Source: Salinispira sp.
Lineage (GTDB): Bacteria; Spirochaetota; Spirochaetia; DSM-27196; Salinispiraceae
Assembly: GCA_965602015.1 (NCBI GenBank)
Contig: OZ271918.1
Coordinates: 1,632,001-1,696,000, forward strand
Direction of reading: 5' to 3'
Length of the DNA stretch: 64,000 bases
The notes under the pieces were generated by a model. It ran no database searches, was not told where the DNA came from, and worked only from the letters and a program-made list of their open reading frames with translations. Both the position numbers and the translations under genes were made by a program. Shown here piece after piece: positions 1 through 64,000 of the stretch (within the stretch, counting starts at the first letter, position 1; each line of letters begins with the position of its first letter).

Positions 1-354
1 TATCGATCGGTCCAGCATGCCGTCGAGCACCCGCAACCTTTGGCCGAATAGCGGGGAATTCCTTGCCACCGTCCGGTATGGTACCGTGCCCCACCAGGGT
101 AGAACCGCCGTATTGACCCCGTATTGCTCAAGATCGCCGGCAAGGGTTTCAGCCTCCCTCTCGGTGGGCAATACGATGACCATGGGCCTGCCGCTGCGCT
201 CCCTCATCTTTGCAAAAAGCAGGCCGTTCAAGCCTCCATGGACACCCTGAAGATGCAGGGGAAACCGCCCATCGCCGAGGGCTTCAAATAGCTCCTTGTA
301 GGGCCGGTAGGCTTTTAATTCTTTTGATAGTATGGAATACAATAATGATTTCAT
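1..354 (-). CDS. mfd: Transcription-repair coupling factor Mfd, N-terminal part (continues off the left edge)
   Basis: Not in the ORF track. Manual translation from ATG at 354 is open to base 1: MKSLLYSILSKELKAYRPYKELFEALGDGRFPLHLQGVHGGLNGLLFAKM...VIVLPTEREAETLAGDL...LPWWGTVPY...GQRLRVL, which resembles the UvrB-homology N-terminus of Mfd. Confidence 0.75.
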   Translation of the reverse strand, partial: MKSLLYSILSKELKAYRPYKELFEALGDGRFPLHLQGVHGGLNGLLFAKMRERSGRPMVIVLPTEREAETLAGDLEQYGVNTAVLPWWGTVPYRTVARNSPLFGQRLRVLDGMLDRSI

Positions 355-402
355 GTTTACATCCGATAATTGTAACAGTATATACGGGAGATCATTGCGC
401 CA

Positions 403-1359
403 ATGAAAAAAACGAAGATAATCGCCATGACATGCCTACTCGCCTGCCTGATATCCGCTGGCCAGTTATTTGCCCAAAGTCATCAGGGTATTGACCTGCG
501 CGTCCGCCTGTATGATCAAAGAATATACTTCCCGAACGACCCTGTTCTCATCCGCCTTACCATCAGCAACGACAGTCCGGATACCTATCGTTTCAAACTC
601 GCCGACCGTCGTCTTCACAATGTCGATTTCGATGTTCGGGGAATGGACAATAGCAGCGCCGCGCCAAGTCAGCAGTTTATCACAATGATAAATGACTCGC
701 AAAGAGTGAGTTACCGGGAAGTCGACCTGCTGCCCGGTGAAGAGCTTTCATTTGTGGAGGACCTGAGCAGCTACCGAAACCTGCAGGATGGCATCTACGT
801 CATTCACGCGCGATTTTTTCCGGAACTCAAAGATATCGCTGACCAGCATGTTCTGATGTCGAACAGTCTGACCCTCTCGGTACGGCAGGGATTCGATCGG
901 GAGAATGCAAGCGAAATCCGGGTTCAGGACGCAGTAATGGATCAGATGCAGCAGGCCGCCCTGCCCCCTGATGAAGTGGTGGCATACATGCTGGATGCAC
1001 GCATGCGCTCAGCGCGGGAGCGATTCCTTCAATACCTCGATGTGGAACGCCTGTACACCGACCATCCCCAGCGACAAGCCGAATATGCCAGACTCTCGGC
1101 GGTTCGTCGCAGAGATGTTCTGGAAGCCTACCGGGATGAGTTGTGGAACTCAAGAACTCCCGAAGGCATCAGTCTCATACCGATCAACTATCAAATTCAA
1201 CGAACCAGCTACAGTCCGAATCTTGGAACCGTGACGGTTGAACAGCGATACGATCAGGGAGAGTTTACTGAAATAAAGCGTTTCACATACGAACTCGAAC
1301 GCCGGGACGGAATTTGGTATATTGTACGATATCAGGTTATTAATCTCGGGACGGAATAA
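403..1359 (+). CDS. Conserved exported hypothetical protein (N-terminal Ig-like region, C-terminal NTF2-like region)
   Basis: 318-aa ORF with a signal peptide (...GQLFA-Q); divergent from mfd; stop overlaps the next start (TAATG). Confidence 0.7.
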   Translation: MKKTKIIAMTCLLACLISAGQLFAQSHQGIDLRVRLYDQRIYFPNDPVLIRLTISNDSPDTYRFKLADRRLHNVDFDVRGMDNSSAAPSQQFITMINDSQRVSYREVDLLPGEELSFVEDLSSYRNLQDGIYVIHARFFPELKDIADQHVLMSNSLTLSVRQGFDRENASEIRVQDAVMDQMQQAALPPDEVVAYMLDARMRSARERFLQYLDVERLYTDHPQRQAEYARLSAVRRRDVLEAYRDELWNSRTPEGISLIPINYQIQRTSYSPNLGTVTVEQRYDQGEFTEIKRFTYELERRDGIWYIVRYQVINLGTE

Positions 1360-2159
1360 TGAAAATCATCCTTGTCAGTCCGGAAAGTTCAGATTCGGAA
1401 AAGCTCAGGTCCTTCCTCAAACTCTCCGGCAGGAACGACGTTCTGCTCTTTCACTACTATCACCCCCTCAAAGCCATCGATAATCTGGAAGAATTGCGGC
1501 CCGATCTGATTGTCTGGAGCATTATCGATTTTCCACGGCATTGGAAGACCCTGATTCCCTTCGCCGATGGTATACCGGGCATGGAAAATCTCCGAATGGT
1601 ACTCTATGCGAACCGGAGCATCGAAGAAAAGGAAATCGACAAGGCCCACACCCTAAAGGTTGCGGGAATCATTCAACAGGGCTTATCCAGTCCTGAGGGA
1701 CAAGATGTCCTCACCGAGGCGTTGGCAAACTTTCCGGCAGAGGACAACGGCCAGAGCGGCAAAGATTCCGCCGGTGCATTCAGGCCGCAGGGGGATGCGG
1801 AGGCAAAGCCAAGCCTCAGCAATATGCGGGAAAGCCTTGAGCTGCTGCGTCTCGAGCCGATGGAGGATCGCCCCATCAGTCTCATCATGTCCCATCCACT
1901 TAATCTCAAAATTATACGGGGGGAAGTGCTGGCCATTGATCCCGACAGTATAGAGTTCTCCCCGGCTAAGGATCGGGACCTCGCTGACCTACCCAGCGGC
2001 ACAATAATAAAGGGCAGCCGCTTGAAGATCGGAGAGCATTCCCTGCGCCTCGATGTTAAGCTGCAGAAAATGACTGACCGCTACGGCCTGGTTATTCAGG
2101 AGCCCGAGAAGGAATACATTCCGGTAATAAGCAACCTCCTTCATGGCAAGATCGGATAA
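1359..2159 (+). CDS. Receiver-like domain plus PilZ-like C-terminal domain protein
   Basis: REC-like pattern KIILV...PLKAIDNLEELRPDLIVW.IIDFPRHWK; beta-rich C-terminus with G.VLAID..SI.F. Confidence 0.55.
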   Translation: MKIILVSPESSDSEKLRSFLKLSGRNDVLLFHYYHPLKAIDNLEELRPDLIVWSIIDFPRHWKTLIPFADGIPGMENLRMVLYANRSIEEKEIDKAHTLKVAGIIQQGLSSPEGQDVLTEALANFPAEDNGQSGKDSAGAFRPQGDAEAKPSLSNMRESLELLRLEPMEDRPISLIMSHPLNLKIIRGEVLAIDPDSIEFSPAKDRDLADLPSGTIIKGSRLKIGEHSLRLDVKLQKMTDRYGLVIQEPEKEYIPVISNLLHGKIG

Positions 2160-2220
2160 AATTCATTAGTATTGCGGAAGGGCACATTGGCGGAGCAATG
2201 CCGACTCAAGGGGCGTTTCT

Positions 2221-2532
2221 ATGAAATATCTCACATGGTTTCCAGTGGAAAATCAGCTGCCGCAAATCCGCTCGGCGCATAACTACCGCGAAGACGGCAA
2301 AGAGTATCAGGGCTCACCCCGTAAACACCCCTATGATGCCCAGCGTATTCTTCTTCTGTCGGGAATACTGGACGGTGATGACCAGGTCTGTTATGACTTT
2401 AGCCTGAACGATATTATTCATATTGAAGAGCTTGAGAACCTCGTAAGTTTCGAAGGCGAATCCATTAGGGTGATGAAAATTTGGGTGCGAAAAGGGGCAG
2501 AAGCGTTCAGCCTGACACCCTTCAAAGTCTGA
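2221..2532 (+). CDS. Conserved small hypothetical protein (G.PRKHPYD family)
   Basis: 103-aa ORF with GSPRKHPYD...IIHIEELENLV...KIWVRKG motifs. Confidence 0.7.
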   Translation: MKYLTWFPVENQLPQIRSAHNYREDGKEYQGSPRKHPYDAQRILLLSGILDGDDQVCYDFSLNDIIHIEELENLVSFEGESIRVMKIWVRKGAEAFSLTPFKV

Positions 2533-2584
2533 CTCAATTCTCCCGGCCCAGCTCCTGGTTTTTCTAAATCTTTACGCAAGATTA

Positions 2585-2613
2585 TTGACACAAATTTAGC
2601 TATCCGGTACATT
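2585..2613 (+). promoter_or_regulatory. Sigma70 promoter of tRNA-Asn
   Basis: TTGACA (2585-2590), 17-nt spacer, TACATT (2608-2613), 20 nt upstream of the tRNA. Confidence 0.75.
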
Positions 2614-2633
2614 AGCACTCGTCATTACGACGG

Positions 2634-2706
2634 TCCCCTGTAGCTCAGTTGGTAGAGCAGTAGACTGTTAATCTATTTGTCCCTGGTTCGAGTCCAGGTG
2701 GGGGAG
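2634..2706 (+). tRNA. tRNA-Asn (GTT); CCA not encoded
   Basis: Cloverleaf: acceptor TCCCCTG/TGGGGGA, D arm GCTC-AGTTGGTA-GAGC, anticodon arm GTAGA-CTGTTAA-TCTAT, T arm CCTGG-TTCGAGT-CCAGG, discriminator G, U1-A72 first pair. Confidence 0.95.
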
Positions 2707-2713
2707 CTGCAGA

Positions 2714-2747
2714 AGATCAGATGCCATTAGGCATCTGATCTTTTTTT
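2714..2747 (+). terminator. Rho-independent terminator after tRNA-Asn
   Basis: AGATCAGATGCC-ATTA-GGCATCTGATCT perfect 12-bp stem followed by a T run. Confidence 0.9.
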
Positions 2748-2846
2748 ATATACCGACTACCCTGAACATAGTTCCCAGGAGCGGCATGCGTCCTGTATTG
2801 TCACATTGCCGTCCCGGACTTATCTTTCACAGGCGAAAATAATTCA

Positions 2847-3077
2847 TCAGCGCACAAGCGGCGCTGCTATGTCCTCTATAAAAATCTCAACGCCGAACAA
2901 TTCATATTGGCCGAGATAATCAAGCTCGCTGTCTCCGGCTTCGCCGATAAAATTGCGATACCATTCGAGCAGGCGGTAGTCTTTGAGATTCATAAGAACG
3001 GCGTCGGGCTCATTCCCCTGCTCGCGTTTTAGGCTGATCTGACGATACACATCGGCTATAATTTCCTCTGGTCGCAT
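2847..3077 (-). CDS. Small hypothetical protein
   Basis: ORF 2847..3113 in the track; likely start is MRPEEII (ATG 3077); 76 aa with protein-like composition. Confidence 0.55.
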   Translation of the reverse strand: MRPEEIIADVYRQISLKREQGNEPDAVLMNLKDYRLLEWYRNFIGEAGDSELDYLGQYELFGVEIFIEDIAAPLVR

Positions 3078-3136
3078 AGCAAAATTGTATACACATTGCA
3101 CATCTAAATCCACGCCATTGCCTCAGCAAGGCGCAT

Positions 3137-3165
3137 AAAAAAACAGCCCGCCTTTCGACGGGCTG
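3137..3165 (-). terminator. Terminator of hppA
   Basis: CAGCCCG-N8-CGGGCTG with A7 on the + strand (U tract on the - strand), just downstream of the hppA stop. Confidence 0.8.
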
Positions 3166-3187
3166 CATACGCACCACGCGGTTTAAA

Positions 3188-5359
3188 TCAAAAAAACAGA
3201 TCAAGTATGTTATAGCGCTGGAAAATCGATACGGTAATAAGGGAAATAACCGCCATAATCTTTATAAGAATATCCAGCGATGGTCCCACGGTGTCTTTCA
3301 GGGGATCGCCAACCGTGTCTCCGATAACTGCCGCCGAATGAGCCTCCGAACCCTTTCCTCCGTGGTGGCCCTGTTCGATGTATTTCTTAGCATTATCCCA
3401 GGCTCCTCCCGAGTTTGCGGTGAAGAGGGCCAGCATAATCGCGCTGAGAGTTGTACCGATAAGCAGGCCTCCGACGAAATTGGGCCCCAGAACAAAGCCG
3501 GATACGATGGGGGTAAGCACGGCAATAAGAGCGGGCACCTTCATTTCAGAAATAGCACCGGCTGAACTGATTTCAATACAGAGGCGATAGTCAGGCTTTT
3601 CTTCACCGGTGAGTATGCCCGGTTTTTCCTTGAACTGACGGCGGACCTCCTGAACCATCTTGCGGGCGGCCTTGGCGACCGCTTCTATGAGAATACCGCT
3701 GAAAAGATACGGAAGGGCGGCTCCCACCAGAGCTCCGGCGAGAATCATGGGATCAATCATATTGAGCAACAGGCCCTGGAAACTGTTGGCGGTTTCCGGA
3801 CCCACCTGGCTGTACAGGAACGAAGCGAAAAGACTCAATGCCGCCAGGGCGGCGGATCCGATAGCAAATCCCTTGCCGATTGCGGCGGTGGTGTTTCCAA
3901 CCGAATCGAGTTCATCGGTGATTTCCCGAACACGGGGGGCGAGCTTGGACATTTCGGAGATGCCGCCCGCGTTATCGGCGATCGGCCCGTAGGTGTCAAC
4001 GCTGACCGTTGAAACGACGAAACTCAGCATGCCGATGGCAGCCATGGCAACGCCGTAAAGACCGGCAAGGGCATGAGCGCCGATGACAGCCAGACTGAGC
4101 ACCAGCAGCGGATAGAAGGTGGATTTCATTCCCGCGGCCAAGCCCTCGGTTATATTGAGGGCCGTCCCTTCCCGGCTTGCGGCCGATATGCCCTTCGTCG
4201 GGCTGAAATTATAGCTGGTGAAGTATTCGGCCAGCTGGCCGATAACGATGCCCGTTGTGATTCCCAGGACCGCGGCCAACCAGGGACTAATCCAACCCAG
4301 GCGAAAGCCCAGGGCCTCAAACTGGCTGGCTTCTACGCTGCGGAACAGCAAAAAGCTCATAACACCCGTACTTACCAGTGTGAGAATGGCCGAACTGAAC
4401 AGTGACGCATTGAGCTCCCGGTGGGGATGCTCCCCCGTCTTCTTGAGGAGGAGAAACGCGATGCCGAGTATGCTGCTCAGTATTCCCAGGGCAGCAAAAA
4501 GCATCGGATAGTTTAAAAGACTGGTCATAAGCCCGTCGCTGAAACCTATGCCCTGGGCATTCATTGTGTAGTACATGTACGCCGTCAGAACAACCGAGGA
4601 AATGATTGCGCCGACGTAGCTTTCCAGCAGGTCGGCACCGAGTCCCGCTACATCGCCGACGTTGTCCCCGACATTATCGGCGATGGTCGCCGGGTTACGG
4701 GGATCGTCTTCAGGGATGTGGGCCTCGGTTTTGCCGACCAGGTCCGCTCCCATGTCAGCAGCTTTGGTATAGATGCCTCCCCCTACCCGGTCGAACATCG
4801 CAATGACTGAACAGCCCAGGGCGTAGCCGGAAACGCTCATGGTAAAGGGAATAAAGTTTATACCAAGGTAGTTACTGACGATTTTCATATTCGCCGGATC
4901 TGTTTGACCGAGGACCCGGCCGAAAACAATATAGATTACAAGTAAACCGAGAAGCGAAAAACCCCCGACGCACAGCCCCATCACAGAGCCGCCCCTGAAG
5001 GCAACCTTCAAGGTGCTACCCAGGGTTTCTGTCTTCCGCGCTTCATTGGATACCCGTACGTTGGCAATGGTTGCAATCTTCATGCCGATCCAGCCGGCGG
5101 AAGCGCTCATCAAGGCGCCCAGAATGAACGACACGCCGGTATACCAGCTCACCAGGGCGCCGATCCCGATGGCGATAAAAATGGCAATGGAAAAAATCAC
5201 CTTGTATTCATGCCTGATAAACGCGTCGGCCCCTTCCTGGATTGCACCGGCGATCTCCCGCATCGTTTCGGTTCCCGGGTCGAGGCGCTTGACGCCGTAA
5301 TAATTGACTGCAGCGAAGCTTAACGCCGCTACAATGCCGATAATCACCAATCCATACAT
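3188..5359 (-). CDS. hppA: Membrane-bound ion-translocating pyrophosphatase, probably the K+-dependent Na+-pumping type
   Basis: GGGIYTKAADMGADLVGKTE, DNVGDNVGD, GNTTAA (Ala = K+-dependent), ADLLES gate Glu, GDTVGDPLKDT; many TM helices. Confidence 0.95.
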   Translation of the reverse strand: MYGLVIIGIVAALSFAAVNYYGVKRLDPGTETMREIAGAIQEGADAFIRHEYKVIFSIAIFIAIGIGALVSWYTGVSFILGALMSASAGWIGMKIATIANVRVSNEARKTETLGSTLKVAFRGGSVMGLCVGGFSLLGLLVIYIVFGRVLGQTDPANMKIVSNYLGINFIPFTMSVSGYALGCSVIAMFDRVGGGIYTKAADMGADLVGKTEAHIPEDDPRNPATIADNVGDNVGDVAGLGADLLESYVGAIISSVVLTAYMYYTMNAQGIGFSDGLMTSLLNYPMLFAALGILSSILGIAFLLLKKTGEHPHRELNASLFSSAILTLVSTGVMSFLLFRSVEASQFEALGFRLGWISPWLAAVLGITTGIVIGQLAEYFTSYNFSPTKGISAASREGTALNITEGLAAGMKSTFYPLLVLSLAVIGAHALAGLYGVAMAAIGMLSFVVSTVSVDTYGPIADNAGGISEMSKLAPRVREITDELDSVGNTTAAIGKGFAIGSAALAALSLFASFLYSQVGPETANSFQGLLLNMIDPMILAGALVGAALPYLFSGILIEAVAKAARKMVQEVRRQFKEKPGILTGEEKPDYRLCIEISSAGAISEMKVPALIAVLTPIVSGFVLGPNFVGGLLIGTTLSAIMLALFTANSGGAWDNAKKYIEQGHHGGKGSEAHSAAVIGDTVGDPLKDTVGPSLDILIKIMAVISLITVSIFQRYNILDLFF

Positions 5360-5502
5360 CGTGGTACCCTCGGTGGCTGAATTATCCCGGACTGCAGCAA
5401 TAACAGGTACAGTGAGGCAATTACCGCAAATTGCCCAAGATTAGATAAAATGATAGCATCGCAACAAGACCAACGCAATCATTTTTCCCCGAGGAAATCA
5501 CC

Positions 5503-6111
5503 ATGGCAAAAGGACATATGAGCCATCCCCCTATCAGCGGCATGACGCCGTCCACCGTTCTCGATGATCTGGACAGGGGCATCGGAGAGCTGCAGGACTA
5601 TCGCTCTGATGACAACGCCGTCCTGCTTTTTATTCAGCGCGGGGGACGGGGAATGAGCGGCGAAGTTCTGCTTATTGAAAAAAAGCGCGGCCTGGGAGCG
5701 GGCAAGGTGAACGGGCCGGGGGGAAAGCTTGAGGCGGGCGAGAGCTTTATGGACGCGGCGATTCGAGAATGCCGGGAAGAGGTCGGCCTTGTGGCCCGCA
5801 ACCCCGAACTCATGGGACGGCTTTATTTTACCTTCGCGGACGGATACCGGATGTACGGTGAGGTCTTCTGGTCATATGAGTATGACGGGAAAGAAATAGA
5901 AACCGAAGAAGCAAAACCCTTCTGGTGCGAACCGGCGAACATGCCTTATGGCAGAATGTGGGCCGACGATCGCTTGTGGATGCCCCAGGTACTACTCGGC
6001 CATAAGTTCTCGGCCTTTTTTTACTTCGATGATGATGTTCTCCGGCATGCTCAAATTCAATATGATTTCAGAAGCGGTCTTCCGGCTCATCCCCACAGGG
6101 ATCATGCCTGA
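5503..6111 (+). CDS. Nudix hydrolase, MTH1/8-oxo-dGTPase-like
   Basis: KKRGLGAGKVNGPGGKLEAGESFMDAAIRECREEVGL Nudix box; MWADD..W. Confidence 0.9.
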   Translation: MAKGHMSHPPISGMTPSTVLDDLDRGIGELQDYRSDDNAVLLFIQRGGRGMSGEVLLIEKKRGLGAGKVNGPGGKLEAGESFMDAAIRECREEVGLVARNPELMGRLYFTFADGYRMYGEVFWSYEYDGKEIETEEAKPFWCEPANMPYGRMWADDRLWMPQVLLGHKFSAFFYFDDDVLRHAQIQYDFRSGLPAHPHRDHA

Positions 6112-6179
6112 AACAGGAGCATCCCTGAAGCAGGATCATCCCGTCAAAGATAGGCCGTAGTCCGCTGCAATAGTGAGCC

Positions 6180-6761
6180 TTACTGCAGATTTTGCTCAAT
6201 GTACCGGGCGTACACAAATAGACAGTCCGATAGCCGGTTGAGATAGTTATGAGCCAGCCTCAGGTATTCCGTGGCGAGATTTTTTATATATGAAACCATC
6301 TGGCGTTCTGCTCGGCGGCACACGGTCCGGCAAACATCCAGCCGGGCACAGACTTCACTGGATCCGGGAATGATAAACCCGTCGAGGCTGATGTGCTGCA
6401 TATATCTTTTCTCAATCTTCTCCAGAGATTCAAGGGCATGTTGAAGGTGAGTCACCCATGCGGTTTCGTTCTTTCCCAATGGCTTGATAGTATTGATTCC
6501 GCTCACCGGCGTAGCAATCACAGCGGAAATGTTCTGCAGTTCCTTTTGTATATTGTGCAACTCCCGAGCCATGGTCTTTTCTTCTGCAGAATCGGCGGAC
6601 AGGGCGCATCGGGCGAGCCCCATAAACGACACCAGCTCGTCAATATCTCCGAGTACCGAGAACACCGGTTCATACTTGAATCGCCGCTCGCCGCCGAATA
6701 ATCCGGATTTGCCCCCGTCGCCCCCGCGGGTGGTAATCATTTCAAAATCCACTGACATCAA
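6180..6761 (-). CDS. pduO: PduO-type ATP:cob(I)alamin adenosyltransferase
   Basis: TTRGGDGG.SGL, GDIDEL.S..G, FIIPG, CRTVCRRAER, YLNRLSD.LF. Confidence 0.9.
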   Translation of the reverse strand: MMSVDFEMITTRGGDGGKSGLFGGERRFKYEPVFSVLGDIDELVSFMGLARCALSADSAEEKTMARELHNIQKELQNISAVIATPVSGINTIKPLGKNETAWVTHLQHALESLEKIEKRYMQHISLDGFIIPGSSEVCARLDVCRTVCRRAERQMVSYIKNLATEYLRLAHNYLNRLSDCLFVYARYIEQNLQ

Positions 6762-6776
6762 TACGCCTCCGTAGTC

Positions 6777-6803
6777 AAAGAAAGAGCCCGTTCACCGGGC
6801 TCT
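6777..6803 (-). terminator. Probable terminator after the sigma factor gene
   Basis: AGAGCCCG-TTCAC-CGGGCTCT stem with an A-rich flank on the + strand. Confidence 0.6.
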
Positions 6804-6869
6804 CGTAATCTACTCATTTAATTCTGCCGCCGTCATATAATTCCGGCGTATAGGGATTTTTTTATGAAG

Positions 6870-7856
6870 TTACACAGTATTACCCTGATAGTCCTGGATT
6901 TTGGTCATGTTCCGCAGTTTCTTCATGGCTTTCTCCTGGATTTGCCGTACCCGTTCGCGGGTGATACCCAGATATTTCCCCGTTTCCTCAAGGGTGAAAG
7001 GACCTTCACCGGCAAGGCCAAAACGCAGCTGGATAATTTTCATTTCACGCTCGGAAAGCTGCTTTAGCACCTCGTCGAGGGTGTCCTGAAGAGTGAGATG
7101 GAAAACCCGCTCAAAGGGTTCCTCGGAATTGCTGTCCATAATTAAATCCGCAAGGGTGGTCATGTTATCGTCATCAACCGTGGTGTCCAGGGAGGCAGTC
7201 TCCTGACTGAGTTTCATAATGTCCCTGATTTTTTCCGGGGGGAAATCGAGGTATTCCGAAAGCTCGTGAACATCCGGGTCCCGCCCCAACTCCTGAGTAA
7301 GATGTTTTGCGACGAAATAGCATTTTTTTATGGTATTAAGCATGTGGATGGGTATGCGGATAACCCGGCCCTTGTCCGCCAGGCTTTTGATAATTGCCTG
7401 TCGTATCCACCAGGTGCCGTAGGTGGAGAAGCGGCAGCCCTTGGTATAATCGAAACGCTCAACAGCTTCAATAAGGCCGATGTTGCCCTCATCAATAAGG
7501 TCTAAAAGAGATAGCCCCCTATGCTGAAACTTCTTCGCGATGGAAACGACCAGGCGCAGATTAGCATTGATCATCTTATTTTTATAGAAGCGAAACATCT
7601 CTTCGGCGTCGCTGACCATAGACCGGGTGACGCTTTTTTCGGCATTTTCAATGGCCTCGCGTAGAACCAGCAGCTCTTCACGCTTTCGGGCGATTTTTTC
7701 GCCGAGATCCTTTTCCTCGTGAACCGTCAGCAGAGGATAATGAGCAATCTGTTTGAGGTAGAGGGCGAGAAGATCAGTATCGTATCCGTTCGAACTGATT
7801 TTTTCATCGTTGCGGAGCTTTTTGGACGGAGCGGCATGAGCGGGAGCGTTATTCAT
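6870..7856 (-). CDS. rpoS: Group 2 sigma-70 factor (RpoS-like, lacks region 1.1)
   Basis: Region 1.2 [15 protein letters not shown]; region 2 [12 protein letters not shown]...[10 protein letters not shown]...[13 protein letters not shown]; region 4 TRERVRQIQ. Start set at ATG 7856 behind GGAAGG. Confidence 0.75.
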
Positions 7857-8052
7857 GGTGTACCTTCCATTTGTTGTGTGGGCTTGGAACTTCCGTGTTC
7901 CAAGGGGATAGTTACCGTATGGTTTAGTGTAATACAAAAATTATCAATGTCCAGGAATTCATCAAATATTTACTATTTTTCTCAAGGAAACCACCGGATT
8001 ATCACCATTTCGCCTCGGGATGCTCCCAAGTGGTCCACCGCTTATCCACCGT

Positions 8053-8907
8053 TCAGCGGGGTGCGCTGTTCGGGTCGACATATCGCCCTTCCTTCCAGAC
8101 GCTGAAATAGACCTGCACCTCCGACAGGAGCGGGCTTGGGCCAAGGGTGCCGATGCGGTCGCTGCTGTCAATTTCCTGCCCCTGCTCCACGAAGAGCTCG
8201 CGGTTACCACCGTAGATAAAAATATACCCCCGTGGATTCTGGACAAAAACCACATTACCAAGTGTCGAGTGGGGACCGCTGTACACTACCCGTCCCGAAC
8301 TCACCGATCGGATATCGTCGCCGGTTTCACCGCGGATTACCACTCCGGGGAATTTCCCATTGAACTCGAATCGCTGCCCCGGATGGGGCCAGTAAAGCTC
8401 GTCGCCGCCGGTTGACGGAGTGTTTGACAGCAGGGTTCCTTCCCTGGCCCGGTCATCCCGGCCGGAGACAGCCTGGACGCTGGTCTCCTCGGGCGGAGCG
8501 GGATTTTCCAGGGCCTTGACCCTGATTATTTGTCCGGGGAGGATGGTATTGTCCGGCAAATTGTTGATTGAACGTATTTCGGACACCGACATGCCGGTTC
8601 TGCGGGAGATTCCAAACAGCGTATCGCCTAGTTGGATCTCGTAATTCTCGAGATCATAGGTCTCTGCAATGACCTTCTGTTCTTCTCCGGGAATTCTCAG
8701 GATTTGGCCGACACGCAGTTCTCGGGCATCTTCAATACCATTGATTGCCATCAGTTCATCGACATCGACGCCGTTTTGCCGCGCGATGGAGTACAGGGTA
8801 TCGCCGGGAACAACACGATGCTCAAGATTCTCAGCGGCCGCTGTTCCACCGGCAATACAAACGATAACAAAACCGAGGATAAGACCTCTGACTCTTCCCA
8901 GTGGCAT
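8053..8907 (-). CDS. NlpD-like protein with two LysM domains and a degenerate M23/LytM domain
   Basis: LysM repeats HRVVPGDTLYSIAR and YEIQLGDTLFGISR; M23 fold WP.PG...GRVVYSG...GNVVFVQ lacking the Zn ligands; AGGAGG before ATG 8907. Confidence 0.85.
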   Translation of the reverse strand: MPLGRVRGLILGFVIVCIAGGTAAAENLEHRVVPGDTLYSIARQNGVDVDELMAINGIEDARELRVGQILRIPGEEQKVIAETYDLENYEIQLGDTLFGISRRTGMSVSEIRSINNLPDNTILPGQIIRVKALENPAPPEETSVQAVSGRDDRAREGTLLSNTPSTGGDELYWPHPGQRFEFNGKFPGVVIRGETGDDIRSVSSGRVVYSGPHSTLGNVVFVQNPRGYIFIYGGNRELFVEQGQEIDSSDRIGTLGPSPLLSEVQVYFSVWKEGRYVDPNSAPR

Positions 8908-9068
8908 AGCTGTTTCCTCCTGATGCTCCCATTTATTCATCGGCAGAATATATCACAGCATAAAGGCCCAAATCCGGCTCCATGGCGGTTGCGGGAAAAA
9001 CCGTCGGGAAATTTTTTGCTTCTTGTACTACACTGATAACAGAGGGACCTGCGGAGAACCTGTAAACT

Positions 9069-11123
9069 ATGGACAAACTCGAACTGGTAATTATTGAAGA
9101 CGACGCGATTATAGGCCTTGATCTTAAGCGCCGCCTCAACCGGATGGGAATCCAGACAGTTCATATTTTCTCAGATGCGCCAAAGGCGCTTCATCATCTA
9201 CGTGAAGAGCGCTGCGACCTGGTGCTCATGGATATCCGCTTACCCGGTGAGATGGATGGTATCGACGCGGCGGCGATCATCAGGAAGCGCTACGGCATCC
9301 CGGTGGTTTTCGTAACGGGCTACGCAGATGAGGCCACCCTGGAGAGGGCCCGCATCGCTGAACCGATGGGCTATATCCTCAAACCCTTCAAAGAACACGA
9401 AATCTACGCAACCATCACCATAGCGGTATACAAGAGTCAAATGGAGTCCGAACTTCGTACCCAGAAAGAAATGCAGAGTTCGATTCTCAATAATATCCAG
9501 GATGCCATCATCACAACGGATGAGGATATTTGCATCCAGTTTATGAACCCAAAAGCAATGAAACTTCTTAATATCGATAACTTCGCCATCCAACGGGAGC
9601 TGGGAGGCTATTCAACAGAACTGGAAGATTTCTGCCGCAAGCTGCTGGGAACCGGCACCGGCCATTCCCAGAGATGGGAAAACCACCTGCTGAGCATAAA
9701 TGAGCAGCTGCTCATCGTCGACCTGAGCATTTCCCGCCTGATGCTCAGCGAAAGCGACGACAAGAGCAAAGGCTACCTCATCGTCATTCATGACAACACC
9801 CAGCTCAAAACGATGGAAGCACAGGTTGCATTTCACGAAACCCACGACCGCCTCACCGGGCTGGTGAACCGAACCGAGTTTCAGGCGGACCTCGACAGGG
9901 AGCTGGGTAAGTCCTGGGAGGATCTGCAGCAGCGCAGCCTTGTTTTCTTCGACGTTAATCAATTCACCATGGTGAATGAACTGCACGGTCATCTCGCCGG
10001 TGATGAACTTCTCAAGGCCGTAGCCCGCCGGCTCCAGACGTCCTTCCCCAATGCCCTGTCGGTGTCCCGGCTGGGTGATGACGAGTTTGCCCTTATTCTG
10101 CAAAACCAGGAGCAAACCAGCAATGAGGGTCAGGTCAGGCAGTTCCTTCAGGAAATCAATTACAGCAAGTTCGACTTTCAGGGCGAACAGTTCCCCTACA
10201 GTCTGACCGCTGGAATGACTCATTTCAGCAAGGAAGTGCTGAATTCCCATGTTCTGTTGAGCATCGCTATCGATGCTACCCTCCTGGCGAAAAAAGATGT
10301 CAGCGGGTATTTTCGTCTGCTCAGCCTCGAGGATGAAGTGTTTCTCAAGCGGCGAGGCGAGCTGAAGTGGATTAGCGTCATCACCGAAGCCCTTGAGTCC
10401 GACCGATTTTCACTCTATTACCAGCCGATCGAACCGATACGAAAGGACTCAGATCTTGGCTATAAGGTCGAACTGCTATTGCGGCTCAGAGGTGAAAATG
10501 ATGAAATCATCCCGCCCGGCGAGTTTATCCCTGCGGCGGAGCGCTACGATCTGATGCATTTGGTAGACCAGTGGGTAATCAAGACCCTATTAAGAAATTT
10601 CCGTCAGGCAGAACTGGCGGTGGGAAGGGAGAACACGGTTTTTTGCATCAATCTGTCCGGATCATCAATGCTCAACAGCAGCCTCAAGGATTTTATTATC
10701 AGGGAAATCAGTGAGAACGAGGTGGACCCCCGTCAGATTTGTCTGGAAGTGACAGAGACCGCCGCAATATCGAACATGACCAATGCCACCGAGCTCATAC
10801 GGGAGCTGCGGGAATTCGGCTGTCTTTTTGCCTTGGATGATTTCGGGAACGGATTCTCTAATTTTAATTACTTGAGATATCTATCCGTCGATTACCTCAA
10901 AATTGACGGCAGCTTCGTCCGGAATATGCATGAGGACAGCATATCCCGGGCCATGGTCGAGGCGATTCACCGGCTCGCCAAGGCGGTCAATATCCGTACC
11001 ATCGCGGAATTCGTCGGGAATATGGAAATTTTACGGATTCTCGATGAAATCGGGGTTGAGTACGCCCAGGGATTCGTTCTCGCCCGGCCGACTCCCCTTC
11101 TTGAGACACGCACAGCGGTTTGA
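9069..11123 (+). CDS. REC-PAS-GGDEF-EAL c-di-GMP signalling protein
   Basis: REC (EDD, DLVLMDI, T, KPF); PAS (DAIITTD...FMN); HDRLTGL, RLGDDEF; ELLLR, EVTET, DDFGNG, LKIDGSF, AEFV, AQGF. Confidence 0.92.
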   Translation: MDKLELVIIEDDAIIGLDLKRRLNRMGIQTVHIFSDAPKALHHLREERCDLVLMDIRLPGEMDGIDAAAIIRKRYGIPVVFVTGYADEATLERARIAEPMGYILKPFKEHEIYATITIAVYKSQMESELRTQKEMQSSILNNIQDAIITTDEDICIQFMNPKAMKLLNIDNFAIQRELGGYSTELEDFCRKLLGTGTGHSQRWENHLLSINEQLLIVDLSISRLMLSESDDKSKGYLIVIHDNTQLKTMEAQVAFHETHDRLTGLVNRTEFQADLDRELGKSWEDLQQRSLVFFDVNQFTMVNELHGHLAGDELLKAVARRLQTSFPNALSVSRLGDDEFALILQNQEQTSNEGQVRQFLQEINYSKFDFQGEQFPYSLTAGMTHFSKEVLNSHVLLSIAIDATLLAKKDVSGYFRLLSLEDEVFLKRRGELKWISVITEALESDRFSLYYQPIEPIRKDSDLGYKVELLLRLRGENDEIIPPGEFIPAAERYDLMHLVDQWVIKTLLRNFRQAELAVGRENTVFCINLSGSSMLNSSLKDFIIREISENEVDPRQICLEVTETAAISNMTNATELIRELREFGCLFALDDFGNGFSNFNYLRYLSVDYLKIDGSFVRNMHEDSISRAMVEAIHRLAKAVNIRTIAEFVGNMEILRILDEIGVEYAQGFVLARPTPLLETRTAV

Positions 11124-11800
11124 CGGGGGCGGTAGTGGACAACGCAGAACATCAAAAGTATATCGCAGAGCAGATGCACAGGGTTAAGAATAATTTCCAG
11201 CTGGTGCTCAGTCTGATAAATCTCCAAAGCGACTTCGCCGCGCTGCTTAGCAAGGAAGAGGCGTCGATGCGGCTGATGACCAGGGTGCACGCCATCGCCC
11301 TCGTACAGGAACTGCTGTATCTCGATTACCGCCGGACCGTGGATGCGGGAGGCGACACCCGGGCTGCGGGATTTGAGTTGAGGGAGTTGATCTTGCGGCT
11401 CATCGATTATGCATCCGGAGTCTATGGGGAAAGCGCGTACCACAGTCGGATGCGAATCGAACTTCCCGAGGGATACGAACTGGGAAGCCATGAAGGGGTA
11501 GCCGCCGCGTTGATTTTTAACGAACTGATAGTAAATAACCTGGTTCACGGCCCTCGGGGCAATGGCATACGATGTGAAATCACCGGAGAATCCCGTGGGG
11601 AAGCGCTGATCATTCAGATCCGGCAGGCAAACAGCTCCTGCCGCTTGGAAAACAACGTTCCCGCCCCCGCCGGATTGGGAAGCATTCTGGTTGAAAACTA
11701 TCTTGCTCAGCTCAATGGTCGGGTCGAATATGCAAACAGCGACGGTGACTTTGTGATTACTCTTTCACTTCCTCGGGGCAGCTTTCACCCTCTCACGTAA
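11120..11800 (+). CDS. Sensor-less HisKA_2-type histidine kinase
   Basis: H box EQMHRVKNNFQ, N box NELIVN, G2 GLGSILV; overlaps the upstream stop. Confidence 0.75.
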   Translation: MTGAVVDNAEHQKYIAEQMHRVKNNFQLVLSLINLQSDFAALLSKEEASMRLMTRVHAIALVQELLYLDYRRTVDAGGDTRAAGFELRELILRLIDYASGVYGESAYHSRMRIELPEGYELGSHEGVAAALIFNELIVNNLVHGPRGNGIRCEITGESRGEALIIQIRQANSSCRLENNVPAPAGLGSILVENYLAQLNGRVEYANSDGDFVITLSLPRGSFHPLT

Positions 11801-12524
11801 GAGCTCTGCGGGCGATAAAAATTGGCTTTTGACTTCGGGAATGCAGCGGGCGAAAGGAAAAATCGTCAAAGCAGGCAAGAAGGTCAAGACCGCCAGATCG
11901 AATCATTGCGGTCATTTCTTTTGGGGAGTATACCCGCTGGACATGTTCTTCGATATACCGCTCGCCGCCGATATCAAAGGTAAAGACGGTAACTCCCTGT
12001 CGCTTCAGGGGCCGATAACGGGTCTTTTGGGTGATACTTCCGTCGGGAACACTAAACTCCTCACGCACCCCGTGGTATCTCCAGTAGATTTCCGGGGTAT
12101 TGCTGTCAAAGATTACCAGGCCCCCGGGCGCCAATTGCGAAGCCAAATGCCGGAGGCAGGCAATGACCTCGCGCTTGTCATGTAAGTAATTGATGGCGTC
12201 ATATGCCAATACAATGCAGTGGGTGCTGTGGGGAAAGGTGAAGGTTCTCATATCTCCCTGATAAAATCTGGGCCCGTCAGCAGGGGATCGCGATACTGCT
12301 TCATCAATCATTTCGCAACTCACATCAACTCCGAAACAGTCAAAACCCCGTTCCTGAAGCAGCCGGGTTACATGTCCGGTGCCGCAGCCCATATCGCAGA
12401 GGCTCCGGGGAGTTTCCCGGGGAAGAAATTCAGTAAAGGCTTCTTCAATGAACTCAGGGTAATCCTGACTGTACTCTTCCCAGTGGTAGTGATAATAGCG
12501 GGAGAACATCTCATAGCGGCGCAT
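11793..12524 (-). CDS. Class I SAM-dependent methyltransferase
   Basis: DMGCGTG, GVDVS..MI, GDMR, DAINYL, LAPGG; start reset to ATG 12524 because the longer ORF overlaps the helicase gene. Confidence 0.88.
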   Translation of the reverse strand: MRRYEMFSRYYHYHWEEYSQDYPEFIEEAFTEFLPRETPRSLCDMGCGTGHVTRLLQERGFDCFGVDVSCEMIDEAVSRSPADGPRFYQGDMRTFTFPHSTHCIVLAYDAINYLHDKREVIACLRHLASQLAPGGLVIFDSNTPEIYWRYHGVREEFSVPDGSITQKTRYRPLKRQGVTVFTFDIGGERYIEEHVQRVYSPKEMTAMIRSGGLDLLACFDDFSFRPLHSRSQKPIFIARRALT

Positions 12525-12552
12525 TACACGATGATAGCATAACCGGGCCGGC

Positions 12553-14661
12553 ATGCACGAGCATATGCGACTGCTTGTGTCCCTCAAGCCTTTCCGGGCA
12601 CTATGCCCTATGGCCTTTTCCGCAGAAATCCTTTCTGACCGGCTGACGCGGCTGGAGAATATGCAGGGCTCGGATCCCGGTTTCGCGCTTCTGGCAGTGC
12701 TCTCCTTCGTCGAGTCGTTGCTAAGAGAGTACCTCGATGATTTCTCCCCCCGAACCTCAATGCCCGAGCTCATGCAAAGGTTCGGCGAGTCGTATTTCAA
12801 ACCCGGGACCTACCGGCTTTCGGCCGATAGAAGCGCTGTCGAGCTGCTGCACTACCAAAGGCTTGCCAACAATGTCCGACATCACTTTGCGAAAATCAGC
12901 GCTGAAGAATTGCAAGCGGCGCTGTTTAGGCTTTTCGCCTTTATTCGGCGGCTCAATATTCCCGGAGATGAAATATCCGGGCAACTGAAGCGAATCGAGC
13001 AATCCCTGGATGTATGGAACAGCAGAAAAAGTCACTTCGAAGATTTTCAAAAGCTGCTCGAGACCGGTTTTGAGCTGACCAGAAGCCTGCAGGAAAACAG
13101 TCTGCTTCGGGTCCAGCTCGACGGACGTATCAGCGAAATAAATCGAATGAGGCAATCAGGCCCATCAGAAACGTTCAACGAGCTGCCTGAAGACAACAGC
13201 CGGGAATCCTCGTATATCCGCCACCTCCGGCGCCTCAGTATGTATGCCCGCAGCCGCAGGGACTTCGAGCGGCAGCTGATAGAAGCCAGTGACGAGCAAA
13301 ATGCAGTTTTACGCAGAATACCGTCGGAGGGTGATTTCCTAGTCAGCGGCTCGGCGGGAACCGGTAAAACCCTGCTTCTAATCCTCGCCCTCGCAAACTA
13401 CGTGCGGAACCATGCCGGCGAACTCGACTTCTCGGCAGCCGTCGAACGGGTAAGCCTCCTGACCTATACAACGACCTTAACCAAGTACAACAGATATTTG
13501 GCAGGTCTGATTGGAGACAGCAGCCTTGAAATCCGCTACTCGACGGTGGATGCCCTGCTGAACCGCTTGATGGAGGAGCAGCTCGACGGACGCAGCATAC
13601 TCTATTCGACAGAAGACTTCCTTCCCATGTTTTTACAGGCCTATCATCCGGACTGCGGCCTGGACGCCCCCGACGCCCTGGATGAAATTGAGAACTACCT
13701 TTTTGCCCATAACATTTCCCGGGGAATATATATTGACGAGGCCGTGCTGAGGCGGGGCCGGGAGAAACCCCTTTCGCTCGATCAGAGACGAAGCATTTGG
13801 AATCAGAGAGACCGATTTTCTCAGCTTATGGAGGATACCCATCGGTACACCCGAAATTTCGGGAGGATACGTCTGCTGGAGAATATCGAGCAGCGAAGGT
13901 CGCTGGGAACTTTTACCCCGCCCTATAAAAAACTGTTTATCGATGAAATACAGGATTTAAATCTCGCTGACATCATGCTTCTCAAAAATATTTGCGGCGG
14001 AGGCCTGGTGATGGCCGGAGACCGGGACCAGAGCATTTTTATCGGCGGCTTTTCCTTCGAGTCCGCCGGCGTTATGCTGAGCAGGGGGAACAGCGCGATT
14101 CTCCGGAGAAACTTCCGGAACAGCGAGGGCATACAGCGCTTTGCCGCCGGTCTTCGGGAAACCGAAGATCCTTCGGCATTAAGTCATCGGACCGGTCCGC
14201 CGGTGGAGCTGTTTCCCCATGCGGCCGCGGACGAAGGCCTGCAGCGGGTCGTGGAGCGCTGCGATTTCGCCATTTCCGAGCTGGGTTACAGCCCTGAAAG
14301 CCTGGTTATCCTCAGCCCGAGGGGGAACGAACTCAAAGGTATTCGCCAGCTTCTCGAGCAGCGAGGCATAAACGCATTCCCGGTGAGGGGGAGACAGTTC
14401 GATTTCTCCCAAACCCCGGGGGTTCGGCTGTCCACCCTCCATTCGGTAAAGGGACTGGATTTCGCGGGGGTTTTGACGTATATCCCCAGCGATATTTACA
14501 CCGGCAAACATTACGACCAGCGGCTCGCATCTAACCTGCTCTACGTTGCCTCCACCAGGGCAATGGAGCTGCTCTGGTTTTTTTGCGAGGAAGGCAGTCC
14601 GGTCCACCGACAACTGTCGGCCGCTTTGGAAAATGGCTATTCACCAAGGAGCAAATCGTAA
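12553..14661 (+). CDS. UvrD/SF1 helicase with an N-terminal helical HEPN/DUF4145-like domain
   Basis: GSAGTGKT, LLTYT, IDEIQD, GDRDQSI, NFRNS, TLHSVKGLDF, LYVASTRA. Confidence 0.85.
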   Translation: MHEHMRLLVSLKPFRALCPMAFSAEILSDRLTRLENMQGSDPGFALLAVLSFVESLLREYLDDFSPRTSMPELMQRFGESYFKPGTYRLSADRSAVELLHYQRLANNVRHHFAKISAEELQAALFRLFAFIRRLNIPGDEISGQLKRIEQSLDVWNSRKSHFEDFQKLLETGFELTRSLQENSLLRVQLDGRISEINRMRQSGPSETFNELPEDNSRESSYIRHLRRLSMYARSRRDFERQLIEASDEQNAVLRRIPSEGDFLVSGSAGTGKTLLLILALANYVRNHAGELDFSAAVERVSLLTYTTTLTKYNRYLAGLIGDSSLEIRYSTVDALLNRLMEEQLDGRSILYSTEDFLPMFLQAYHPDCGLDAPDALDEIENYLFAHNISRGIYIDEAVLRRGREKPLSLDQRRSIWNQRDRFSQLMEDTHRYTRNFGRIRLLENIEQRRSLGTFTPPYKKLFIDEIQDLNLADIMLLKNICGGGLVMAGDRDQSIFIGGFSFESAGVMLSRGNSAILRRNFRNSEGIQRFAAGLRETEDPSALSHRTGPPVELFPHAAADEGLQRVVERCDFAISELGYSPESLVILSPRGNELKGIRQLLEQRGINAFPVRGRQFDFSQTPGVRLSTLHSVKGLDFAGVLTYIPSDIYTGKHYDQRLASNLLYVASTRAMELLWFFCEEGSPVHRQLSAALENGYSPRSKS

Positions 14662-14680
14662 AGCCTCAACCCGCCGAGCC

Positions 14681-15565
14681 TCAGCGATGGGAAATAATGC
14701 GGTATCCCTGACGGAATCCCCGGAGCTTGCGGGCCATTTGGGTAAGAAAACTGATTCGGGATGTGGTGGGAGGATGGGACTTGAACAGTCCGCTTATTCC
14801 CCTGCTCTCGGATATCCGACTTCGGGGCACCGCAACCTGACGTCCGAACCAGTTGACGTAAACCGGCGCGCTCTCCAGTTTGTGAAGGGCGCTGGTAAGG
14901 CTCATGGGATCGGCAATAAGCTGGGCTGCAGAATAATCCGCACCGTACTCCCGCAGGCGCATTATTGTCCGTTCCACCAGGACCGCGAGAACCGCAGTGA
15001 CACCCAAGGCGAGAAGTGACTGGGTAATCGGTATAAAGAACAGCAGCAGGGGGGCGAAAATGAGCAACGCGAGTATCATTCTGGGGACCGCTGTATATAC
15101 TGATCTGAAATGAGCCAGCAGGGTGAGCAGTCGGATGTCCCCGTGCTTGATGTGACTAATCTCGTGAGCCAGCACCGCCTCAAGTTCAGGTCTGGTCAGT
15201 GAAGAAATCAGTTGATTGCTCACGATGATCGCCGGGCCCTCTTCGGTTTCTACCGCGGCGGCGTTTGCCGATGGCTGCTCGCTGATATACACATCAGGTA
15301 CCCGATCGAGTCGGGCCCGGGCCGACAAGTCTGCAACAATGGCGTAAAGCGGTCCGTTGTAGTACGGCGACAGATGGTGCACGCCGGGAATTCTCTCGGG
15401 GTCGACCTTAGAAGCACCGAGGACGCCGCTGCCCAGCAGGACTAAGGCGGCCAAAAACAGCAGAGACGGCAGACCGAGCACCAGCGCCGGAAGAGCAAAA
15501 AAGACCCCGGTTAACAGGATGGTGGCCGCGTTCATGCTGTGACGATTATACACTATTGATCCCAT
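14681..15565 (-). CDS. HtpX-like M48 zinc metalloprotease
   Basis: NAAA, ELEAVLAHEISH, REYGAD, SHP...RI; TM segments. Confidence 0.9.
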   Translation of the reverse strand: MGSIVYNRHSMNAATILLTGVFFALPALVLGLPSLLFLAALVLLGSGVLGASKVDPERIPGVHHLSPYYNGPLYAIVADLSARARLDRVPDVYISEQPSANAAAVETEEGPAIIVSNQLISSLTRPELEAVLAHEISHIKHGDIRLLTLLAHFRSVYTAVPRMILALLIFAPLLLFFIPITQSLLALGVTAVLAVLVERTIMRLREYGADYSAAQLIADPMSLTSALHKLESAPVYVNWFGRQVAVPRSRISESRGISGLFKSHPPTTSRISFLTQMARKLRGFRQGYRIISHR

Positions 15566-15584
15566 ATATACCTCTGAGAGTAAT

Positions 15585-15601
15585 AAGCAAATTACATGCC
15601 A
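15585..15601 (-). promoter_or_regulatory. Sigma54 -24/-12 promoter of the HtpX-like gene
   Basis: Minus strand TGGCAT-GTAAT-TTGCTT against consensus TGGCAC-N5-TTGCW, 20 nt upstream of ATG 15565. Confidence 0.7.
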
Positions 15602-15837
15602 GGAACCAGTTTTGCTTTTTACAAATCGCGAAAGCAGCTAAATCACTATTATGCAGTGATTTACAACAGTTCCGTAGTAAACCGCCCACATGTTACCTGA
15701 TGCGAGGCATGACAAATGGGTCATATTTCCCCTGTTGCTCCACATCGGGGAAAAAACTGAGTATTTTAATCACACGAGGTTTGACAGAATGCCGGCTTAG
15801 TCGGAATACTTATGACCACGCAACTTTGGGAGGATCG

Positions 15838-18666
15838 ATGATGAAGAAGTATTTTACAGCAATTTTTCTGACGATAATCACAGCCTTAACAATAATTTCC
15901 TGCGCCACCGATGGGGTTTCCCCGGAACCGGTTGGCCAATCCGCCATTCCGCAGGATGAGGCAGTATTGCAGGGCAGGCTTGAAAATGGCCTGACATACT
16001 ATATTAGGGAAAATGCCAGGCCGGCGAACAAGGCGGAACTTCGCCTCGTTGTGAACGCCGGCTCGGTGCTCGAGGACGAAGATCAGCGAGGACTTGCCCA
16101 CTTTCTCGAGCACATGGCATTCAACGGAACAGAGAAGTATCCGGAAAATGAACTGGTTTCGTTTCTCCAGGAAATCGGAATGGAATTCGGCCCGGATATC
16201 AACGCCTACACAAGTTTTGATGAGACGGTGTATATGCTGTCGGTCCCCACCGATCGGGAAGGACTCCTCTCCCAGGGTTTTGAGGTTCTTGAAGAATGGG
16301 CATTTAATATGACCATCGACCGCGAAGAAGTGGTAAAAGAGCGGGGCGTCATTCTTGAAGAGTGGCGCTTGGGACGCGGTGCGAATCAGCGAATTCTGGA
16401 CCGCATTCTTCCGGTGCTTTTTGCGGATTCCCGATACGCCGTCCGACTGCCCATTGGAATCGAAGAAATCATCGTCAGCGCTGACCGGCAGCGGCTGGAG
16501 CGCTTTTACCGCGACTGGTATCGTCCCGAGCTCATGGCCATTGTGGCCGTCGGCGATTTCTCCGCAGAGGATGTGGAGCGGCAGATAATCGAACGTTTCT
16601 CGAGCTATTCCAATCCCGATAGCCCCCGCGAACGGGAACGATTTGACGTGCCCCGCCAGGATGAGCCCTTATTTGCCTTCGAGAGCGACCCCGAATCCAG
16701 CGTGGCATCAGTTGAAATACTCAATCGCTATGACGCCGCGGAATTACGGCAGCCCGAGGATTACAAAGAGCTTTTGGTGGATTCGCTGTTTTACTCCATG
16801 ATCAATTCCCGCTTATCCGAAATTGCACAGAGGGAAGACCCACCCTTCCTCACTGCCAGCGCCTATCAGTCTTCATACACCAGGTGGACCACTCACAGCG
16901 GAATAACGGCTCTTGTAAGCCCCTCGGGCATTAGCCGGGGCCTTGAAGCCATCTCTGCGGAATACGCAAGAATCTCCCAGCACGGATTCCTCGAGTCCGA
17001 GCTGGACCGTAGCCGACGAAATCTTCTCAGCGGCTTCGAATCGTTCTGGAAGGACCGGGATAACAGGGAGAGCGCATCCTTTCTCGGCTCGATTCAGGAA
17101 GCGTATTTAACGGGAACCCCGCTTCCGGACATAGATTGGGAATGGGAGCAGGCTCAACGCTGGCTCCCGGAAATTCAGCTCGGAGATTTTGCCGAACTGA
17201 TCGAAACCCGATTGGCGGATGACGATAGAATCGTGATCGTCAGCGGGCCGGAGGAGATAAACCGCTTCCCCCTGTCGGCCGAAGAAGCCCGCTTGATTTT
17301 TGCTACCGCGCTTGCGTCAAATCAGAACCCCTGGACCGAGGAACTGGCGGACGGTGTGCTCGTGGAGAATCCTCCTGCTGCCGGTCAAATCATTTCAGAA
17401 GATTATGATGAAAATGCCGGCATTTACAGCTGGAGCCTGTCTAACGGCGCCAGGGTCTATGTAAAACCCACGGATTTTAAGGAAGACGAAATACTGTTCA
17501 GCGCATTCAGTCCCGGCGGTCTTAGTCTGGTGTCCGATGATGAGTACGTATCGGGAAGCCTCGCCTCAACAATCGCCCAGATATCCGGCGTTGGTCAGTA
17601 CTCGTTGGTGGATCTCAACAAATTGCTTGCGGGCATAAACGTGAGCATCAGTCCCTACATCAGCGAATATGAAGAAGGGGTCAGCGGCTCGGCTACCCCG
17701 GCTGATCTCCAGACCCTGCTGGAGCTGAACTATCTCTTTTTTACCAGCCCGCGCAGGGATGACAGCGCATGGAACTCGTATTCCGGTCGTCTGGCGGAAT
17801 TCCTGCGCAACCAGGAACTGGACCCCCGCTATCAGTATCAGAACCGAATAAACGAGGTATTGTACGAGGATCACCCCCGCTCGAGGAACCTCCGCCCGGA
17901 GGATGTGGCCGAAGTTGACCTCACGAGCGCCATAGAGATTTATAGGCAGCGCTTCGCTGACGGCGGAGACTTCTCTTTTGTGTTTACCGGCAACGTCGAC
18001 CTGGAGCTTCTTCGTCCGCTTGTAGAGCAATGGATAGGCGGGCTGCCGGCCACGGGAAGCAATGAAAGCCCCGGAGATAACGGAATGGACTACTTCGCTG
18101 AAGATATACGCAGCGAACTGCGCCGGGGCATCGAAACCGCATCCATCGTCACCCAGGTATGGCACGGAGACGTGGAGTGGAGCTACGACAACCTGTATGA
18201 TATGGCAGCCCTGAGCGCAGCGCTGGATATCCTGCTCATCGAAGAAGTTCGGGAGGCCGCAGGGGGTACCTACTCGATTTATTCCACTTTCAGCATAGAC
18301 AATGTGCCCGACGAGGATTACCGATTCATCGTCCAGTTCAGCTCGGAGCCCGCCCGGGTCGATGAGCTCATCGGCCTGGTCAACGGAATTATCGAGCGAA
18401 TAGCCGAGGAAGGAATAGATCCGGACTACGCTGCGAAAGTATCAGAATCCCAGCGCATAAATTTTCGGGAAAACCTGGAACGAAATGGCTGGTGGAGTTC
18501 ACAGATGAAATTCCTGATAACCCAGGATCTCGGCTGGAATTACGCCACCGATAAACTTGAGTGGTACGACAACCTGACCGCTGATGATCTCAGTTCCTCG
18601 CTGCGGCGCTGGCTGACCGATGCGACCTACGGCGAGATTATTCTCTATCCGGAGGATTTTGAATAA
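15838..18666 (+). CDS. M16 zinc protease, PqqL-like lipoprotein
   Basis: LENGLTYYI, GLAHFLEHMAFNGT (HxxEH), NAYTSFDETVY, duplicated halves, lipobox IISC; start reset to ATG 15838 after GGAGG. Confidence 0.92.
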   Translation: MMKKYFTAIFLTIITALTIISCATDGVSPEPVGQSAIPQDEAVLQGRLENGLTYYIRENARPANKAELRLVVNAGSVLEDEDQRGLAHFLEHMAFNGTEKYPENELVSFLQEIGMEFGPDINAYTSFDETVYMLSVPTDREGLLSQGFEVLEEWAFNMTIDREEVVKERGVILEEWRLGRGANQRILDRILPVLFADSRYAVRLPIGIEEIIVSADRQRLERFYRDWYRPELMAIVAVGDFSAEDVERQIIERFSSYSNPDSPRERERFDVPRQDEPLFAFESDPESSVASVEILNRYDAAELRQPEDYKELLVDSLFYSMINSRLSEIAQREDPPFLTASAYQSSYTRWTTHSGITALVSPSGISRGLEAISAEYARISQHGFLESELDRSRRNLLSGFESFWKDRDNRESASFLGSIQEAYLTGTPLPDIDWEWEQAQRWLPEIQLGDFAELIETRLADDDRIVIVSGPEEINRFPLSAEEARLIFATALASNQNPWTEELADGVLVENPPAAGQIISEDYDENAGIYSWSLSNGARVYVKPTDFKEDEILFSAFSPGGLSLVSDDEYVSGSLASTIAQISGVGQYSLVDLNKLLAGINVSISPYISEYEEGVSGSATPADLQTLLELNYLFFTSPRRDDSAWNSYSGRLAEFLRNQELDPRYQYQNRINEVLYEDHPRSRNLRPEDVAEVDLTSAIEIYRQRFADGGDFSFVFTGNVDLELLRPLVEQWIGGLPATGSNESPGDNGMDYFAEDIRSELRRGIETASIVTQVWHGDVEWSYDNLYDMAALSAALDILLIEEVREAAGGTYSIYSTFSIDNVPDEDYRFIVQFSSEPARVDELIGLVNGIIERIAEEGIDPDYAAKVSESQRINFRENLERNGWWSSQMKFLITQDLGWNYATDKLEWYDNLTADDLSSSLRRWLTDATYGEIILYPEDFE

Positions 18667-18668
18667 AC

Positions 18669-20033
18669 ATGCCCGTATATGTAAACAGGGTTTTAAACCT
18701 GAAAAAAATTCAGCTCATCGGCTTCGACATGGACTACACCCTGGTTCGCTATCGAACCAGGGAATTTGAGACCCTGGCTCATTCCCAGGCAGCGAGAATC
18801 ATGGTCGAGGACTTCGGATATCCGCCAGAACTGAGAACCTTTGATTTTGACTATAACCGGGCGCTTGTGGGCCTGGTTATCGACACCAGAAACGGCAATC
18901 TGCTCAAACTCAGCCGCTTCGGGAAAGTCAAAAGCGCATACCATGGTCTCCAGGAAATTCACTACCGTGAAGTGAAAAAGCGCTATGCAAATGTGGCGGT
19001 GGAACTGAGGGATCCGGTGTTTATCCCCCTGGACACCAGCTTTGCCATTTCTTACGGTGTTTTATATAGCCAGTTGGTGGAATTCAAACGGAATAATGAC
19101 GCTCTCCCGGACTTCGCGGTAATCGCCCGGGACGTCGGAAGGGCAATTGACCAGGCTCATCGGGACGGATCAATAAAAAACGTCGTCCGCTCTGATTTCG
19201 AACGCTTTGTTATAGAGGATCCCCGGGTGGCCGTGCTTCTCGAGCGCTACAAGAACTACGGCAAAAAACTCATGATCATCACCAACAGCGACTACGAGTA
19301 CACCCGCAGCCTCCTGGATTACGCAATTACCCCCCATCTGAAGCGTCACGAATCATGGAAAGATGTATTTGATATCGTAATTACCTTGGCGGAAAAACCG
19401 AAGTTCTTTCAGGACTCCCGTCGTTTTCTGAGGATCGACCCGGCAACAGGAGCCATGTACAACCACGAAGGGGCGGTGAGCAGCGGGGTGTTTCAAGGCG
19501 GCTGGTTCGGCAAGCTGCAGGACGACCTGGGGCTGCTGGGCAACCAGATTCTCTATTTGGGAGACCATATTTACGGCGATGTTGTGGCAATCAAGAAGCT
19601 CTGCGACTGGAGAACCGGCCTGGTACTGGCCGATCTTGAAAGCGAAATCCACGGCATAGAAAAGGCAAGACCGGTGCAGCAGGAAATCGATCGATTGAGC
19701 CGGGATAAGGCCGCCTTGGAGCGGGAAATTAACGAACTCGATATCGCCGACTACGAGGGACGCGCCACGGACCGCAAGCATTTGGAGACCCTGTTCGAAA
19801 AGATAGAGCGCATAAATGATCAAATCTCCGAGCTGCTCACCCAGTACCGCAGTAATTTTAATCCCTACTGGGGAGAAGTGCTGCGGGCGGGTATGGAGGA
19901 GAGCCGCTACGCCGACCAGCTGGTGAATTATGCCTGCGTGTATATGACAAAGGTTTCCGACCTCTACGAATACAGCCCAAAAACCTATTTCAGGCCCCAA
20001 AGGCGAAGCCTCGCCCATGAACTGGAGTTATAA
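18669..20033 (+). CDS. HAD-IG family 5'-nucleotidase (cN-II-like)
   Basis: GFDMDYTL, ITNS, KPKFF, YLGDHIYGDV. Confidence 0.92.
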   Translation: MPVYVNRVLNLKKIQLIGFDMDYTLVRYRTREFETLAHSQAARIMVEDFGYPPELRTFDFDYNRALVGLVIDTRNGNLLKLSRFGKVKSAYHGLQEIHYREVKKRYANVAVELRDPVFIPLDTSFAISYGVLYSQLVEFKRNNDALPDFAVIARDVGRAIDQAHRDGSIKNVVRSDFERFVIEDPRVAVLLERYKNYGKKLMIITNSDYEYTRSLLDYAITPHLKRHESWKDVFDIVITLAEKPKFFQDSRRFLRIDPATGAMYNHEGAVSSGVFQGGWFGKLQDDLGLLGNQILYLGDHIYGDVVAIKKLCDWRTGLVLADLESEIHGIEKARPVQQEIDRLSRDKAALEREINELDIADYEGRATDRKHLETLFEKIERINDQISELLTQYRSNFNPYWGEVLRAGMEESRYADQLVNYACVYMTKVSDLYEYSPKTYFRPQRRSLAHELEL

Positions 20034-20039
20034 TCTCCC

Positions 20040-21296
20040 GTGACCTGGAACACCCCTTTTGGCTCACTGGACCTGGAGCGCTTTCCCTACCCGGGCGAGA
20101 AGAGCCACCGCGCCTGGGATGCTTCGGATCAGTGGATTTTGGAGCACCTGGCCGGGGGCGAAAACGCCCCGGTATTTTCCCCTGCTGTTAGCCCGGCGGG
20201 AACTGCCGAAGCAAAATATCGGGACAAAATTTCCGGGAATTGGACGGTCATCGGCGAGGACTTCGGAGCCCTGAGCTGCGCCGTGGCCCGCTTTGGCGAA
20301 AACCCGCCGATGTTTATCAGCGATTCCTATTTGGCCCATCGGGCCCTTGAGCACAACCTTCAAAAAAACCATGTCCTGATTCCTGAGCAACAGCGCCGCA
20401 GTGTCGACAGCCTGTGTGCGGCCCAGCGCTCTGGCCCCCTTAGCGATAACGAGGGAACGGCTGGGCCGAATGTCCTGGTCAAGCTTCCCCGTTCGGCGGC
20501 CATGCTGCGCCGTTACCTCCGGGCCGCCCTGCTCGTTGCGCGACCAGGTTCAATGGTGTACGTCGGGGGGATGGATAAGAGGTGGAGCCGGGCCATGAGT
20601 AAAACCGCTGAACAGCTGTTGGGGCCGGGTCTGCCGGGCCGGTTTATTCGGCGGGGGCGTTGGATAGCCTATCGGCCGGCTGATATTCCCCGCATCGATA
20701 CAATCTGCACTGAGCTCAGATCGGACCTGAGTTTCTATTCGGAAAAAAACCGGGAATACCATCAGCTCTCCGGTGTTTTTTCCGCCGGTGGTCTGGACCC
20801 CGGCGCGGCCGCTTTGCTCAAGATGATAGCAGTGTTTACCGGGGATTTTCCGAACAACGCAAAAATTGCCGATCTGGGCTGCGGAAACGGAATTCTCGGA
20901 CTTGAAACAGCCCTTGTGCTGACGGAGGCCGAGTTTACCTTTATCGATGAGTACCAGCCCGCGGTTCTCAGCGCAGAAGCAAACTGGGAACGTCATATGG
21001 GCGGCAGACAGGCCCGCTTTATATGGAGCGACGGCTTAGGCGATTTTTCCGGGGAGAGTCTTGATGCGGTGCTCTGTAATCCCCCCTTTCACCATGCCAA
21101 TATCCAAACCACTGAGACCGCATTCTCCCTGTTTTCCCAGATCCGGCGTGCCTTGAAGCCGGGTGGGCGGGCAGTAGTGGTCAGCAATGCCCATCTGGGC
21201 TACCGTAGACGTTTGGAGTTAGAGTTTGCTGAAGTAAAAGAACTTTATCGGGATCATCGCTTTGTGGTTTTTATGTGCCAAAAGGCCCGGGAGTAG
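20040..21296 (+). CDS. RlmG/RsmC-like rRNA m2G methyltransferase
   Basis: AWDASD, FGAL, SDSY, GVFS..GLD.G, DLGCGNG, CNPPFH. Confidence 0.85.
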   Translation: MTWNTPFGSLDLERFPYPGEKSHRAWDASDQWILEHLAGGENAPVFSPAVSPAGTAEAKYRDKISGNWTVIGEDFGALSCAVARFGENPPMFISDSYLAHRALEHNLQKNHVLIPEQQRRSVDSLCAAQRSGPLSDNEGTAGPNVLVKLPRSAAMLRRYLRAALLVARPGSMVYVGGMDKRWSRAMSKTAEQLLGPGLPGRFIRRGRWIAYRPADIPRIDTICTELRSDLSFYSEKNREYHQLSGVFSAGGLDPGAAALLKMIAVFTGDFPNNAKIADLGCGNGILGLETALVLTEAEFTFIDEYQPAVLSAEANWERHMGGRQARFIWSDGLGDFSGESLDAVLCNPPFHHANIQTTETAFSLFSQIRRALKPGGRAVVVSNAHLGYRRRLELEFAEVKELYRDHRFVVFMCQKARE

Positions 21297-21352
21297 ATTT
21301 CCCCGGGTCAAAAAACTTTGTTTTGTCGCCCTCGTTACTATACCTTTATTCT

Positions 21353-22135
21353 ATGGAGCAACGAAAAAAGTATTCTGCAGCCGTCCTTATGGTTCTGCTT
21401 CCTGCCCTGCTGTTCGCCCAGTACCGGGTCGATCAGGTAGAACATGCCAAAAACCCCTCAAGCTGGTCTCCCGACTTCTATGAAATATATGATTACACAA
21501 GCTATCTGGATTTCCCTCCGTTTTCCGAACCCATCGATCTGCAATCAATCGATTATCCCCTGCTCCATGCCGCCATGTTCTTTGAGTCAAACCGGGCCAG
21601 AGTCGAGAATGAACTGCCGCCCCTTGAGTGGAATCTTCATCTGGAAATAACGGCATACAACCATTCGCTGTTTATGGTGGACGAATTTGAATTTGCCCAT
21701 TATTCCGGATCATCACGACGACGCTCGCCACGCGACCGGGCCGAGCTGGCAGGGGTTGCGAATCCGCAAATTCAGGAAAACCTGGGAATAAATTTTGCCC
21801 TCGACTACGTATCAAACACGCCGTTTTACGTCCATGGAGACGGCGTCTTTAGCTACGACAACAACCCTGACAATCCGTTGAGGGTGCTCAGCTACCATGA
21901 ATTCGGCATGAGGGCAGTTCGCCTGTGGATGTCGTCGTTCGGACATCGGAGAAACCTGCTAAACGAACGGGCGGTGCAGCTGGGAACCGGAGCATTTTTC
22001 TTTCGGGATGCAAACGCCGGATACTTCCCCAAGTTTCGCACGACCCAGAATTTTCAGTGGTTCACCGAAGTCATTCCGGGAGAAACCCTCGAACCCTTGC
22101 CCCCCGGATATGCCGTCGACAAAATTGTTGAATAA
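21353..22135 (+). CDS. Exported CAP (SCP) domain protein
   Basis: N.AR...LPPL.W, HS..M, ENLG, WMSS.GHRRNLL; signal peptide from ATG 21353. Confidence 0.8.
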   Translation: MEQRKKYSAAVLMVLLPALLFAQYRVDQVEHAKNPSSWSPDFYEIYDYTSYLDFPPFSEPIDLQSIDYPLLHAAMFFESNRARVENELPPLEWNLHLEITAYNHSLFMVDEFEFAHYSGSSRRRSPRDRAELAGVANPQIQENLGINFALDYVSNTPFYVHGDGVFSYDNNPDNPLRVLSYHEFGMRAVRLWMSSFGHRRNLLNERAVQLGTGAFFFRDANAGYFPKFRTTQNFQWFTEVIPGETLEPLPPGYAVDKIVE

Positions 22136-22159
22136 AAAGGGCCCTGCATCGCAGGGTCC
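22134..22159 (-). terminator. Terminator between the convergent CAP and rhodanese genes
   Basis: GGGCCCTGC-ATC-GCAGGGTCC stem with A5 on the + strand. Confidence 0.6.
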
Positions 22160-22210
22160 GGAAAAGATGTTGATTGTGAGAACAGCTGTGCGGGTTCAGC
22201 GTCTAGGCCC

Positions 22211-23095
22211 TTAGATCTCCAGAGTGAACTCCGCGTCGCCGAGTATGCGGCGGTTGCCCTGGTAATCCCGGATTCCGCCGACATTATAGACCTTGGTGTA
22301 GCCCAGTTCGTCGAGGGCCGCCTTGACGTATCCGGCCCGGGTTCCCGATCCGCACATCAGGAAGATTTCCCGATTTTTGTCTCCAAAAATATTCTGGAGG
22401 ATGGCTCGGCTGGTGATGTCCGCGGGGGTAAAATCCCAACCGGTATTCCTGGTCAGCGCGCGGTTATCGAGGTATTCGAAGAATGAGATAAACTCAAAGC
22501 TGTCCACCGAGCCGGCGGTGTACCGGTCTCCCACATTCCGCAGATCGACATACTTCGCACCGTCGCGATACAGGAAATTGTCGATGTTGGCCATGGTCAC
22601 CTCTGCGGGAAGAGCAGACTCGCCGGCGAATTCGCCGTCTCCCAGAATCTTGTTCTCACCGGCGTAATCGCGGATACCGCCGGCGTTGAAAACCTTGGTG
22701 TAGCCGATGGATTCCAGGGCAGCCTTGGTATATCCCGCCCGGGTCCCCGAACCGCACATCAGCACGACTGCTTCGTCCTTGGGTCCGAAAACATTGGTGA
22801 GCATGGCTTCGCTGACTACATCAGAATCAGAAAACTCCCATCCGTTGTTTCTAACCAGCGCCCTGCCCTCCAGGTATTCGAAGAAGGGAACCACTTCAAA
22901 TCCGGCCACATAGCCGCCGCTGAACATATCGGAAAAATTCCGCAAATCGATGAACCGGGCATCGTATGCCAGATAATTGTCGATATTTGCCATGGTGATT
23001 TCTTCATTGCCGCTGAGTTCGGCTGCTGAAGAACCGCAGCTGGCCAGCGTAACGGCCATCACCAGAGTTACAAGAAATACTACTGTTTTTTTCAT
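22211..23095 (-). CDS. Tandem rhodanese-domain lipoprotein
   Basis: Lipobox LASC; two homologous domains, each with (I/V)DLR and the active-site loop LMCGSGTRAG and closing GGI..Y. Confidence 0.85.
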   Translation of the reverse strand: MKKTVVFLVTLVMAVTLASCGSSAAELSGNEEITMANIDNYLAYDARFIDLRNFSDMFSGGYVAGFEVVPFFEYLEGRALVRNNGWEFSDSDVVSEAMLTNVFGPKDEAVVLMCGSGTRAGYTKAALESIGYTKVFNAGGIRDYAGENKILGDGEFAGESALPAEVTMANIDNFLYRDGAKYVDLRNVGDRYTAGSVDSFEFISFFEYLDNRALTRNTGWDFTPADITSRAILQNIFGDKNREIFLMCGSGTRAGYVKAALDELGYTKVYNVGGIRDYQGNRRILGDAEFTLEI

Positions 23096-23169
23096 TGCTC
23101 TCTCCTGTTTACCGGATCATCCGGCGTACTGTTTTGTATGAAATAATCGATTACTTTTCGTGCTGCCGC

Positions 23170-23754
23170 TCACATGTAGCGTTCATTGTGGTACTTGAAC
23201 AGACCCTGAAGCACCCGTACCGCGTTGTTCGGAGTAACCGTCGCGCCGGTGTAGGCATCTGCTTCTCCGTGCATCGGTTCGATGGCATTGATGGATTCCT
23301 GGGAAGCTCCGAACAGATTATCCGCAGTGTACATCGCCATTAGTTCCTTGACCGGAGTTCCGTCCCAGCTGACTTCACTGTCGCCGTAAAGACCGCTCTG
23401 ATAGTGGTCAGTTGAATCCATTTCCCAGGAAATATAATCAACGGCGCCGTCGTTCTTGTTCAGTTCGACGTATGCCACCGACCAGTAATTCACCTGCGGG
23501 GCCCTACAGGTACAGGCGATGTAGGCAACCTGGTATTTTACGGTCTCGAGCTGCTCGTATTCGAACAGCACGAAGGCTACCATTTCGGTTTCTTCCCGGT
23601 GACCGTTCACGTGGGTCCAGTAAAAGGCATTATCGACGGTAATGCCCGTCGTTTCCGCCGGCGCCGCTGCCTCCGGGGGAGGAGCCTGTTGACCGCAGCT
23701 GACGGCCAAGGCCACAATAAAAAGCACTATTGAAAAAAATGCAATTTTCTTCAT
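23170..23754 (-). CDS. Lipoprotein with an FMN-binding/flavinylation-like motif and CxC
   Basis: Lipobox AVSC; IACTCR; C-terminal DAYTGATVT matching D-x-x-[ST]-G-A-[ST]. Confidence 0.7.
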   Translation of the reverse strand: MKKIAFFSIVLFIVALAVSCGQQAPPPEAAAPAETTGITVDNAFYWTHVNGHREETEMVAFVLFEYEQLETVKYQVAYIACTCRAPQVNYWSVAYVELNKNDGAVDYISWEMDSTDHYQSGLYGDSEVSWDGTPVKELMAMYTADNLFGASQESINAIEPMHGEADAYTGATVTPNNAVRVLQGLFKYHNERYM

Positions 23755-23784
23755 GTGCCCTCCTAATTGCTGAGTAAAATTGTC

Positions 23785-23843
23785 AAATAGATAATATTTT
23801 ATCTATTTACCTGCATAATAGGGCACAATAAAAAATTACACAA
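23785..23843 (-). promoter_or_regulatory. Sigma70-like promoter with a downstream palindromic operator
   Basis: Minus strand TTGTGT-N17-TATTAT (23843-23815); perfect inverted repeat AAATAGATAA-TATT-TTATCTATTT at 23785-23808. Confidence 0.6.
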
Positions 23844-23868
23844 GTATTTTGTTGTGAAACTAGTAATT

Positions 23869-25665
23869 TTATTTCGACAGTTCGATAAATTCGGAAATCC
23901 GTTTTTCAATAAGGTCTAGGCTGCGATTCCAGAAATCGCCCTCGGCGATATTCAATCCGAGATTATCCTGAATGACATCCTCGGTCCGCTTGCAGCCCGT
24001 ATCGATGAGAACCCGGCGGTACTTATCGGCGAAACCCCGGCCTTCCTCACGGGCCATGGCATACAGCGCGTTGCTGAACAGGTAGCCGAAGGTATAGGGA
24101 AAATTGTAAAACGACAGTCCCGAGATATAGAAATGAAGCTTGCTGGCCCACAGACGCGGATCGTAGCTGTCCAGGAGATCCCGATAGGCAGTTTTCTGAG
24201 CATCGAGCATCAGCTCATCCAATTGAGCGGTCTGCAGTTCCCCACCTGACCGGGCGCTGTATAGCCCGCTTTCGAAAATGAATCGGGCGTGTATGTTCAT
24301 AAGCATGACCATGGACATCCGGATGCTGTTGTCGAGCATCGCCAGTTTAAGCGACCGGTCTTCTGCATGAGTAATGAGATAATCGTTTATGATCTCCTCG
24401 GCGAAGGTACTGGCAGTCTCCGCAGTGCTCATTACGTACAGCTGATGTGCAAAGGGCTGGTCCTGCAGCACATGTCCGTGATAAGCGTGTCCCAGCTCAT
24501 GGGCAAGGGTTCTCATGGAACCATAGCTCTCCTTAAATGTCATGAACACCCTCGGCTCCCGGCGCCGGTGGAATCGGGTACAAAATGCTCCCGGGCGCTT
24601 TCCCGAGCGATCCTCCGACTCTATAAAGCCGCTGGCTGCAGCCTCGGCGGCGAACTCGCCCATCTGGGGGTCGAATAAGCCGAACTGTTCAATAATGCCC
24701 TCCAGGGCCTCATCAAATGATACCGATCCGCCCCCGGGCATTGGAGCGCTCTGGTCGAACCAGCTCAGCTTATCCCTTCCCAGCTGGGCGGCCTTGATAT
24801 CGAACCACGGCTTGAGCATGTCCTTTCGGCGGTCTATGGCATCCCACATGGCCTCCAGGCTGCTTCGCTGAAGCCGGTTGTCTTCAAGGGGCTTGTCGAG
24901 AAAATGACCGTAGCCCTGTTGCTTGTAGAGACTTAAACGGGTTCCCGAAATATGATTTAGTGCATCGGCGCAGTCATCGGCAATGCTTTGCCATGCGGCA
25001 TCGGCGGCAAAAAAGGTATTCTCCCTGTAGCTCCGCTCCGGGTGATCAAAACGCAGCTGGGAAACCGATTTCTTCACAACCCGGCCTTTTTCCATAATCG
25101 CAACCGTTAAATCAGAACTTTTTCGGGTATAAAAACGTCCCCAGGCACTGATTCCGTCGACTGCGAGCCGGGCAGCGAGGGCTTCCCTCGCCTCATCCAT
25201 CATGTGCTCACTGCTTCGATAAAGCTCCCGCAATGCAAAATCTATGGATTGTAATGTGCTGTTATCCTTCAGGGCCTTTTCAAAAGCGGTAAAATCAGAC
25301 TGCTTCAACTGGATTCTCAGACTAATAGTCACCTCGGACAATCCGGCGGACAGGGCGCTGAGCGTACCAAGCAGACCGGCGTAGGCCTTGTTCTGGGCAT
25401 CCGCGCTGGCATGACAGTTTACATACACCTGCAACTGTCTGCCGAGCATTTGCACATCCGAGTATTGCTCCATGAATGATGCCCATCCGTCCGCGTGGGT
25501 TGCCGACCTGGTCTCATCCTCGTGGGTCGTGAACGGCGTAAGTTTTTTCACTTCGAGGTTAAGGCCGTCGATGCGGGATTCATACCTGCTCAAATCTGAG
25601 GTGAAGGCCGAATCTTCAACTGACTGATAGACTACTTCCAGGTTCCATGTACGCGGGTATTTCAT
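23869..25665 (-). CDS. pepF: M3B oligoendopeptidase F
   Basis: W.L..VY N-terminus, GKRPGAFC, TLAHELGHAYH, AETASTFAE, FYNFPYTFG. Confidence 0.92.
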   Translation of the reverse strand: MKYPRTWNLEVVYQSVEDSAFTSDLSRYESRIDGLNLEVKKLTPFTTHEDETRSATHADGWASFMEQYSDVQMLGRQLQVYVNCHASADAQNKAYAGLLGTLSALSAGLSEVTISLRIQLKQSDFTAFEKALKDNSTLQSIDFALRELYRSSEHMMDEAREALAARLAVDGISAWGRFYTRKSSDLTVAIMEKGRVVKKSVSQLRFDHPERSYRENTFFAADAAWQSIADDCADALNHISGTRLSLYKQQGYGHFLDKPLEDNRLQRSSLEAMWDAIDRRKDMLKPWFDIKAAQLGRDKLSWFDQSAPMPGGGSVSFDEALEGIIEQFGLFDPQMGEFAAEAAASGFIESEDRSGKRPGAFCTRFHRRREPRVFMTFKESYGSMRTLAHELGHAYHGHVLQDQPFAHQLYVMSTAETASTFAEEIINDYLITHAEDRSLKLAMLDNSIRMSMVMLMNIHARFIFESGLYSARSGGELQTAQLDELMLDAQKTAYRDLLDSYDPRLWASKLHFYISGLSFYNFPYTFGYLFSNALYAMAREEGRGFADKYRRVLIDTGCKRTEDVIQDNLGLNIAEGDFWNRSLDLIEKRISEFIELSK

Positions 25666-25779
25666 CCGATGCTCCTTTAGCTAAGGCTGAATTGTACCAT
25701 GGTATTGAAGGCTTTGCCTTTTCTCTCAACTCTTCATACCTTACAAATGCACCCTCTCATAACCACAAGGAGAAAACTA

Positions 25780-26391
25780 GTGGAAATACTCGAACGACTC
25801 GATAAACACTATTTCGAACAGGGAATGACCCTCCCCGAATATGCCGGAACGACACGGAACTACCGGGGTTTTATCAAGGAACTTATGCTCAGCGCTGATC
25901 CGTTGGAAAGCAGCGTCGAAAAGCTCAAATCGCTTATTGCACCGTTACCGGCCCCGGTGAGAGCCACCGTCAACACCGAAGACTGGTGCGGGGACTGGGC
26001 GTGTAATGCGCCGTTTTTGGGAGAATTATTCAGCCGCTCGGGCATAGAAATGCGGATATTCCGCGGCTCGGAGTTCCCCGCGTTGAAGAAGCGTTATGAA
26101 CGCGACGGTGACGATCACATCCCCGCTGTGAGCCTGTGGGACGGCGAGGGAAACGAGCTCATACGATGGATCGAAGCCCCGGAAAAAGTGTCCGCCATGA
26201 AGGACGAGTGGAAGGCACAGCACAGTGAGTTTATGGAAACCTATCGAAGTAAAGACAGCGATCCTGAGGCAAAAAAAGCCTGGCCGAAGATGTACCGGGA
26301 TTTTATGGAGCTGATGGCAGGGTGGTACCGCGATGGAATGTGGCATGAAATTTCTGCGGAACTTATCGCAGCCTTGGAAGATCGACGATGA
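25780..26391 (+). CDS. Thioredoxin-fold protein (Thioredoxin_9-like)
   Basis: TEDWCGD, HIP (cis-Pro loop), W.E.P; GTG 25780 follows AAGGAG. Confidence 0.75.
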   Translation: MEILERLDKHYFEQGMTLPEYAGTTRNYRGFIKELMLSADPLESSVEKLKSLIAPLPAPVRATVNTEDWCGDWACNAPFLGELFSRSGIEMRIFRGSEFPALKKRYERDGDDHIPAVSLWDGEGNELIRWIEAPEKVSAMKDEWKAQHSEFMETYRSKDSDPEAKKAWPKMYRDFMELMAGWYRDGMWHEISAELIAALEDRR

Positions 26392-27233
26392 TGCAGGGCA
26401 AACGAGTGCTCATAACCGGAGCGAACAGCGGCATTGGATTTGCTACCGCAAAAATCCTGGCAGGCAAGGGGGCGGAGATTATCGCGGCATGCCGCAACCG
26501 GGAACGCGGACAACGGGCTCTGGAAGACATCGCACGTGAGGCTAGGGGACCCGCCCCAAGGCTTCTCGAACTGGATTTAAATTCCCTGTCCTCGGTCAGG
26601 GAGGCTGCAGGCAAAATGCTCGGGGAAAACAACGCCATTGATGTGCTGATCAACAATGCGGGTATAATCCTGCCTCAGCGGGAGCTCAGTGCGGACGGGT
26701 ATGAGTCACAGTTTGCGACCAATCACCTCGGACACTTTCTCCTGACCAGATTGCTGGTTCCACTTTTGGAGAAGGCGGAGTCTGGAAGAATCATAAATCT
26801 TTCATCCGGCGCACATTGGGCGGGCAAAATACATTTTGACGATATAATGCTCGAGGAAAACTATCGTCCGTTTGTTGCGTACAGCCAAAGCAAACTGGCA
26901 AACATCCTGTTCACCCGTTCCCTTGCGTCTGAGCTAAAAGAACGCGGCATTACGGTCAATGCAGTTCATCCCGGATTCGTCCGCAGCAACTTTTCCGGAG
27001 ATCGTAAAACCGGAAAGCAGCCGCTGCTTTTCCGCCTATTGAGCTTTGCCGCCGTATCCAACGAGAAAGGCGCTGAGACCAGTGTATATCTGGCCGAGAG
27101 CCCCGATGTCGCGGGCATAAGCGGTGAATACTTTGCCAAGTGCAAGGTGGCACCGAGCAGCCCACGCAGCAAAGATGTTAAAACCGTCGCCAGGCTTTGG
27201 AAACTCAGTGAAGAACTCTGTAATCTTTCCTGA
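26388..27233 (+). CDS. SDR oxidoreductase (retinol dehydrogenase-like)
   Basis: TGANSGIG, NNAG, NHLGHF, YSQSK, HPG. Confidence 0.92.
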   Translation: MMQGKRVLITGANSGIGFATAKILAGKGAEIIAACRNRERGQRALEDIAREARGPAPRLLELDLNSLSSVREAAGKMLGENNAIDVLINNAGIILPQRELSADGYESQFATNHLGHFLLTRLLVPLLEKAESGRIINLSSGAHWAGKIHFDDIMLEENYRPFVAYSQSKLANILFTRSLASELKERGITVNAVHPGFVRSNFSGDRKTGKQPLLFRLLSFAAVSNEKGAETSVYLAESPDVAGISGEYFAKCKVAPSSPRSKDVKTVARLWKLSEELCNLS

Positions 27234-27311
27234 TAATCGTGCAACGTTGTGCATATCGCGGGTGGCAGATAGAAAACCACACAGCGGAAAATCAGGAATC
27301 ATCCAAGAGGT

Positions 27312-27995
27312 ATGGGCAAGGTGGATAGCGAACCCGACAGCGTAATCAGCCCCTATGAACATCATATGTCCGAGCTTGTGGTACAAACCCTCGATACGCT
27401 TTATCCGACCCAGGATATTCCCTTAAATCACCGCGACCCCTATACGCTGTTGATTGCGGTGCTGCTCTCAGCCCAATGCACCGATGCCAGGGTCAATACG
27501 GTAACCCCCGAGCTCTTTGCCCGGGCTTCAACTCCGCAGCAGATGTCCAGGCTTGGGGTAGAAGAAATCCAAAAGATAATCCGGCCCTGCGGGCTTGCGC
27601 CCACAAAGGCAAAGAACATACGTGCCCTTTCAAAAATCCTGGCGGAGGCAGAAATTCCCGAAATCGTGCCCAGGGATTTGACGGAACTCGAGAAGCTGCC
27701 AGGTGTCGGACACAAAACCGCATCGGTGGTGATAAGTCAGGCCTTCGGCATCCCGGCATTCCCGGTGGACACCCATATCCATAGACTGATGGCCCGGTGG
27801 GGTCTAAGCTCGGGAAAAAATGTCGTTCAAACCGAGCGCGATGCAAAACGCCTTTTCCCCCGCAGCCGTTGGAATGCCCTTCATCTGCAGATCATTTACT
27901 TCGGCCGGGAGTATTGCCCTGCCCGGGGACACGATGAAACTGCGTGCCCCATTTGCTGCCGGGTTGACGAGTACAAAGGGCGTTACCTCCGGTAA
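27312..27995 (+). CDS. nth: Endonuclease III
   Basis: LLSAQCTD, HhH LPGVGHKTA, FPVDTH, C-terminal Cys cluster. Confidence 0.92.
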   Translation: MGKVDSEPDSVISPYEHHMSELVVQTLDTLYPTQDIPLNHRDPYTLLIAVLLSAQCTDARVNTVTPELFARASTPQQMSRLGVEEIQKIIRPCGLAPTKAKNIRALSKILAEAEIPEIVPRDLTELEKLPGVGHKTASVVISQAFGIPAFPVDTHIHRLMARWGLSSGKNVVQTERDAKRLFPRSRWNALHLQIIYFGREYCPARGHDETACPICCRVDEYKGRYLR

Positions 27996-28069
27996 ACCGT
28001 GCGCCGGATAGGATTTTCACCCGCCGTTCTATCGCTGCCGCGGCTGCTTTGACCAGGGCAGCTCTGGAT

Positions 28070-31000
28070 CTATACCAGTTCGAGCACCGCCCCGGCGTAC
28101 GTGAACCCTCCGCCGAACGCCGTGAGTCCAAGGGTCTTTGCTGAAGATGAAGGATCATCGAGTATGCGCTCCAGACAGAGGGGGATGGTCGATGATGACG
28201 TGTTACCGTACACGGCAATCATGGAGTACACTTTTTTCTTGTCGACCTTCATACGCTGACGAACGGCGTTTATTATCCGCTGGTTGGCCTGGTGAGGTAC
28301 AATGAGATCCAGGTCATCGCTTTGGTACCCCGACTGCTCCGCCGCCAGCTCAAGCGACTTTATCATTGCCCGCACCGCCTTTTGGTATACCGCCGGCCCG
28401 TCCATGGTCACCACATCATCGGCATTTCCCTCCACTGCGGGAACGGTCAACGCCCGGTTTCGATCCGCCGCCGCAAGGGTGACCGGCCGGCGGATTATCA
28501 TTTTGGGAACCACATCACCCCCTTCGACGCAAATCAGACTTGCGGTAGCGGCGTCGCCGAATACCGGCGCGGTATCCGGGTCTGAGGTGTCGATTCTGCG
28601 GGAAAGCAATTCAGCGCTGATAATAAGCAGGGGCCGGTTCGCACTATCAGCCTGCATAAAATCATGAGCCTGCTGAAGGGCATAGATGTAGCCCGAGCAG
28701 GCAGCGGAAATATCGACGGCAGGAATTTCAAGCTCTTCATCGCCGGCCAGAGCGTCCAAAACCCGGCAGGCCAACGAGGGGGTTATTTCATCCGGAGTGC
28801 CGGTTGAACAGATTATGCCGCCGAGCTGTGCCGGTGCAATATGCACGTCGCTCAAGAGCTTTTTTGCGGCCTCAACGGCCATCGAGGTAAGGTTCTGGGA
28901 TTCATCGGCCCAAAAGCGGCTGCTGATTCCCGTGCGCTTGACGATGTCCTCGGGGCTCCAGGTGGGACACATTGTGGAGATTTCCTCATTGCTCACCACC
29001 CGCTTGCCGGTGACGCTGCGGACCCCGGCGATTCCCACCCGTTTAGCCGCAGCTGGGCCCGAGGAAGCCGTGCCGGTTTCTGTTGCGCTGTCGGCTTTTC
29101 CGCTGGAGGACAACCGGCGGAAACGGAACTGAATTTTCGGCGTCCCGGGCTCCTCCCGTGTGGGAGGTTTGGGAACCGCCGATGACTCGGTGAGAATCTT
29201 AATTAGCGGTTTACCGACAGCCACCTCATCGCCCTCCTCGGCGATAAAGGAGTCCACGGTGCCGGACATGGGGCTGGCGATTTCTGTAACGGCCTTGTCG
29301 GCTTCCACGCTGGCAACCAGCTGACCTTCTTCGATGACGTCGCCGGGCTTAACCAGATATTCAATTACCGTCACCATCTCATCGGACGGACTCGAGCCGA
29401 TAGCCTCTATGAGGAAACTGCCCTCCTCCGCTGCAATCGCTTTGTCCCACTCAATGCTGCCTCCCAGCAGATCGACTGCGGTTTCGAGTATGCGCTGATA
29501 TGAGGGCAGAACTTCGAGCTGATTGCCGAAGTTACACGGGACATAGGTATCATCGCGGACGACCCGACGGGCTTCGAATCCATCGGAAATAGCTTCAGAT
29601 AATTCTGCCAGCACCTCGGACGCAAAACCCGCAGATTTATTATCCTCATGGGCGATGATGATTTTGCGGGTTTTTTTCACAGACGAGATAACGCAGTCCT
29701 TATCCCAGGGAGAAAGGCTTCTGAGGTCGATGACCTCCGGCTCGACGCCTAATTCTTCAAGGGCGGCGGCGGTTTTGTACATGAGGGCCATGGTGTTCCC
29801 GTAGCCCAGGAGGGTTAAGTCGGAACCGCCTCGAACGATCCGCGCCTTTCCAATGGGTACAAAGTGATCACCGATATCTTCACTGGTTGCCTGAGCCCGA
29901 TCATTGAGACAATTTTTCGGATAATAAAACATGGTCGGTCTCCCCGATGCGAAACTCGCGTTCAACAGACCGGCGGCATCTCCCGCAGTAGAGGGCATCA
30001 CCACATCGACGCCCGGCGTGTGCACTCCCAAGGCCTCAAGACTGGATGCGTGAAAGGGTCCGAGACCGGGCTTGTACCCTCCGGAGGTAATCATGAGAAT
30101 GACCGGCGCCTGCCAGCCTCCATCGCTGCGCCAGTACATGCTGCCCATTTCGGAAAAAATCTGGTTGTACGCTATGGGGAGAAAGTCGGCGAACTGGATA
30201 AATCCTACCGGCCGGCCTCCGGCCAGCGAACGGCCCACGCTTACTCCCGCAATGGTTGATTCGCTCAAGGGGCTGTTCTGAACCCTGCCGGGATAGGCGG
30301 TGCTCAAACCCTTTGTTATGCCGAACACGTCCCCTTTGGGATCTTCAAGATCTTCGCCGAACAGGCTGACCCGTTCATCCTTGCCGAGCTGTAGCCGAAA
30401 AGCTTCCCGTATGGCTTCCAGCATGGTCACCCCGCCGGCGTTCCCGCGGTATTCTACTCTCGCCAGGTATTCCGGATTCAAAGGCGCCTTGGCATCGTGA
30501 ACCGCTGCGGGCTCGGGGCTTCTGCGGCTCGACTCTGCGGCTGCGCGCACCTGTTCGGCAACGTCTTTCTCCAGGGTTTCAAGCTCGGTTTCCGTCCTGC
30601 CCGATTCGATGAGCCGTTTTCTTGTGTGGGCGATGGGATCGCGGGCTTCCCGGACGTTGAGAATATCCTCTGAACTCCGGTAGACGCTCTGATCATCCGC
30701 ATTGGTGTGATTGGTTAGTCTGTCGACCTGGAAAATAACGATGGCGGGCTTGCGGTCATTCCGCATGGCTTCGACAATTTCGAATAGTTGGCTGTGGGCC
30801 GTTGCCAGGTCGCATCCGTCTATTCTATGTATGGGTATGCCGTAAAAGGAGTCCGCCTCTCCCTCAGGTCTTGAAAAAAATGTCTGGCCCCCGGTTTTGG
30901 TGGATATTGCGTAAACATTGTCTTCGATGAAATACAGAACCGGAAGATTCTCCCGTACAGAATGGGCTATGGATTCAAGGACTTCGCCTTCCTGGGTCAT

Positions 31001-31450
31001 ACCGTCGCCCAATGCGCAGAGCACCACCGGCGCACCGTCCCGGTCTTTTACTTCCGCAGCGATTCCCGCCGACGGAAGGGCATTATTCCCTACCGGACCG
31101 ACAAGACTGAGCACGTTGTGTTCCGGTGAGCTGATATGAGCGCTCATCTGTCGTCCCCGGGAATGCGAAGCATCCTTGCAGAACAAGCTGTGAAAAAACA
31201 TCTCGACGCTGACACCGCGGGCGATCATAAGCGCTTTGTCGCGGTAATGGCAGTGCAGCCAGTCCTGAGGTCCAAGAATATCCGCCAGGACGACAGATCC
31301 CTCATGACCCGCACCGGACACATGGAAAAATGCCTCGCCCCGCTTTGTAAAACCGTCCTCTAACCGGTCGAGTTCCCGGGCTTCAAGCATGTGGCGATAT
31401 AACGATATGAGGCGATCCTCAGTCAGATTACCTGATTTTGTTTGACTCAT
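28070..31450 (-). CDS. Fusion of 2-oxoacid dehydrogenase E1alpha, E1beta, lipoyl domain and FabH (KASIII)
   Basis: E1a: SGAGHE, HYRD, GDG-x-EDN ThDP motif, HTNADD..YR. E1b: GDVF..T.GL, SPLSE, QFADF, GPFH, EVIDLRSL.PWD. Lipoyl: VEADKA. FabH: RTGI, AACSGY, FGDAA, HQAN, GNTSS, FGGG. Confidence 0.93.
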   Translation of the reverse strand: MSQTKSGNLTEDRLISLYRHMLEARELDRLEDGFTKRGEAFFHVSGAGHEGSVVLADILGPQDWLHCHYRDKALMIARGVSVEMFFHSLFCKDASHSRGRQMSAHISSPEHNVLSLVGPVGNNALPSAGIAAEVKDRDGAPVVLCALGDGMTQEGEVLESIAHSVRENLPVLYFIEDNVYAISTKTGGQTFFSRPEGEADSFYGIPIHRIDGCDLATAHSQLFEIVEAMRNDRKPAIVIFQVDRLTNHTNADDQSVYRSSEDILNVREARDPIAHTRKRLIESGRTETELETLEKDVAEQVRAAAESSRRSPEPAAVHDAKAPLNPEYLARVEYRGNAGGVTMLEAIREAFRLQLGKDERVSLFGEDLEDPKGDVFGITKGLSTAYPGRVQNSPLSESTIAGVSVGRSLAGGRPVGFIQFADFLPIAYNQIFSEMGSMYWRSDGGWQAPVILMITSGGYKPGLGPFHASSLEALGVHTPGVDVVMPSTAGDAAGLLNASFASGRPTMFYYPKNCLNDRAQATSEDIGDHFVPIGKARIVRGGSDLTLLGYGNTMALMYKTAAALEELGVEPEVIDLRSLSPWDKDCVISSVKKTRKIIIAHEDNKSAGFASEVLAELSEAISDGFEARRVVRDDTYVPCNFGNQLEVLPSYQRILETAVDLLGGSIEWDKAIAAEEGSFLIEAIGSSPSDEMVTVIEYLVKPGDVIEEGQLVASVEADKAVTEIASPMSGTVDSFIAEEGDEVAVGKPLIKILTESSAVPKPPTREEPGTPKIQFRFRRLSSSGKADSATETGTASSGPAAAKRVGIAGVRSVTGKRVVSNEEISTMCPTWSPEDIVKRTGISSRFWADESQNLTSMAVEAAKKLLSDVHIAPAQLGGIICSTGTPDEITPSLACRVLDALAGDEELEIPAVDISAACSGYIYALQQAHDFMQADSANRPLLIISAELLSRRIDTSDPDTAPVFGDAATASLICVEGGDVVPKMIIRRPVTLAAADRNRALTVPAVEGNADDVVTMDGPAVYQKAVRAMIKSLELAAEQSGYQSDDLDLIVPHQANQRIINAVRQRMKVDKKKVYSMIAVYGNTSSSTIPLCLERILDDPSSSAKTLGLTAFGGGFTYAGAVLELV

Positions 31451-31599
31451 CGGTGCTCCTCCAGTGCTATCCGGCTCGGCGCCGGTCCTGGCCAGTATAT
31501 ATGATTGATATAGATAACTTCTACCGATATAACCGAATCTAATTCAGGTAAATAAAAAAATAACTTGATTTGCGACGGAGAATATCGAAGTATTTGGGT

Positions 31600-32310
31600 A
31601 TGACACTAACTTGTCCAAAATGCGGCCGGAGCATAGCCGGCGAAGATATTTCGGTAAAGGACGGTTTCGCCCAATGCGGCACCTGCAGATCGGTATTTAA
31701 TCTTTCCGAACTGGCAGCTCAGCGCGGTAATCGGCAAAGCGAACCAATGCCGTTCGCCCGCAAGTCGGAAGTGGGTATGCCAAAAAACTTCGAGAAGAAA
31801 ACGGATTTTGACGGGCTTACCATTGTGCGGAAATGGCGCGACCTGACGGCATTTATCCTTATTCCATTTTCCATATTTTGGAACGGTTTTTTGGCTGTCT
31901 GGATCAGCATTGCCATCTCCACCGGCGAATATATCATGATTGCCTTCGCATCCATACATATCGCCGCCGGAGTCTTTCTTGTATACAGCGGAATTGCGAA
32001 AATGATCAATCGAACCACGGTAAAGGTTAGCACTGGGGAACTCACGATTACACACGGTCCCGTCCCCTGGCCGTCACCGAAGCCCATTAGTCATCATCAG
32101 GTCCGTCAGGTGTACGGGAAGGAGCGGGTCAGCCGATCGAGCCGAGGCGGCACCAGTGTTCGCTACGAACTTCGTACCCTGACGACAGACGGGCGTGATA
32201 TCAAGTTGCTCAGCGGCTTGAATGACCGAGCGCAAGTTTTATTCCTGGAGCAGGAGATTGAACGCTACTGGAATATCAGCGATGAACGGGTCGGCGGCGA
32301 AATGGTTTGA
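31600..32310 (+). CDS. Zinc-ribbon membrane protein
   Basis: CPKC...CGTC N-terminus, two TM helices, PH-like C-terminus; start at ATG 31600. Confidence 0.7.
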   Translation: MTLTCPKCGRSIAGEDISVKDGFAQCGTCRSVFNLSELAAQRGNRQSEPMPFARKSEVGMPKNFEKKTDFDGLTIVRKWRDLTAFILIPFSIFWNGFLAVWISIAISTGEYIMIAFASIHIAAGVFLVYSGIAKMINRTTVKVSTGELTITHGPVPWPSPKPISHHQVRQVYGKERVSRSSRGGTSVRYELRTLTTDGRDIKLLSGLNDRAQVLFLEQEIERYWNISDERVGGEMV

Positions 32311-32415
32311 GCGAATACTGCGGGGACTCATCCACAGGCTCACGGCCAATTACGAAGCACGACGTGGGTCTGCGCGCCAACGTCAGAGACTTCCCCAAAG
32401 CTCGCGGCCGAATAT

Positions 32416-33894
32416 TCACGCTTCCGTCCTTTCATCGGCTAACTCGAGCGCGGGTAGCTGATCAATGGGAATCCACAACAGCCGGCGTTCATCGTCCAAA
32501 AGTCCCGCAGCCTGGCTGCGCGTTGCAACCAAGCGCCCGATTATGGAACCTGCCGGGAAGACAATTTCCTCGCCCCAACCTTGTTCGAGAACGGGTTTTG
32601 CCTCCGCGGGAATGCGCTCACCATCGTAGCCAATGATGCTGGGACTTGAAAGGGTGGGATTACTTCCCGGCAGCCGCCGAAAAAGCGTGGTTACCTGAGA
32701 GCTTCGCAACTGTGACCCGAACTCAAATCCGGCGACTTCATTTGCCGCCGGTGGTACATCTGATACCGGCACCGGGATAAAGAAATACCAGGGGTCGAGG
32801 GGACGGCGCCAACTGCGGTCGTAGATTCCAATGTGGAGGTGGGGCGGGCCGCCTAAGGCATTACCGCTGTCCTCTACGGTGCCAAGCACCACCCGGTCAT
32901 CGATGCGCTGGCCTTCGCGCAGCTCGCCATAGCTTTCCATATGGGCGTAATAGATCATAAGACCCCGCCATTCATCGCTGAGGCTGACGGTCCTTCCGCC
33001 CCGTTCCCTCTCCCCAACCCGTCGGACGAGGGATGGAGAGACTGACAGAATGTCGGTTCCCCGGGGAGCAATGATGTCTATTCCATGGTGCACCCGACGG
33101 CCCCCGTCGCGGTCCGCACCAAAAACGCTGATCACATCTTCGGGGCCGCTGTCCCTGACGGGCCAGCTCAGGCTGGCGTCTGCGGATACCCGGATGACGA
33201 AGCGCCCTCCCTCCAAAAGCCGCGGCTGAATTCTCAAAAGATAAAAACGTTGTTGACGGGGTTCAAAGCTCATCACCCCGCTGCCCTGCAGCGCCCTGGC
33301 GCTCCCGACGGATTGTGGGGATACATCTGGAATACCGGCCCCCGAGGACTGACCATCGCCGCCGGCAGTTCCCATGTCTTCAAGCCGCGACATGGTTTTT
33401 GCCGAGGCCACGGTGGTAAAGCGCAGCTGCCGCCATTCTCCATCCTGGGAATCCCGGGGATCCCAATCACCTTCAATGGCGAGGACGTCGGCAAAGTAAC
33501 CCGCGGTGGACTGGCTTTCGATTTCAATGGAGATTTCCTGCCCCCTGATGCCCTCAATAAGATACCAGGCTGCATCGGGCTGCTCGGCGGAAAAAACCCG
33601 AATCTCTTCAAACGGGGTCAGTGACAGGGAACGGGGATTCTCCCGGGGGTTTCCCGCAGACTCCCAAAGCCTCCCCATGCTGGATTCCAGCAGCCCCAAT
33701 TGTTCGAGAGCGTAGAGATACTCATCATGAGAGTTGTTGGGGAAAAACTCTTCGGGCACCCGTTCGGGGGAGCCGCAGGAAGTTACGCCAATTGCCAAAA
33801 GGGCAAGAGCCGCAACCCTGAGGGCACCGGTTCCAGGACCTTTCCCATCTTTATCGTTATATCTAAAAAAGGTATGCGTGGTTGATTTTTTCAT
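32416..33894 (-). CDS. M23 peptidase lipoprotein
   Basis: Lipobox VTSC; HHGID, YYAH, PHLHIG; start uncertain (33894 or 33942). Confidence 0.85.
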   Translation of the reverse strand: MKKSTTHTFFRYNDKDGKGPGTGALRVAALALLAIGVTSCGSPERVPEEFFPNNSHDEYLYALEQLGLLESSMGRLWESAGNPRENPRSLSLTPFEEIRVFSAEQPDAAWYLIEGIRGQEISIEIESQSTAGYFADVLAIEGDWDPRDSQDGEWRQLRFTTVASAKTMSRLEDMGTAGGDGQSSGAGIPDVSPQSVGSARALQGSGVMSFEPRQQRFYLLRIQPRLLEGGRFVIRVSADASLSWPVRDSGPEDVISVFGADRDGGRRVHHGIDIIAPRGTDILSVSPSLVRRVGERERGGRTVSLSDEWRGLMIYYAHMESYGELREGQRIDDRVVLGTVEDSGNALGGPPHLHIGIYDRSWRRPLDPWYFFIPVPVSDVPPAANEVAGFEFGSQLRSSQVTTLFRRLPGSNPTLSSPSIIGYDGERIPAEAKPVLEQGWGEEIVFPAGSIIGRLVATRSQAAGLLDDERRLLWIPIDQLPALELADERTEA

Positions 33895-33978
33895 TGAGAT
33901 AAAAATATCAATCTGTAATTCCGGCGGCAAGTTTTCTGTCATCGACCCAGCCTAAAGCGAGGACAGTCTTAGTCCGGA

Positions 33979-34404
33979 TCAGTCCGGATCCGCCGATCCC
34001 CGAAGCCGCTTAATATGGCCCCTGCGCTTCTTTTGTGTTAGCCGGCGTTCCACCGCTGACCGTCCGGGTTTGGTGGATATCCGACGGGCGGGCCGATATA
34101 GTGCACGGGCGACGAATTCCCGAAGTCGATTCTCCGCCTCACGACGATTGGCTCTTTGGCTGCGGTGACCGTGGGATTTTATAACTAGAACTCCCCGGTT
34201 GTTTATGCGCTGATCGCCGCATTCAAGCAGACGACTGCGGATCTCCGGCGGCAAACTGGAAGATGGGATGTCGAAGCGAAGACATATGGCGGTCGAAACC
34301 TTGTTAACGTTTTGACCGCCCTTGCCCGGCGAACGGATAGCCGTATACTCCAGCTCATCCTCACCAATTTCCAGGTCACGGTAAATATGTATCACCATGT
34401 TCAT
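33979..34404 (-). CDS. arfB: Alternative ribosome rescue peptidyl-tRNA hydrolase ArfB
   Basis: RSPGKGGQNVNKVST, RSQRANR, basic C-terminal tail. Confidence 0.93.
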   Translation of the reverse strand: MNMVIHIYRDLEIGEDELEYTAIRSPGKGGQNVNKVSTAICLRFDIPSSSLPPEIRSRLLECGDQRINNRGVLVIKSHGHRSQRANRREAENRLREFVARALYRPARRISTKPGRSAVERRLTQKKRRGHIKRLRGSADPD

Positions 34405-34419
34405 ACCAGACTACGCGGA

Positions 34420-37011
34420 TTAGTCCTCCTCGGACAACAATAGAAAGCCCTGCACAGCCTGTCCGGTTGTCCTCACTTCTCCAAAGTACGAACCGTCTTG
34501 GCCGTAAATCACGATGACATTTCCCTGCAGAGTATCGAGATACAGCTCTTCATCTTCACCCAGACGGTAAACCGGTACGGGATTTCCCGTGGCATTTATA
34601 AAAAACAGTTCAGCGCTTTGTCCGGAATCATTATAAAAATACAGCCTAACCTCCCGGTTGTTTTCCTGAGAAAAGAAATTCCGGGGGTACTGAGCGAAAA
34701 TCTGGGTGGAATAACCTTCAAATCTGGTTCGGGGACCGCGGAGTTGTCGGGGCTCGTCGGCATCATCGAACAGTTCTGTCAGGCGAATATCCGGGCGGGA
34801 AATAAAATCATCAGTGTCGAGGTCGTCGTTGTCATCCTCGTCGTCGGCTCTGTCGTCGTCATCACCGTCGTCACCGTCCCGGTTGTCATCCTCGGCCTCA
34901 TCGTCGTCATCATCGCCGTCGTCGTCGTCATCGTCCCGGTTATCATCATCGGCGTCACCTCCGACCGGTGCCGCCCGACCGGGATTGGTTCCCGATGAAT
35001 CGTCGGTACCGGCCCTCCCGCCCCGGGCATCAGAATCCGGATCAACTGCAGAGCTTCCCGGCCCGTTTCCCGGCTGAGCAGGACTCAGGGGCCGAGGCCT
35101 GGTTTCTCCGGGCGCCTGCACCCCATCATCGCCGGCGGCCCTGCCCATAGGGGGACGAAGAACCACAACAGCAGGTTTATCCGCCCGATCCTCGCCTGCC
35201 TCGTCCTGAGTGCCTTCGGTACCCGCTATGGGCCGTTCTTCAGAAGAAGATTCCCCGCCTTTGGTGGGCTGATCCTCATTCGCGGCATCACCGGAATCCT
35301 GGGTCGAATCGCCGGGGTTCTGTATTTCAGCTTCGGCTGGCACGACGGCCCCGGCAAGGATCAGGATTTCCCTCACTTGAGCACTTCGCGGGTTTGAGCC
35401 CGCCAGCTGATACGGCGTGCGTCCTTGACGGTTTGGCAGGTTGGGGTCGGCTCCCGCGATTAACAGGGCGCGCACTGATTCAGGATCTCCGCTGATAACC
35501 GCAAAATGGATTACCGAGTTACCCTGGCGGTCCGCCGCAAATACATTCGCCCCATTTTGGAGCAGGATTCGAACTATTTCATTGGACTGCCGTTCTACGG
35601 CATACATCAAGGCTGTCTTCCCAACATCATCACCGATATCTATACGGGGCTGATAATCGAGCACCACATTGACCATGTTCACCCGTTGGCCGATTACTGC
35701 CCGGATCAGCGGACTGGCCCCCTCGTCATCCTGGTAATCGACATCAAATCCGCTGCCGAAGATGATGTCGGCGACTTCCTCATTTCCCCTGAACAGGCTT
35801 CGCGCGAGAATCGGAGCGAGCATCTCTTCCGATGTGCTCAGCGCAGCGCCCTGATCCCGCATGATCCGAGCCTGCGCCGTTAGCCCTGCGGCCTGATCTG
35901 CCGATTGACCCAGGGCAAGGGTAAACGGAGTCATTCCCATGTCGTCAAAACGATTTACTTGTGCACCGCCTTCCAGCAGCAGGGAAAACACGGCGGTAGA
36001 GGGTTGGATTGCGGCGATAAAAATCGGAGTCTGGCGATTGCCATCGGGAATATTTGGATTGGCCCCTGATTGAAGAAGAACCTCAGTTATGCCAGGATCA
36101 TCCCGGCGAACAGCTATGTGCAGCAAACTCCCCTCATTGCCGAGCTGAGGTTCCAGCGCTGCCCCATATTCAATAAGGATTTCCACCCGTTGGCTGTCGA
36201 GCCTTTCCACCGCCTCGACAATCGGCAGCCTGCCGCCACGACCGGGTTCATTTGGATCGGCACCGTTGACCAAAAGAGTCTCCAGTGTTCGTCGCCCATC
36301 CTGAGGCGAAACATCGGGATTCAAACTAAGAAAGAGGGCGCGGTTTCCCTGATTGTCCTCAATACCAATAATTTCAGGACCATCATTATCAATATACAGT
36401 TCCACCAGTTCATAGGCCCCTGCACGGGCGGCGATGTGGAGGGCGCTGTAGCCATTGGTGGTTTCCCGGGCCGACGGGTCGCTCCCGACCAGCATCAACC
36501 TCGCGGCGATGCTGCTCTGGCTGTTGGAAGTCAAGAGATGAAGCAGCGTGCGTCCCCGGCCATCCCGGTGACGGGGGTTTACCCCTGAAGAGAGGAGAAA
36601 CTGCAGCACTTCGAAACGACCGCTTCCCACCGCATAAAAAAGTGAGTTTCGAGAAGCGTTATCGAGGAGATTCACATCGGCCCCTCTGGCGGCCAGGGCT
36701 TCTACCATGTCGAGACGGCCCTTCCCCGCCGCCAAAAGAAGAGGGCTGGCCCCTTGACGGTCCCGCGGATCGGGCTGGGCTCCGCTGTCGAGAAGAAAGA
36801 GGAGGCTTTGAAGCTGATCAAACTCAACCGCAATATGAAGCAGAGCCTGACCGTTGTTTTGGACTGCATTTGGATCACCGCCGTCCCGGATGTACTCCTG
36901 GAGATCCTCGAGGTTTCCCTGTCTCACAGCCCTGACCTCTGCGCTGGCACAGGATGTAATAAACAAGGCGATGAGCGCTACTATTGAAATCGAAAATAAT
37001 CCCTTCTTCAT
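34420..37011 (-). CDS. Ankyrin-repeat lipoprotein with an acidic linker and a VHL-beta-like C-terminal domain
   Basis: Lipobox ITSC; over ten G.TPL/ALH.A...GA.PN ankyrin repeats; Asp-rich tract. Confidence 0.88.
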   Translation of the reverse strand: MKKGLFSISIVALIALFITSCASAEVRAVRQGNLEDLQEYIRDGGDPNAVQNNGQALLHIAVEFDQLQSLLFLLDSGAQPDPRDRQGASPLLLAAGKGRLDMVEALAARGADVNLLDNASRNSLFYAVGSGRFEVLQFLLSSGVNPRHRDGRGRTLLHLLTSNSQSSIAARLMLVGSDPSARETTNGYSALHIAARAGAYELVELYIDNDGPEIIGIEDNQGNRALFLSLNPDVSPQDGRRTLETLLVNGADPNEPGRGGRLPIVEAVERLDSQRVEILIEYGAALEPQLGNEGSLLHIAVRRDDPGITEVLLQSGANPNIPDGNRQTPIFIAAIQPSTAVFSLLLEGGAQVNRFDDMGMTPFTLALGQSADQAAGLTAQARIMRDQGAALSTSEEMLAPILARSLFRGNEEVADIIFGSGFDVDYQDDEGASPLIRAVIGQRVNMVNVVLDYQPRIDIGDDVGKTALMYAVERQSNEIVRILLQNGANVFAADRQGNSVIHFAVISGDPESVRALLIAGADPNLPNRQGRTPYQLAGSNPRSAQVREILILAGAVVPAEAEIQNPGDSTQDSGDAANEDQPTKGGESSSEERPIAGTEGTQDEAGEDRADKPAVVVLRPPMGRAAGDDGVQAPGETRPRPLSPAQPGNGPGSSAVDPDSDARGGRAGTDDSSGTNPGRAAPVGGDADDDNRDDDDDDGDDDDDEAEDDNRDGDDGDDDDRADDEDDNDDLDTDDFISRPDIRLTELFDDADEPRQLRGPRTRFEGYSTQIFAQYPRNFFSQENNREVRLYFYNDSGQSAELFFINATGNPVPVYRLGEDEELYLDTLQGNVIVIYGQDGSYFGEVRTTGQAVQGFLLLSEED
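34800..34955 (-). repeat. Low-complexity (GAC/GAT)n poly-Asp tract
   Basis: Imperfect gtc/atc trinucleotide runs encoding DADDDNRDDDDDDGDDDDDEAEDDNRDGDDGDDDDRADDEDDNDDLDTDD. Confidence 0.85.
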
Positions 37012-37204
37012 ACCTGAACTCCTATCCTTATCAGTTTAATGGATTTTCCGGAGACCGACATCAATGGATACATCTCATCCCGAAGGGCGTTACACTGTGC
37101 CGGGGTTTTTTCTATCCCCTGGCGTCCAATCTGTAACCGGCGAGTGCACGAGTCAATCAATACAAGCGGCGGGGGACATCATTTGTGATTTTTGTTAGCG
37201 GGAT

Positions 37205-37675
37205 TTATTTCCTTGAAACGCTGCGGGGCTTTAGATGACTTCTGAGATCACTGACAAGATCTTCAGGCTTTTGACCGTATAACTCCGGCAGGAATGCATC
37301 CGGGATGCGTTCCCCAGGATTGGACTCCCGGGTGTGCGAAGCAGAAGCTGTGCTATCGGAATAGAACCAGCCGATGCGCTGTGTCCTTCCGTCCCGCATG
37401 GTTACGGAGGTAAAGCGCGATACCTTACTCCATGGGACTTCGTAGGTCTTGAAATACACCCGGTAACGAAAAGCGTTCTCGTCAATCTCAAGAAAAGCGC
37501 TGCCGGGTATGAGCTGGATAACAAACATAACCCCTCCAAGCGAGCCGGATATAATTCCAAGCCAGCCCAGAACGGGCTGCTCTGCCCGTATGGTGATTCC
37601 CGCCGAAATGAAGCCAATCATTGCGAGAAACAGCAGCGCGCTGCGGGTTTTTGACGGATGGTATTGTGCTTTCAC
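37205..37675 (-). CDS. Membrane protein with a PH-like domain
   Basis: Two N-terminal TM helices, LEIDENAF.Y...VPWS.V..F pattern. Confidence 0.65.
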   Translation of the reverse strand: MKAQYHPSKTRSALLFLAMIGFISAGITIRAEQPVLGWLGIISGSLGGVMFVIQLIPGSAFLEIDENAFRYRVYFKTYEVPWSKVSRFTSVTMRDGRTQRIGWFYSDSTASASHTRESNPGERIPDAFLPELYGQKPEDLVSDLRSHLKPRSVSRK

Positions 37676-37740
37676 CTTCTGAATCCTCTCTATCGATTGA
37701 TGGGAGTGACAGCCTGGCTAATCCATTTCCTGCACTGTTG

Positions 37741-38613
37741 TTATTCTACCATGCTTTCCTGAATTTGCCTGGAAATTACCGCCTTTACGCCCATGAGGTT
37801 TCTCTCAAACTCCGTGTCAAAATGATTTGTCAATTCGACGGTGATGTTACGGTGTCCGATTGAGTAAAACCAGTCATCAGAGCTGCCGGTGATATCGAAT
37901 CTCCGGGGTTCTTCGGGATCACGAATCCGGGGCGCAGCGAGCCGGTAGCCGCTGGCCTCGGCATAAACGCCGGCCAGTTCTCCAGCAGGCTCCCATCCAT
38001 ACTCGGCGCCGCTGTACCACAAAAAAGCTCCGGCACTCTGGAAAAAGATGCTTCCTTCGGGTTCAATGCGGGTAAAATAATCCCTCACCGCCCTGGTTTC
38101 CGGTTCACTGAACGGCCCGGTGCCGGTATTTACTTCCCTGGTACCCCAGTAGCTGACGGTTTTCCAATCGGCATCCCAGTTACGGTTCAGATCAACACCG
38201 TTGGCGTTGAATCGGCCGGGTACCCTCTCTACATCCATAAAAGGAAAACTCGACGGATCGGCGTCTCCAGCTATGAGGTAGAGCCCATCGGGATTCATCA
38301 GGTCGATTACATGGAGGGTTACAGAAGATCCAAGTTCTAATGGACGCATCCGGAAATAGTCCGCAACTTCCCGGGCGAGCACCACCGAGTTCGCTTCATA
38401 GCCCCCGTGGATTCCCCCCACTATGAGTAAGTCGATGGGACCGTTGCCGATACGCTCCACCGAAATTTCCCTCCCCTGGACTGAGTAGCCGATAATTTCA
38501 CGTTGAGTTATGCCACCCCATGACTCGGCATAGGCCGATGCGGTTAAAACCACTAGCAGAACCAGCATCGCCAGGGCTACACGCGATAATGTGTTTTTCG
38601 CAAAAGAAATCAT
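37741..38613 (-). CDS. M14 zinc carboxypeptidase family protein (exported)
   Basis: GYSVQGR, GGIHGGYE, NPDG, RFNANGVDLNRNW, SEPET, VEL. Confidence 0.88.
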   Translation of the reverse strand: MISFAKNTLSRVALAMLVLLVVLTASAYAESWGGITQREIIGYSVQGREISVERIGNGPIDLLIVGGIHGGYEANSVVLAREVADYFRMRPLELGSSVTLHVIDLMNPDGLYLIAGDADPSSFPFMDVERVPGRFNANGVDLNRNWDADWKTVSYWGTREVNTGTGPFSEPETRAVRDYFTRIEPEGSIFFQSAGAFLWYSGAEYGWEPAGELAGVYAEASGYRLAAPRIRDPEEPRRFDITGSSDDWFYSIGHRNITVELTNHFDTEFERNLMGVKAVISRQIQESMVE

Positions 38614-38680
38614 GGAGTAAAAGCTAATACCTTACCTGCGCAGAGCAAAGACCGATTTTTCTGTCTGTAAAAACCCTGTA

Positions 38681-39493
38681 TTACCGAACAAGTCTGGGAA
38701 CAACGATGGCGGAAAACTCAGCCTTAATAAAGCGCTCGGTGAAATCAAAAGGACGCGCCATAAACTCGCCGGCATATCGGTGCTCATTCCAGGAGAGCTG
38801 CCACTGGAGTTTGTATACATCCGACAAATGCAGTATTCCATCAGCATAGGCCTGCTGGGAATACTGGGCGGATTGCCCGAAATTCAGGCTCCAGCCCGTG
38901 GCATAGTGAATGCCGAAGCCAAAAAGAACCGTGCGATCACGGAAATGACTGTAGCTCAGTCCTGGACGGGTATAGAGGGACAAATGACCGTTGTACGTAT
39001 TAAAAACTAGCCGACTTTTAAACATAGCCACCCAGTCGCGTCCCGGCAAAAAATCCAGAAGGAATCGGGGGCTTAAATCAGCGATTAGCAAATGCTCGGC
39101 GCGGGCGGAGCTGTCTGCCCATACCCAGTGGTCGTCAGCGTTGAGGATCCAGTCTTCGTCATGCCGGCCACCGATCTGCAGTCGATAAAAGCCGCCGATC
39201 TTGAGATTGGGATGAAGACGATAATAGGCCCCGGCTGTTAATGCGCCATAGCCCAAAAATGCGCTATTTCCGGGAAATTCGCCCCGCAGCTCAAGGTAGG
39301 GATCAAGCTGCCCCCCATCGGCAAGCAAAAGGGTACGAACGCCAAAGCGAAACTCAATGCCGTCAGCCGGGGATTCACCGGTTCCCCCTTCGCTGGCAAA
39401 CAGCGGCATGACTGAGCATGCTACCAGGATTACAACACATAAGGTAAATTTGCGCTTCATATCAATCATAATCAAAGTCCAAAGGATCATCAT
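38681..39493 (-). CDS. Putative outer-membrane beta-barrel protein
   Basis: Signal peptide and alternating aromatic/polar beta-strand pattern; the true start may be 39460. Confidence 0.55.
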   Translation of the reverse strand: MMILWTLIMIDMKRKFTLCVVILVACSVMPLFASEGGTGESPADGIEFRFGVRTLLLADGGQLDPYLELRGEFPGNSAFLGYGALTAGAYYRLHPNLKIGGFYRLQIGGRHDEDWILNADDHWVWADSSARAEHLLIADLSPRFLLDFLPGRDWVAMFKSRLVFNTYNGHLSLYTRPGLSYSHFRDRTVLFGFGIHYATGWSLNFGQSAQYSQQAYADGILHLSDVYKLQWQLSWNEHRYAGEFMARPFDFTERFIKAEFSAIVVPRLVR

Positions 39494-40130
39494 ACAGGCT
39501 GTTCAAATCAGTATTGTCCCTGATATCGCCGAGCTCGGGGTCCATATTCCAGTTGAGATTTTCAGTCCAGGCAAAGAACTGGGGCGGTGTTATATCCCGG
39601 CCGGAGAGAATGTTTATCCCCTCACCTTCGCCTACCTCCACCGATTCACCGGTATCAAGCCGGACTTCTACAAGACCTTCATTTACGCACAACCAGACAT
39701 CCGGCTGGTCCTCGATGGTTTTCCCGAATGCCGTGAAAAACTCAGTTCCCCTCACTCCTGCCAGGGCGCTGCCGGCACGCACATTGAAGCTGCCCCCTCG
39801 CAGACGGTCCAGCCGGGAGAACAAGGATCCGCTGCGTAACTCTACGGTCATATTCAGATCCAAATCTTCAAGGCGTAATTCGGTGTTCGGCTGCAATTTC
39901 AAAACACCGCGATCCCCCAACGCAATAACCGCAACCCCGTTGCTTCCGGTTATTATCCTGTCTTCCGCCGCCAGAAGATCGCCGATAAAGGCTTCGATGT
40001 TTTGCCCATTCCGGAGAACCGATACTTCCCCGTCAATAAACTCGAATAAGGCCTGCTGACCTGCCGGCTGAGCCGTCAGTGCTGCTGTAAGAAGTGTTAC
40101 GGCCAAAAGTAGCCACCCTGCTCTTTTCAT
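39462..40130 (-). CDS. Exported FecR-domain protein
   Basis: D.I.TG.NG.A.I, L..NT.L, AGVRGTEF, V.EG.V.V. Confidence 0.85.
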   Translation of the reverse strand: MKRAGWLLLAVTLLTAALTAQPAGQQALFEFIDGEVSVLRNGQNIEAFIGDLLAAEDRIITGSNGVAVIALGDRGVLKLQPNTELRLEDLDLNMTVELRSGSLFSRLDRLRGGSFNVRAGSALAGVRGTEFFTAFGKTIEDQPDVWLCVNEGLVEVRLDTGESVEVGEGEGINILSGRDITPPQFFAWTENLNWNMDPELGDIRDNTDLNSLYDDPLDFDYD

Positions 40131-40270
40131 TACTGCTGTCTCCTAATCTCGAATCGCGTTCAACAAAGCTGAATATAACACTCATATATTTTCTTGCAAG
40201 TGCACATAGATTTTTTTTTTGATTTCTTGCTTGTATGGCGGAACACTTTATCTAATGGCGGTGGATGAAG

Positions 40271-41071
40271 TCATGGAATAGATATCGTACCCTGTAGATA
40301 CAAAACAGCCTCCCCGCGGATGATCACCCGGCGGGCTTCAGGCCGGTAGTCGCACAACAGCTCTCCGCCCCGTGCGGACGCCTGATACCCATGTATTCGG
40401 TTTTTGCCGCGCTGCTCTGCCCAGTACGGCACCAGTGCGGAGTGAATTGAGCCGGTAACCGGATCTTCCGGGATCCCGGCGCCGGGAGCAAAATAGCGGG
40501 AAACGCAGTCGTATTGCCGGTCCGGGCCGCTGACTGCAAAACCGTAATTCGGCCATTGTTCTAAAAAAGACAAGTTCGGCATGAGCTTTCTCACTTCATC
40601 GGAACTGCGGTATATCAGGTGATAGTTAGGATCTTCACGAGTGCGAAAGACTTTGTCAGGTGAAATATCGAATGCGTCGAGCATTCTGCCCGGAACTTCA
40701 ATTTCTTCTAGCGCATAGGCCGGGAAATCCATTGCGAGCCATTTTCCATCCCGGCGGACGCTCAGAGGCCCCGCTTGGGACGTAAAGCGGATTTCATCCT
40801 TATCCACCCCCAATATCGAGAATAGCACAAAGGATGCAGCCAGGGTGGCATGACCACAGAGGGGCGCTTCCATTCGGGGAGTAAACCAGCGAATGGAGTA
40901 TTCTTCACCCCGTAGGACAACGAACGCTGTCTCGGCCAGGTTATTCTCGGCGGCTATCGCCTGGAGCGTGGTGTCCGGCAGCCATTGCTCCAATGGACAC
41001 ACGGCAGCGGGATTTCCCTCGAAAACTCTCTTTGCAAAGGCGTCGACCTGGTACATTATTATGTTCGACAT
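40271..41071 (-). CDS. PhzF family isomerase
   Basis: VDAF, GNPAAV, ETAF, LCGHATLA, EDPVTGS, RGG. Confidence 0.92.
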   Translation of the reverse strand: MSNIIMYQVDAFAKRVFEGNPAAVCPLEQWLPDTTLQAIAAENNLAETAFVVLRGEEYSIRWFTPRMEAPLCGHATLAASFVLFSILGVDKDEIRFTSQAGPLSVRRDGKWLAMDFPAYALEEIEVPGRMLDAFDISPDKVFRTREDPNYHLIYRSSDEVRKLMPNLSFLEQWPNYGFAVSGPDRQYDCVSRYFAPGAGIPEDPVTGSIHSALVPYWAEQRGKNRIHGYQASARGGELLCDYRPEARRVIIRGEAVLYLQGTISIP

Positions 41072-41160
41072 TGCTCATGGCTCCTTTCCCGGCCAGAATC
41101 CCATCCGGGAGGAATGTGCGCGATATTATCCCGGTCCTCTACCCAAGCGCGAACTAAAAA

Positions 41161-42005
41161 TCAAATGGTCAGTTCCATGCCTTCCCGGACCGGAAAAATT
41201 TGCGTTTTGGTGGATTTTCTCTGGCCGTAGGCCTCTGCGGCCTGGGCGAGCTTGTCAATCTGGTCATCGGTTCTATCGGGATCGTGATGGAAGAGGCCGA
41301 GTTTCTTTACTCCTGCGGTATGGGCAATATCAACCGCGCTGAGAACGGAGCTGTGCCCCAGCCCTTTCTCTGCCGGAACTCCTCCGGCGTGTACTGGGCA
41401 TCGTGAAAAAGCAGATCGGCATTTTTAAAGTGTTGTATATACTCGTAGTAGCTTTCTCCCTGTGGATACTCCGCGCCTTCAAGTTCATTGTCTGGCATGT
41501 AAATAAAAGTTTTGCCCCCATCGCGGATCTTGACCCCAAAACCTCCGTTCGGATGGTTCAGGGGAATCGGATGCAATTCGGCCTTCCCTACGGGCTTCAT
41601 GAGAGGAACACCTCTGGTAAAATCGAGCTCTGCTTTTACCCGTCTTTGTGTGCTGGGAAAGAACGGGGCTTTAAGAGAACTCAGAAGGTAGTCCTGCACC
41701 GTTTCTTTTGCAATTGGTCCTCCGCGAAAATGAATGCGGAAACCCTCGGAAAAGATGGGGAGGAAAAACGGCAGTCCTGAAATATGATCCCAGTGGCTGT
41801 GGGTAAGGAAAATATAAAAATCCCTGGGACTGCGGTCAGCCGATATTCGCTTTCCCAACAGGCGGATTCCCGTGCCCCCGTCGAGGATGACCTGATTGCC
41901 GTCGCTGAGTTCCACCTGAACGCACGAGGTATTGCCCCCGAATCGCACGCTGCCCTGTCCAGGCACGGGCACCGACCCCCGGCACCCCCACACCGTTATT
42001 TTCAT
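41161..42005 (-). pseudogene. MBL-fold metallo-hydrolase with a 1-nt frameshift (pseudogene or sequencing error)
   Basis: GCRGS, GNTSC, DGGTG, THSHWDH, HP, DAQY. Adding one G at the G4 run (41359-41356) restores WGHS...LFHHDP...EGMELTI* ending at 41161. Confidence 0.85.
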
Positions 42006-42022
42006 TTTTCCTCCCGATTACA

Positions 42023-43540
42023 CTACACTTCTATTCCCAAGGCCTGGAGAATACGAAGTCCATTTCTTTTTGAAACGATTCCCTTTTTTGGAAGATAATC
42101 AAAACTGATGACATCTCCTTCGACCCTGCCGTCAAAATAGATTTGAAGGTATTTCCCATCCAGCTGTTCGGCGATTTGCAGGTCGTGGGTTGCCGACAGC
42201 ACAATCGAGTCCTCGAACTCGGAAAGATGGCTCAGCACTTTGACCGAGGCATAAATACGCTCCTCGCAATTGGTGCCGGTGAGAATCTCATCTATTAGAA
42301 CCAGGGATGGCCTTGATTTAACCTTCTGGATTAAGGATGCCAGACGTTCGGCTTCGGCAAAATACCGGCTTTTGCTCTCCAATAGCCGGTCAGGAACCCG
42401 GAAGGAGCTCACGATAGCCAGATCGCGGGTTGAATAGCGTTTGGCGAAACAGAAACCGAAGCTTGTTGCCAAAAGCTGATTCACTCCGACGGCCCGCATC
42501 AGTGTTGATTTGCCCGCCATGTTCAAGCCGGTGATTACCGCCCCTTTGGGCAAATCAAGGGTCTGGACAACGGGATTTTGAACAAGGGGATGATAGAGTC
42601 CGGTAAAACCGATGGCTTTGTCCGTGCTATATTTTGAGTAGCAGCTTGGGTTGTCGGAGATAACCCGGGCAGCGCAGCTGATCACATCGTAGTAGCCTAT
42701 GAATGATACAATCTCACGTACTGACGCAATGTTCCGCTGAACTATCCTGTTCGTAAAGAAGAAGGCTATAACTTGAAGCCCAAGGAATATGCGCAGATAA
42801 TCAATTAGTAGCGCTGCGATATCCTCCGAGCCGGCGCCACCGAACCCGTCCTTGAAGAATATGCCGAATCCCTTAATCTTCCGCAAATCCCGGTAACTCG
42901 GAAAAGCCGGAGTGAGGACCCCCGCTCGCCGCTTTTTTAGCTTATCCAGAAAACGAATACCGGCAATGCAGTAATTGATTGAACCCGACAATCGGGCGCT
43001 GGTGCGGTCCACCAGCACAAAGGTCGCCAGGTTAATCCCGAGAAAAATAATTAGCCAATACAATAAAAATTCCGTAAGCACCATCAGCAAGACAATAAAT
43101 GTCGCATAGCTGACGAGAATGAGCAGGGGACTGATTTTTATTAGTCTGGATCGGATGCCGAATCCATTCCAGAGATCACTGACAATGAAGCCCAGATTCT
43201 GCTTGCCAAGCCGTTTAAGCAGAACATCAATCTCCTTGCCTTCCCGGGAACCATCACCGAATTTCCGTAAATCCTGCTGTATGAGACTGATCTCATTTTT
43301 ACCCTTGGTACACCTGAGCCAGTGATCGAGGACTTCGTCCCCAGATGAGCTTTGAGGATGAAAAAACCTCTCCTTTACCTCTAATACATGGAGGTCCTCG
43401 TATGTGGCGTCGTCGATACGTGAATGGCGCAAAGACGGACGGGTCTGCATCATTTCTTTGTGAAAGCTTGTGCTTTTATGCAACGGCTTACGGGCAAATA
43501 ACTCCCAAAAGGCGTTGCGGATTGATTGTAGATAACTCAT
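42023..43540 (-). CDS. Short MutS-family ATPase (domain V) with N-terminal TM helices
   Basis: YHPL, TGLNMAGKST, SRYFAE, DEILTGTN, ATHD; no mismatch-binding domain. Confidence 0.85.
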   Translation of the reverse strand: MSYLQSIRNAFWELFARKPLHKSTSFHKEMMQTRPSLRHSRIDDATYEDLHVLEVKERFFHPQSSSGDEVLDHWLRCTKGKNEISLIQQDLRKFGDGSREGKEIDVLLKRLGKQNLGFIVSDLWNGFGIRSRLIKISPLLILVSYATFIVLLMVLTEFLLYWLIIFLGINLATFVLVDRTSARLSGSINYCIAGIRFLDKLKKRRAGVLTPAFPSYRDLRKIKGFGIFFKDGFGGAGSEDIAALLIDYLRIFLGLQVIAFFFTNRIVQRNIASVREIVSFIGYYDVISCAARVISDNPSCYSKYSTDKAIGFTGLYHPLVQNPVVQTLDLPKGAVITGLNMAGKSTLMRAVGVNQLLATSFGFCFAKRYSTRDLAIVSSFRVPDRLLESKSRYFAEAERLASLIQKVKSRPSLVLIDEILTGTNCEERIYASVKVLSHLSEFEDSIVLSATHDLQIAEQLDGKYLQIYFDGRVEGDVISFDYLPKKGIVSKRNGLRILQALGIEV

Positions 43541-43561
43541 TGTACTCGAGTGCCTTGTAAT

Positions 43562-45145
43562 TTATTGCCTGGAGATCATGGAACGATAATAAGATAAAAG
43601 GTCCCTGCACACGTCGTCATCAACGTTTATGCAGCGCTCTTCAAGAAAAGCGGAGAACGTGCGGATCTCCTCTTCTCCCCCCTTTGCCGGCACATAGGTT
43701 TGCATCGACCTGTCGGGAAACAAGCGCTGAGTGGCGGGGCCCTCAAATAGCTTGATGCAGTTCCTATTGCGCTGATCCTTGCCTATGGTCTCATACAGGG
43801 AAGAAACAATTAAGCGGTGACCTTCTATCAGCTGAAGAAACGTACCGTTCGCAAAAATGAGCAAACCGGTGACCAGGTTATCGTGATTCTTTTCAGCGAA
43901 TTCCCGGCTGAGCTGTTGAAAACGAAGCAGATCCATTTCGGCCGCGGCTTCACTTTGATACATGAGCTGGTAAAGATCCTCATTTTTGCGGATGAGCGGA
44001 AGGCCGATTCCCACGGAAGTCCCGCGGTGCTCGGTACTCCGGATGGAGAAGGTCCCGTTCTGCTTTTTTATAAAATCCTTTACGAGGCCAAGCCCCAGAC
44101 CACTACCCATTTCCCGGTTGGTGCCCCGGGTTGACCGTAGGACCCCGTCGCCCAGAATTTGATCGATCACCTTCTGTGGCATGCCCACCCCCGTGTCGTT
44201 GACGGTGATTACACAGCCATCGTCGTTAATTTCATCTCGTACGGAAATGCTTCCGCCGTTTTCTGTGAACTTTACCGCGTTGGACAGAAGGTTGCGCGCC
44301 GCGGTGGCAAACATGTTTCGGTCTCCTACCAGTCGCAGAGCAGGGTCTATTTCATTGTGAAATTTGATGGCCTTATTCCGGGCCGCATCGATGAGCAGTT
44401 CCCAGGAGTTTGCGAATATTTTTGCCGGATCCACGGCCTGAAAGCGTGGTTCGAGGCGCTGATCCTGGCTTCTTACCCACTGAAGAAGTTGGGTAATTAT
44501 TTTTTGGGTATTGTCCGCCGAGGAACGCACGTGGCTGAGATTCTCCTTGAGCTCGGAAACGCTCAGGCTGTCGGCTTCACTGTCCAGCAGCTCAGCGAAC
44601 TGGGACAGGGTTGCCAAGGGGGCCCGGACGTCATGAGCGATAACGCTTAGCAGCCGGTCGCGTACGGCGGTGGACCGCTCGAGGGATGTTACCTGTTCCC
44701 TCAGCGCTGCCTCTGTTGACACCTGCTGCGTCAGGTCTATGGTCACCCCGGCAAGATATTTTCCGCCAGTGTCTGAGAGAGGAAACTTAAACGAAAGAAA
44801 ATGCTTTTGGTCCGGTCCGGTTCCCACAGACTCGATAACCTTCACAGTGTTCTGTGATGCGAGTACTTCGCGGTCATTGGCAACTATGGTTTCGGCCACA
44901 TTAGAGGGGAAAATATCCCCAGCAGCCTTGCCGCGCCAATCAGAGCGGTCTATTGAGAAATACCGCTCAAATGCGGGGTTCATGTATATCAGGCGATGAT
45001 CCGAATCCTTAATCCAGGCGAGCCCGGGCATTTCTTCAAGAATGGCGCGAAATCTACGTGCTTCTTCCCGGGCCTCGGCAAGTTCTCGCCGCAGCTCGCC
45101 TATATCGGCTGACTGGCCCGATTCACCGTTCTGTTTTTTTTTCAT
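43562..45145 (-). CDS. PAS-HisKA-HATPase sensor kinase with a C-terminal BLUF domain
   Basis: PAS (WIKD...YMN); IAHDVRAPL; RNLLSNAVKFT, DTGVGM, GSGLGL; BLUF LMYQS...KN...VTGLL...FLQLIEG...RLF..RSM. Confidence 0.88.
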   Translation of the reverse strand: MKKKQNGESGQSADIGELRRELAEAREEARRFRAILEEMPGLAWIKDSDHRLIYMNPAFERYFSIDRSDWRGKAAGDIFPSNVAETIVANDREVLASQNTVKVIESVGTGPDQKHFLSFKFPLSDTGGKYLAGVTIDLTQQVSTEAALREQVTSLERSTAVRDRLLSVIAHDVRAPLATLSQFAELLDSEADSLSVSELKENLSHVRSSADNTQKIITQLLQWVRSQDQRLEPRFQAVDPAKIFANSWELLIDAARNKAIKFHNEIDPALRLVGDRNMFATAARNLLSNAVKFTENGGSISVRDEINDDGCVITVNDTGVGMPQKVIDQILGDGVLRSTRGTNREMGSGLGLGLVKDFIKKQNGTFSIRSTEHRGTSVGIGLPLIRKNEDLYQLMYQSEAAAEMDLLRFQQLSREFAEKNHDNLVTGLLIFANGTFLQLIEGHRLIVSSLYETIGKDQRNRNCIKLFEGPATQRLFPDRSMQTYVPAKGGEEEIRTFSAFLEERCINVDDDVCRDLLSYYRSMISRQ

Positions 45146-45410
45146 GCCGCGACCTCTTTATGTATAGTGCAAGTATAGTTCGGATGGGCGTGGTGAGCAA
45201 ACATGCGCAATCTCGGAAAAAACATGTCATGAACTCCACATCCAGAGCCTTCAGGAGCGCGGCCGCCGTTGCCCTCAACCTCGAAGAGCAATTACGGCAG
45301 ATCGCCTACGTCTGACGCTGATCTACCATAAATGTACTGTACACAGAACTGCGCAGATTCAGACCTGTGTATAAATCTATTATCTATATATACTTACCGA
45401 TTTAAACTAT

Positions 45411-45439
45411 TTGACGGATGCAATTTTCGGTAATAAAAT
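45411..45439 (+). promoter_or_regulatory. Sigma70 promoter of the amylase gene
   Basis: TTGACG-N17-TAAAAT with AT-rich upstream DNA. Confidence 0.65.
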
Positions 45440-45581
45440 CAAAGCAGCATCAAGGCGCCAACGCCTGATAATTCCCTTCGAAGGCCGCAAATATTTGGGG
45501 AAATACTGCGGCTTTAGGAACCGTACAGCATAAGGAACCCTTTGATCGGATAGCTCCCGGCCGCGGCGTCGAGGGGGTTTT

Positions 45582-48275
45582 ATGTCTATACGGTCAAAGC
45601 TGACCAGGACAGCTATGCTGCTGCTTTCTGCAGCAGTCCTATTCGCATTGGGATGTTCGCTTCCTGGCGATACATCATCGGACTATTCGAGCGTTGCAGT
45701 CAGCAGGGCTCCAATCCCGAGTTCCTCGGTCGATTTCCGCGAAGAATCAATCTACTTCCTGATTCCCAGCCGCTTCTACGACGGGGATTCAAGCAACAAT
45801 GTTCCCACCGAGTGGAGCTCCTATAATCCTGACAACCCGAACTCGGAAATCACAGATCCCAACGACGTGACATGGCGGGGGGACTTCAGAGGGCTTATTG
45901 AGTACGGGCTTGATTACATCCAGGACCTGGGTTTCACCGCAGTTTGGCTCACGCCCATCGTCCACAACCGCAGTCCACTGGACTATCACGGATACCACGC
46001 ATGGGATTTTAACGCCGTTGATCCGCGATTAGAGACTCCCGGCTATACATACCAGGATTTTATTAACGCGGCTCACGATAGGGGCATAAAAGTCATTCAG
46101 GACGTGGTCTGGAATCACTCGGGTCGATACGGCATCAAGGATGTGGCGGAACTCAAATACAATACCGATCCCGACGCGCCGTGGTACGCCCCGCCAAATC
46201 CCGACTGGGAATACGACGGCATCACCCCGAACCCTTGGGATGGAAAAATCTGGAGCCGGGCGAACATCGCGCCTATGCCGCCGCCGTATAATCAGGACCT
46301 GAGCCTGTACAACTGGCCGAGCACAGAAAGTTTTATTAACACCTCTGATCCTGCCTGGTACCATCATTCGGGCAACGGCTTTGCACAGGGCTGGGATGAT
46401 ACAGAAAATCTGTACAACAGGGCGCTGGCGGATGACACTCCTGATCTGAACACCGAATCTCCGGTGGTGCGTCAGTATCTTGTCGACGCCTATACGCGCT
46501 ATATCGACATGGGTGTCGATGCGTTCCGGGTTGATACGGTCAAACATATGGACCGGGACTCGGTGCTCTTTTTCATCGACGCGTTTAAAAATCACGATCC
46601 CGACCTGTTTATCTTTGGCGAGGTCGCGCAAAAACGGCATGAACTCCATCAAGTGGAGGAAATCAATCCTCACTGGTATACTTGGGACGGACCGGTTGGA
46701 AACTCGAATAACTCGGGAATGGCCGTTATTGATTTCTACGCCCAGGCGACCTTTCATGGAGTATTTGAATACAACCAATCCTTCGGTGAAGCCAGGGCGG
46801 CAGCCCGCTACGACCACCTGTATTCCGATGCGTCCACGAACGTCATGTGGCTCGACAACCATGACTTCGGTCCCAATAACGACTGGAACCGTCGCTTTTC
46901 CGGCAGTGCCGAGACCATGGCCAGCTACGTCAACTTCACCTGGACATGGAGAGGAATCCCAACACTTTACTACGGCAGCGAAATCCAGTTTATGAGTGGT
47001 GCCTATACGGATATCCACGAGGCTTCGGATATTAACCGGTCCATCGACCTCACCGGCCGGGCCTACTACGGCGACAATATCTTTACCGCATCAAGCCATC
47101 CCTTGTACCAGCACATCAAAAAGATGAATGAAATCCGTTCCGCCCTGCCCGCTCTTCAAAAAGGCAATTGGTACTGGGCGGGTAATCCTTCCAGCGGCGA
47201 CGGTGTCGGATATGTCAGGGAATACAATGGCCAGGTAATTGCCGTCGGTCTGGCGAAGAACTCCACAGTCAGTTTTGCCTTTGAGGGCTTGCCCTCCGGA
47301 ACCTACCGGGATGCGGTAACCGGAGCCGAGATCAGCTCCTCGGGAAGTCTCAGTTTTGATGTCAGTTCCGCCTCTGCGGGAATTTACGTTCTCGACGGTC
47401 CGGGCCTCATCGGCGGACTAGGAGCCGGTTTTTTCCAGACAAGTTCCAACGGTCAGGGCGGCGGATCGGGCAGCGGTTCCGGCGGATCGGATCACTGGGA
47501 TGGGGCATTTTTTCGAGGGACTCCAAATGGATGGGGCACCAGCGAAATGACATGGAACGACTCCGAAAGGATGTGGGAAACCACCCAGTATTTCCAGGGA
47601 GATAATGCGCGATTCAAGGTCGACAGATACGGCAACTGGACGGAAAACTATCCGGCACAGGACTATCTTATCACCGAAGGACCGGGCAACTATTTCATTC
47701 AGTTTGATGACGCAGGGAAAACCTTTGTGGTCACAAAATTATTGCCAAGCTCTTACAGCATTTCGGGCCGGGTAACGGACCAATCGGGCGACGGAATCCA
47801 GGGAATTATTGTCAGTACCGGGACCCATTCAGCGGTAACGAATTCCCAGGGCAGCTGGCAAATTGCGAATCTTTCGCCGGGGAACTACAGCGTGAGCCCC
47901 TCGGGTGATGGCCTGGTATTCTCGCCCGGAAGTCGGGAAGTTACGCTCCAGACAGGAAACGCCACGGGCATCGATTTCACCGGAGCCATGCCGGGCAGTG
48001 ACCTGATTGTGTACTATGCAGAATTTGAGTCCGCAGCCCTGTACTACATCCACGCGTGGGACGGTTTGTCGGGGGATATTCCGATGTCCTACGAAGGCTA
48101 TATTAACGGAAGACATTGGTGGCGGGCGTCAATCAGCAATCCCCCGCCAACATTCACGTTCTGCTTCACCAACAGCAACGGCAACTGGGACGGTGGCAAT
48201 AGAGCATATAACGGGCAGTCAGACGATATCTATGTGCTCTCCTGGAATAACCAGGTATACCCGTATCGCCCCTGA
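45582..48275 (+). CDS. GH13 alpha-amylase lipoprotein with C-terminal carbohydrate-binding and Ig-like modules
   Basis: Lipobox ALGC; RFYDGD, GDFRGL, YHGY, DVVWNH, FRVDTVKH, FGEV, DNHD; Gly/Ser linker; FRGTPNGW module; YIHAW...NWD module. Confidence 0.9.
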   Translation: MSIRSKLTRTAMLLLSAAVLFALGCSLPGDTSSDYSSVAVSRAPIPSSSVDFREESIYFLIPSRFYDGDSSNNVPTEWSSYNPDNPNSEITDPNDVTWRGDFRGLIEYGLDYIQDLGFTAVWLTPIVHNRSPLDYHGYHAWDFNAVDPRLETPGYTYQDFINAAHDRGIKVIQDVVWNHSGRYGIKDVAELKYNTDPDAPWYAPPNPDWEYDGITPNPWDGKIWSRANIAPMPPPYNQDLSLYNWPSTESFINTSDPAWYHHSGNGFAQGWDDTENLYNRALADDTPDLNTESPVVRQYLVDAYTRYIDMGVDAFRVDTVKHMDRDSVLFFIDAFKNHDPDLFIFGEVAQKRHELHQVEEINPHWYTWDGPVGNSNNSGMAVIDFYAQATFHGVFEYNQSFGEARAAARYDHLYSDASTNVMWLDNHDFGPNNDWNRRFSGSAETMASYVNFTWTWRGIPTLYYGSEIQFMSGAYTDIHEASDINRSIDLTGRAYYGDNIFTASSHPLYQHIKKMNEIRSALPALQKGNWYWAGNPSSGDGVGYVREYNGQVIAVGLAKNSTVSFAFEGLPSGTYRDAVTGAEISSSGSLSFDVSSASAGIYVLDGPGLIGGLGAGFFQTSSNGQGGGSGSGSGGSDHWDGAFFRGTPNGWGTSEMTWNDSERMWETTQYFQGDNARFKVDRYGNWTENYPAQDYLITEGPGNYFIQFDDAGKTFVVTKLLPSSYSISGRVTDQSGDGIQGIIVSTGTHSAVTNSQGSWQIANLSPGNYSVSPSGDGLVFSPGSREVTLQTGNATGIDFTGAMPGSDLIVYYAEFESAALYYIHAWDGLSGDIPMSYEGYINGRHWWRASISNPPPTFTFCFTNSNGNWDGGNRAYNGQSDDIYVLSWNNQVYPYRP

Positions 48276-48289
48276 TTCTGTCTGACATA

Positions 48290-48321
48290 AAAACGCCCTC
48301 GGATTTCTCCGGGGGCGTTTT
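48290..48321. terminator. Bidirectional terminator
   Basis: AAAACGCCCTCGGA-TTTC-TCCGGGGGCGTTTT between convergent genes. Confidence 0.85.
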
Positions 48322-48349
48322 CGGCATTGCTCAGGAAAATAGTGCACTG

Positions 48350-48901
48350 CTACAGACCTTGGACTCCCATATTGCGGATTTGGGCGGCATGATAACTGTC
48401 ATGGGTGGCGATCCAGGCCAGCGCCTGACCAACCGAGCAGTCCCATTCATCGATTCTCCGTTCAATGTCTTCATCACTGAGGTTCTCAAGCAGCTTCATA
48501 TACTCGGCGTGAATGTCATCGCTGATCCCGATAGTTCTCTGCCAATTCTCATCCGTAACCTCAGGTATGGCGGGAAAGGATTTCTTTTCATACGGCCACG
48601 GATGCTCCCCGGGCTGGAAATATTCGAGGACCTTCCATTTGAAGAAGGCGTCGTGAAGTACAACGGCCCATGCGGAAAAACCGTCTATGGTGCCGGTATC
48701 AGAAGCCTGCTCCAGGCTGAGTTTTTTTACTGTCTGGATAAATGCCGGACCATTAAATGAGCCGGCGGTATACTCCCGCTCGGTGAGATATCCTATCCAT
48801 TTCAATTGTTCGATCATCACAAGGCTCCTGGATGCATATATTTGCTCAGAGTATAGCCCGAATTGCTGCTCATGAGGCAGGCCAAAAGGATAAATTTCCA
48901 T
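48350..48901 (-). CDS. DinB family protein
   Basis: SAWAVVLH...W and HDSYHAAQI His pattern; start uncertain. Confidence 0.75.
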   Translation of the reverse strand: MEIYPFGLPHEQQFGLYSEQIYASRSLVMIEQLKWIGYLTEREYTAGSFNGPAFIQTVKKLSLEQASDTGTIDGFSAWAVVLHDAFFKWKVLEYFQPGEHPWPYEKKSFPAIPEVTDENWQRTIGISDDIHAEYMKLLENLSDEDIERRIDEWDCSVGQALAWIATHDSYHAAQIRNMGVQGL

Positions 48902-48924
48902 CTTTGCCGCAGCCACTCTTTCCT

Positions 48925-50178
48925 TCAGAACAGAAAATTAAATCGCGAAGTGCTGCGGTTTTGAGAACCCAGCCAATTAAACCAATCGTCCGCCGGCAGA
49001 AGCAGATCCTCGATCGGACCATGTATCTCTCCGCTTGTGTGCGCAGGTAAACCAGGTCCTTGCCAATCATACGCGAGGCTTTCCAGCCTGGTTGCATTAC
49101 CCGGCTGTCCCTGAGGATACGTCAGAATTACGACCCGGCCGCCGTCCCGGCTCACCGGTCCGCCCGACCCGGGAACCGGCCTCAGCGGCACATCAAACAT
49201 CACCGGGCTTGGATCAGTGCCGCTGCAGCCCTGGCACTCGATGCTTCCGTCGGAATATACGATTGTTGAAGGGATATTTTGATTCACCGGTGAAGCGGGA
49301 GCGGGAATCAGGGCAACCCCGCCTTCCGGCGATGGTTCGCTGGGCGGACTATCACCAAACCCAAGATAATAAAGCACGCCCGATGAATCGGGAAGCCAGG
49401 CCATATTGCTGTAGTTTCCCGTTTCGTCCTCCCCTGCTAGCTCCCAGGAGTCAAGAAGTGCTTCGTTGTTCCACGGATTTCCCGTAACCCAGGACGTTCC
49501 CTGTATTTCCAGATTGTCCGAATCGAGAAAAACCACGAGGCGGTAGTGAGCAAAGGGATCAAAGACACTTGCCCCTTCCTGAAGCACGCTAAAATACTGT
49601 AAGGCGATGAGCTGGCCATCCGGGGATGGAATAGCTGCCGTAGGCGTCAAAATGTTCGCAAGGAGGTCTGGGGTCAGCTCAGCCGGACGCGATGGAGCGT
49701 TAAGTCGTGGATGAGTTTGAATGGCCTGGCGTAAACGGGCTGTGCCGACTTCGAGAGGCCGGGCTGACCCATCGTCTAATCGGTAAATAAACGGGTTGGC
49801 CTCCGAAAAAACCACAAATCCCTTGGCCTTGTTCCAGAACACCATGCTGTATTGCGCCCCTCCGCCGGTGGCGACAATCGAGTCATATTGGATGCCTTCG
49901 GGGAATGAGGCAAGAAGCCGTCTGCCTTCCGAAGGATTTCCCGGATCCTCCGCTTCATACAGAAAAACCATCCAATCTCTGGCTCGTTGATCGGCAAAAT
50001 GCGGATTCGATGGTCGCATGGTTTTGTAGCGCGATTGAACGATGAGCAGAGATTCTCCGTCCTCGGCGTAAGCCCCCCTGACATCGCGGATTACCTCGGT
50101 TCTCAACAAGTCGCAACCAGCGATAACAGACAGAAAGACAGGAAGTAGGAGCAACATGGTTCGGGATAACTGTGTCAT
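48925..50178 (-). CDS. Hypothetical lipoprotein (TolB-like propeller motifs)
   Basis: Lipobox IAGC; PSPDG, WLPDS, SRDG motifs. Confidence 0.65.
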   Translation of the reverse strand: MTQLSRTMLLLLPVFLSVIAGCDLLRTEVIRDVRGAYAEDGESLLIVQSRYKTMRPSNPHFADQRARDWMVFLYEAEDPGNPSEGRRLLASFPEGIQYDSIVATGGGAQYSMVFWNKAKGFVVFSEANPFIYRLDDGSARPLEVGTARLRQAIQTHPRLNAPSRPAELTPDLLANILTPTAAIPSPDGQLIALQYFSVLQEGASVFDPFAHYRLVVFLDSDNLEIQGTSWVTGNPWNNEALLDSWELAGEDETGNYSNMAWLPDSSGVLYYLGFGDSPPSEPSPEGGVALIPAPASPVNQNIPSTIVYSDGSIECQGCSGTDPSPVMFDVPLRPVPGSGGPVSRDGGRVVILTYPQGQPGNATRLESLAYDWQGPGLPAHTSGEIHGPIEDLLLPADDWFNWLGSQNRSTSRFNFLF

Positions 50179-50361
50179 GTATAAAGATTAGCCGGATAGT
50201 CAGGTAAATTCAATGTGCCCCATGCTCGATTCTGATTACCGCCTGTTTTCTGCTCAAATTACTCAACATTACAGGAAACTTTTAGTCCCATGCACTATCT
50301 TAGTAAAAAAGGCAGAAATTATTGTGTACAACAGCAAAACTACTCGCTTTCGGGGGGAGAA

Positions 50362-53037
50362 ATGAAAAATGGCAATCACGTGGTTCGAACAGCAGTACTT
50401 ATCCTGTCCATCCTCGTAGTTTTTTCGGGATGTGATTTTCTCACAGGGATAATAAACGGCGAGCCGGTAGCCGACGCCGGTGAAGATCAGATTGTGACCC
50501 TTGGGGATGTTGTACGTCTCGATGGAAATGAATCATTTGATCCTGATGGGGATGTAATCTCAGCCACTTGGGAAGTTGATTCGAGGCCTTCGGATTCCGG
50601 CATAACCGAGCTTGATTTTAGTAATCAGCGGGGCTTTTTTACAGAAATAACCCCTGATGCTGTGGGTGTCTACGTTTTCCGGCTCTTGGTTAGCGACGGC
50701 GACTCCGATGCTGAAGACAGGGTTAGGGTTGAAGTCATTGCCGATGACGGGAGCGGCGGCAGCGGTGGTTCCACGAGCGATGCAACCCTTTCTAACCTTT
50801 TGATAGACGGTGTTTCCCCGGCGGCGTTTACCGCTGGTCAGAGCGCTCCTGATGGCGGCTTTTTTGTCTCCATCAGCGACACCGATAACGATGGTTCTGA
50901 ATTTGTAACAATAGCCGCCTCGGCAACTCAAGCTGATTCGGACGTCTCCTTTATTGACGAAACTGGAAATCCATTGGCGGATGCCGACTTAGCGGAAACC
51001 GGCTTTCAATTTCTCATAGACGGAACGAGCACTGTGGCAATTGTCCGGGTTATCACAGCTGATGGAGCCGGTACGGAAGATTACCAGGTCTCTTTTACCT
51101 TGGACTCCAGTGTTCTTCCCAGACTATCCTCCATTTTGGTGGAAGGTGTTGAGATCACCGGTTTCAATTCAAATATCTTCAGTTATAACGCCGAAGCCAA
51201 TTTCGGCTTTGGTACCGCATTGACTATTGTTGCCCTTCCGGTAGACAGCAGTCTGTCAGTCCAAACTGAAGCGGGCATCACCCCTACAACGTTTGCCGAC
51301 GGATCTATTCAGTTCGAGTTTACGCCTACACAGGCGGACAATGACGTTACCATCAGCGTTGATGACGGAAGCGGATTTCCCGCCAGCTATTCTATATCGT
51401 TCAGTGATACCTCCGAACCGGTAAATCTGTCTGACGCTCTGTGGGCCCGATGGGATTTTACCGGTAATACGGAAGACAGCTCGGGTAACTTCAACAACCT
51501 GAATATCATTCAGGGTAATCCCGAAGGCAGCGCTTCAGACCGGGACAACAACTCAAATTCCGCCCTCCAATTCACCGGGACAAATGATCGCCTCGAACAA
51601 CCCGGCAATGCGGCAATTAACAGCACCCCCGACGGTGTGTCAATTTCGCTGTGGGTTCAGGGACTACCGACTCCCGGCAGACTCATAAGCCGGAGGAACG
51701 GCCCGGGCAATTCCAGCTGGGAGGTCGATGTGGTTGCAGCAGGAATCAGAACCAGCTTTGCCGGAAGTGTAATCGGAATTACCTTTTCGGCAAGTGATCT
51801 CGATACCGACAGCGACAATGTTTTTGATGATTGGAATCACCTGGCATGGGTTTTTGACCAGCTTAGCAATACCTACACCTTCTATCTCAACGGTGCGGAG
51901 TACTATCAAAACACCTGGTCGGCTGCCAACGATATCAGCACGACCAACCCAATACGCATTGGAAATAGCGCTTTGTCTGGCAGTCCCAATGCAGTTCTTG
52001 ATGACATTCGTCTGTACAGCAGACCGGTGAATGCCAGCGAAATTCAAGCACTGTCAGATCTCGCACCGGTGGCTAATATAGGGGGAGGTCCGGGCCAGGC
52101 AGGAAGTCCATCGCCTGCCAATTCGGCGATAGATGTAGCGCTGGCCACCGGGCTGAATTGGAGTTCTTCTGCAGACACCTCGACGGTAGATATCTATTTC
52201 GGGACGTCAAATCCCCCGACATTTCTATTGTTTGAAAACCGCAATGCAGGCGCCGGCCCGGTCAACGCCGCTGACATGACAGCAGCATTGGCAGCCCAGG
52301 GACAAGTTCTCGAGGCGGACACCCAATACTTCTGGAGGGTGGATTCAACCAGCAGCTTTGGCATAACGACAGTGGGACAAGTGTGGAATTTCACCACTGA
52401 ACTACCGGTAAATCTGTCTGACGGATTATGGGCTCAATGGGCATTTGGAGGAAATTATCTCGACTCTGCATCTCCGTTTAACAATCTTGTGGCCAATGCC
52501 CCGTACCCCCTACCCGCAACCAGCGCCACGAATCGCTTCAACCAAGCGAACAACGCCCTGCAGATTTCAAGCGTAGATGAAGGATTGGTGACCGTGCCGG
52601 GCCAGTTTAATATTATTAACTCCAGCCAATCCCTTTCGATTATATTTTGGATGGAGGGTGTTCCCGGCAACGGACGCATAATATCCCGGCGAAACGCTGA
52701 GGGCGGCGGCGGTACCCAACTGTGGGAGGTTGACGTTTTTAACGGCAGTCTGCGCTTTAGTTTTGGAGGTGGTGTGTCGGCAATCTGGAATGCCTCCGGT
52801 CTCAGCGGCTGGAATAACATTGCCCTCGTTGTTGACGGAGCCAACTCCCGCTTAAGAATATATGTAAACGGGGTGCTTGAAATCGACCAGGCATTCAGCG
52901 GAGCAATTGATGCCGCCAATAATCCGATTACCATCGGCAGAACCGAGAGCAATTTAGGCGCAGCCCCGGGAATTTACGATGATTTCAGGATATACCACAG
53001 AGCGATTAACAGCGCAGAGGTCAATGCCTTACAATAG
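50362..53037 (+). CDS. Surface lipoprotein: PKD/Ig domain, cadherin-like domains, two LamG (concanavalin-like) domains
   Basis: Lipobox FSGC; PVADAG.DQ...LDG..S.DPDG; SDATLSNL; WNHLAWV...YLNG...DDIRLYSR and WNNIALV...YVNG...DDFRIYHR. Confidence 0.85.
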   Translation: MKNGNHVVRTAVLILSILVVFSGCDFLTGIINGEPVADAGEDQIVTLGDVVRLDGNESFDPDGDVISATWEVDSRPSDSGITELDFSNQRGFFTEITPDAVGVYVFRLLVSDGDSDAEDRVRVEVIADDGSGGSGGSTSDATLSNLLIDGVSPAAFTAGQSAPDGGFFVSISDTDNDGSEFVTIAASATQADSDVSFIDETGNPLADADLAETGFQFLIDGTSTVAIVRVITADGAGTEDYQVSFTLDSSVLPRLSSILVEGVEITGFNSNIFSYNAEANFGFGTALTIVALPVDSSLSVQTEAGITPTTFADGSIQFEFTPTQADNDVTISVDDGSGFPASYSISFSDTSEPVNLSDALWARWDFTGNTEDSSGNFNNLNIIQGNPEGSASDRDNNSNSALQFTGTNDRLEQPGNAAINSTPDGVSISLWVQGLPTPGRLISRRNGPGNSSWEVDVVAAGIRTSFAGSVIGITFSASDLDTDSDNVFDDWNHLAWVFDQLSNTYTFYLNGAEYYQNTWSAANDISTTNPIRIGNSALSGSPNAVLDDIRLYSRPVNASEIQALSDLAPVANIGGGPGQAGSPSPANSAIDVALATGLNWSSSADTSTVDIYFGTSNPPTFLLFENRNAGAGPVNAADMTAALAAQGQVLEADTQYFWRVDSTSSFGITTVGQVWNFTTELPVNLSDGLWAQWAFGGNYLDSASPFNNLVANAPYPLPATSATNRFNQANNALQISSVDEGLVTVPGQFNIINSSQSLSIIFWMEGVPGNGRIISRRNAEGGGGTQLWEVDVFNGSLRFSFGGGVSAIWNASGLSGWNNIALVVDGANSRLRIYVNGVLEIDQAFSGAIDAANNPITIGRTESNLGAAPGIYDDFRIYHRAINSAEVNALQ
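51417..52423 (+). repeat. 20-bp exact direct repeat at the start of each LamG module
   Basis: ACCGGTAAATCTGTCTGACG at 51417-51436 and 52404-52423. Confidence 0.85.
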
Positions 53038-53064
53038 GGGCAAAAAGCGATTCGCATTTTAGCA

Positions 53065-53102
53065 AAAGAAGGGCTGCCTGTAGCAATAGGCAGCCCTTCT
53101 TT
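53065..53102. terminator. Bidirectional terminator
   Basis: AAAGAAGGGCTGCCT-N8-AGGCAGCCCTTCTTT perfect 15-bp inverted repeat. Confidence 0.9.
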
Positions 53103-53145
53103 GTCATAAGAGAACTATGAACCTTTTTACAACCGACAGCTGGTA

Positions 53146-53652
53146 TTACAGCAAATCCGCTTTGAGCGAGTCGATGTGCAGCCGTTCATGAACGGCGGAA
53201 AATACCAGCCATTCATAGAAATTCATCCTTCCCACATACGGATGAGGGAAGCTGACATCTGACACCTCGTGAGCATCGGCGAAATCCATCAAATCCTGGA
53301 GTGCGGCAGTATTGAGTTTCGAAAACTCACGTAAATCGTCCGGAGACATACTGCCCGCCGGTTCGGTTCCATTGAATGCGGGGACTTCCATTGCACCAGG
53401 ACCGAAATCGGTCAGCAATTCTGCTCGTATAGGCCAGGGTTTTCCGCTCTCCCTAACCTCGGGCGACTTGGCTTTGACCTTGAGTCGGGATAACAGGGCG
53501 ATTATGCTTTTCTCAGTCAACAGTATATGCTCTAGCACCTGAGCAGGAGTCCAGGCTCCGCTGCGGTCCCTTATTTCTTTGGATTGGGCTTCAAGGAGTT
53601 CGAAGCGGTTTTTGCGGTGCTCGATAGCCAGGGCTGCCTTGGAATTTATCAT
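53146..53652 (-). CDS. DinB family protein
   Basis: WTPAQVLEHI, HP..G.M, HERLH. Confidence 0.85.
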   Translation of the reverse strand: MINSKAALAIEHRKNRFELLEAQSKEIRDRSGAWTPAQVLEHILLTEKSIIALLSRLKVKAKSPEVRESGKPWPIRAELLTDFGPGAMEVPAFNGTEPAGSMSPDDLREFSKLNTAALQDLMDFADAHEVSDVSFPHPYVGRMNFYEWLVFSAVHERLHIDSLKADLL

Positions 53653-53803
53653 ATTAGCTCCTTTTACATTGCTAACAATTTAAAAATATTACCCCAATGC
53701 CGTTTGTGTTGTCATTGCTCTTAAGGATGTCAGGCGCAGTTTTTTATCGTGTTCGGAAATCCAGTATAGCGTGCTGTACATTACTCACAAGGAGTTCTGC
53801 GCA

Positions 53804-56542
53804 ATGAAAAATGTCACCGTCTTTATGAGCGTTTTGCTGATCACCGGCAGTATGTTTGCTTCACCATCTTCAGAGAATCCTGTAAGGGCGGCAGACGGTC
53901 CGACATCTCAAAAGCCTGAAGTTACGCAGGTACGGGTCGGAACCGGAATCATCAACAACTATATTCCCAATATCGGGGTGAATGAGTTCGGCGACAGCGG
54001 AGGAACGGCGTATGCAGCCGGCAATCTTATACCGGATGCCGGATTCGAACCGATTTCCATCAGGCGGCTGTACCGGGTTCAATCCAGGGGCACCGTTGAA
54101 AGGGAAGGTGTCAGATACCATTGGATGCAAACCGATGGCGGAGGAATAACTGAATGGGATCTGGTCACCACAGGCTTCCTCAACGGAGCAACATATCGGC
54201 TTTATCGCCTTGTCGATGAAAATGATTTGCCCTTGCCCGCAAACGCGGGATACCTCGATTTATCCATGGCACAAAGAATGGTTCGAATCGGCGAAGGCAG
54301 GGTGCCTGAGGCCGGCGAGCCCGGGCTTCCCCTTGGGGGCTTTGTTGACGAGCCAGGCGAAAAGCGAATCTATTTAGACGGTGCCGCCCCCGTCGAGTGG
54401 GACTACATCGTCTTTGAAAAGGTGATTCTCCGGGCGGATCCCGACTGGTCGCATCCCCGTCTCGATGACAGCGGTCACTCTGATCAGGTTGCAGAAACTT
54501 GGCGGCCCGGTTGGGGGCTCGATGAAGAGGATCTTCAGATTGAACGGATTAGTCACGATAGCCTGGAAAGCGAAAGCCGTAAAACCGATGTTGCCAGAGA
54601 GTTTCCGTGGCAGGGTGACAGCGTCATGAGCTTTTCTTCCGAAGTCGCAGGCCGGCTTCAGGCGAACGGCCCGTATATCTTTTTTCCGCTTAATCAAAAC
54701 ACTGAAGGAGACTGGTATGGAACCCTGGAACCCGGGGTGCGCTACCGCTATGAAGCCTGGATGCGCAGCGAATCACCGGTGAATTCCACAAGGGCGGTCC
54801 TCGGTTTTTTCTCAATGTACGAAGGTATTTCCCGGCAGTTTGATATAAGCAATGACTGGGAAAAGTACAGCTTTACCTTTACCGCACCTGAGGCGCCACG
54901 GTTCGACGGGTGGCATGGCGGCCCGTCAATCAGTTTCGACGGTCCGGCGCGTTTGTTTGTGGACAATATCCGGCTCTACCCGGTGGAAGACGGCAGGTAC
55001 AGCCCGGTAATTGCCGGCGCGCGACCAGACAGCTCGCCAGCAGAAAACTCACAGGAACCTGCCTTTGATTTTGCACCCAGCCGTCGGAGCATGGAGCTGC
55101 TCCTTAACAGCCAGGGGGCAGAGGGACCCAAAGGCGTACTGCGGAGCATGTACGTTATGATGAATAATGCGCGGATGCAGAGCCTCTTGACTCCCTTTGC
55201 CGATAGCTCGGTTACCTACGACTGGTATCTGGCGGTTAACGGAGCGTCAGCAATGACTCTGCCGGCATTTCTAAATTACGCCGCGCTAACCGGAGAAGAT
55301 CCTTTACAGCGAATGAAGCCCTGGCTCAATATTTCCTCACGGGCTTCCGAGGAGGAGTGGGCCATGCTCATTGAGTATCTCGCTGCTCCCATTGATCCTG
55401 ATGATCCAAATGATGTGGCGGCAAAACCCTGGGCATATCTGCGCTATCAACTCAGGGGGACTCCTGAACCATGGACAGATGCGTTCGACCGCATATTCGT
55501 CGAGTTCGCCAATGAGACCTGGCATAACGGCGCTGTGGAATCCCAATGGCAGGGCTGGGCGCAGGCCTACCACGTACATCAAGGAAGCGTGGAATTCGGG
55601 TTATGGGTTGAGTATTTAACCGGATGGCTATCTGAAAACTCCCCGTGGTTTACCGACGCGATAGTATCGGGTTCCATTCGCCTGGTGATGGGCAGCAATT
55701 ATGATGATTATGCCGAGCGCGCTTTGGAATCCGTCGATGACCCGGCGGTAATCGCCGCCATCGGCCACACCACATATGTGGGACCCCGCTGGGAACAGGG
55801 TGAAAACGTCATCCCAAAACTGAATGATCAAGGGTACCAGGCTACCCTTCTGGGCTATATCGCCGGCTTGGATGCCGAGTTCGCACGGTATTCCGCACTG
55901 CGCAGCCGGGCTGCATCGGAAGACCGGAACTATGAAATCCTCGGTTATGAGGGCGGCCCAAGCGGCTATGCCCTTCCTGGCCAGGACAGCGATGAACAGC
56001 GGGAAATTGCCGAGGCCTACGGTAAGAGCCTGGCCATGGGCGTAGCCGCCGCCGACAGTTGGCTTGGCGCCAGAAGCCAGGGTTTTCGGGAAATGGCGTA
56101 TCATGCTTTTACTCAGGGTACCCATTGGAGTTCCCACACTAGCCTTCGCAGAGGTTTGCGGCCGCATCCCGGATGGCTCGCACTGACCCTTATCAATCGG
56201 CATACTGGAGGTTCAATGCGTGAAACCACGGTAAGTAACAGCCCGATGATCAACTGGGCCGGGGAAACCCTGCCGTTGTTAGGCGCATACTCGTTTGAAA
56301 ATGACGATTCGTTTTCCGTGGCTTTGGTGAACCGCAGCCTGACGGAGACTATCACTACCGCCATCGATATTCCAGAATGGTCGGGAACTGTCATTACTCG
56401 TTATGCACTGGAGGGTGATCCCCGGGCGACTAATCGCTTTGCCACGGAAGTGGAGATTACCGAATCTATCGTCGATGCAGAAGCTATCCACGATCTGCCG
56501 CTGAAGCCTGGGAGTTTTGTCATTCTCACGTTTGAAAAGTAG
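53804..56542 (+). CDS. Exported clan GH-A-like glycoside hydrolase (GH51-like) with a CBM4-like module
   Basis: Signal peptide; WEKYSFTFTAP...VDNIRL CBM; EFANETW (acid/base NE) and GYEGG (nucleophile); GH51-like C-terminal VALVNRS...PGSFVIL. Confidence 0.6.
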   Translation: MKNVTVFMSVLLITGSMFASPSSENPVRAADGPTSQKPEVTQVRVGTGIINNYIPNIGVNEFGDSGGTAYAAGNLIPDAGFEPISIRRLYRVQSRGTVEREGVRYHWMQTDGGGITEWDLVTTGFLNGATYRLYRLVDENDLPLPANAGYLDLSMAQRMVRIGEGRVPEAGEPGLPLGGFVDEPGEKRIYLDGAAPVEWDYIVFEKVILRADPDWSHPRLDDSGHSDQVAETWRPGWGLDEEDLQIERISHDSLESESRKTDVAREFPWQGDSVMSFSSEVAGRLQANGPYIFFPLNQNTEGDWYGTLEPGVRYRYEAWMRSESPVNSTRAVLGFFSMYEGISRQFDISNDWEKYSFTFTAPEAPRFDGWHGGPSISFDGPARLFVDNIRLYPVEDGRYSPVIAGARPDSSPAENSQEPAFDFAPSRRSMELLLNSQGAEGPKGVLRSMYVMMNNARMQSLLTPFADSSVTYDWYLAVNGASAMTLPAFLNYAALTGEDPLQRMKPWLNISSRASEEEWAMLIEYLAAPIDPDDPNDVAAKPWAYLRYQLRGTPEPWTDAFDRIFVEFANETWHNGAVESQWQGWAQAYHVHQGSVEFGLWVEYLTGWLSENSPWFTDAIVSGSIRLVMGSNYDDYAERALESVDDPAVIAAIGHTTYVGPRWEQGENVIPKLNDQGYQATLLGYIAGLDAEFARYSALRSRAASEDRNYEILGYEGGPSGYALPGQDSDEQREIAEAYGKSLAMGVAAADSWLGARSQGFREMAYHAFTQGTHWSSHTSLRRGLRPHPGWLALTLINRHTGGSMRETTVSNSPMINWAGETLPLLGAYSFENDDSFSVALVNRSLTETITTAIDIPEWSGTVITRYALEGDPRATNRFATEVEITESIVDAEAIHDLPLKPGSFVILTFEK

Positions 56543-56596
56543 CCAGTCTACACAGTGATTGGCCGGCTCCCTCGTTTCATCTGCATTCTCCACGGG

Positions 56597-57691
56597 TTAC
56601 TCAGCAGCCGCAGTCATGGCGACCCTGTTTCGCCCCTGATGCTTTGCCCGGTAGAGAGCCCGGTCCGCTTGCTTTACCAAATCATAGGCATCCACCGGAC
56701 CGTCTTCCATCGAAGCCACGCCGATGCTCACGGTAATAGAACGAACTTCCCCATCTATATCAATTGTAGTTTGACGTACCACTTCCAGCATTTTATCTGC
56801 GAAGAGTCGGGCATTATTACGTTTAATTCTCGAGAGAATAAGGAATTCCTCGCCGCCGTAACGAACGCAAATATCCTCGCTCCGGCTGTTGTCCTTTATA
56901 ACCCGGGCAATACGGGCAATCACCTGATCGCCGAACTGATGGCCGAGACTATCGTTTATGGACTTAAAGCGATCGATATCCAACATGATACAGCTCAGGT
57001 CGCCATCACCGGTTTTAGCCCTTTCAAATTCGCTCAAGAGAAGGTCGTCGAAATTCCGGCGATTTAGGAGGCCGCTCAATGGATCGGTCATGGACATTGA
57101 GCTGAGGTTGCGGTTCTGAATTTCCGAGCGAAGCAGCCTGGTGATTATTCGCTCGAATTCCCGGTTATTTGCCTGTGCCAACAGGCTAATAAGCATGAGA
57201 ACCAAAAACGGCACTAAAAGATTTGCGCTGGCCAAAAGCACCCAAAGAGGAATATCACCAAAGACCGTTAACGTAACAATCAGCTGAAAAAGAAAGAGGG
57301 CCGGAAAAAGATTAATTATCAACCGGGTCCCCAACAGTCCCGCCAAAAAGGTGAGCAGGCTGTAGACAACGAAAATAAAAAGCAGGAAAAATTCTAGGGT
57401 GGCGAGTGGATCGTCGGTTACCAGGGGGAAGAGCACAAGAACGACTGCCAGACCTGAACTAAATAGTGAAAAAGACCGCCGAATCCGATTGGAACGGAGA
57501 AGAACAATCAGTCCAGCCCAGGTGGTTACCAGGGCGATGAGCGGGATGAAATAGTAGTCCGCCAGACTTCCTGCAATGAGTGAAATAATGGTTCCAAGGG
57601 GAATGATTATGCTAAAAACAGAGAGGGTTGGCAGCAATACCTTCCTGCGAAAACGGTGGAGCTGACTGTCGACAAAATCCCTGTTAGCCAT
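56597..57691 (-). CDS. Membrane diguanylate cyclase
   Basis: About 5 TM helices; TDPLSGLLNRR, DIDRFK.IND..GH..GD, RSED I-site, RYGGEEF, AD.ALY.AK..GRN. Confidence 0.93.
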   Translation of the reverse strand: MANRDFVDSQLHRFRRKVLLPTLSVFSIIIPLGTIISLIAGSLADYYFIPLIALVTTWAGLIVLLRSNRIRRSFSLFSSGLAVVLVLFPLVTDDPLATLEFFLLFIFVVYSLLTFLAGLLGTRLIINLFPALFLFQLIVTLTVFGDIPLWVLLASANLLVPFLVLMLISLLAQANNREFERIITRLLRSEIQNRNLSSMSMTDPLSGLLNRRNFDDLLLSEFERAKTGDGDLSCIMLDIDRFKSINDSLGHQFGDQVIARIARVIKDNSRSEDICVRYGGEEFLILSRIKRNNARLFADKMLEVVRQTTIDIDGEVRSITVSIGVASMEDGPVDAYDLVKQADRALYRAKHQGRNRVAMTAAAE

Positions 57692-57763
57692 CTGCTATAA
57701 GTATCGATAAGTACATGTGATCAGGCAATACGAACATAAAAAGTTGCGTCCTCTACCTTTGCT

Positions 57764-58147
57764 CTAGTCTGTATCAGCTCTGTTGAGCAGCAACACAGTA
57801 CCGGAAGGGTCTTTTATCCAGTGCATTCCATCTGGTAAATCCTCAAGCTCATCTACCAGTCGAGCACCGTGAGATACCAAATCTTTTACTGCGGCATGCG
57901 GTTCAGCAGTTTGCAGTTCAAGCCAAACTTGAGCTTGGGGATATCGGTCCACACAGTCAAGCCAGAGGGTGATTGGGCCGAAACTGAGGCGATAACTAAC
58001 AGATACCGGTCTCGCCGGATTATCCACCGGCGTTAGCGCAAAGCCCAACACATCGCGATAAAATGATACAGTTTGATCATAGCGGTCTTTTGGCAGCTTC
58101 AGGGCAATATTAGCCCCGCCGGAATAACGCCTGTGTTCACTCATCAT
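57764..58147 (-). CDS. VOC/glyoxalase family protein
   Basis: NIALK, FYRDVLG, WI.DPSG; ATG 58147 after GGAGG. Confidence 0.8.
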   Translation of the reverse strand: MMSEHRRYSGGANIALKLPKDRYDQTVSFYRDVLGFALTPVDNPARPVSVSYRLSFGPITLWLDCVDRYPQAQVWLELQTAEPHAAVKDLVSHGARLVDELEDLPDGMHWIKDPSGTVLLLNRADTD

Positions 58148-58262
58148 TAACCTCCTGGGAAAATCTCCTTCCTCCTCCACCATTGTAGCATGGTATCGAT
58201 TCAGGGCATTTTTTGCCCGGACTTACAGATTTTATTGATGAGAAAATAATTTTTTACGCCCT

Positions 58263-58313
58263 ATTCTTGACCTTCTTAATCAAGTTAGTTAACATAGTGA
58301 ATAAGTCAAGTAT
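58263..58313 (+). promoter_or_regulatory. Sigma70 promoter overlapped by Rrf2 (IscR/CymR)-like operator(s)
   Basis: TTGACC-N17-TAACAT; CTTGAC-N7-ATCAAG (58266-58284) and a second half-site GTCAAGTAT (58305-58313). Confidence 0.55.
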
Positions 58314-58328
58314 AAAAAGGCGGGAATC

Positions 58329-59423
58329 GTGAGTGGCAAGCAGGGTGGAAAACATCAAAACCTCGTGAGCATTGCCGGTGTCATAGCAGTGTTTCTCGGG
58401 TTTACTTTATTCGTAGCATCATTTGAGGGGAGGTCAGTGTCTTCCGGAATGGCTCGATCATCTGCTCAGGGTGCGGTTTTCCTTTTGCGGAACGACAATT
58501 TGCATATTATCGACCACGTACAGGGTTATACAATACGTAGCTATCCACTTAGCGGCAAAGCCTCGGGTATTGTGCCGACGCCCGGCGGTGTTTCAGTATT
58601 TGTCCACTATCGGGACCAAAGCTATGTAGACATTTTCAGTTCCCAAACATTCGAATATCAGGGAAGAAATGACATCCCCCTTTCTTCTGTAGACCAGATG
58701 AGTTTCTCCCCTGACGGATCGAGGGTTTATCTGATAGGTGAAGACTCATTGGGCAACGAGCTGCTGGCCGAGGCCTCGCATTCATTATTGACGTTTGGTG
58801 AGTTCCGGACGGTGGGCGCACCAGGCGGGCAAGGTCCCCTTGTGCCCGGTAACCGGGGAGCTTTTCTTCATCGGGCATCTTCCAACGGCATAATTGCCTT
58901 GTCGCGCCTTAACCTCCTCCCGCAGGCTGCGCAGGAAGAATCGGGTTCCGGGGATATTGGGAACTTGCGTAACCTCATTTATGCCGAGCAGAACGATCTG
59001 TTTTTTGCCGTTCGTTCGACCGATGAAGGAACGCATCGGGGTCTGCTTATCAATGCCCAAGGCGGCGGGACAGTGTTGACCTTTGAGGACGCGCTCCGGG
59101 AGAACGCTGTCCCGGTGGTAAATGAAGACCTCATATGGACCCTCAGCTCGGATGGAGGAGCAGCCATAGCATATGCATCTAAGACCAACGGAAGTGCTTC
59201 CTCGCCGGCAAATCTGCCGCTGGGCTTCTCCGCTGATTTTATACTTTCTGCGGGCCCGGGGGTGTTATGGGCAGTGTCAGAACGGGGATTTGTAGCAGTC
59301 ATTGAAAATCAGCGCGTGAGCCGCAGCTTTCAACTATATCAGGTTGACGGAAGTGAAATCGATCAGATTGAGATTACCGCAAGCGCTTTTCGGCGGGAAG
59401 GCGCTAGCTTTGCCTGCTTTTAG
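58329..59423 (+). CDS. Membrane-anchored YncE-like beta-propeller protein with a C-terminal ACF tail
   Basis: N-terminal hydrophobic helix; TPGG..VFV and FSPDGSRVY blade motifs; ends GASFACF*. Confidence 0.65.
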   Translation: MSGKQGGKHQNLVSIAGVIAVFLGFTLFVASFEGRSVSSGMARSSAQGAVFLLRNDNLHIIDHVQGYTIRSYPLSGKASGIVPTPGGVSVFVHYRDQSYVDIFSSQTFEYQGRNDIPLSSVDQMSFSPDGSRVYLIGEDSLGNELLAEASHSLLTFGEFRTVGAPGGQGPLVPGNRGAFLHRASSNGIIALSRLNLLPQAAQEESGSGDIGNLRNLIYAEQNDLFFAVRSTDEGTHRGLLINAQGGGTVLTFEDALRENAVPVVNEDLIWTLSSDGGAAIAYASKTNGSASSPANLPLGFSADFILSAGPGVLWAVSERGFVAVIENQRVSRSFQLYQVDGSEIDQIEITASAFRREGASFACF

Positions 59424-59431
59424 GGGATGAG

Positions 59432-60469
59432 ATGAACTGGATTGCAATAATAAGCGGAACGATAACAGGAACTATTTTAGGTTGGGCACTTCAGGGTGGC
59501 GGGTTTTGTATGAACACCGCTTTTCGGAGCGTGATATTTGAAAAGGATAAGAGCCTCCTTCGGGCCTGGTTCCTGGTGCTTTTAATTAATATTCCGGGAG
59601 TGACCCTTCTGACCCAGCTGGGAGTAGTAGACCCCATTTCCTCACCGTTTTTCTGGCCAGCCTTGCTCATCGGCGGAGTGCTGTTTGGCATTGGGATGGT
59701 AATGGCCGGCGGTTGCGCCAGCGGCACCTGGTATCGCGCCGCCCGGGGCATGCTCGGTTCCTGGGGTGCGCTGACTGGTTTTCTTATCGGGAGCGCAATC
59801 GTATTTACCGGGCCCCTAAACCCTGTACTGGAACTGTTAAGAGTCAGCCCGTCTTCCTGGGAGGAGGAGGCAGTTACCCTTTTTACCCTTAGCGGAGCGG
59901 AAACTCCCATCATTCAGTGGATAGTAGTTGCTGTGATCTGTCTTCCCCTTCTCATTTTTGTGCTCCGAGCACCAAAGGAGAAGTTCATTCTGGGCTGGAG
60001 TTGGAAATTCACCGGGCTTGCCGTCGGCCTGACAGCCCTGGCAGTGTGGATTGTTTCTGGCCTCCAGGGACGCAATTTCGGACTATCGTTCACTCAACCC
60101 GGAGCTGCATTGATGGATCTGCTGGTGAGCGGAGATGGGCGGGCCATCGGTCTTCCGACCTATATCCTGCTCGGAGTACCTCTCGGTTCGTTTTTGGCCG
60201 CCAAAGCGAGAGGTGAGGCCCGTTTTACCCTGAGCAGTCCCGGGGCAATGGTCCGTCAGGCAGGTGGCGGTTTAATAATGGGAGTCGGGGCGGCGATCGC
60301 CGGTGGTTGTAATATCGGACACGGGGTTACCGGTCTGTCGGTATTGAGTATCAGTTCAGTGCTCGCCGTTGGAGCGATTATGAGTGGATGCTGGATTGCA
60401 ACATGGGTAGTTATCAAGAGCGAATCACGGCAGGCGGCTGCGGGCTCACCGAAGCCGGCGGTAAGCTGA
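59432..60469 (+). CDS. yeeE: YeeE/YedE (TsuA-like) sulfur-compound transporter
   Basis: Three conserved Cys motifs GFCM, AGGCASG, AGGCNIGH; about 9-10 TM helices. Confidence 0.9.
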   Translation: MNWIAIISGTITGTILGWALQGGGFCMNTAFRSVIFEKDKSLLRAWFLVLLINIPGVTLLTQLGVVDPISSPFFWPALLIGGVLFGIGMVMAGGCASGTWYRAARGMLGSWGALTGFLIGSAIVFTGPLNPVLELLRVSPSSWEEEAVTLFTLSGAETPIIQWIVVAVICLPLLIFVLRAPKEKFILGWSWKFTGLAVGLTALAVWIVSGLQGRNFGLSFTQPGAALMDLLVSGDGRAIGLPTYILLGVPLGSFLAAKARGEARFTLSSPGAMVRQAGGGLIMGVGAAIAGGCNIGHGVTGLSVLSISSVLAVGAIMSGCWIATWVVIKSESRQAAAGSPKPAVS

Positions 60470-60541
60470 TTATTGGCACAGGTCTTGGATTACAAAGAAA
60501 ATAGAGCATCAAGGATTGATGCCTCGCTATAGGAGGACAGC

Positions 60542-61459
60542 ATGGCGAATTGGAATTGGAAGTCTCATATATTACGGGGATTTATTGGGCGGGGAATACT
60601 AGCTGCTGGATTGTTGGCGTTAATGATAGGGTGCGCTGCCGCAGATGTCACCCGCACAGCCGGTGAAGAAATCCTGGTGGATGCCGCGTGGATTCAGGAT
60701 CAGGGCAGCAATATCACCATTATTGATGCCGGTCGTTCTCTGGATGATTTTCTGGAGGGTCATATACCCGGTGCAGCGTGGGCGGAGCGAAGCCTGACCT
60801 GGGATGAAGTTGGTGGTATATCCGGAATGCTGCCGGAGTCTGATTTGGTCGCAGAAAACCTGGCCGCTCTTGGGGTTTCCAGCGATAAACCGGTGGTGAT
60901 TTACGATTCCGGGAATGCCCTCTGGTCATCGAGACTTTTCTGGGCTTTGGAGTACCTTGGTCATCCGCAGGTACACATCCTCGATGGCGGCTTTGCGGCA
61001 TGGGAGGCAGCAGGTTTTGCCAGCTCTATTGACGTGCAGATTCCCGAGGCCGGCAATTTCACTGCCAATGTTCAGACTGAACTTCTCGCCGATAGGGAAT
61101 ATGTATTGGACAGCCTGGGTAGTGACAATATCGTTGTCATCGACACCCGAAGCCAGGGAGAGTACGCCGGGACCGATGTCCGTGCCGAGCGAGGCGGCCG
61201 GATTCCCGGATCAGTAAACCTGGAATGGCGGGAAAACCTCGGCGAGGGACAGTCCTTCAAGGCGGCGGTCGAGTTGGCGGGTTTGTACGAGACAGTTGTG
61301 AATACCGAAGGGGAAGCCATTACCCTCTGTCAGACCGGTGTACGAGGAGCCCATAGCTATGTTGCGCTGCGGATTGCAGGGTACCAAAATGTCAGACTGT
61401 ATGACGGTTCCTGGGCCGAATGGGGTAATGATTCCGCCCTCCCGATTGAAGTAAATTGA
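60542..61459 (+). CDS. Two-domain sulfurtransferase (rhodanese), lipoprotein
   Basis: Lipobox MIGC; GHIPGA, LDGG, GRIPG, active loop CQTGVRG, YDGSWAEW. Confidence 0.92.
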   Translation: MANWNWKSHILRGFIGRGILAAGLLALMIGCAAADVTRTAGEEILVDAAWIQDQGSNITIIDAGRSLDDFLEGHIPGAAWAERSLTWDEVGGISGMLPESDLVAENLAALGVSSDKPVVIYDSGNALWSSRLFWALEYLGHPQVHILDGGFAAWEAAGFASSIDVQIPEAGNFTANVQTELLADREYVLDSLGSDNIVVIDTRSQGEYAGTDVRAERGGRIPGSVNLEWRENLGEGQSFKAAVELAGLYETVVNTEGEAITLCQTGVRGAHSYVALRIAGYQNVRLYDGSWAEWGNDSALPIEVN

Positions 61460-61480
61460 TACCCAGTGTAGAGGAATAGA

Positions 61481-61735
61481 ATGATGCGCAAAGAGACTGC
61501 AAAACCTGAAGTTACGCAAAAACTTGATCTGGAAGTGGAAGTTTGTCCCTTTTCCCTCATCAAATCGAGAATTGCCCTTGAGGCCTTGGCCCCAGGGGAA
61601 ATCCTGGAAGTAACCCTGGGCAACAGCGAATCCGCTGCCAATGTGCCCCGGACCCTGGATCTCGAAGGTCATGATGTTATTTCAGTGGACAAATCCGGGC
61701 CGGGAATTTGGTCTGTGATAATCCAGAGGGCATAG
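61481..61735 (+). CDS. tusA: TusA/YeeD family sulfur carrier
   Basis: LDL..EVCP...K...ALE...GEILEV...NVP. Confidence 0.85.
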   Translation: MMRKETAKPEVTQKLDLEVEVCPFSLIKSRIALEALAPGEILEVTLGNSESAANVPRTLDLEGHDVISVDKSGPGIWSVIIQRA

Positions 61736-61739
61736 GCAC

Positions 61740-62540
61740 ATGAAACTGCTGCTGGAGCCGTATGAACTTGTCACCGCAGAAGCGAATATTCACAGGATTC
61801 CGATTGACTGTCGGTCCCCGGCAGAGTTTTCTAAAGGCCATATCCCCGGGGCAGTTAACTACCCCGCTTCCGACTGGATAGACCGGGAGTCTCCCCGCGG
61901 CCAGTTGCTCCCCTGGGAGCAACTGGCCGATGCCTTGGGGAGCCGGGGGATCGGACCGGACAGTGAGGTGGTGATGTATGACAACAGCGGTCTGGTGCCT
62001 TCGGCCAGACTGCTGTGGATCTTAGATGTGCTTGGAATTAGTGGTGCCAGAGTGTTGGACGGCGGATTCGCCGCCTATGTTTCCGCCGGGTTACCCGTAG
62101 AACGGGAAATTATACCCCGACAAGAACAGGAGTTTCCCGTAAACCTGCAGCACAGTCTCATCGCAGATGCGGATGAAATACTGGGAATCATACAGAACGG
62201 TAACGGAACAATCATCGATACCCGAAGCGCTGGTGAATACAGTGGCGAGATTCCCGGGGCCTTGCATAACGGGCACATACCCGGTGCCATTCATCTGGAT
62301 TGGCAGGAAAACATCAGCGATCTATTGTATCCCCGCTTCAAACCGGTGGAGGAACTATCCGCGCGCTACGAGAATGCGGCATCTGACAAGAACAGCCGCA
62401 TTATCTGCTACTGCAGGTCGGGAAACCGATCAGCCCACACCTATCTCAGCCTGAAGCATCTTGGCTATACCAATGTGGCTAATTACCCGGGATCCTGGCT
62501 CGAATGGGGAAACAATCCTGAACTTCCCTTCGAGACATAA
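61740..62540 (+). CDS. Two-domain sulfurtransferase (rhodanese), cytoplasmic
   Basis: No signal peptide; GHIPGA twice, LDGG, CRSGNRS, YPGSWLEW. Confidence 0.92.
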   Translation: MKLLLEPYELVTAEANIHRIPIDCRSPAEFSKGHIPGAVNYPASDWIDRESPRGQLLPWEQLADALGSRGIGPDSEVVMYDNSGLVPSARLLWILDVLGISGARVLDGGFAAYVSAGLPVEREIIPRQEQEFPVNLQHSLIADADEILGIIQNGNGTIIDTRSAGEYSGEIPGALHNGHIPGAIHLDWQENISDLLYPRFKPVEELSARYENAASDKNSRIICYCRSGNRSAHTYLSLKHLGYTNVANYPGSWLEWGNNPELPFET

Positions 62541-62562
62541 GCGTCTGCCCAAACTGAGCTAC

Positions 62563-64000
62563 TCACTCTGCTGGGAGTTTCCGCCCGAGGATAGTGCGGA
62601 CAAAAGCCCTCGCCCCGTCTGCAGCTAATAGGGCTTCCCTCATCTCATCATCTCGCATGGTCTTTGCAATGGAGGCTAAGAGCTGCAGATGGGGTTGGCG
62701 GTTTTCCGTTCCTGATGCAATGAGGAAAATTATGGTCGTCGGTTGTCCGTCAAGACTCTGAAAATCGATTCCTTCGGGTACAACGCCGACGGCAAGGGCC
62801 ATCCCCTTAACCCCCTCCGATCTCCCGTGGGGAATCGCAAGGCCCTTCTCCATTCCGGTGCTGAAACTGGCCTCCCGCTCGAACACATCCTTGAGAACAA
62901 GATCAGGATCCTCAAGCCGTCCCTCCCGGGCGAGACAGTCGACAAGTTCGCGGATAATACCGTCCTTGTCCCGAGCCTTTAGTGGTATAATAACCTGGGT
63001 CGGTATGAGGAAATCCTCGAGCTTGATGGTGCTTCGACCCGAGCCAGCAGCAACATCCCTTCGCAGCTCTTCAGGAACATTTATGGCGGTTATTCTCGCC
63101 ATTCGCTCCCGTACATGCACAATGACCTCATAGAGAAGGGTCTTTGCTATGCCGATATCCTGTGGTGCGCAGACAATTTCAATCTGTTTTTCATGGCGAT
63201 GAATTGTGAGATATATTTCATCCCGGCGAAGCCTATATACCGTGCCGGTGATTTCCAGCCGATGAACAAAAAATCCGTCTTCTTCAGCAATCCGGAGAAT
63301 ACCGTCGGTTATTAATGAGGTTATTTCTTCATTCGGCAAGTCGAGGGTTGAGGTTTCGGTCTGTACCCTCCCCCAGCTGCCTTTTGTACCCGCCCCGCCA
63401 CGTCTTAAGGAGAGGGCAAAAAGCGGGGCCCCGAGGCCTACCGAGAAGACAATCATTACAACCATGACTTGAAAGACCTCAAGGGAAAAGTCTCCGAGGG
63501 CAAGCCCCAGAGATGAAATTATCAATGCGACCTCGCCACGGGGAACCGTGCCGAGCCCGACCCTCAGAGCACCCCAGCCGGTGAAACCCGAAGCCAGTGC
63601 AGGCACCGCGCTACCGGCAATTTTTGCGAAGCCCGACAGGAGAGCAAACCCGAGTCCCGGCAGTATGATAGACGGATCCATGAGAACCCGAAAGTCCACG
63701 AGCATTCCCATTACCACATACAGCACCGGTACGAAGAACTCAGATATTGACTGAGACTTCTCGGCGAGAACATCCCCCATATCCGTGCGGGAAAAAGACA
63801 GACCTACCACATAGGCTCCGATAATAGCCGCGACTCCAAAGACCTCAAAGATCCCGGAGAGCGCAAGGGAAAAGGCCAGTACAAAGACAAGAAAGAGATT
63901 GGGATTTCCCCATCTTCTGAGAACTCGTGCAAGGTGAGGCGCAATAAGGAATGAGAACAGGGTTCCGCCCAACAGCATGCCGATGGCTCCCAAGGTAACC
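62563..64000 (-). CDS. CPA2 cation:proton antiporter fused to a PTS EIIA (Fru/Ntr-type) domain; 5' end lies outside the window
   Basis: IIGAYVVGL, FFVP...GM.VD, AK..G, PRGEVALII; RE...STG...GLAIPHGR; the frame is open to the right edge. Confidence 0.9.
   Translation of the reverse strand, partial: VTLGAIGMLLGGTLFSFLIAPHLARVLRRWGNPNLFLVFVLAFSLALSGIFEVFGVAAIIGAYVVGLSFSRTDMGDVLAEKSQSISEFFVPVLYVVMGMLVDFRVLMDPSIILPGLGFALLSGFAKIAGSAVPALASGFTGWGALRVGLGTVPRGEVALIISSLGLALGDFSLEVFQVMVVMIVFSVGLGAPLFALSLRRGGAGTKGSWGRVQTETSTLDLPNEEITSLITDGILRIAEEDGFFVHRLEITGTVYRLRRDEIYLTIHRHEKQIEIVCAPQDIGIAKTLLYEVIVHVRERMARITAINVPEELRRDVAAGSGRSTIKLEDFLIPTQVIIPLKARDKDGIIRELVDCLAREGRLEDPDLVLKDVFEREASFSTGMEKGLAIPHGRSEGVKGMALAVGVVPEGIDFQSLDGQPTTIIFLIASGTENRQPHLQLLASIAKTMRDDEMREALLAADGARAFVRTILGRKLPAE

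Follow-up and report, generated by a model that had tools for sequence, protein, structure and literature searches.

Architecture of the fusion gene

Within the window, which is the whole 64-kb stretch of DNA that was analysed, a single uninterrupted open reading frame on the reverse strand encodes a 1126-residue protein in which the E1α and E1β parts of a 2-oxoacid dehydrogenase are joined to a lipoyl domain and a FabH-type ketosynthase (KAS III). The features of the gene are as follows.

28070..31450, reverse strand: whole gene, E1α-E1β-lipoyl-KAS III fusion, 1126 aa (ORF call, no interruption)
30506..31396, reverse strand: E1α, residues 19-315, with GDG...EDN ThDP-binding motif and catalytic H248 (PF00676, E 3.9e-39)
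31145..31156, reverse strand: GRQM substrate-pocket motif, residues 99-102, also present in the BCKDH E1α of Thermus and human (1um9_A and 1dtw_A in the alignment)
29465..30430, reverse strand: E1β, residues 341-662, with conserved E397 and H467 (PF02779, PF02780; best PDB match 1um9_B, E 4.6e-58)
29192..29419, reverse strand: lipoyl domain, residues 678-753 (PF00364, E 2.8e-16; all-beta fold, high pLDDT)
29294..29296, reverse strand: K719 of EADKA, predicted lipoylation site (invariant in 148/148 and 87/87 aligned rows)
29132..29170, reverse strand: conserved post-lipoyl motif KPxTRExPGxPxI, residues 761-773 (ordered in the AlphaFold model)
29045..29125, reverse strand: variable Ala/Ser/Pro/Thr linker, about residues 776-802 (pLDDT <50 at 780-801)
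28073..29044, reverse strand: KAS III (FabH-type), residues 803-1126 (NF006829, 263.5 bits, cut-off 249)
28697-28699, 28292-28294 and 28202-28204, reverse strand: catalytic triad C918, H1053 and N1083, intact in the fused KAS III
28946..28948, reverse strand: D835, at the E. coli FabH W32 position (alignment)
28577..28579, reverse strand: P958, at the E. coli FabH R151 position (alignment)

The Pfam scan assigned E1_dh to residues 19-315, Transket_pyr to 341-515 and Transketolase_C to 534-640, followed in the C-terminal half by Biotin_lipoyl (693-752), ACP_syn_III (913-973) and ACP_syn_III_C (1038-1124), and it gave no match to the E2 core (PF00198), the E3-binding domain (PF02817) or PF00550. 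An earlier sequence-only reading of this DNA had described one unbroken four-domain frame that lacks an E2 acyltransferase domain, and both points were borne out, as were its motifs (GDG at 148, EDN at 176, EADKA, AACSG with C918, HQAN with H1053 and GNTSS with N1083). Its flexible linker after the lipoyl domain holds for about residues 776-802, in a stretch (774-803) that is 16-45 residues long among homologues, but not for residues 761-773, which form the conserved, ordered motif.

In the alignment-based AlphaFold model (mean pLDDT 91.6, pTM 0.72), pLDDT fell below 50 only at residues 1-4 and 780-801, and the domains matched BCKDH E1β and FabH structures. Docking of the lipoyl domain onto a KAS III dimer, modelled as a complex, returned no answer (score 0.00) and weighs neither way. 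The fusion is predicted to form a homodimer, because E1 (α2β2) and FabH are each two-fold symmetric.

The gene is flanked by a divergent neighbour upstream and a convergent nth downstream and is apparently a stand-alone transcription unit; promoter (5 vs 2.8 ± 1.8) and terminator (6 vs 4.9 ± 2.4) counts were near chance. As the earlier reading had stated, no E2, E3, ACP or fab gene lies nearby among the 24 adjacent ORFs scanned (14.7-45.1 kb), and a whole-genome search placed the host's lipoyl-domain, KAS III, E2, ACP, FabF and FabD matches all outside the 64-kb window. A short-chain dehydrogenase (SDR) at 26388-27233 was rejected as FabG, its best score being to PRK06197.

Distribution and integrity of the fusion

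All 119 of the other best-matching homologues contained the same six Pfam families, which rules out a misassembly without homologues of like build, the outcome that the earlier reading had named as fatal to its proposal. The contigs of two sequencing runs (X1 and X2) also cover the whole ORF with 0 differences, an agreement that is not independent because these runs are probably the source of the window DNA itself. The closest named genome match is a Salinispira. In one genome of the same genus (G332) the fusion gene lies in three frames, and these breaks may be an assembly error, since ilvC is split there as well.

Within the class to which the host belongs, the four-domain fusion was located in 41 of 151 genomes, and it occurs patchily in several other phyla. 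Cultured carriers include Pontiella, Rarispira pelagica and Marinobacter halodurans, and the fusion was also found in a cyanobacterium; Marinobacter and cyanobacteria contain mostly straight-chain fatty acids. Database labels for the fusion gene name one domain only. Of the 922 plasmid records that had a match, none covered 80% of the fusion protein.

At 80 loci, the recurrent neighbours were aconitase (52/80), NeuB (38/80) and SerRS (28/80). We rejected these as functional partners: they have no connection with lipid synthesis and seem to reflect synteny within lineages; the aconitase-type neighbourhood was not seen around the gene in the window, and no biosynthetic cluster recurred around the 80 loci.

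Most short lipoyl-KAS III matches were discounted as split genes; for several of the 11 that were read, the start falls within the lipoyl domain or in what remains of an E1β. A whole lipoyl domain stands at the start of only P0442, P0443, P0451 and P0454, of which P0451 and P0454 are stand-alone lipoyl-E3-binding-KAS III proteins.

The E1 portion is of the branched-chain type

The best PDB matches of the E1α portion were the BCKDH E1α chains 1um9_A (2.6e-41) and 1dtw_A (1.1e-29), with human PDH α at 1e-20. The GRQM motif was present in 120/120 near homologues and a variant of it in 35/35 divergent full-length members, while the host's acetoin-type E1α reads GKGGSMH at this position. In the tree, the E1 of the fusion clusters with BCKDH, apart from the host PDH and acetoin-type E1 (bipartition support 1.0 for E1α and 0.859 for E1β). 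By these sequence comparisons, the E1 pocket of the fusion is of the BCKDH type and not of the PDH or acetoin type.

The fused KAS III has lost the CoA-adenine clamp

The fused KAS III scored 228.4 bits against TIGR00747, below the cut-off of 292.1. Its C/H/N triad was invariant in the 226 fused rows scored, and R1058, the equivalent of E. coli FabH R249, which has a role in ACP binding, was retained in 224/227.

The residues that contact the CoA adenine differ. FabH W32 and R151 are described as stacking the adenine (PMC4606726). Neither occurred in any of the 227 lipoyl-fused KAS III domains (67 representatives at less than 60% identity), compared with 40/45 and 40/45 in a first stand-alone control set that is skewed to the highest TIGR00747 scorers. 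The Pontiella-type set likewise gave 0/117 for each residue. In a wider, library-wide set picked by likeness to the fused domain, lipoyl-bearing proteins had the Trp in 2/50 and the Arg in 3/50, none having both, against 50/67 and 46/67 in short proteins without a lipoyl match.

The loss is not uniform, and other contacts persist. A second lineage retains W32, as seen in P0441 and in the Anthocerotibacter panamensis protein P0446, and a Tyr/Arg pair that could still grip CoA occupies the clamp positions of P0443 and P0451. R36 is retained in 194/227 fused domains, and a Trp four residues ahead of the W32 position, found in 170/227 fused domains and 117/117 of the Pontiella set, might stack the adenine in place of W32. 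The replacement of F87 by Thr was set aside as a weak sign of a wider acyl pocket: the Thr occurs in 211/227 fused domains and also in 22/67 short relatives, and a review that was searched does not cover this change.

Proposed mechanism and alternatives

The KAS III domain appears to take the position of the E2 core, because a related family of E1α-E1β-lipoyl proteins has an E2 core at the same slot and because the stand-alone lipoyl-E3-binding-KAS III proteins exist. Lacking the usual CoA-gripping residues, it therefore likely primes branched acids from keto acids without a CoA intermediate. The earlier reading had suggested both the replacement of E2 and the direct hand-off, and the clamp loss, the position in the E2 slot and the BCKDH-type E1 all argue for them. 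We consider it reasonably probable that the fusion makes branched 3-oxoacyl-ACP primers from branched-chain 2-oxoacids and bypasses acyl-CoA. The ThDP-dependent E1 would decarboxylate 2-oxoisocaproate, 2-oxo-3-methylvalerate or 2-oxoisovalerate and reductively acylate the lipoyl group on K719, and the acyl group would then pass from the lipoyl arm to C918 by thioester exchange. Malonyl-ACP would be decarboxylated with the help of H1053 and N1083 and condensed, the product would be extended by FAS II to iso and anteiso acids, and the dihydrolipoyl arm would be reoxidised in trans by the E3 of PDH or OGDH.

The partners that this scheme would borrow are encoded elsewhere. The host genome has E3, LipA, an LplA-like ligase, ACP, FabF, FabG and a FabD-like gene, so that E3 and ACP could act in trans as had been supposed, and the separate E2, E3, LipA/LplA-like and FabH genes that were searched for were all found elsewhere in the genome. 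Its three E2 genes lie in PDH, OGDH and acetoin-type clusters, and no conventional BCKDH operon was present among its E1 and E2 matches. In G345 (99% complete) and G417 (96%), no PF08541 match other than the fusion was found, and FabF-like, FabD-like and LipA genes are present. Against the scheme, besides the E2 cores encoded by all 41 carriers, most carriers checked retain a canonical FabH (4/5 and 5/5 in two checks), and the host has four POR-family matches, enzymes that could supply branched acyl-CoA by another route, as is reported for Pfor4 of C. thermocellum (PMC13011478).

The fatty acids of carriers are consistent with branched priming, in a link that covers three lineages and carriers only. 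Pontiella desulfatans and P. sulfatireligans carry the fusion and have i-C12:0, i-C14:0 and i-C18:0 as major acids (PMC7356697). An "unclassified Oceanispirochaeta" carries it, and iso-C13:0 and iso-C15:0 are major in Oceanispirochaeta M1/M2 (PMC11129491). A described Salinispira species contains iso-C15:0 at 11.7% and anteiso-C15:0 at 4.3% (PMC4511686 supplement).

The hand-off from lipoyl arm to ketosynthase might instead serve another substrate or product, with pyruvate or 2-oxobutyrate giving straight chains, or with a specialised lipid or polyketide as the end point. That the fusion is the only KAS III found in G345 and G417 could point to a general priming role. One homologue (P0390) has KR and ACP domains further along, in the manner of a PKS module, Streptomyces uses related E1αβ genes to load PKS/NRPS lines, and the patchy spread takes in the Marinobacter and cyanobacterial carriers. 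Against these stand the BCKDH-type pocket and grouping of the E1, the PDH and two canonical FabH genes that the host already has, and the lack of a recurrent cluster at the 80 loci. On this evidence we regard such a different substrate or product as unlikely.

It is still less probable that the fusion is one of convenience, in which the arm would visit the E2 of the PDH, OGDH or acetoin-type complex and the fused KAS III would use the freed acyl-CoA as in Bacillus. An E2 core is encoded by 99 of the 151 class genomes overall and by all 41 carriers, and a carrier without any E2 was sought among the 41 and not found, so on genomic grounds an E2 may act in trans. The retained R36 and R249, the upstream Trp and the divergent members that keep W32 or R151 would also fit. 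However, the main clade lacks both stacking residues throughout, the only full E2 core of two carriers (G159 and G230) sits in a PDH-type operon, and the lipoyl-E3-binding-KAS III proteins set the ketosynthase exactly at the E2 core position. Improbable too is that the KAS III carries out acyl transfer only, from lipoamide to holo-ACP (with FabF condensing first) or to CoA as an E2 substitute in amino-acid catabolism: it sits in the acyltransferase slot, and KAS III enzymes with acylating activity are reported (PMC4578411), but every fused domain scored retains the decarboxylation residues H244 and N274, and the loss of W32 and R151 disfavours transfer to CoA.

Returning to CoA-free branched priming, a broader proposal seems to us slightly favoured on balance: lipoamide would join CoA and ACP as a third donor of acyl groups for fatty-acid initiation, in widespread 2-oxoacid dehydrogenases that have a ketosynthase as their E2 core, built either as the four-domain fusion or with a lipoyl-E3-binding-KAS III subunit. 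Such enzymes may have arisen more than once and would be the sole KAS III in some bacteria, with the GRQMxAH or GRRMPAF form of the pocket setting odd or even iso acids.

If the hand-off is true, a ketosynthase that takes its acyl group from lipoamide would be new chemistry, and a 2-oxoacid dehydrogenase would operate without E2 or CoA. Lipid priming would be uncoupled from the acyl-CoA pool, and the iso and anteiso lipids of free-living spirochaetes, Kiritimatiellia and other PVC bacteria would be explained. One gene for branched primers would be useful in branched biofuel and lipid engineering, which today requires a bkd operon plus a foreign FabH (PMC6461809).

Comparison with known systems

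No description of an E1α-E1β-lipoyl-KAS III fusion was found in the literature searched, a coverage that excludes most subscription journals. In the Bacillus type, as described in PMC6461809 and PMC13011478, the branched-chain 2-oxoacid dehydrogenase BkdAA/BkdAB/BkdB/LpdV supplies FabH via acyl-CoA. The fusion shares with it BCKDH-type E1α and E1β, a lipoyl carrier, a Cys-His-Asn KAS III and a predicted branched 3-oxoacyl-ACP product, but it is one chain without an E2 core or E3-binding domain, its KAS III lacks W32 and R151, and it would rely on the E3 of a different complex.

Photorhabdus laumondii BkdABC (plu1883-1885) is described as a "Bkd with ketosynthase" that is required for iso-fatty acids and is said to yield a 5-methyl-3-oxohexanoyl thioester (bioRxiv 10.1101/2022.10.20.513026, PMC4578411, PMC8248439). 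By this published description, the two systems both couple a Bkd E1 to a dedicated ketosynthase. Unlike the fusion, which has no ACP domain, BkdABC comprises three genes, and BkdB includes an ACP domain dependent on the PPTase NgrA (PMC4578411), so the acyl group would there travel via phosphopantetheine.

The Streptomyces PKS/NRPS loading loci in NZ_CP061282.1 and NZ_CP108424.1 consist of E1αβ and a lipoyl-E2 acyltransferase-ACP-KS module. We take this loading system to be SnaF/SnaE1-like, of streptogramin A. Its fused E1αβ is related (35-38% identity over the match), and its architecture implies that the acyl group is never released from protein between E1 and the ketosynthase; however, an E2 acyltransferase and an ACP stand between the lipoyl domain and the KS, which is of type I, and the product is a secondary metabolite.

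The E1α-E1β-lipoyl-E2-core fusions of Verrucomicrobiota match the ketosynthase fusions in their first three domains and the order of these, and in the trees the E1 of both falls together (support 0.987 for E1α, 0.734 for E1β). They differ in the last domain, which is PF00198 at the KAS III slot in 11/11 proteins scanned, with a DHR motif (DHK in 1/12). Compared with E. coli FabH, the fused KAS III has the same fold, the C112/H244/N274 triad and R249, but W32 is replaced by Asp, R151 by Pro and F87 by Thr, it is tethered to a lipoyl domain, and it falls below the TIGR00747 cut-off. The closest precedents for the proposed use of a ketosynthase in place of E2, Photorhabdus BkdABC and the Streptomyces lipoyl-E2-ACP loading modules, go through an ACP step.

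Domain architecture and predicted fold of the fusion protein

The fusion gene is a single uninterrupted ORF (28070-31450, minus strand) encoding a protein of 1126 aa (P0001), and every catalytic and lipoyl motif named in the sequence-only reading was found where it had been placed, including the codon of the predicted lipoyl lysine K719 (29294-29296). The Pfam matches within the protein were as follows.

Residues 19-315: E1_dh
Residues 341-515: Transket_pyr
Residues 534-640: Transketolase_C
Residues 693-752: Biotin_lipoyl
Residues 913-973 and 1038-1124: two ACP_syn_III domains

No Pfam match to an E2 catalytic or E3-binding domain was found within the 1126 aa. The AlphaFold model, based on a 148-row alignment, had a pLDDT of 91.6 and a pTM of 0.72, with disorder confined to residues 780-801 and the first four residues. 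Foldseek gave separate matches of individual domains to structures of FabH and BCKDH E1β; among the chains listed, no single one covered the whole length (best query TM-score 0.46). A conserved, ordered motif, KPxTRExPGxPxI, follows the lipoyl domain (29132-29170, minus strand) and may serve in docking of the arm or in E3 binding. Against a misassembly, the concern raised by the sequence-only reading, two runs on a single sample gave contigs that cross the ORF with 0 differences; this DNA probably derives from them, so they are not independent of it.

Other genes observed in the window were the following, the four ORFs without a Pfam match encoding 156-270 aa.

18669-20033, plus strand: cN-II-type 5'-nucleotidase (PF05761, E 2e-145), after an M16 peptidase gene
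23170-23754, minus strand: ORF without a Pfam match
31570-32310, plus strand: ORF without a Pfam match, divergent from the fusion gene
34420-37011, minus strand: 863-aa ankyrin-repeat protein with many repeats, family matches only below the cut-off
37205-37675, minus strand: ORF without a Pfam match
38681-39493, minus strand: ORF without a Pfam match
43562-45145, minus strand: PAS-histidine kinase ending in a BLUF blue-light domain (residues 391-482)

Distribution and phylogeny of the fusion

The fusion is real and widespread. The best 119 other matches (53-78% identical) all contained the same six Pfam families, and such fusions do sit in databases under single-domain names, as had been suspected ('2-oxoisovalerate dehydrogenase E1 component', 'beta-ketoacyl-ACP synthase 3'). 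Among the best 80 of 153 confirmed genome loci, most were from Spirochaetota, the others including Planctomycetota, Verrucomicrobia, Fibrobacterales, Sumerlaeota and Hydrogenedentota, and the nearest was labelled uncultured Salinispira (73%). The fusion was carried by 41 of the 151 genomes sampled from the host's class, each at least 95% complete; E1 and KS shared a single frame in 38 of these, and the fusion was partial in 2 and frameshifted in 1. Four further matches in this sample were conventional operons. When the entire phylum was sampled evenly, at a stricter threshold, 8 of 401 genomes had it. In the phylum to which G405 (recorded as Verrucomicrobia) belongs, the full fusion was present in 17 of 201 genomes, and one additional genome had it on two contigs. 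The recurrent neighbours of fusion loci were housekeeping genes.

The main family formed one clade per domain, each with FastTree support of 1.0 (28 of 46 rows for E1α, 37 of 57 for E1β, 28 of 60 for KS). Two full-length proteins, P0441 and P0446, fell outside this clade in the E1α and KS trees and therefore represent either a deep second lineage of the architecture or a second origin. P0446, a four-domain fusion of separate lineage from the cyanobacterium Anthocerotibacter panamensis, keeps the counterpart of E. coli FabH W32.

The KAS III domain in the position of E2

Judged by domain architecture, the KAS III of the fusion occupies the slot of E2. In the Verrucomicrobiota sample, 26 genomes encoded a 1013-1140-aa relative with ~35% identity; 12 were fetched, and all 11 scanned had the architecture E1α-E1β-lipoyl-PF00198, the C-terminus being DHR in 11 of 12 and DHK in one. 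Such single-chain E1α-E1β-lipoyl-E2 proteins (L175-L188, 1014-1129 aa) combine a BCKDH-type complex, except for E3, in one polypeptide, and at loci L175 and L176 they adjoin G6PD/OpcA genes. The E1 of these E2-core relatives grouped with Streptomyces E1αβ (support 0.956 and 0.969), and both groups together with the KS fusions formed one fused-E1αβ clade (E1α 0.987, E1β 0.734), which shows relationship among the groups and not the order of events.

Shorter and longer relatives were also found. Two stand-alone proteins, P0451 (511 aa) and P0454 (534 aa, from an Opitutaceae MAG), have the order lipoyl - E3-binding - KAS III and are thus E2-like subunits whose core is a ketosynthase. P0442 and P0443 were lipoyl - KAS III proteins, and in P0390 (1942 aa) the four-domain fusion is followed by KR and ACP domains, in the manner of a PKS module that primes itself.

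Loss of the CoA clamp

Residue comparison indicates that the fused KAS III has lost the CoA clamp. In E. coli FabH, W32 and R151 are described as sandwiching the CoA adenine (PMC4606726); in alignment with E. coli FabH from NC_000913.3, the window's fusion has D835 and P958 at these positions. W32 and R151 were each found in 0 of 227 lipoyl-fused KAS III domains, Asp replacing W32 in 183, and these counts were unchanged when gaps were ignored or a shift of one residue either way was allowed. Stand-alone KAS III proteins had W32 in 40 of 45 and R151 in 40 of 45 (46 protein fragments without a lipoyl match were excluded from the comparison, and the frameshifted fusion piece L070 was reassigned to the fused group). 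Among representatives below 60% identity, the counts were 0 and 0 of 67 fused versus 22 and 21 of 26 stand-alone. The Cys-His-Asn triad (C918, H1053, N1083) was invariant in the fused domains, and R249 (R1058 in the fusion) was conserved in 224 of 227.

A second homologue set, centred on Pontiellaceae, likewise had W32 in 0 and R151 in 0 of 117 (3 of 120 were without the KS end). The first control set was tilted towards canonical FabH, so the residues were recounted on a library-wide set. Its representatives were picked by likeness to the fused part, and the KS was complete in 118 of 137 new proteins. Lipoyl-bearing proteins (n=50) had W in 2, R in 3 and both in 0; short proteins without a lipoyl match (n=67) had W in 50 and R in 46, several of the exceptions lying inside the fusion clade and possibly being fragments. 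Two observations qualify the loss of the clamp: P0443 and P0451 had Tyr and Arg at its positions, and Trp at the T28 position, present in 170 of the 227 fused domains, could occupy the adenine site or stand in for it.

Partners in the host genome

The sequence-only reading has E3 and ACP supplied in trans, and all partners that the proposed cycle would draw on in trans proved to be encoded by the host. Its genome contains PDH (E1α, E1β, E2 and E3, preceded by an LplA-like ligase), OGDH (E1, E2, E3), an acetoin/pyruvate-type E1α-E1β-E2 cluster, and genes for LipA, ACP, FabF, FabG and a FabD-like protein; an IlvC-like gene scored under its cut-off. E1 searches of the genome found no other αβ-type E1, and therefore no conventional BCKDH was found. 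It also encodes two canonical FabH and a third, divergent KAS III without W32/R151, which ends a run with CoA-transferase, thiolase, alpha/beta hydrolase and TetR-like genes (L103:1020-6441, genome G000).

Predicted substrate preference and iso fatty acids

Among solved structures, the E1α was closest to BCKDH of Thermus (E 2.6e-41) and human (1.1e-29), with PDH at ~1e-20; the P. putida BCKDH match was weaker than PDH (4e-14), so scores alone are insufficient for E1 specificity. The substrate-pocket motif GRQM (residues 99-102) aligns with the Thermus and human BCKDH motif and did not vary among the near homologues (120 of 120), and a variant of it was present in 35 of 35 divergent full-length representatives; the host's acetoin-type E1α has GKGGSMH instead. 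Isobutyryl primers are reported to give even and isovaleryl primers odd iso acids (PMC13011478). The Pontiella group had a GRRMPAF-type motif in 114 of 120, and its fusion-carrying species P. desulfatans and P. sulfatireligans are reported to have i-C12:0, i-C14:0 and i-C18:0 as major acids (PMC7356697). Spirochaete carriers keep GRQMxAH. Oceanispirochaeta M1/M2 are listed with iso-C13:0 and iso-C15:0 as major acids (PMC11129491), the carrier protein being labelled only 'unclassified Oceanispirochaeta'. Salinispira pacifica, a candidate carrier as the described species of the genus of the nearest genome match, is listed with iso-C15:0 11.7%, anteiso-C15:0 4.3%, iso-C13:0 2.1% and iso-C14:0 1.6% (PMC4511686). 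Motif type and iso-acid profile thus appear to match over three lineages, in a comparison without negative controls.

Proposed mechanism

From the observed anatomy and residues, we infer each catalytic step of the following route, which is the most likely one. E1 would load a branched acyl group onto lipoyl-K719, the arm would deliver it to C918, possibly through the pantetheine tunnel, KAS III would condense it with malonyl-ACP, and E3 in trans would reset the arm. An E2 core in trans may instead take the acyl group from the fusion's lipoyl arm, and an E2 core was also present in 41 of 41 class carriers (99 of 151 genomes overall). However, if carriers obtain E3 and lipoylation along with PDH or OGDH, an E2 in every one of them is to be expected, and the single full E2 of genomes G159 and G230 is of PDH type.

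Further results weigh against the proposed route. Canonical FabH was kept in 9 of 10 fusion carriers checked. The exceptions found were G345 and G417, neither a closed genome, in which the fusion was the only PF08541 match and which also had FabF-like, FabD-like and LipA genes. The host has four POR-family matches, and these enzymes are another possible source of branched acyl-CoA. In G332, the one genome of the same genus, the fusion gene lies in three frames (L091:7823-11315), and a second, partial copy has three frame changes (L204:3698-5887). The ilvC of G332 is also split, which points to assembly error, short of proof; should the breaks be genuine and G332 produce iso acids, these acids have a source besides the fusion.

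Comparison with known systems

The canonical route to branched primers runs via E2 and acyl-CoA. The literature search, chiefly of open-access journals, found no description of direct lipoyl-to-KAS III transfer. In Photorhabdus, Bkd is reported to be coupled to a ketosynthase and required for iso acids, but an ACP domain in BkdB carries the route (PMC4578411, PMC8248439, bioRxiv 10.1101/2022.10.20.513026). Streptomyces loading modules (lipoyl-E2-ACP-KS, with E1αβ ahead) differ in retaining the E2 domain and the ACP. These two systems therefore provide precedent for the protein-bound channelling of branched starters; for the fusion, direct lipoyl-to-KAS III transfer is the likely mechanism.
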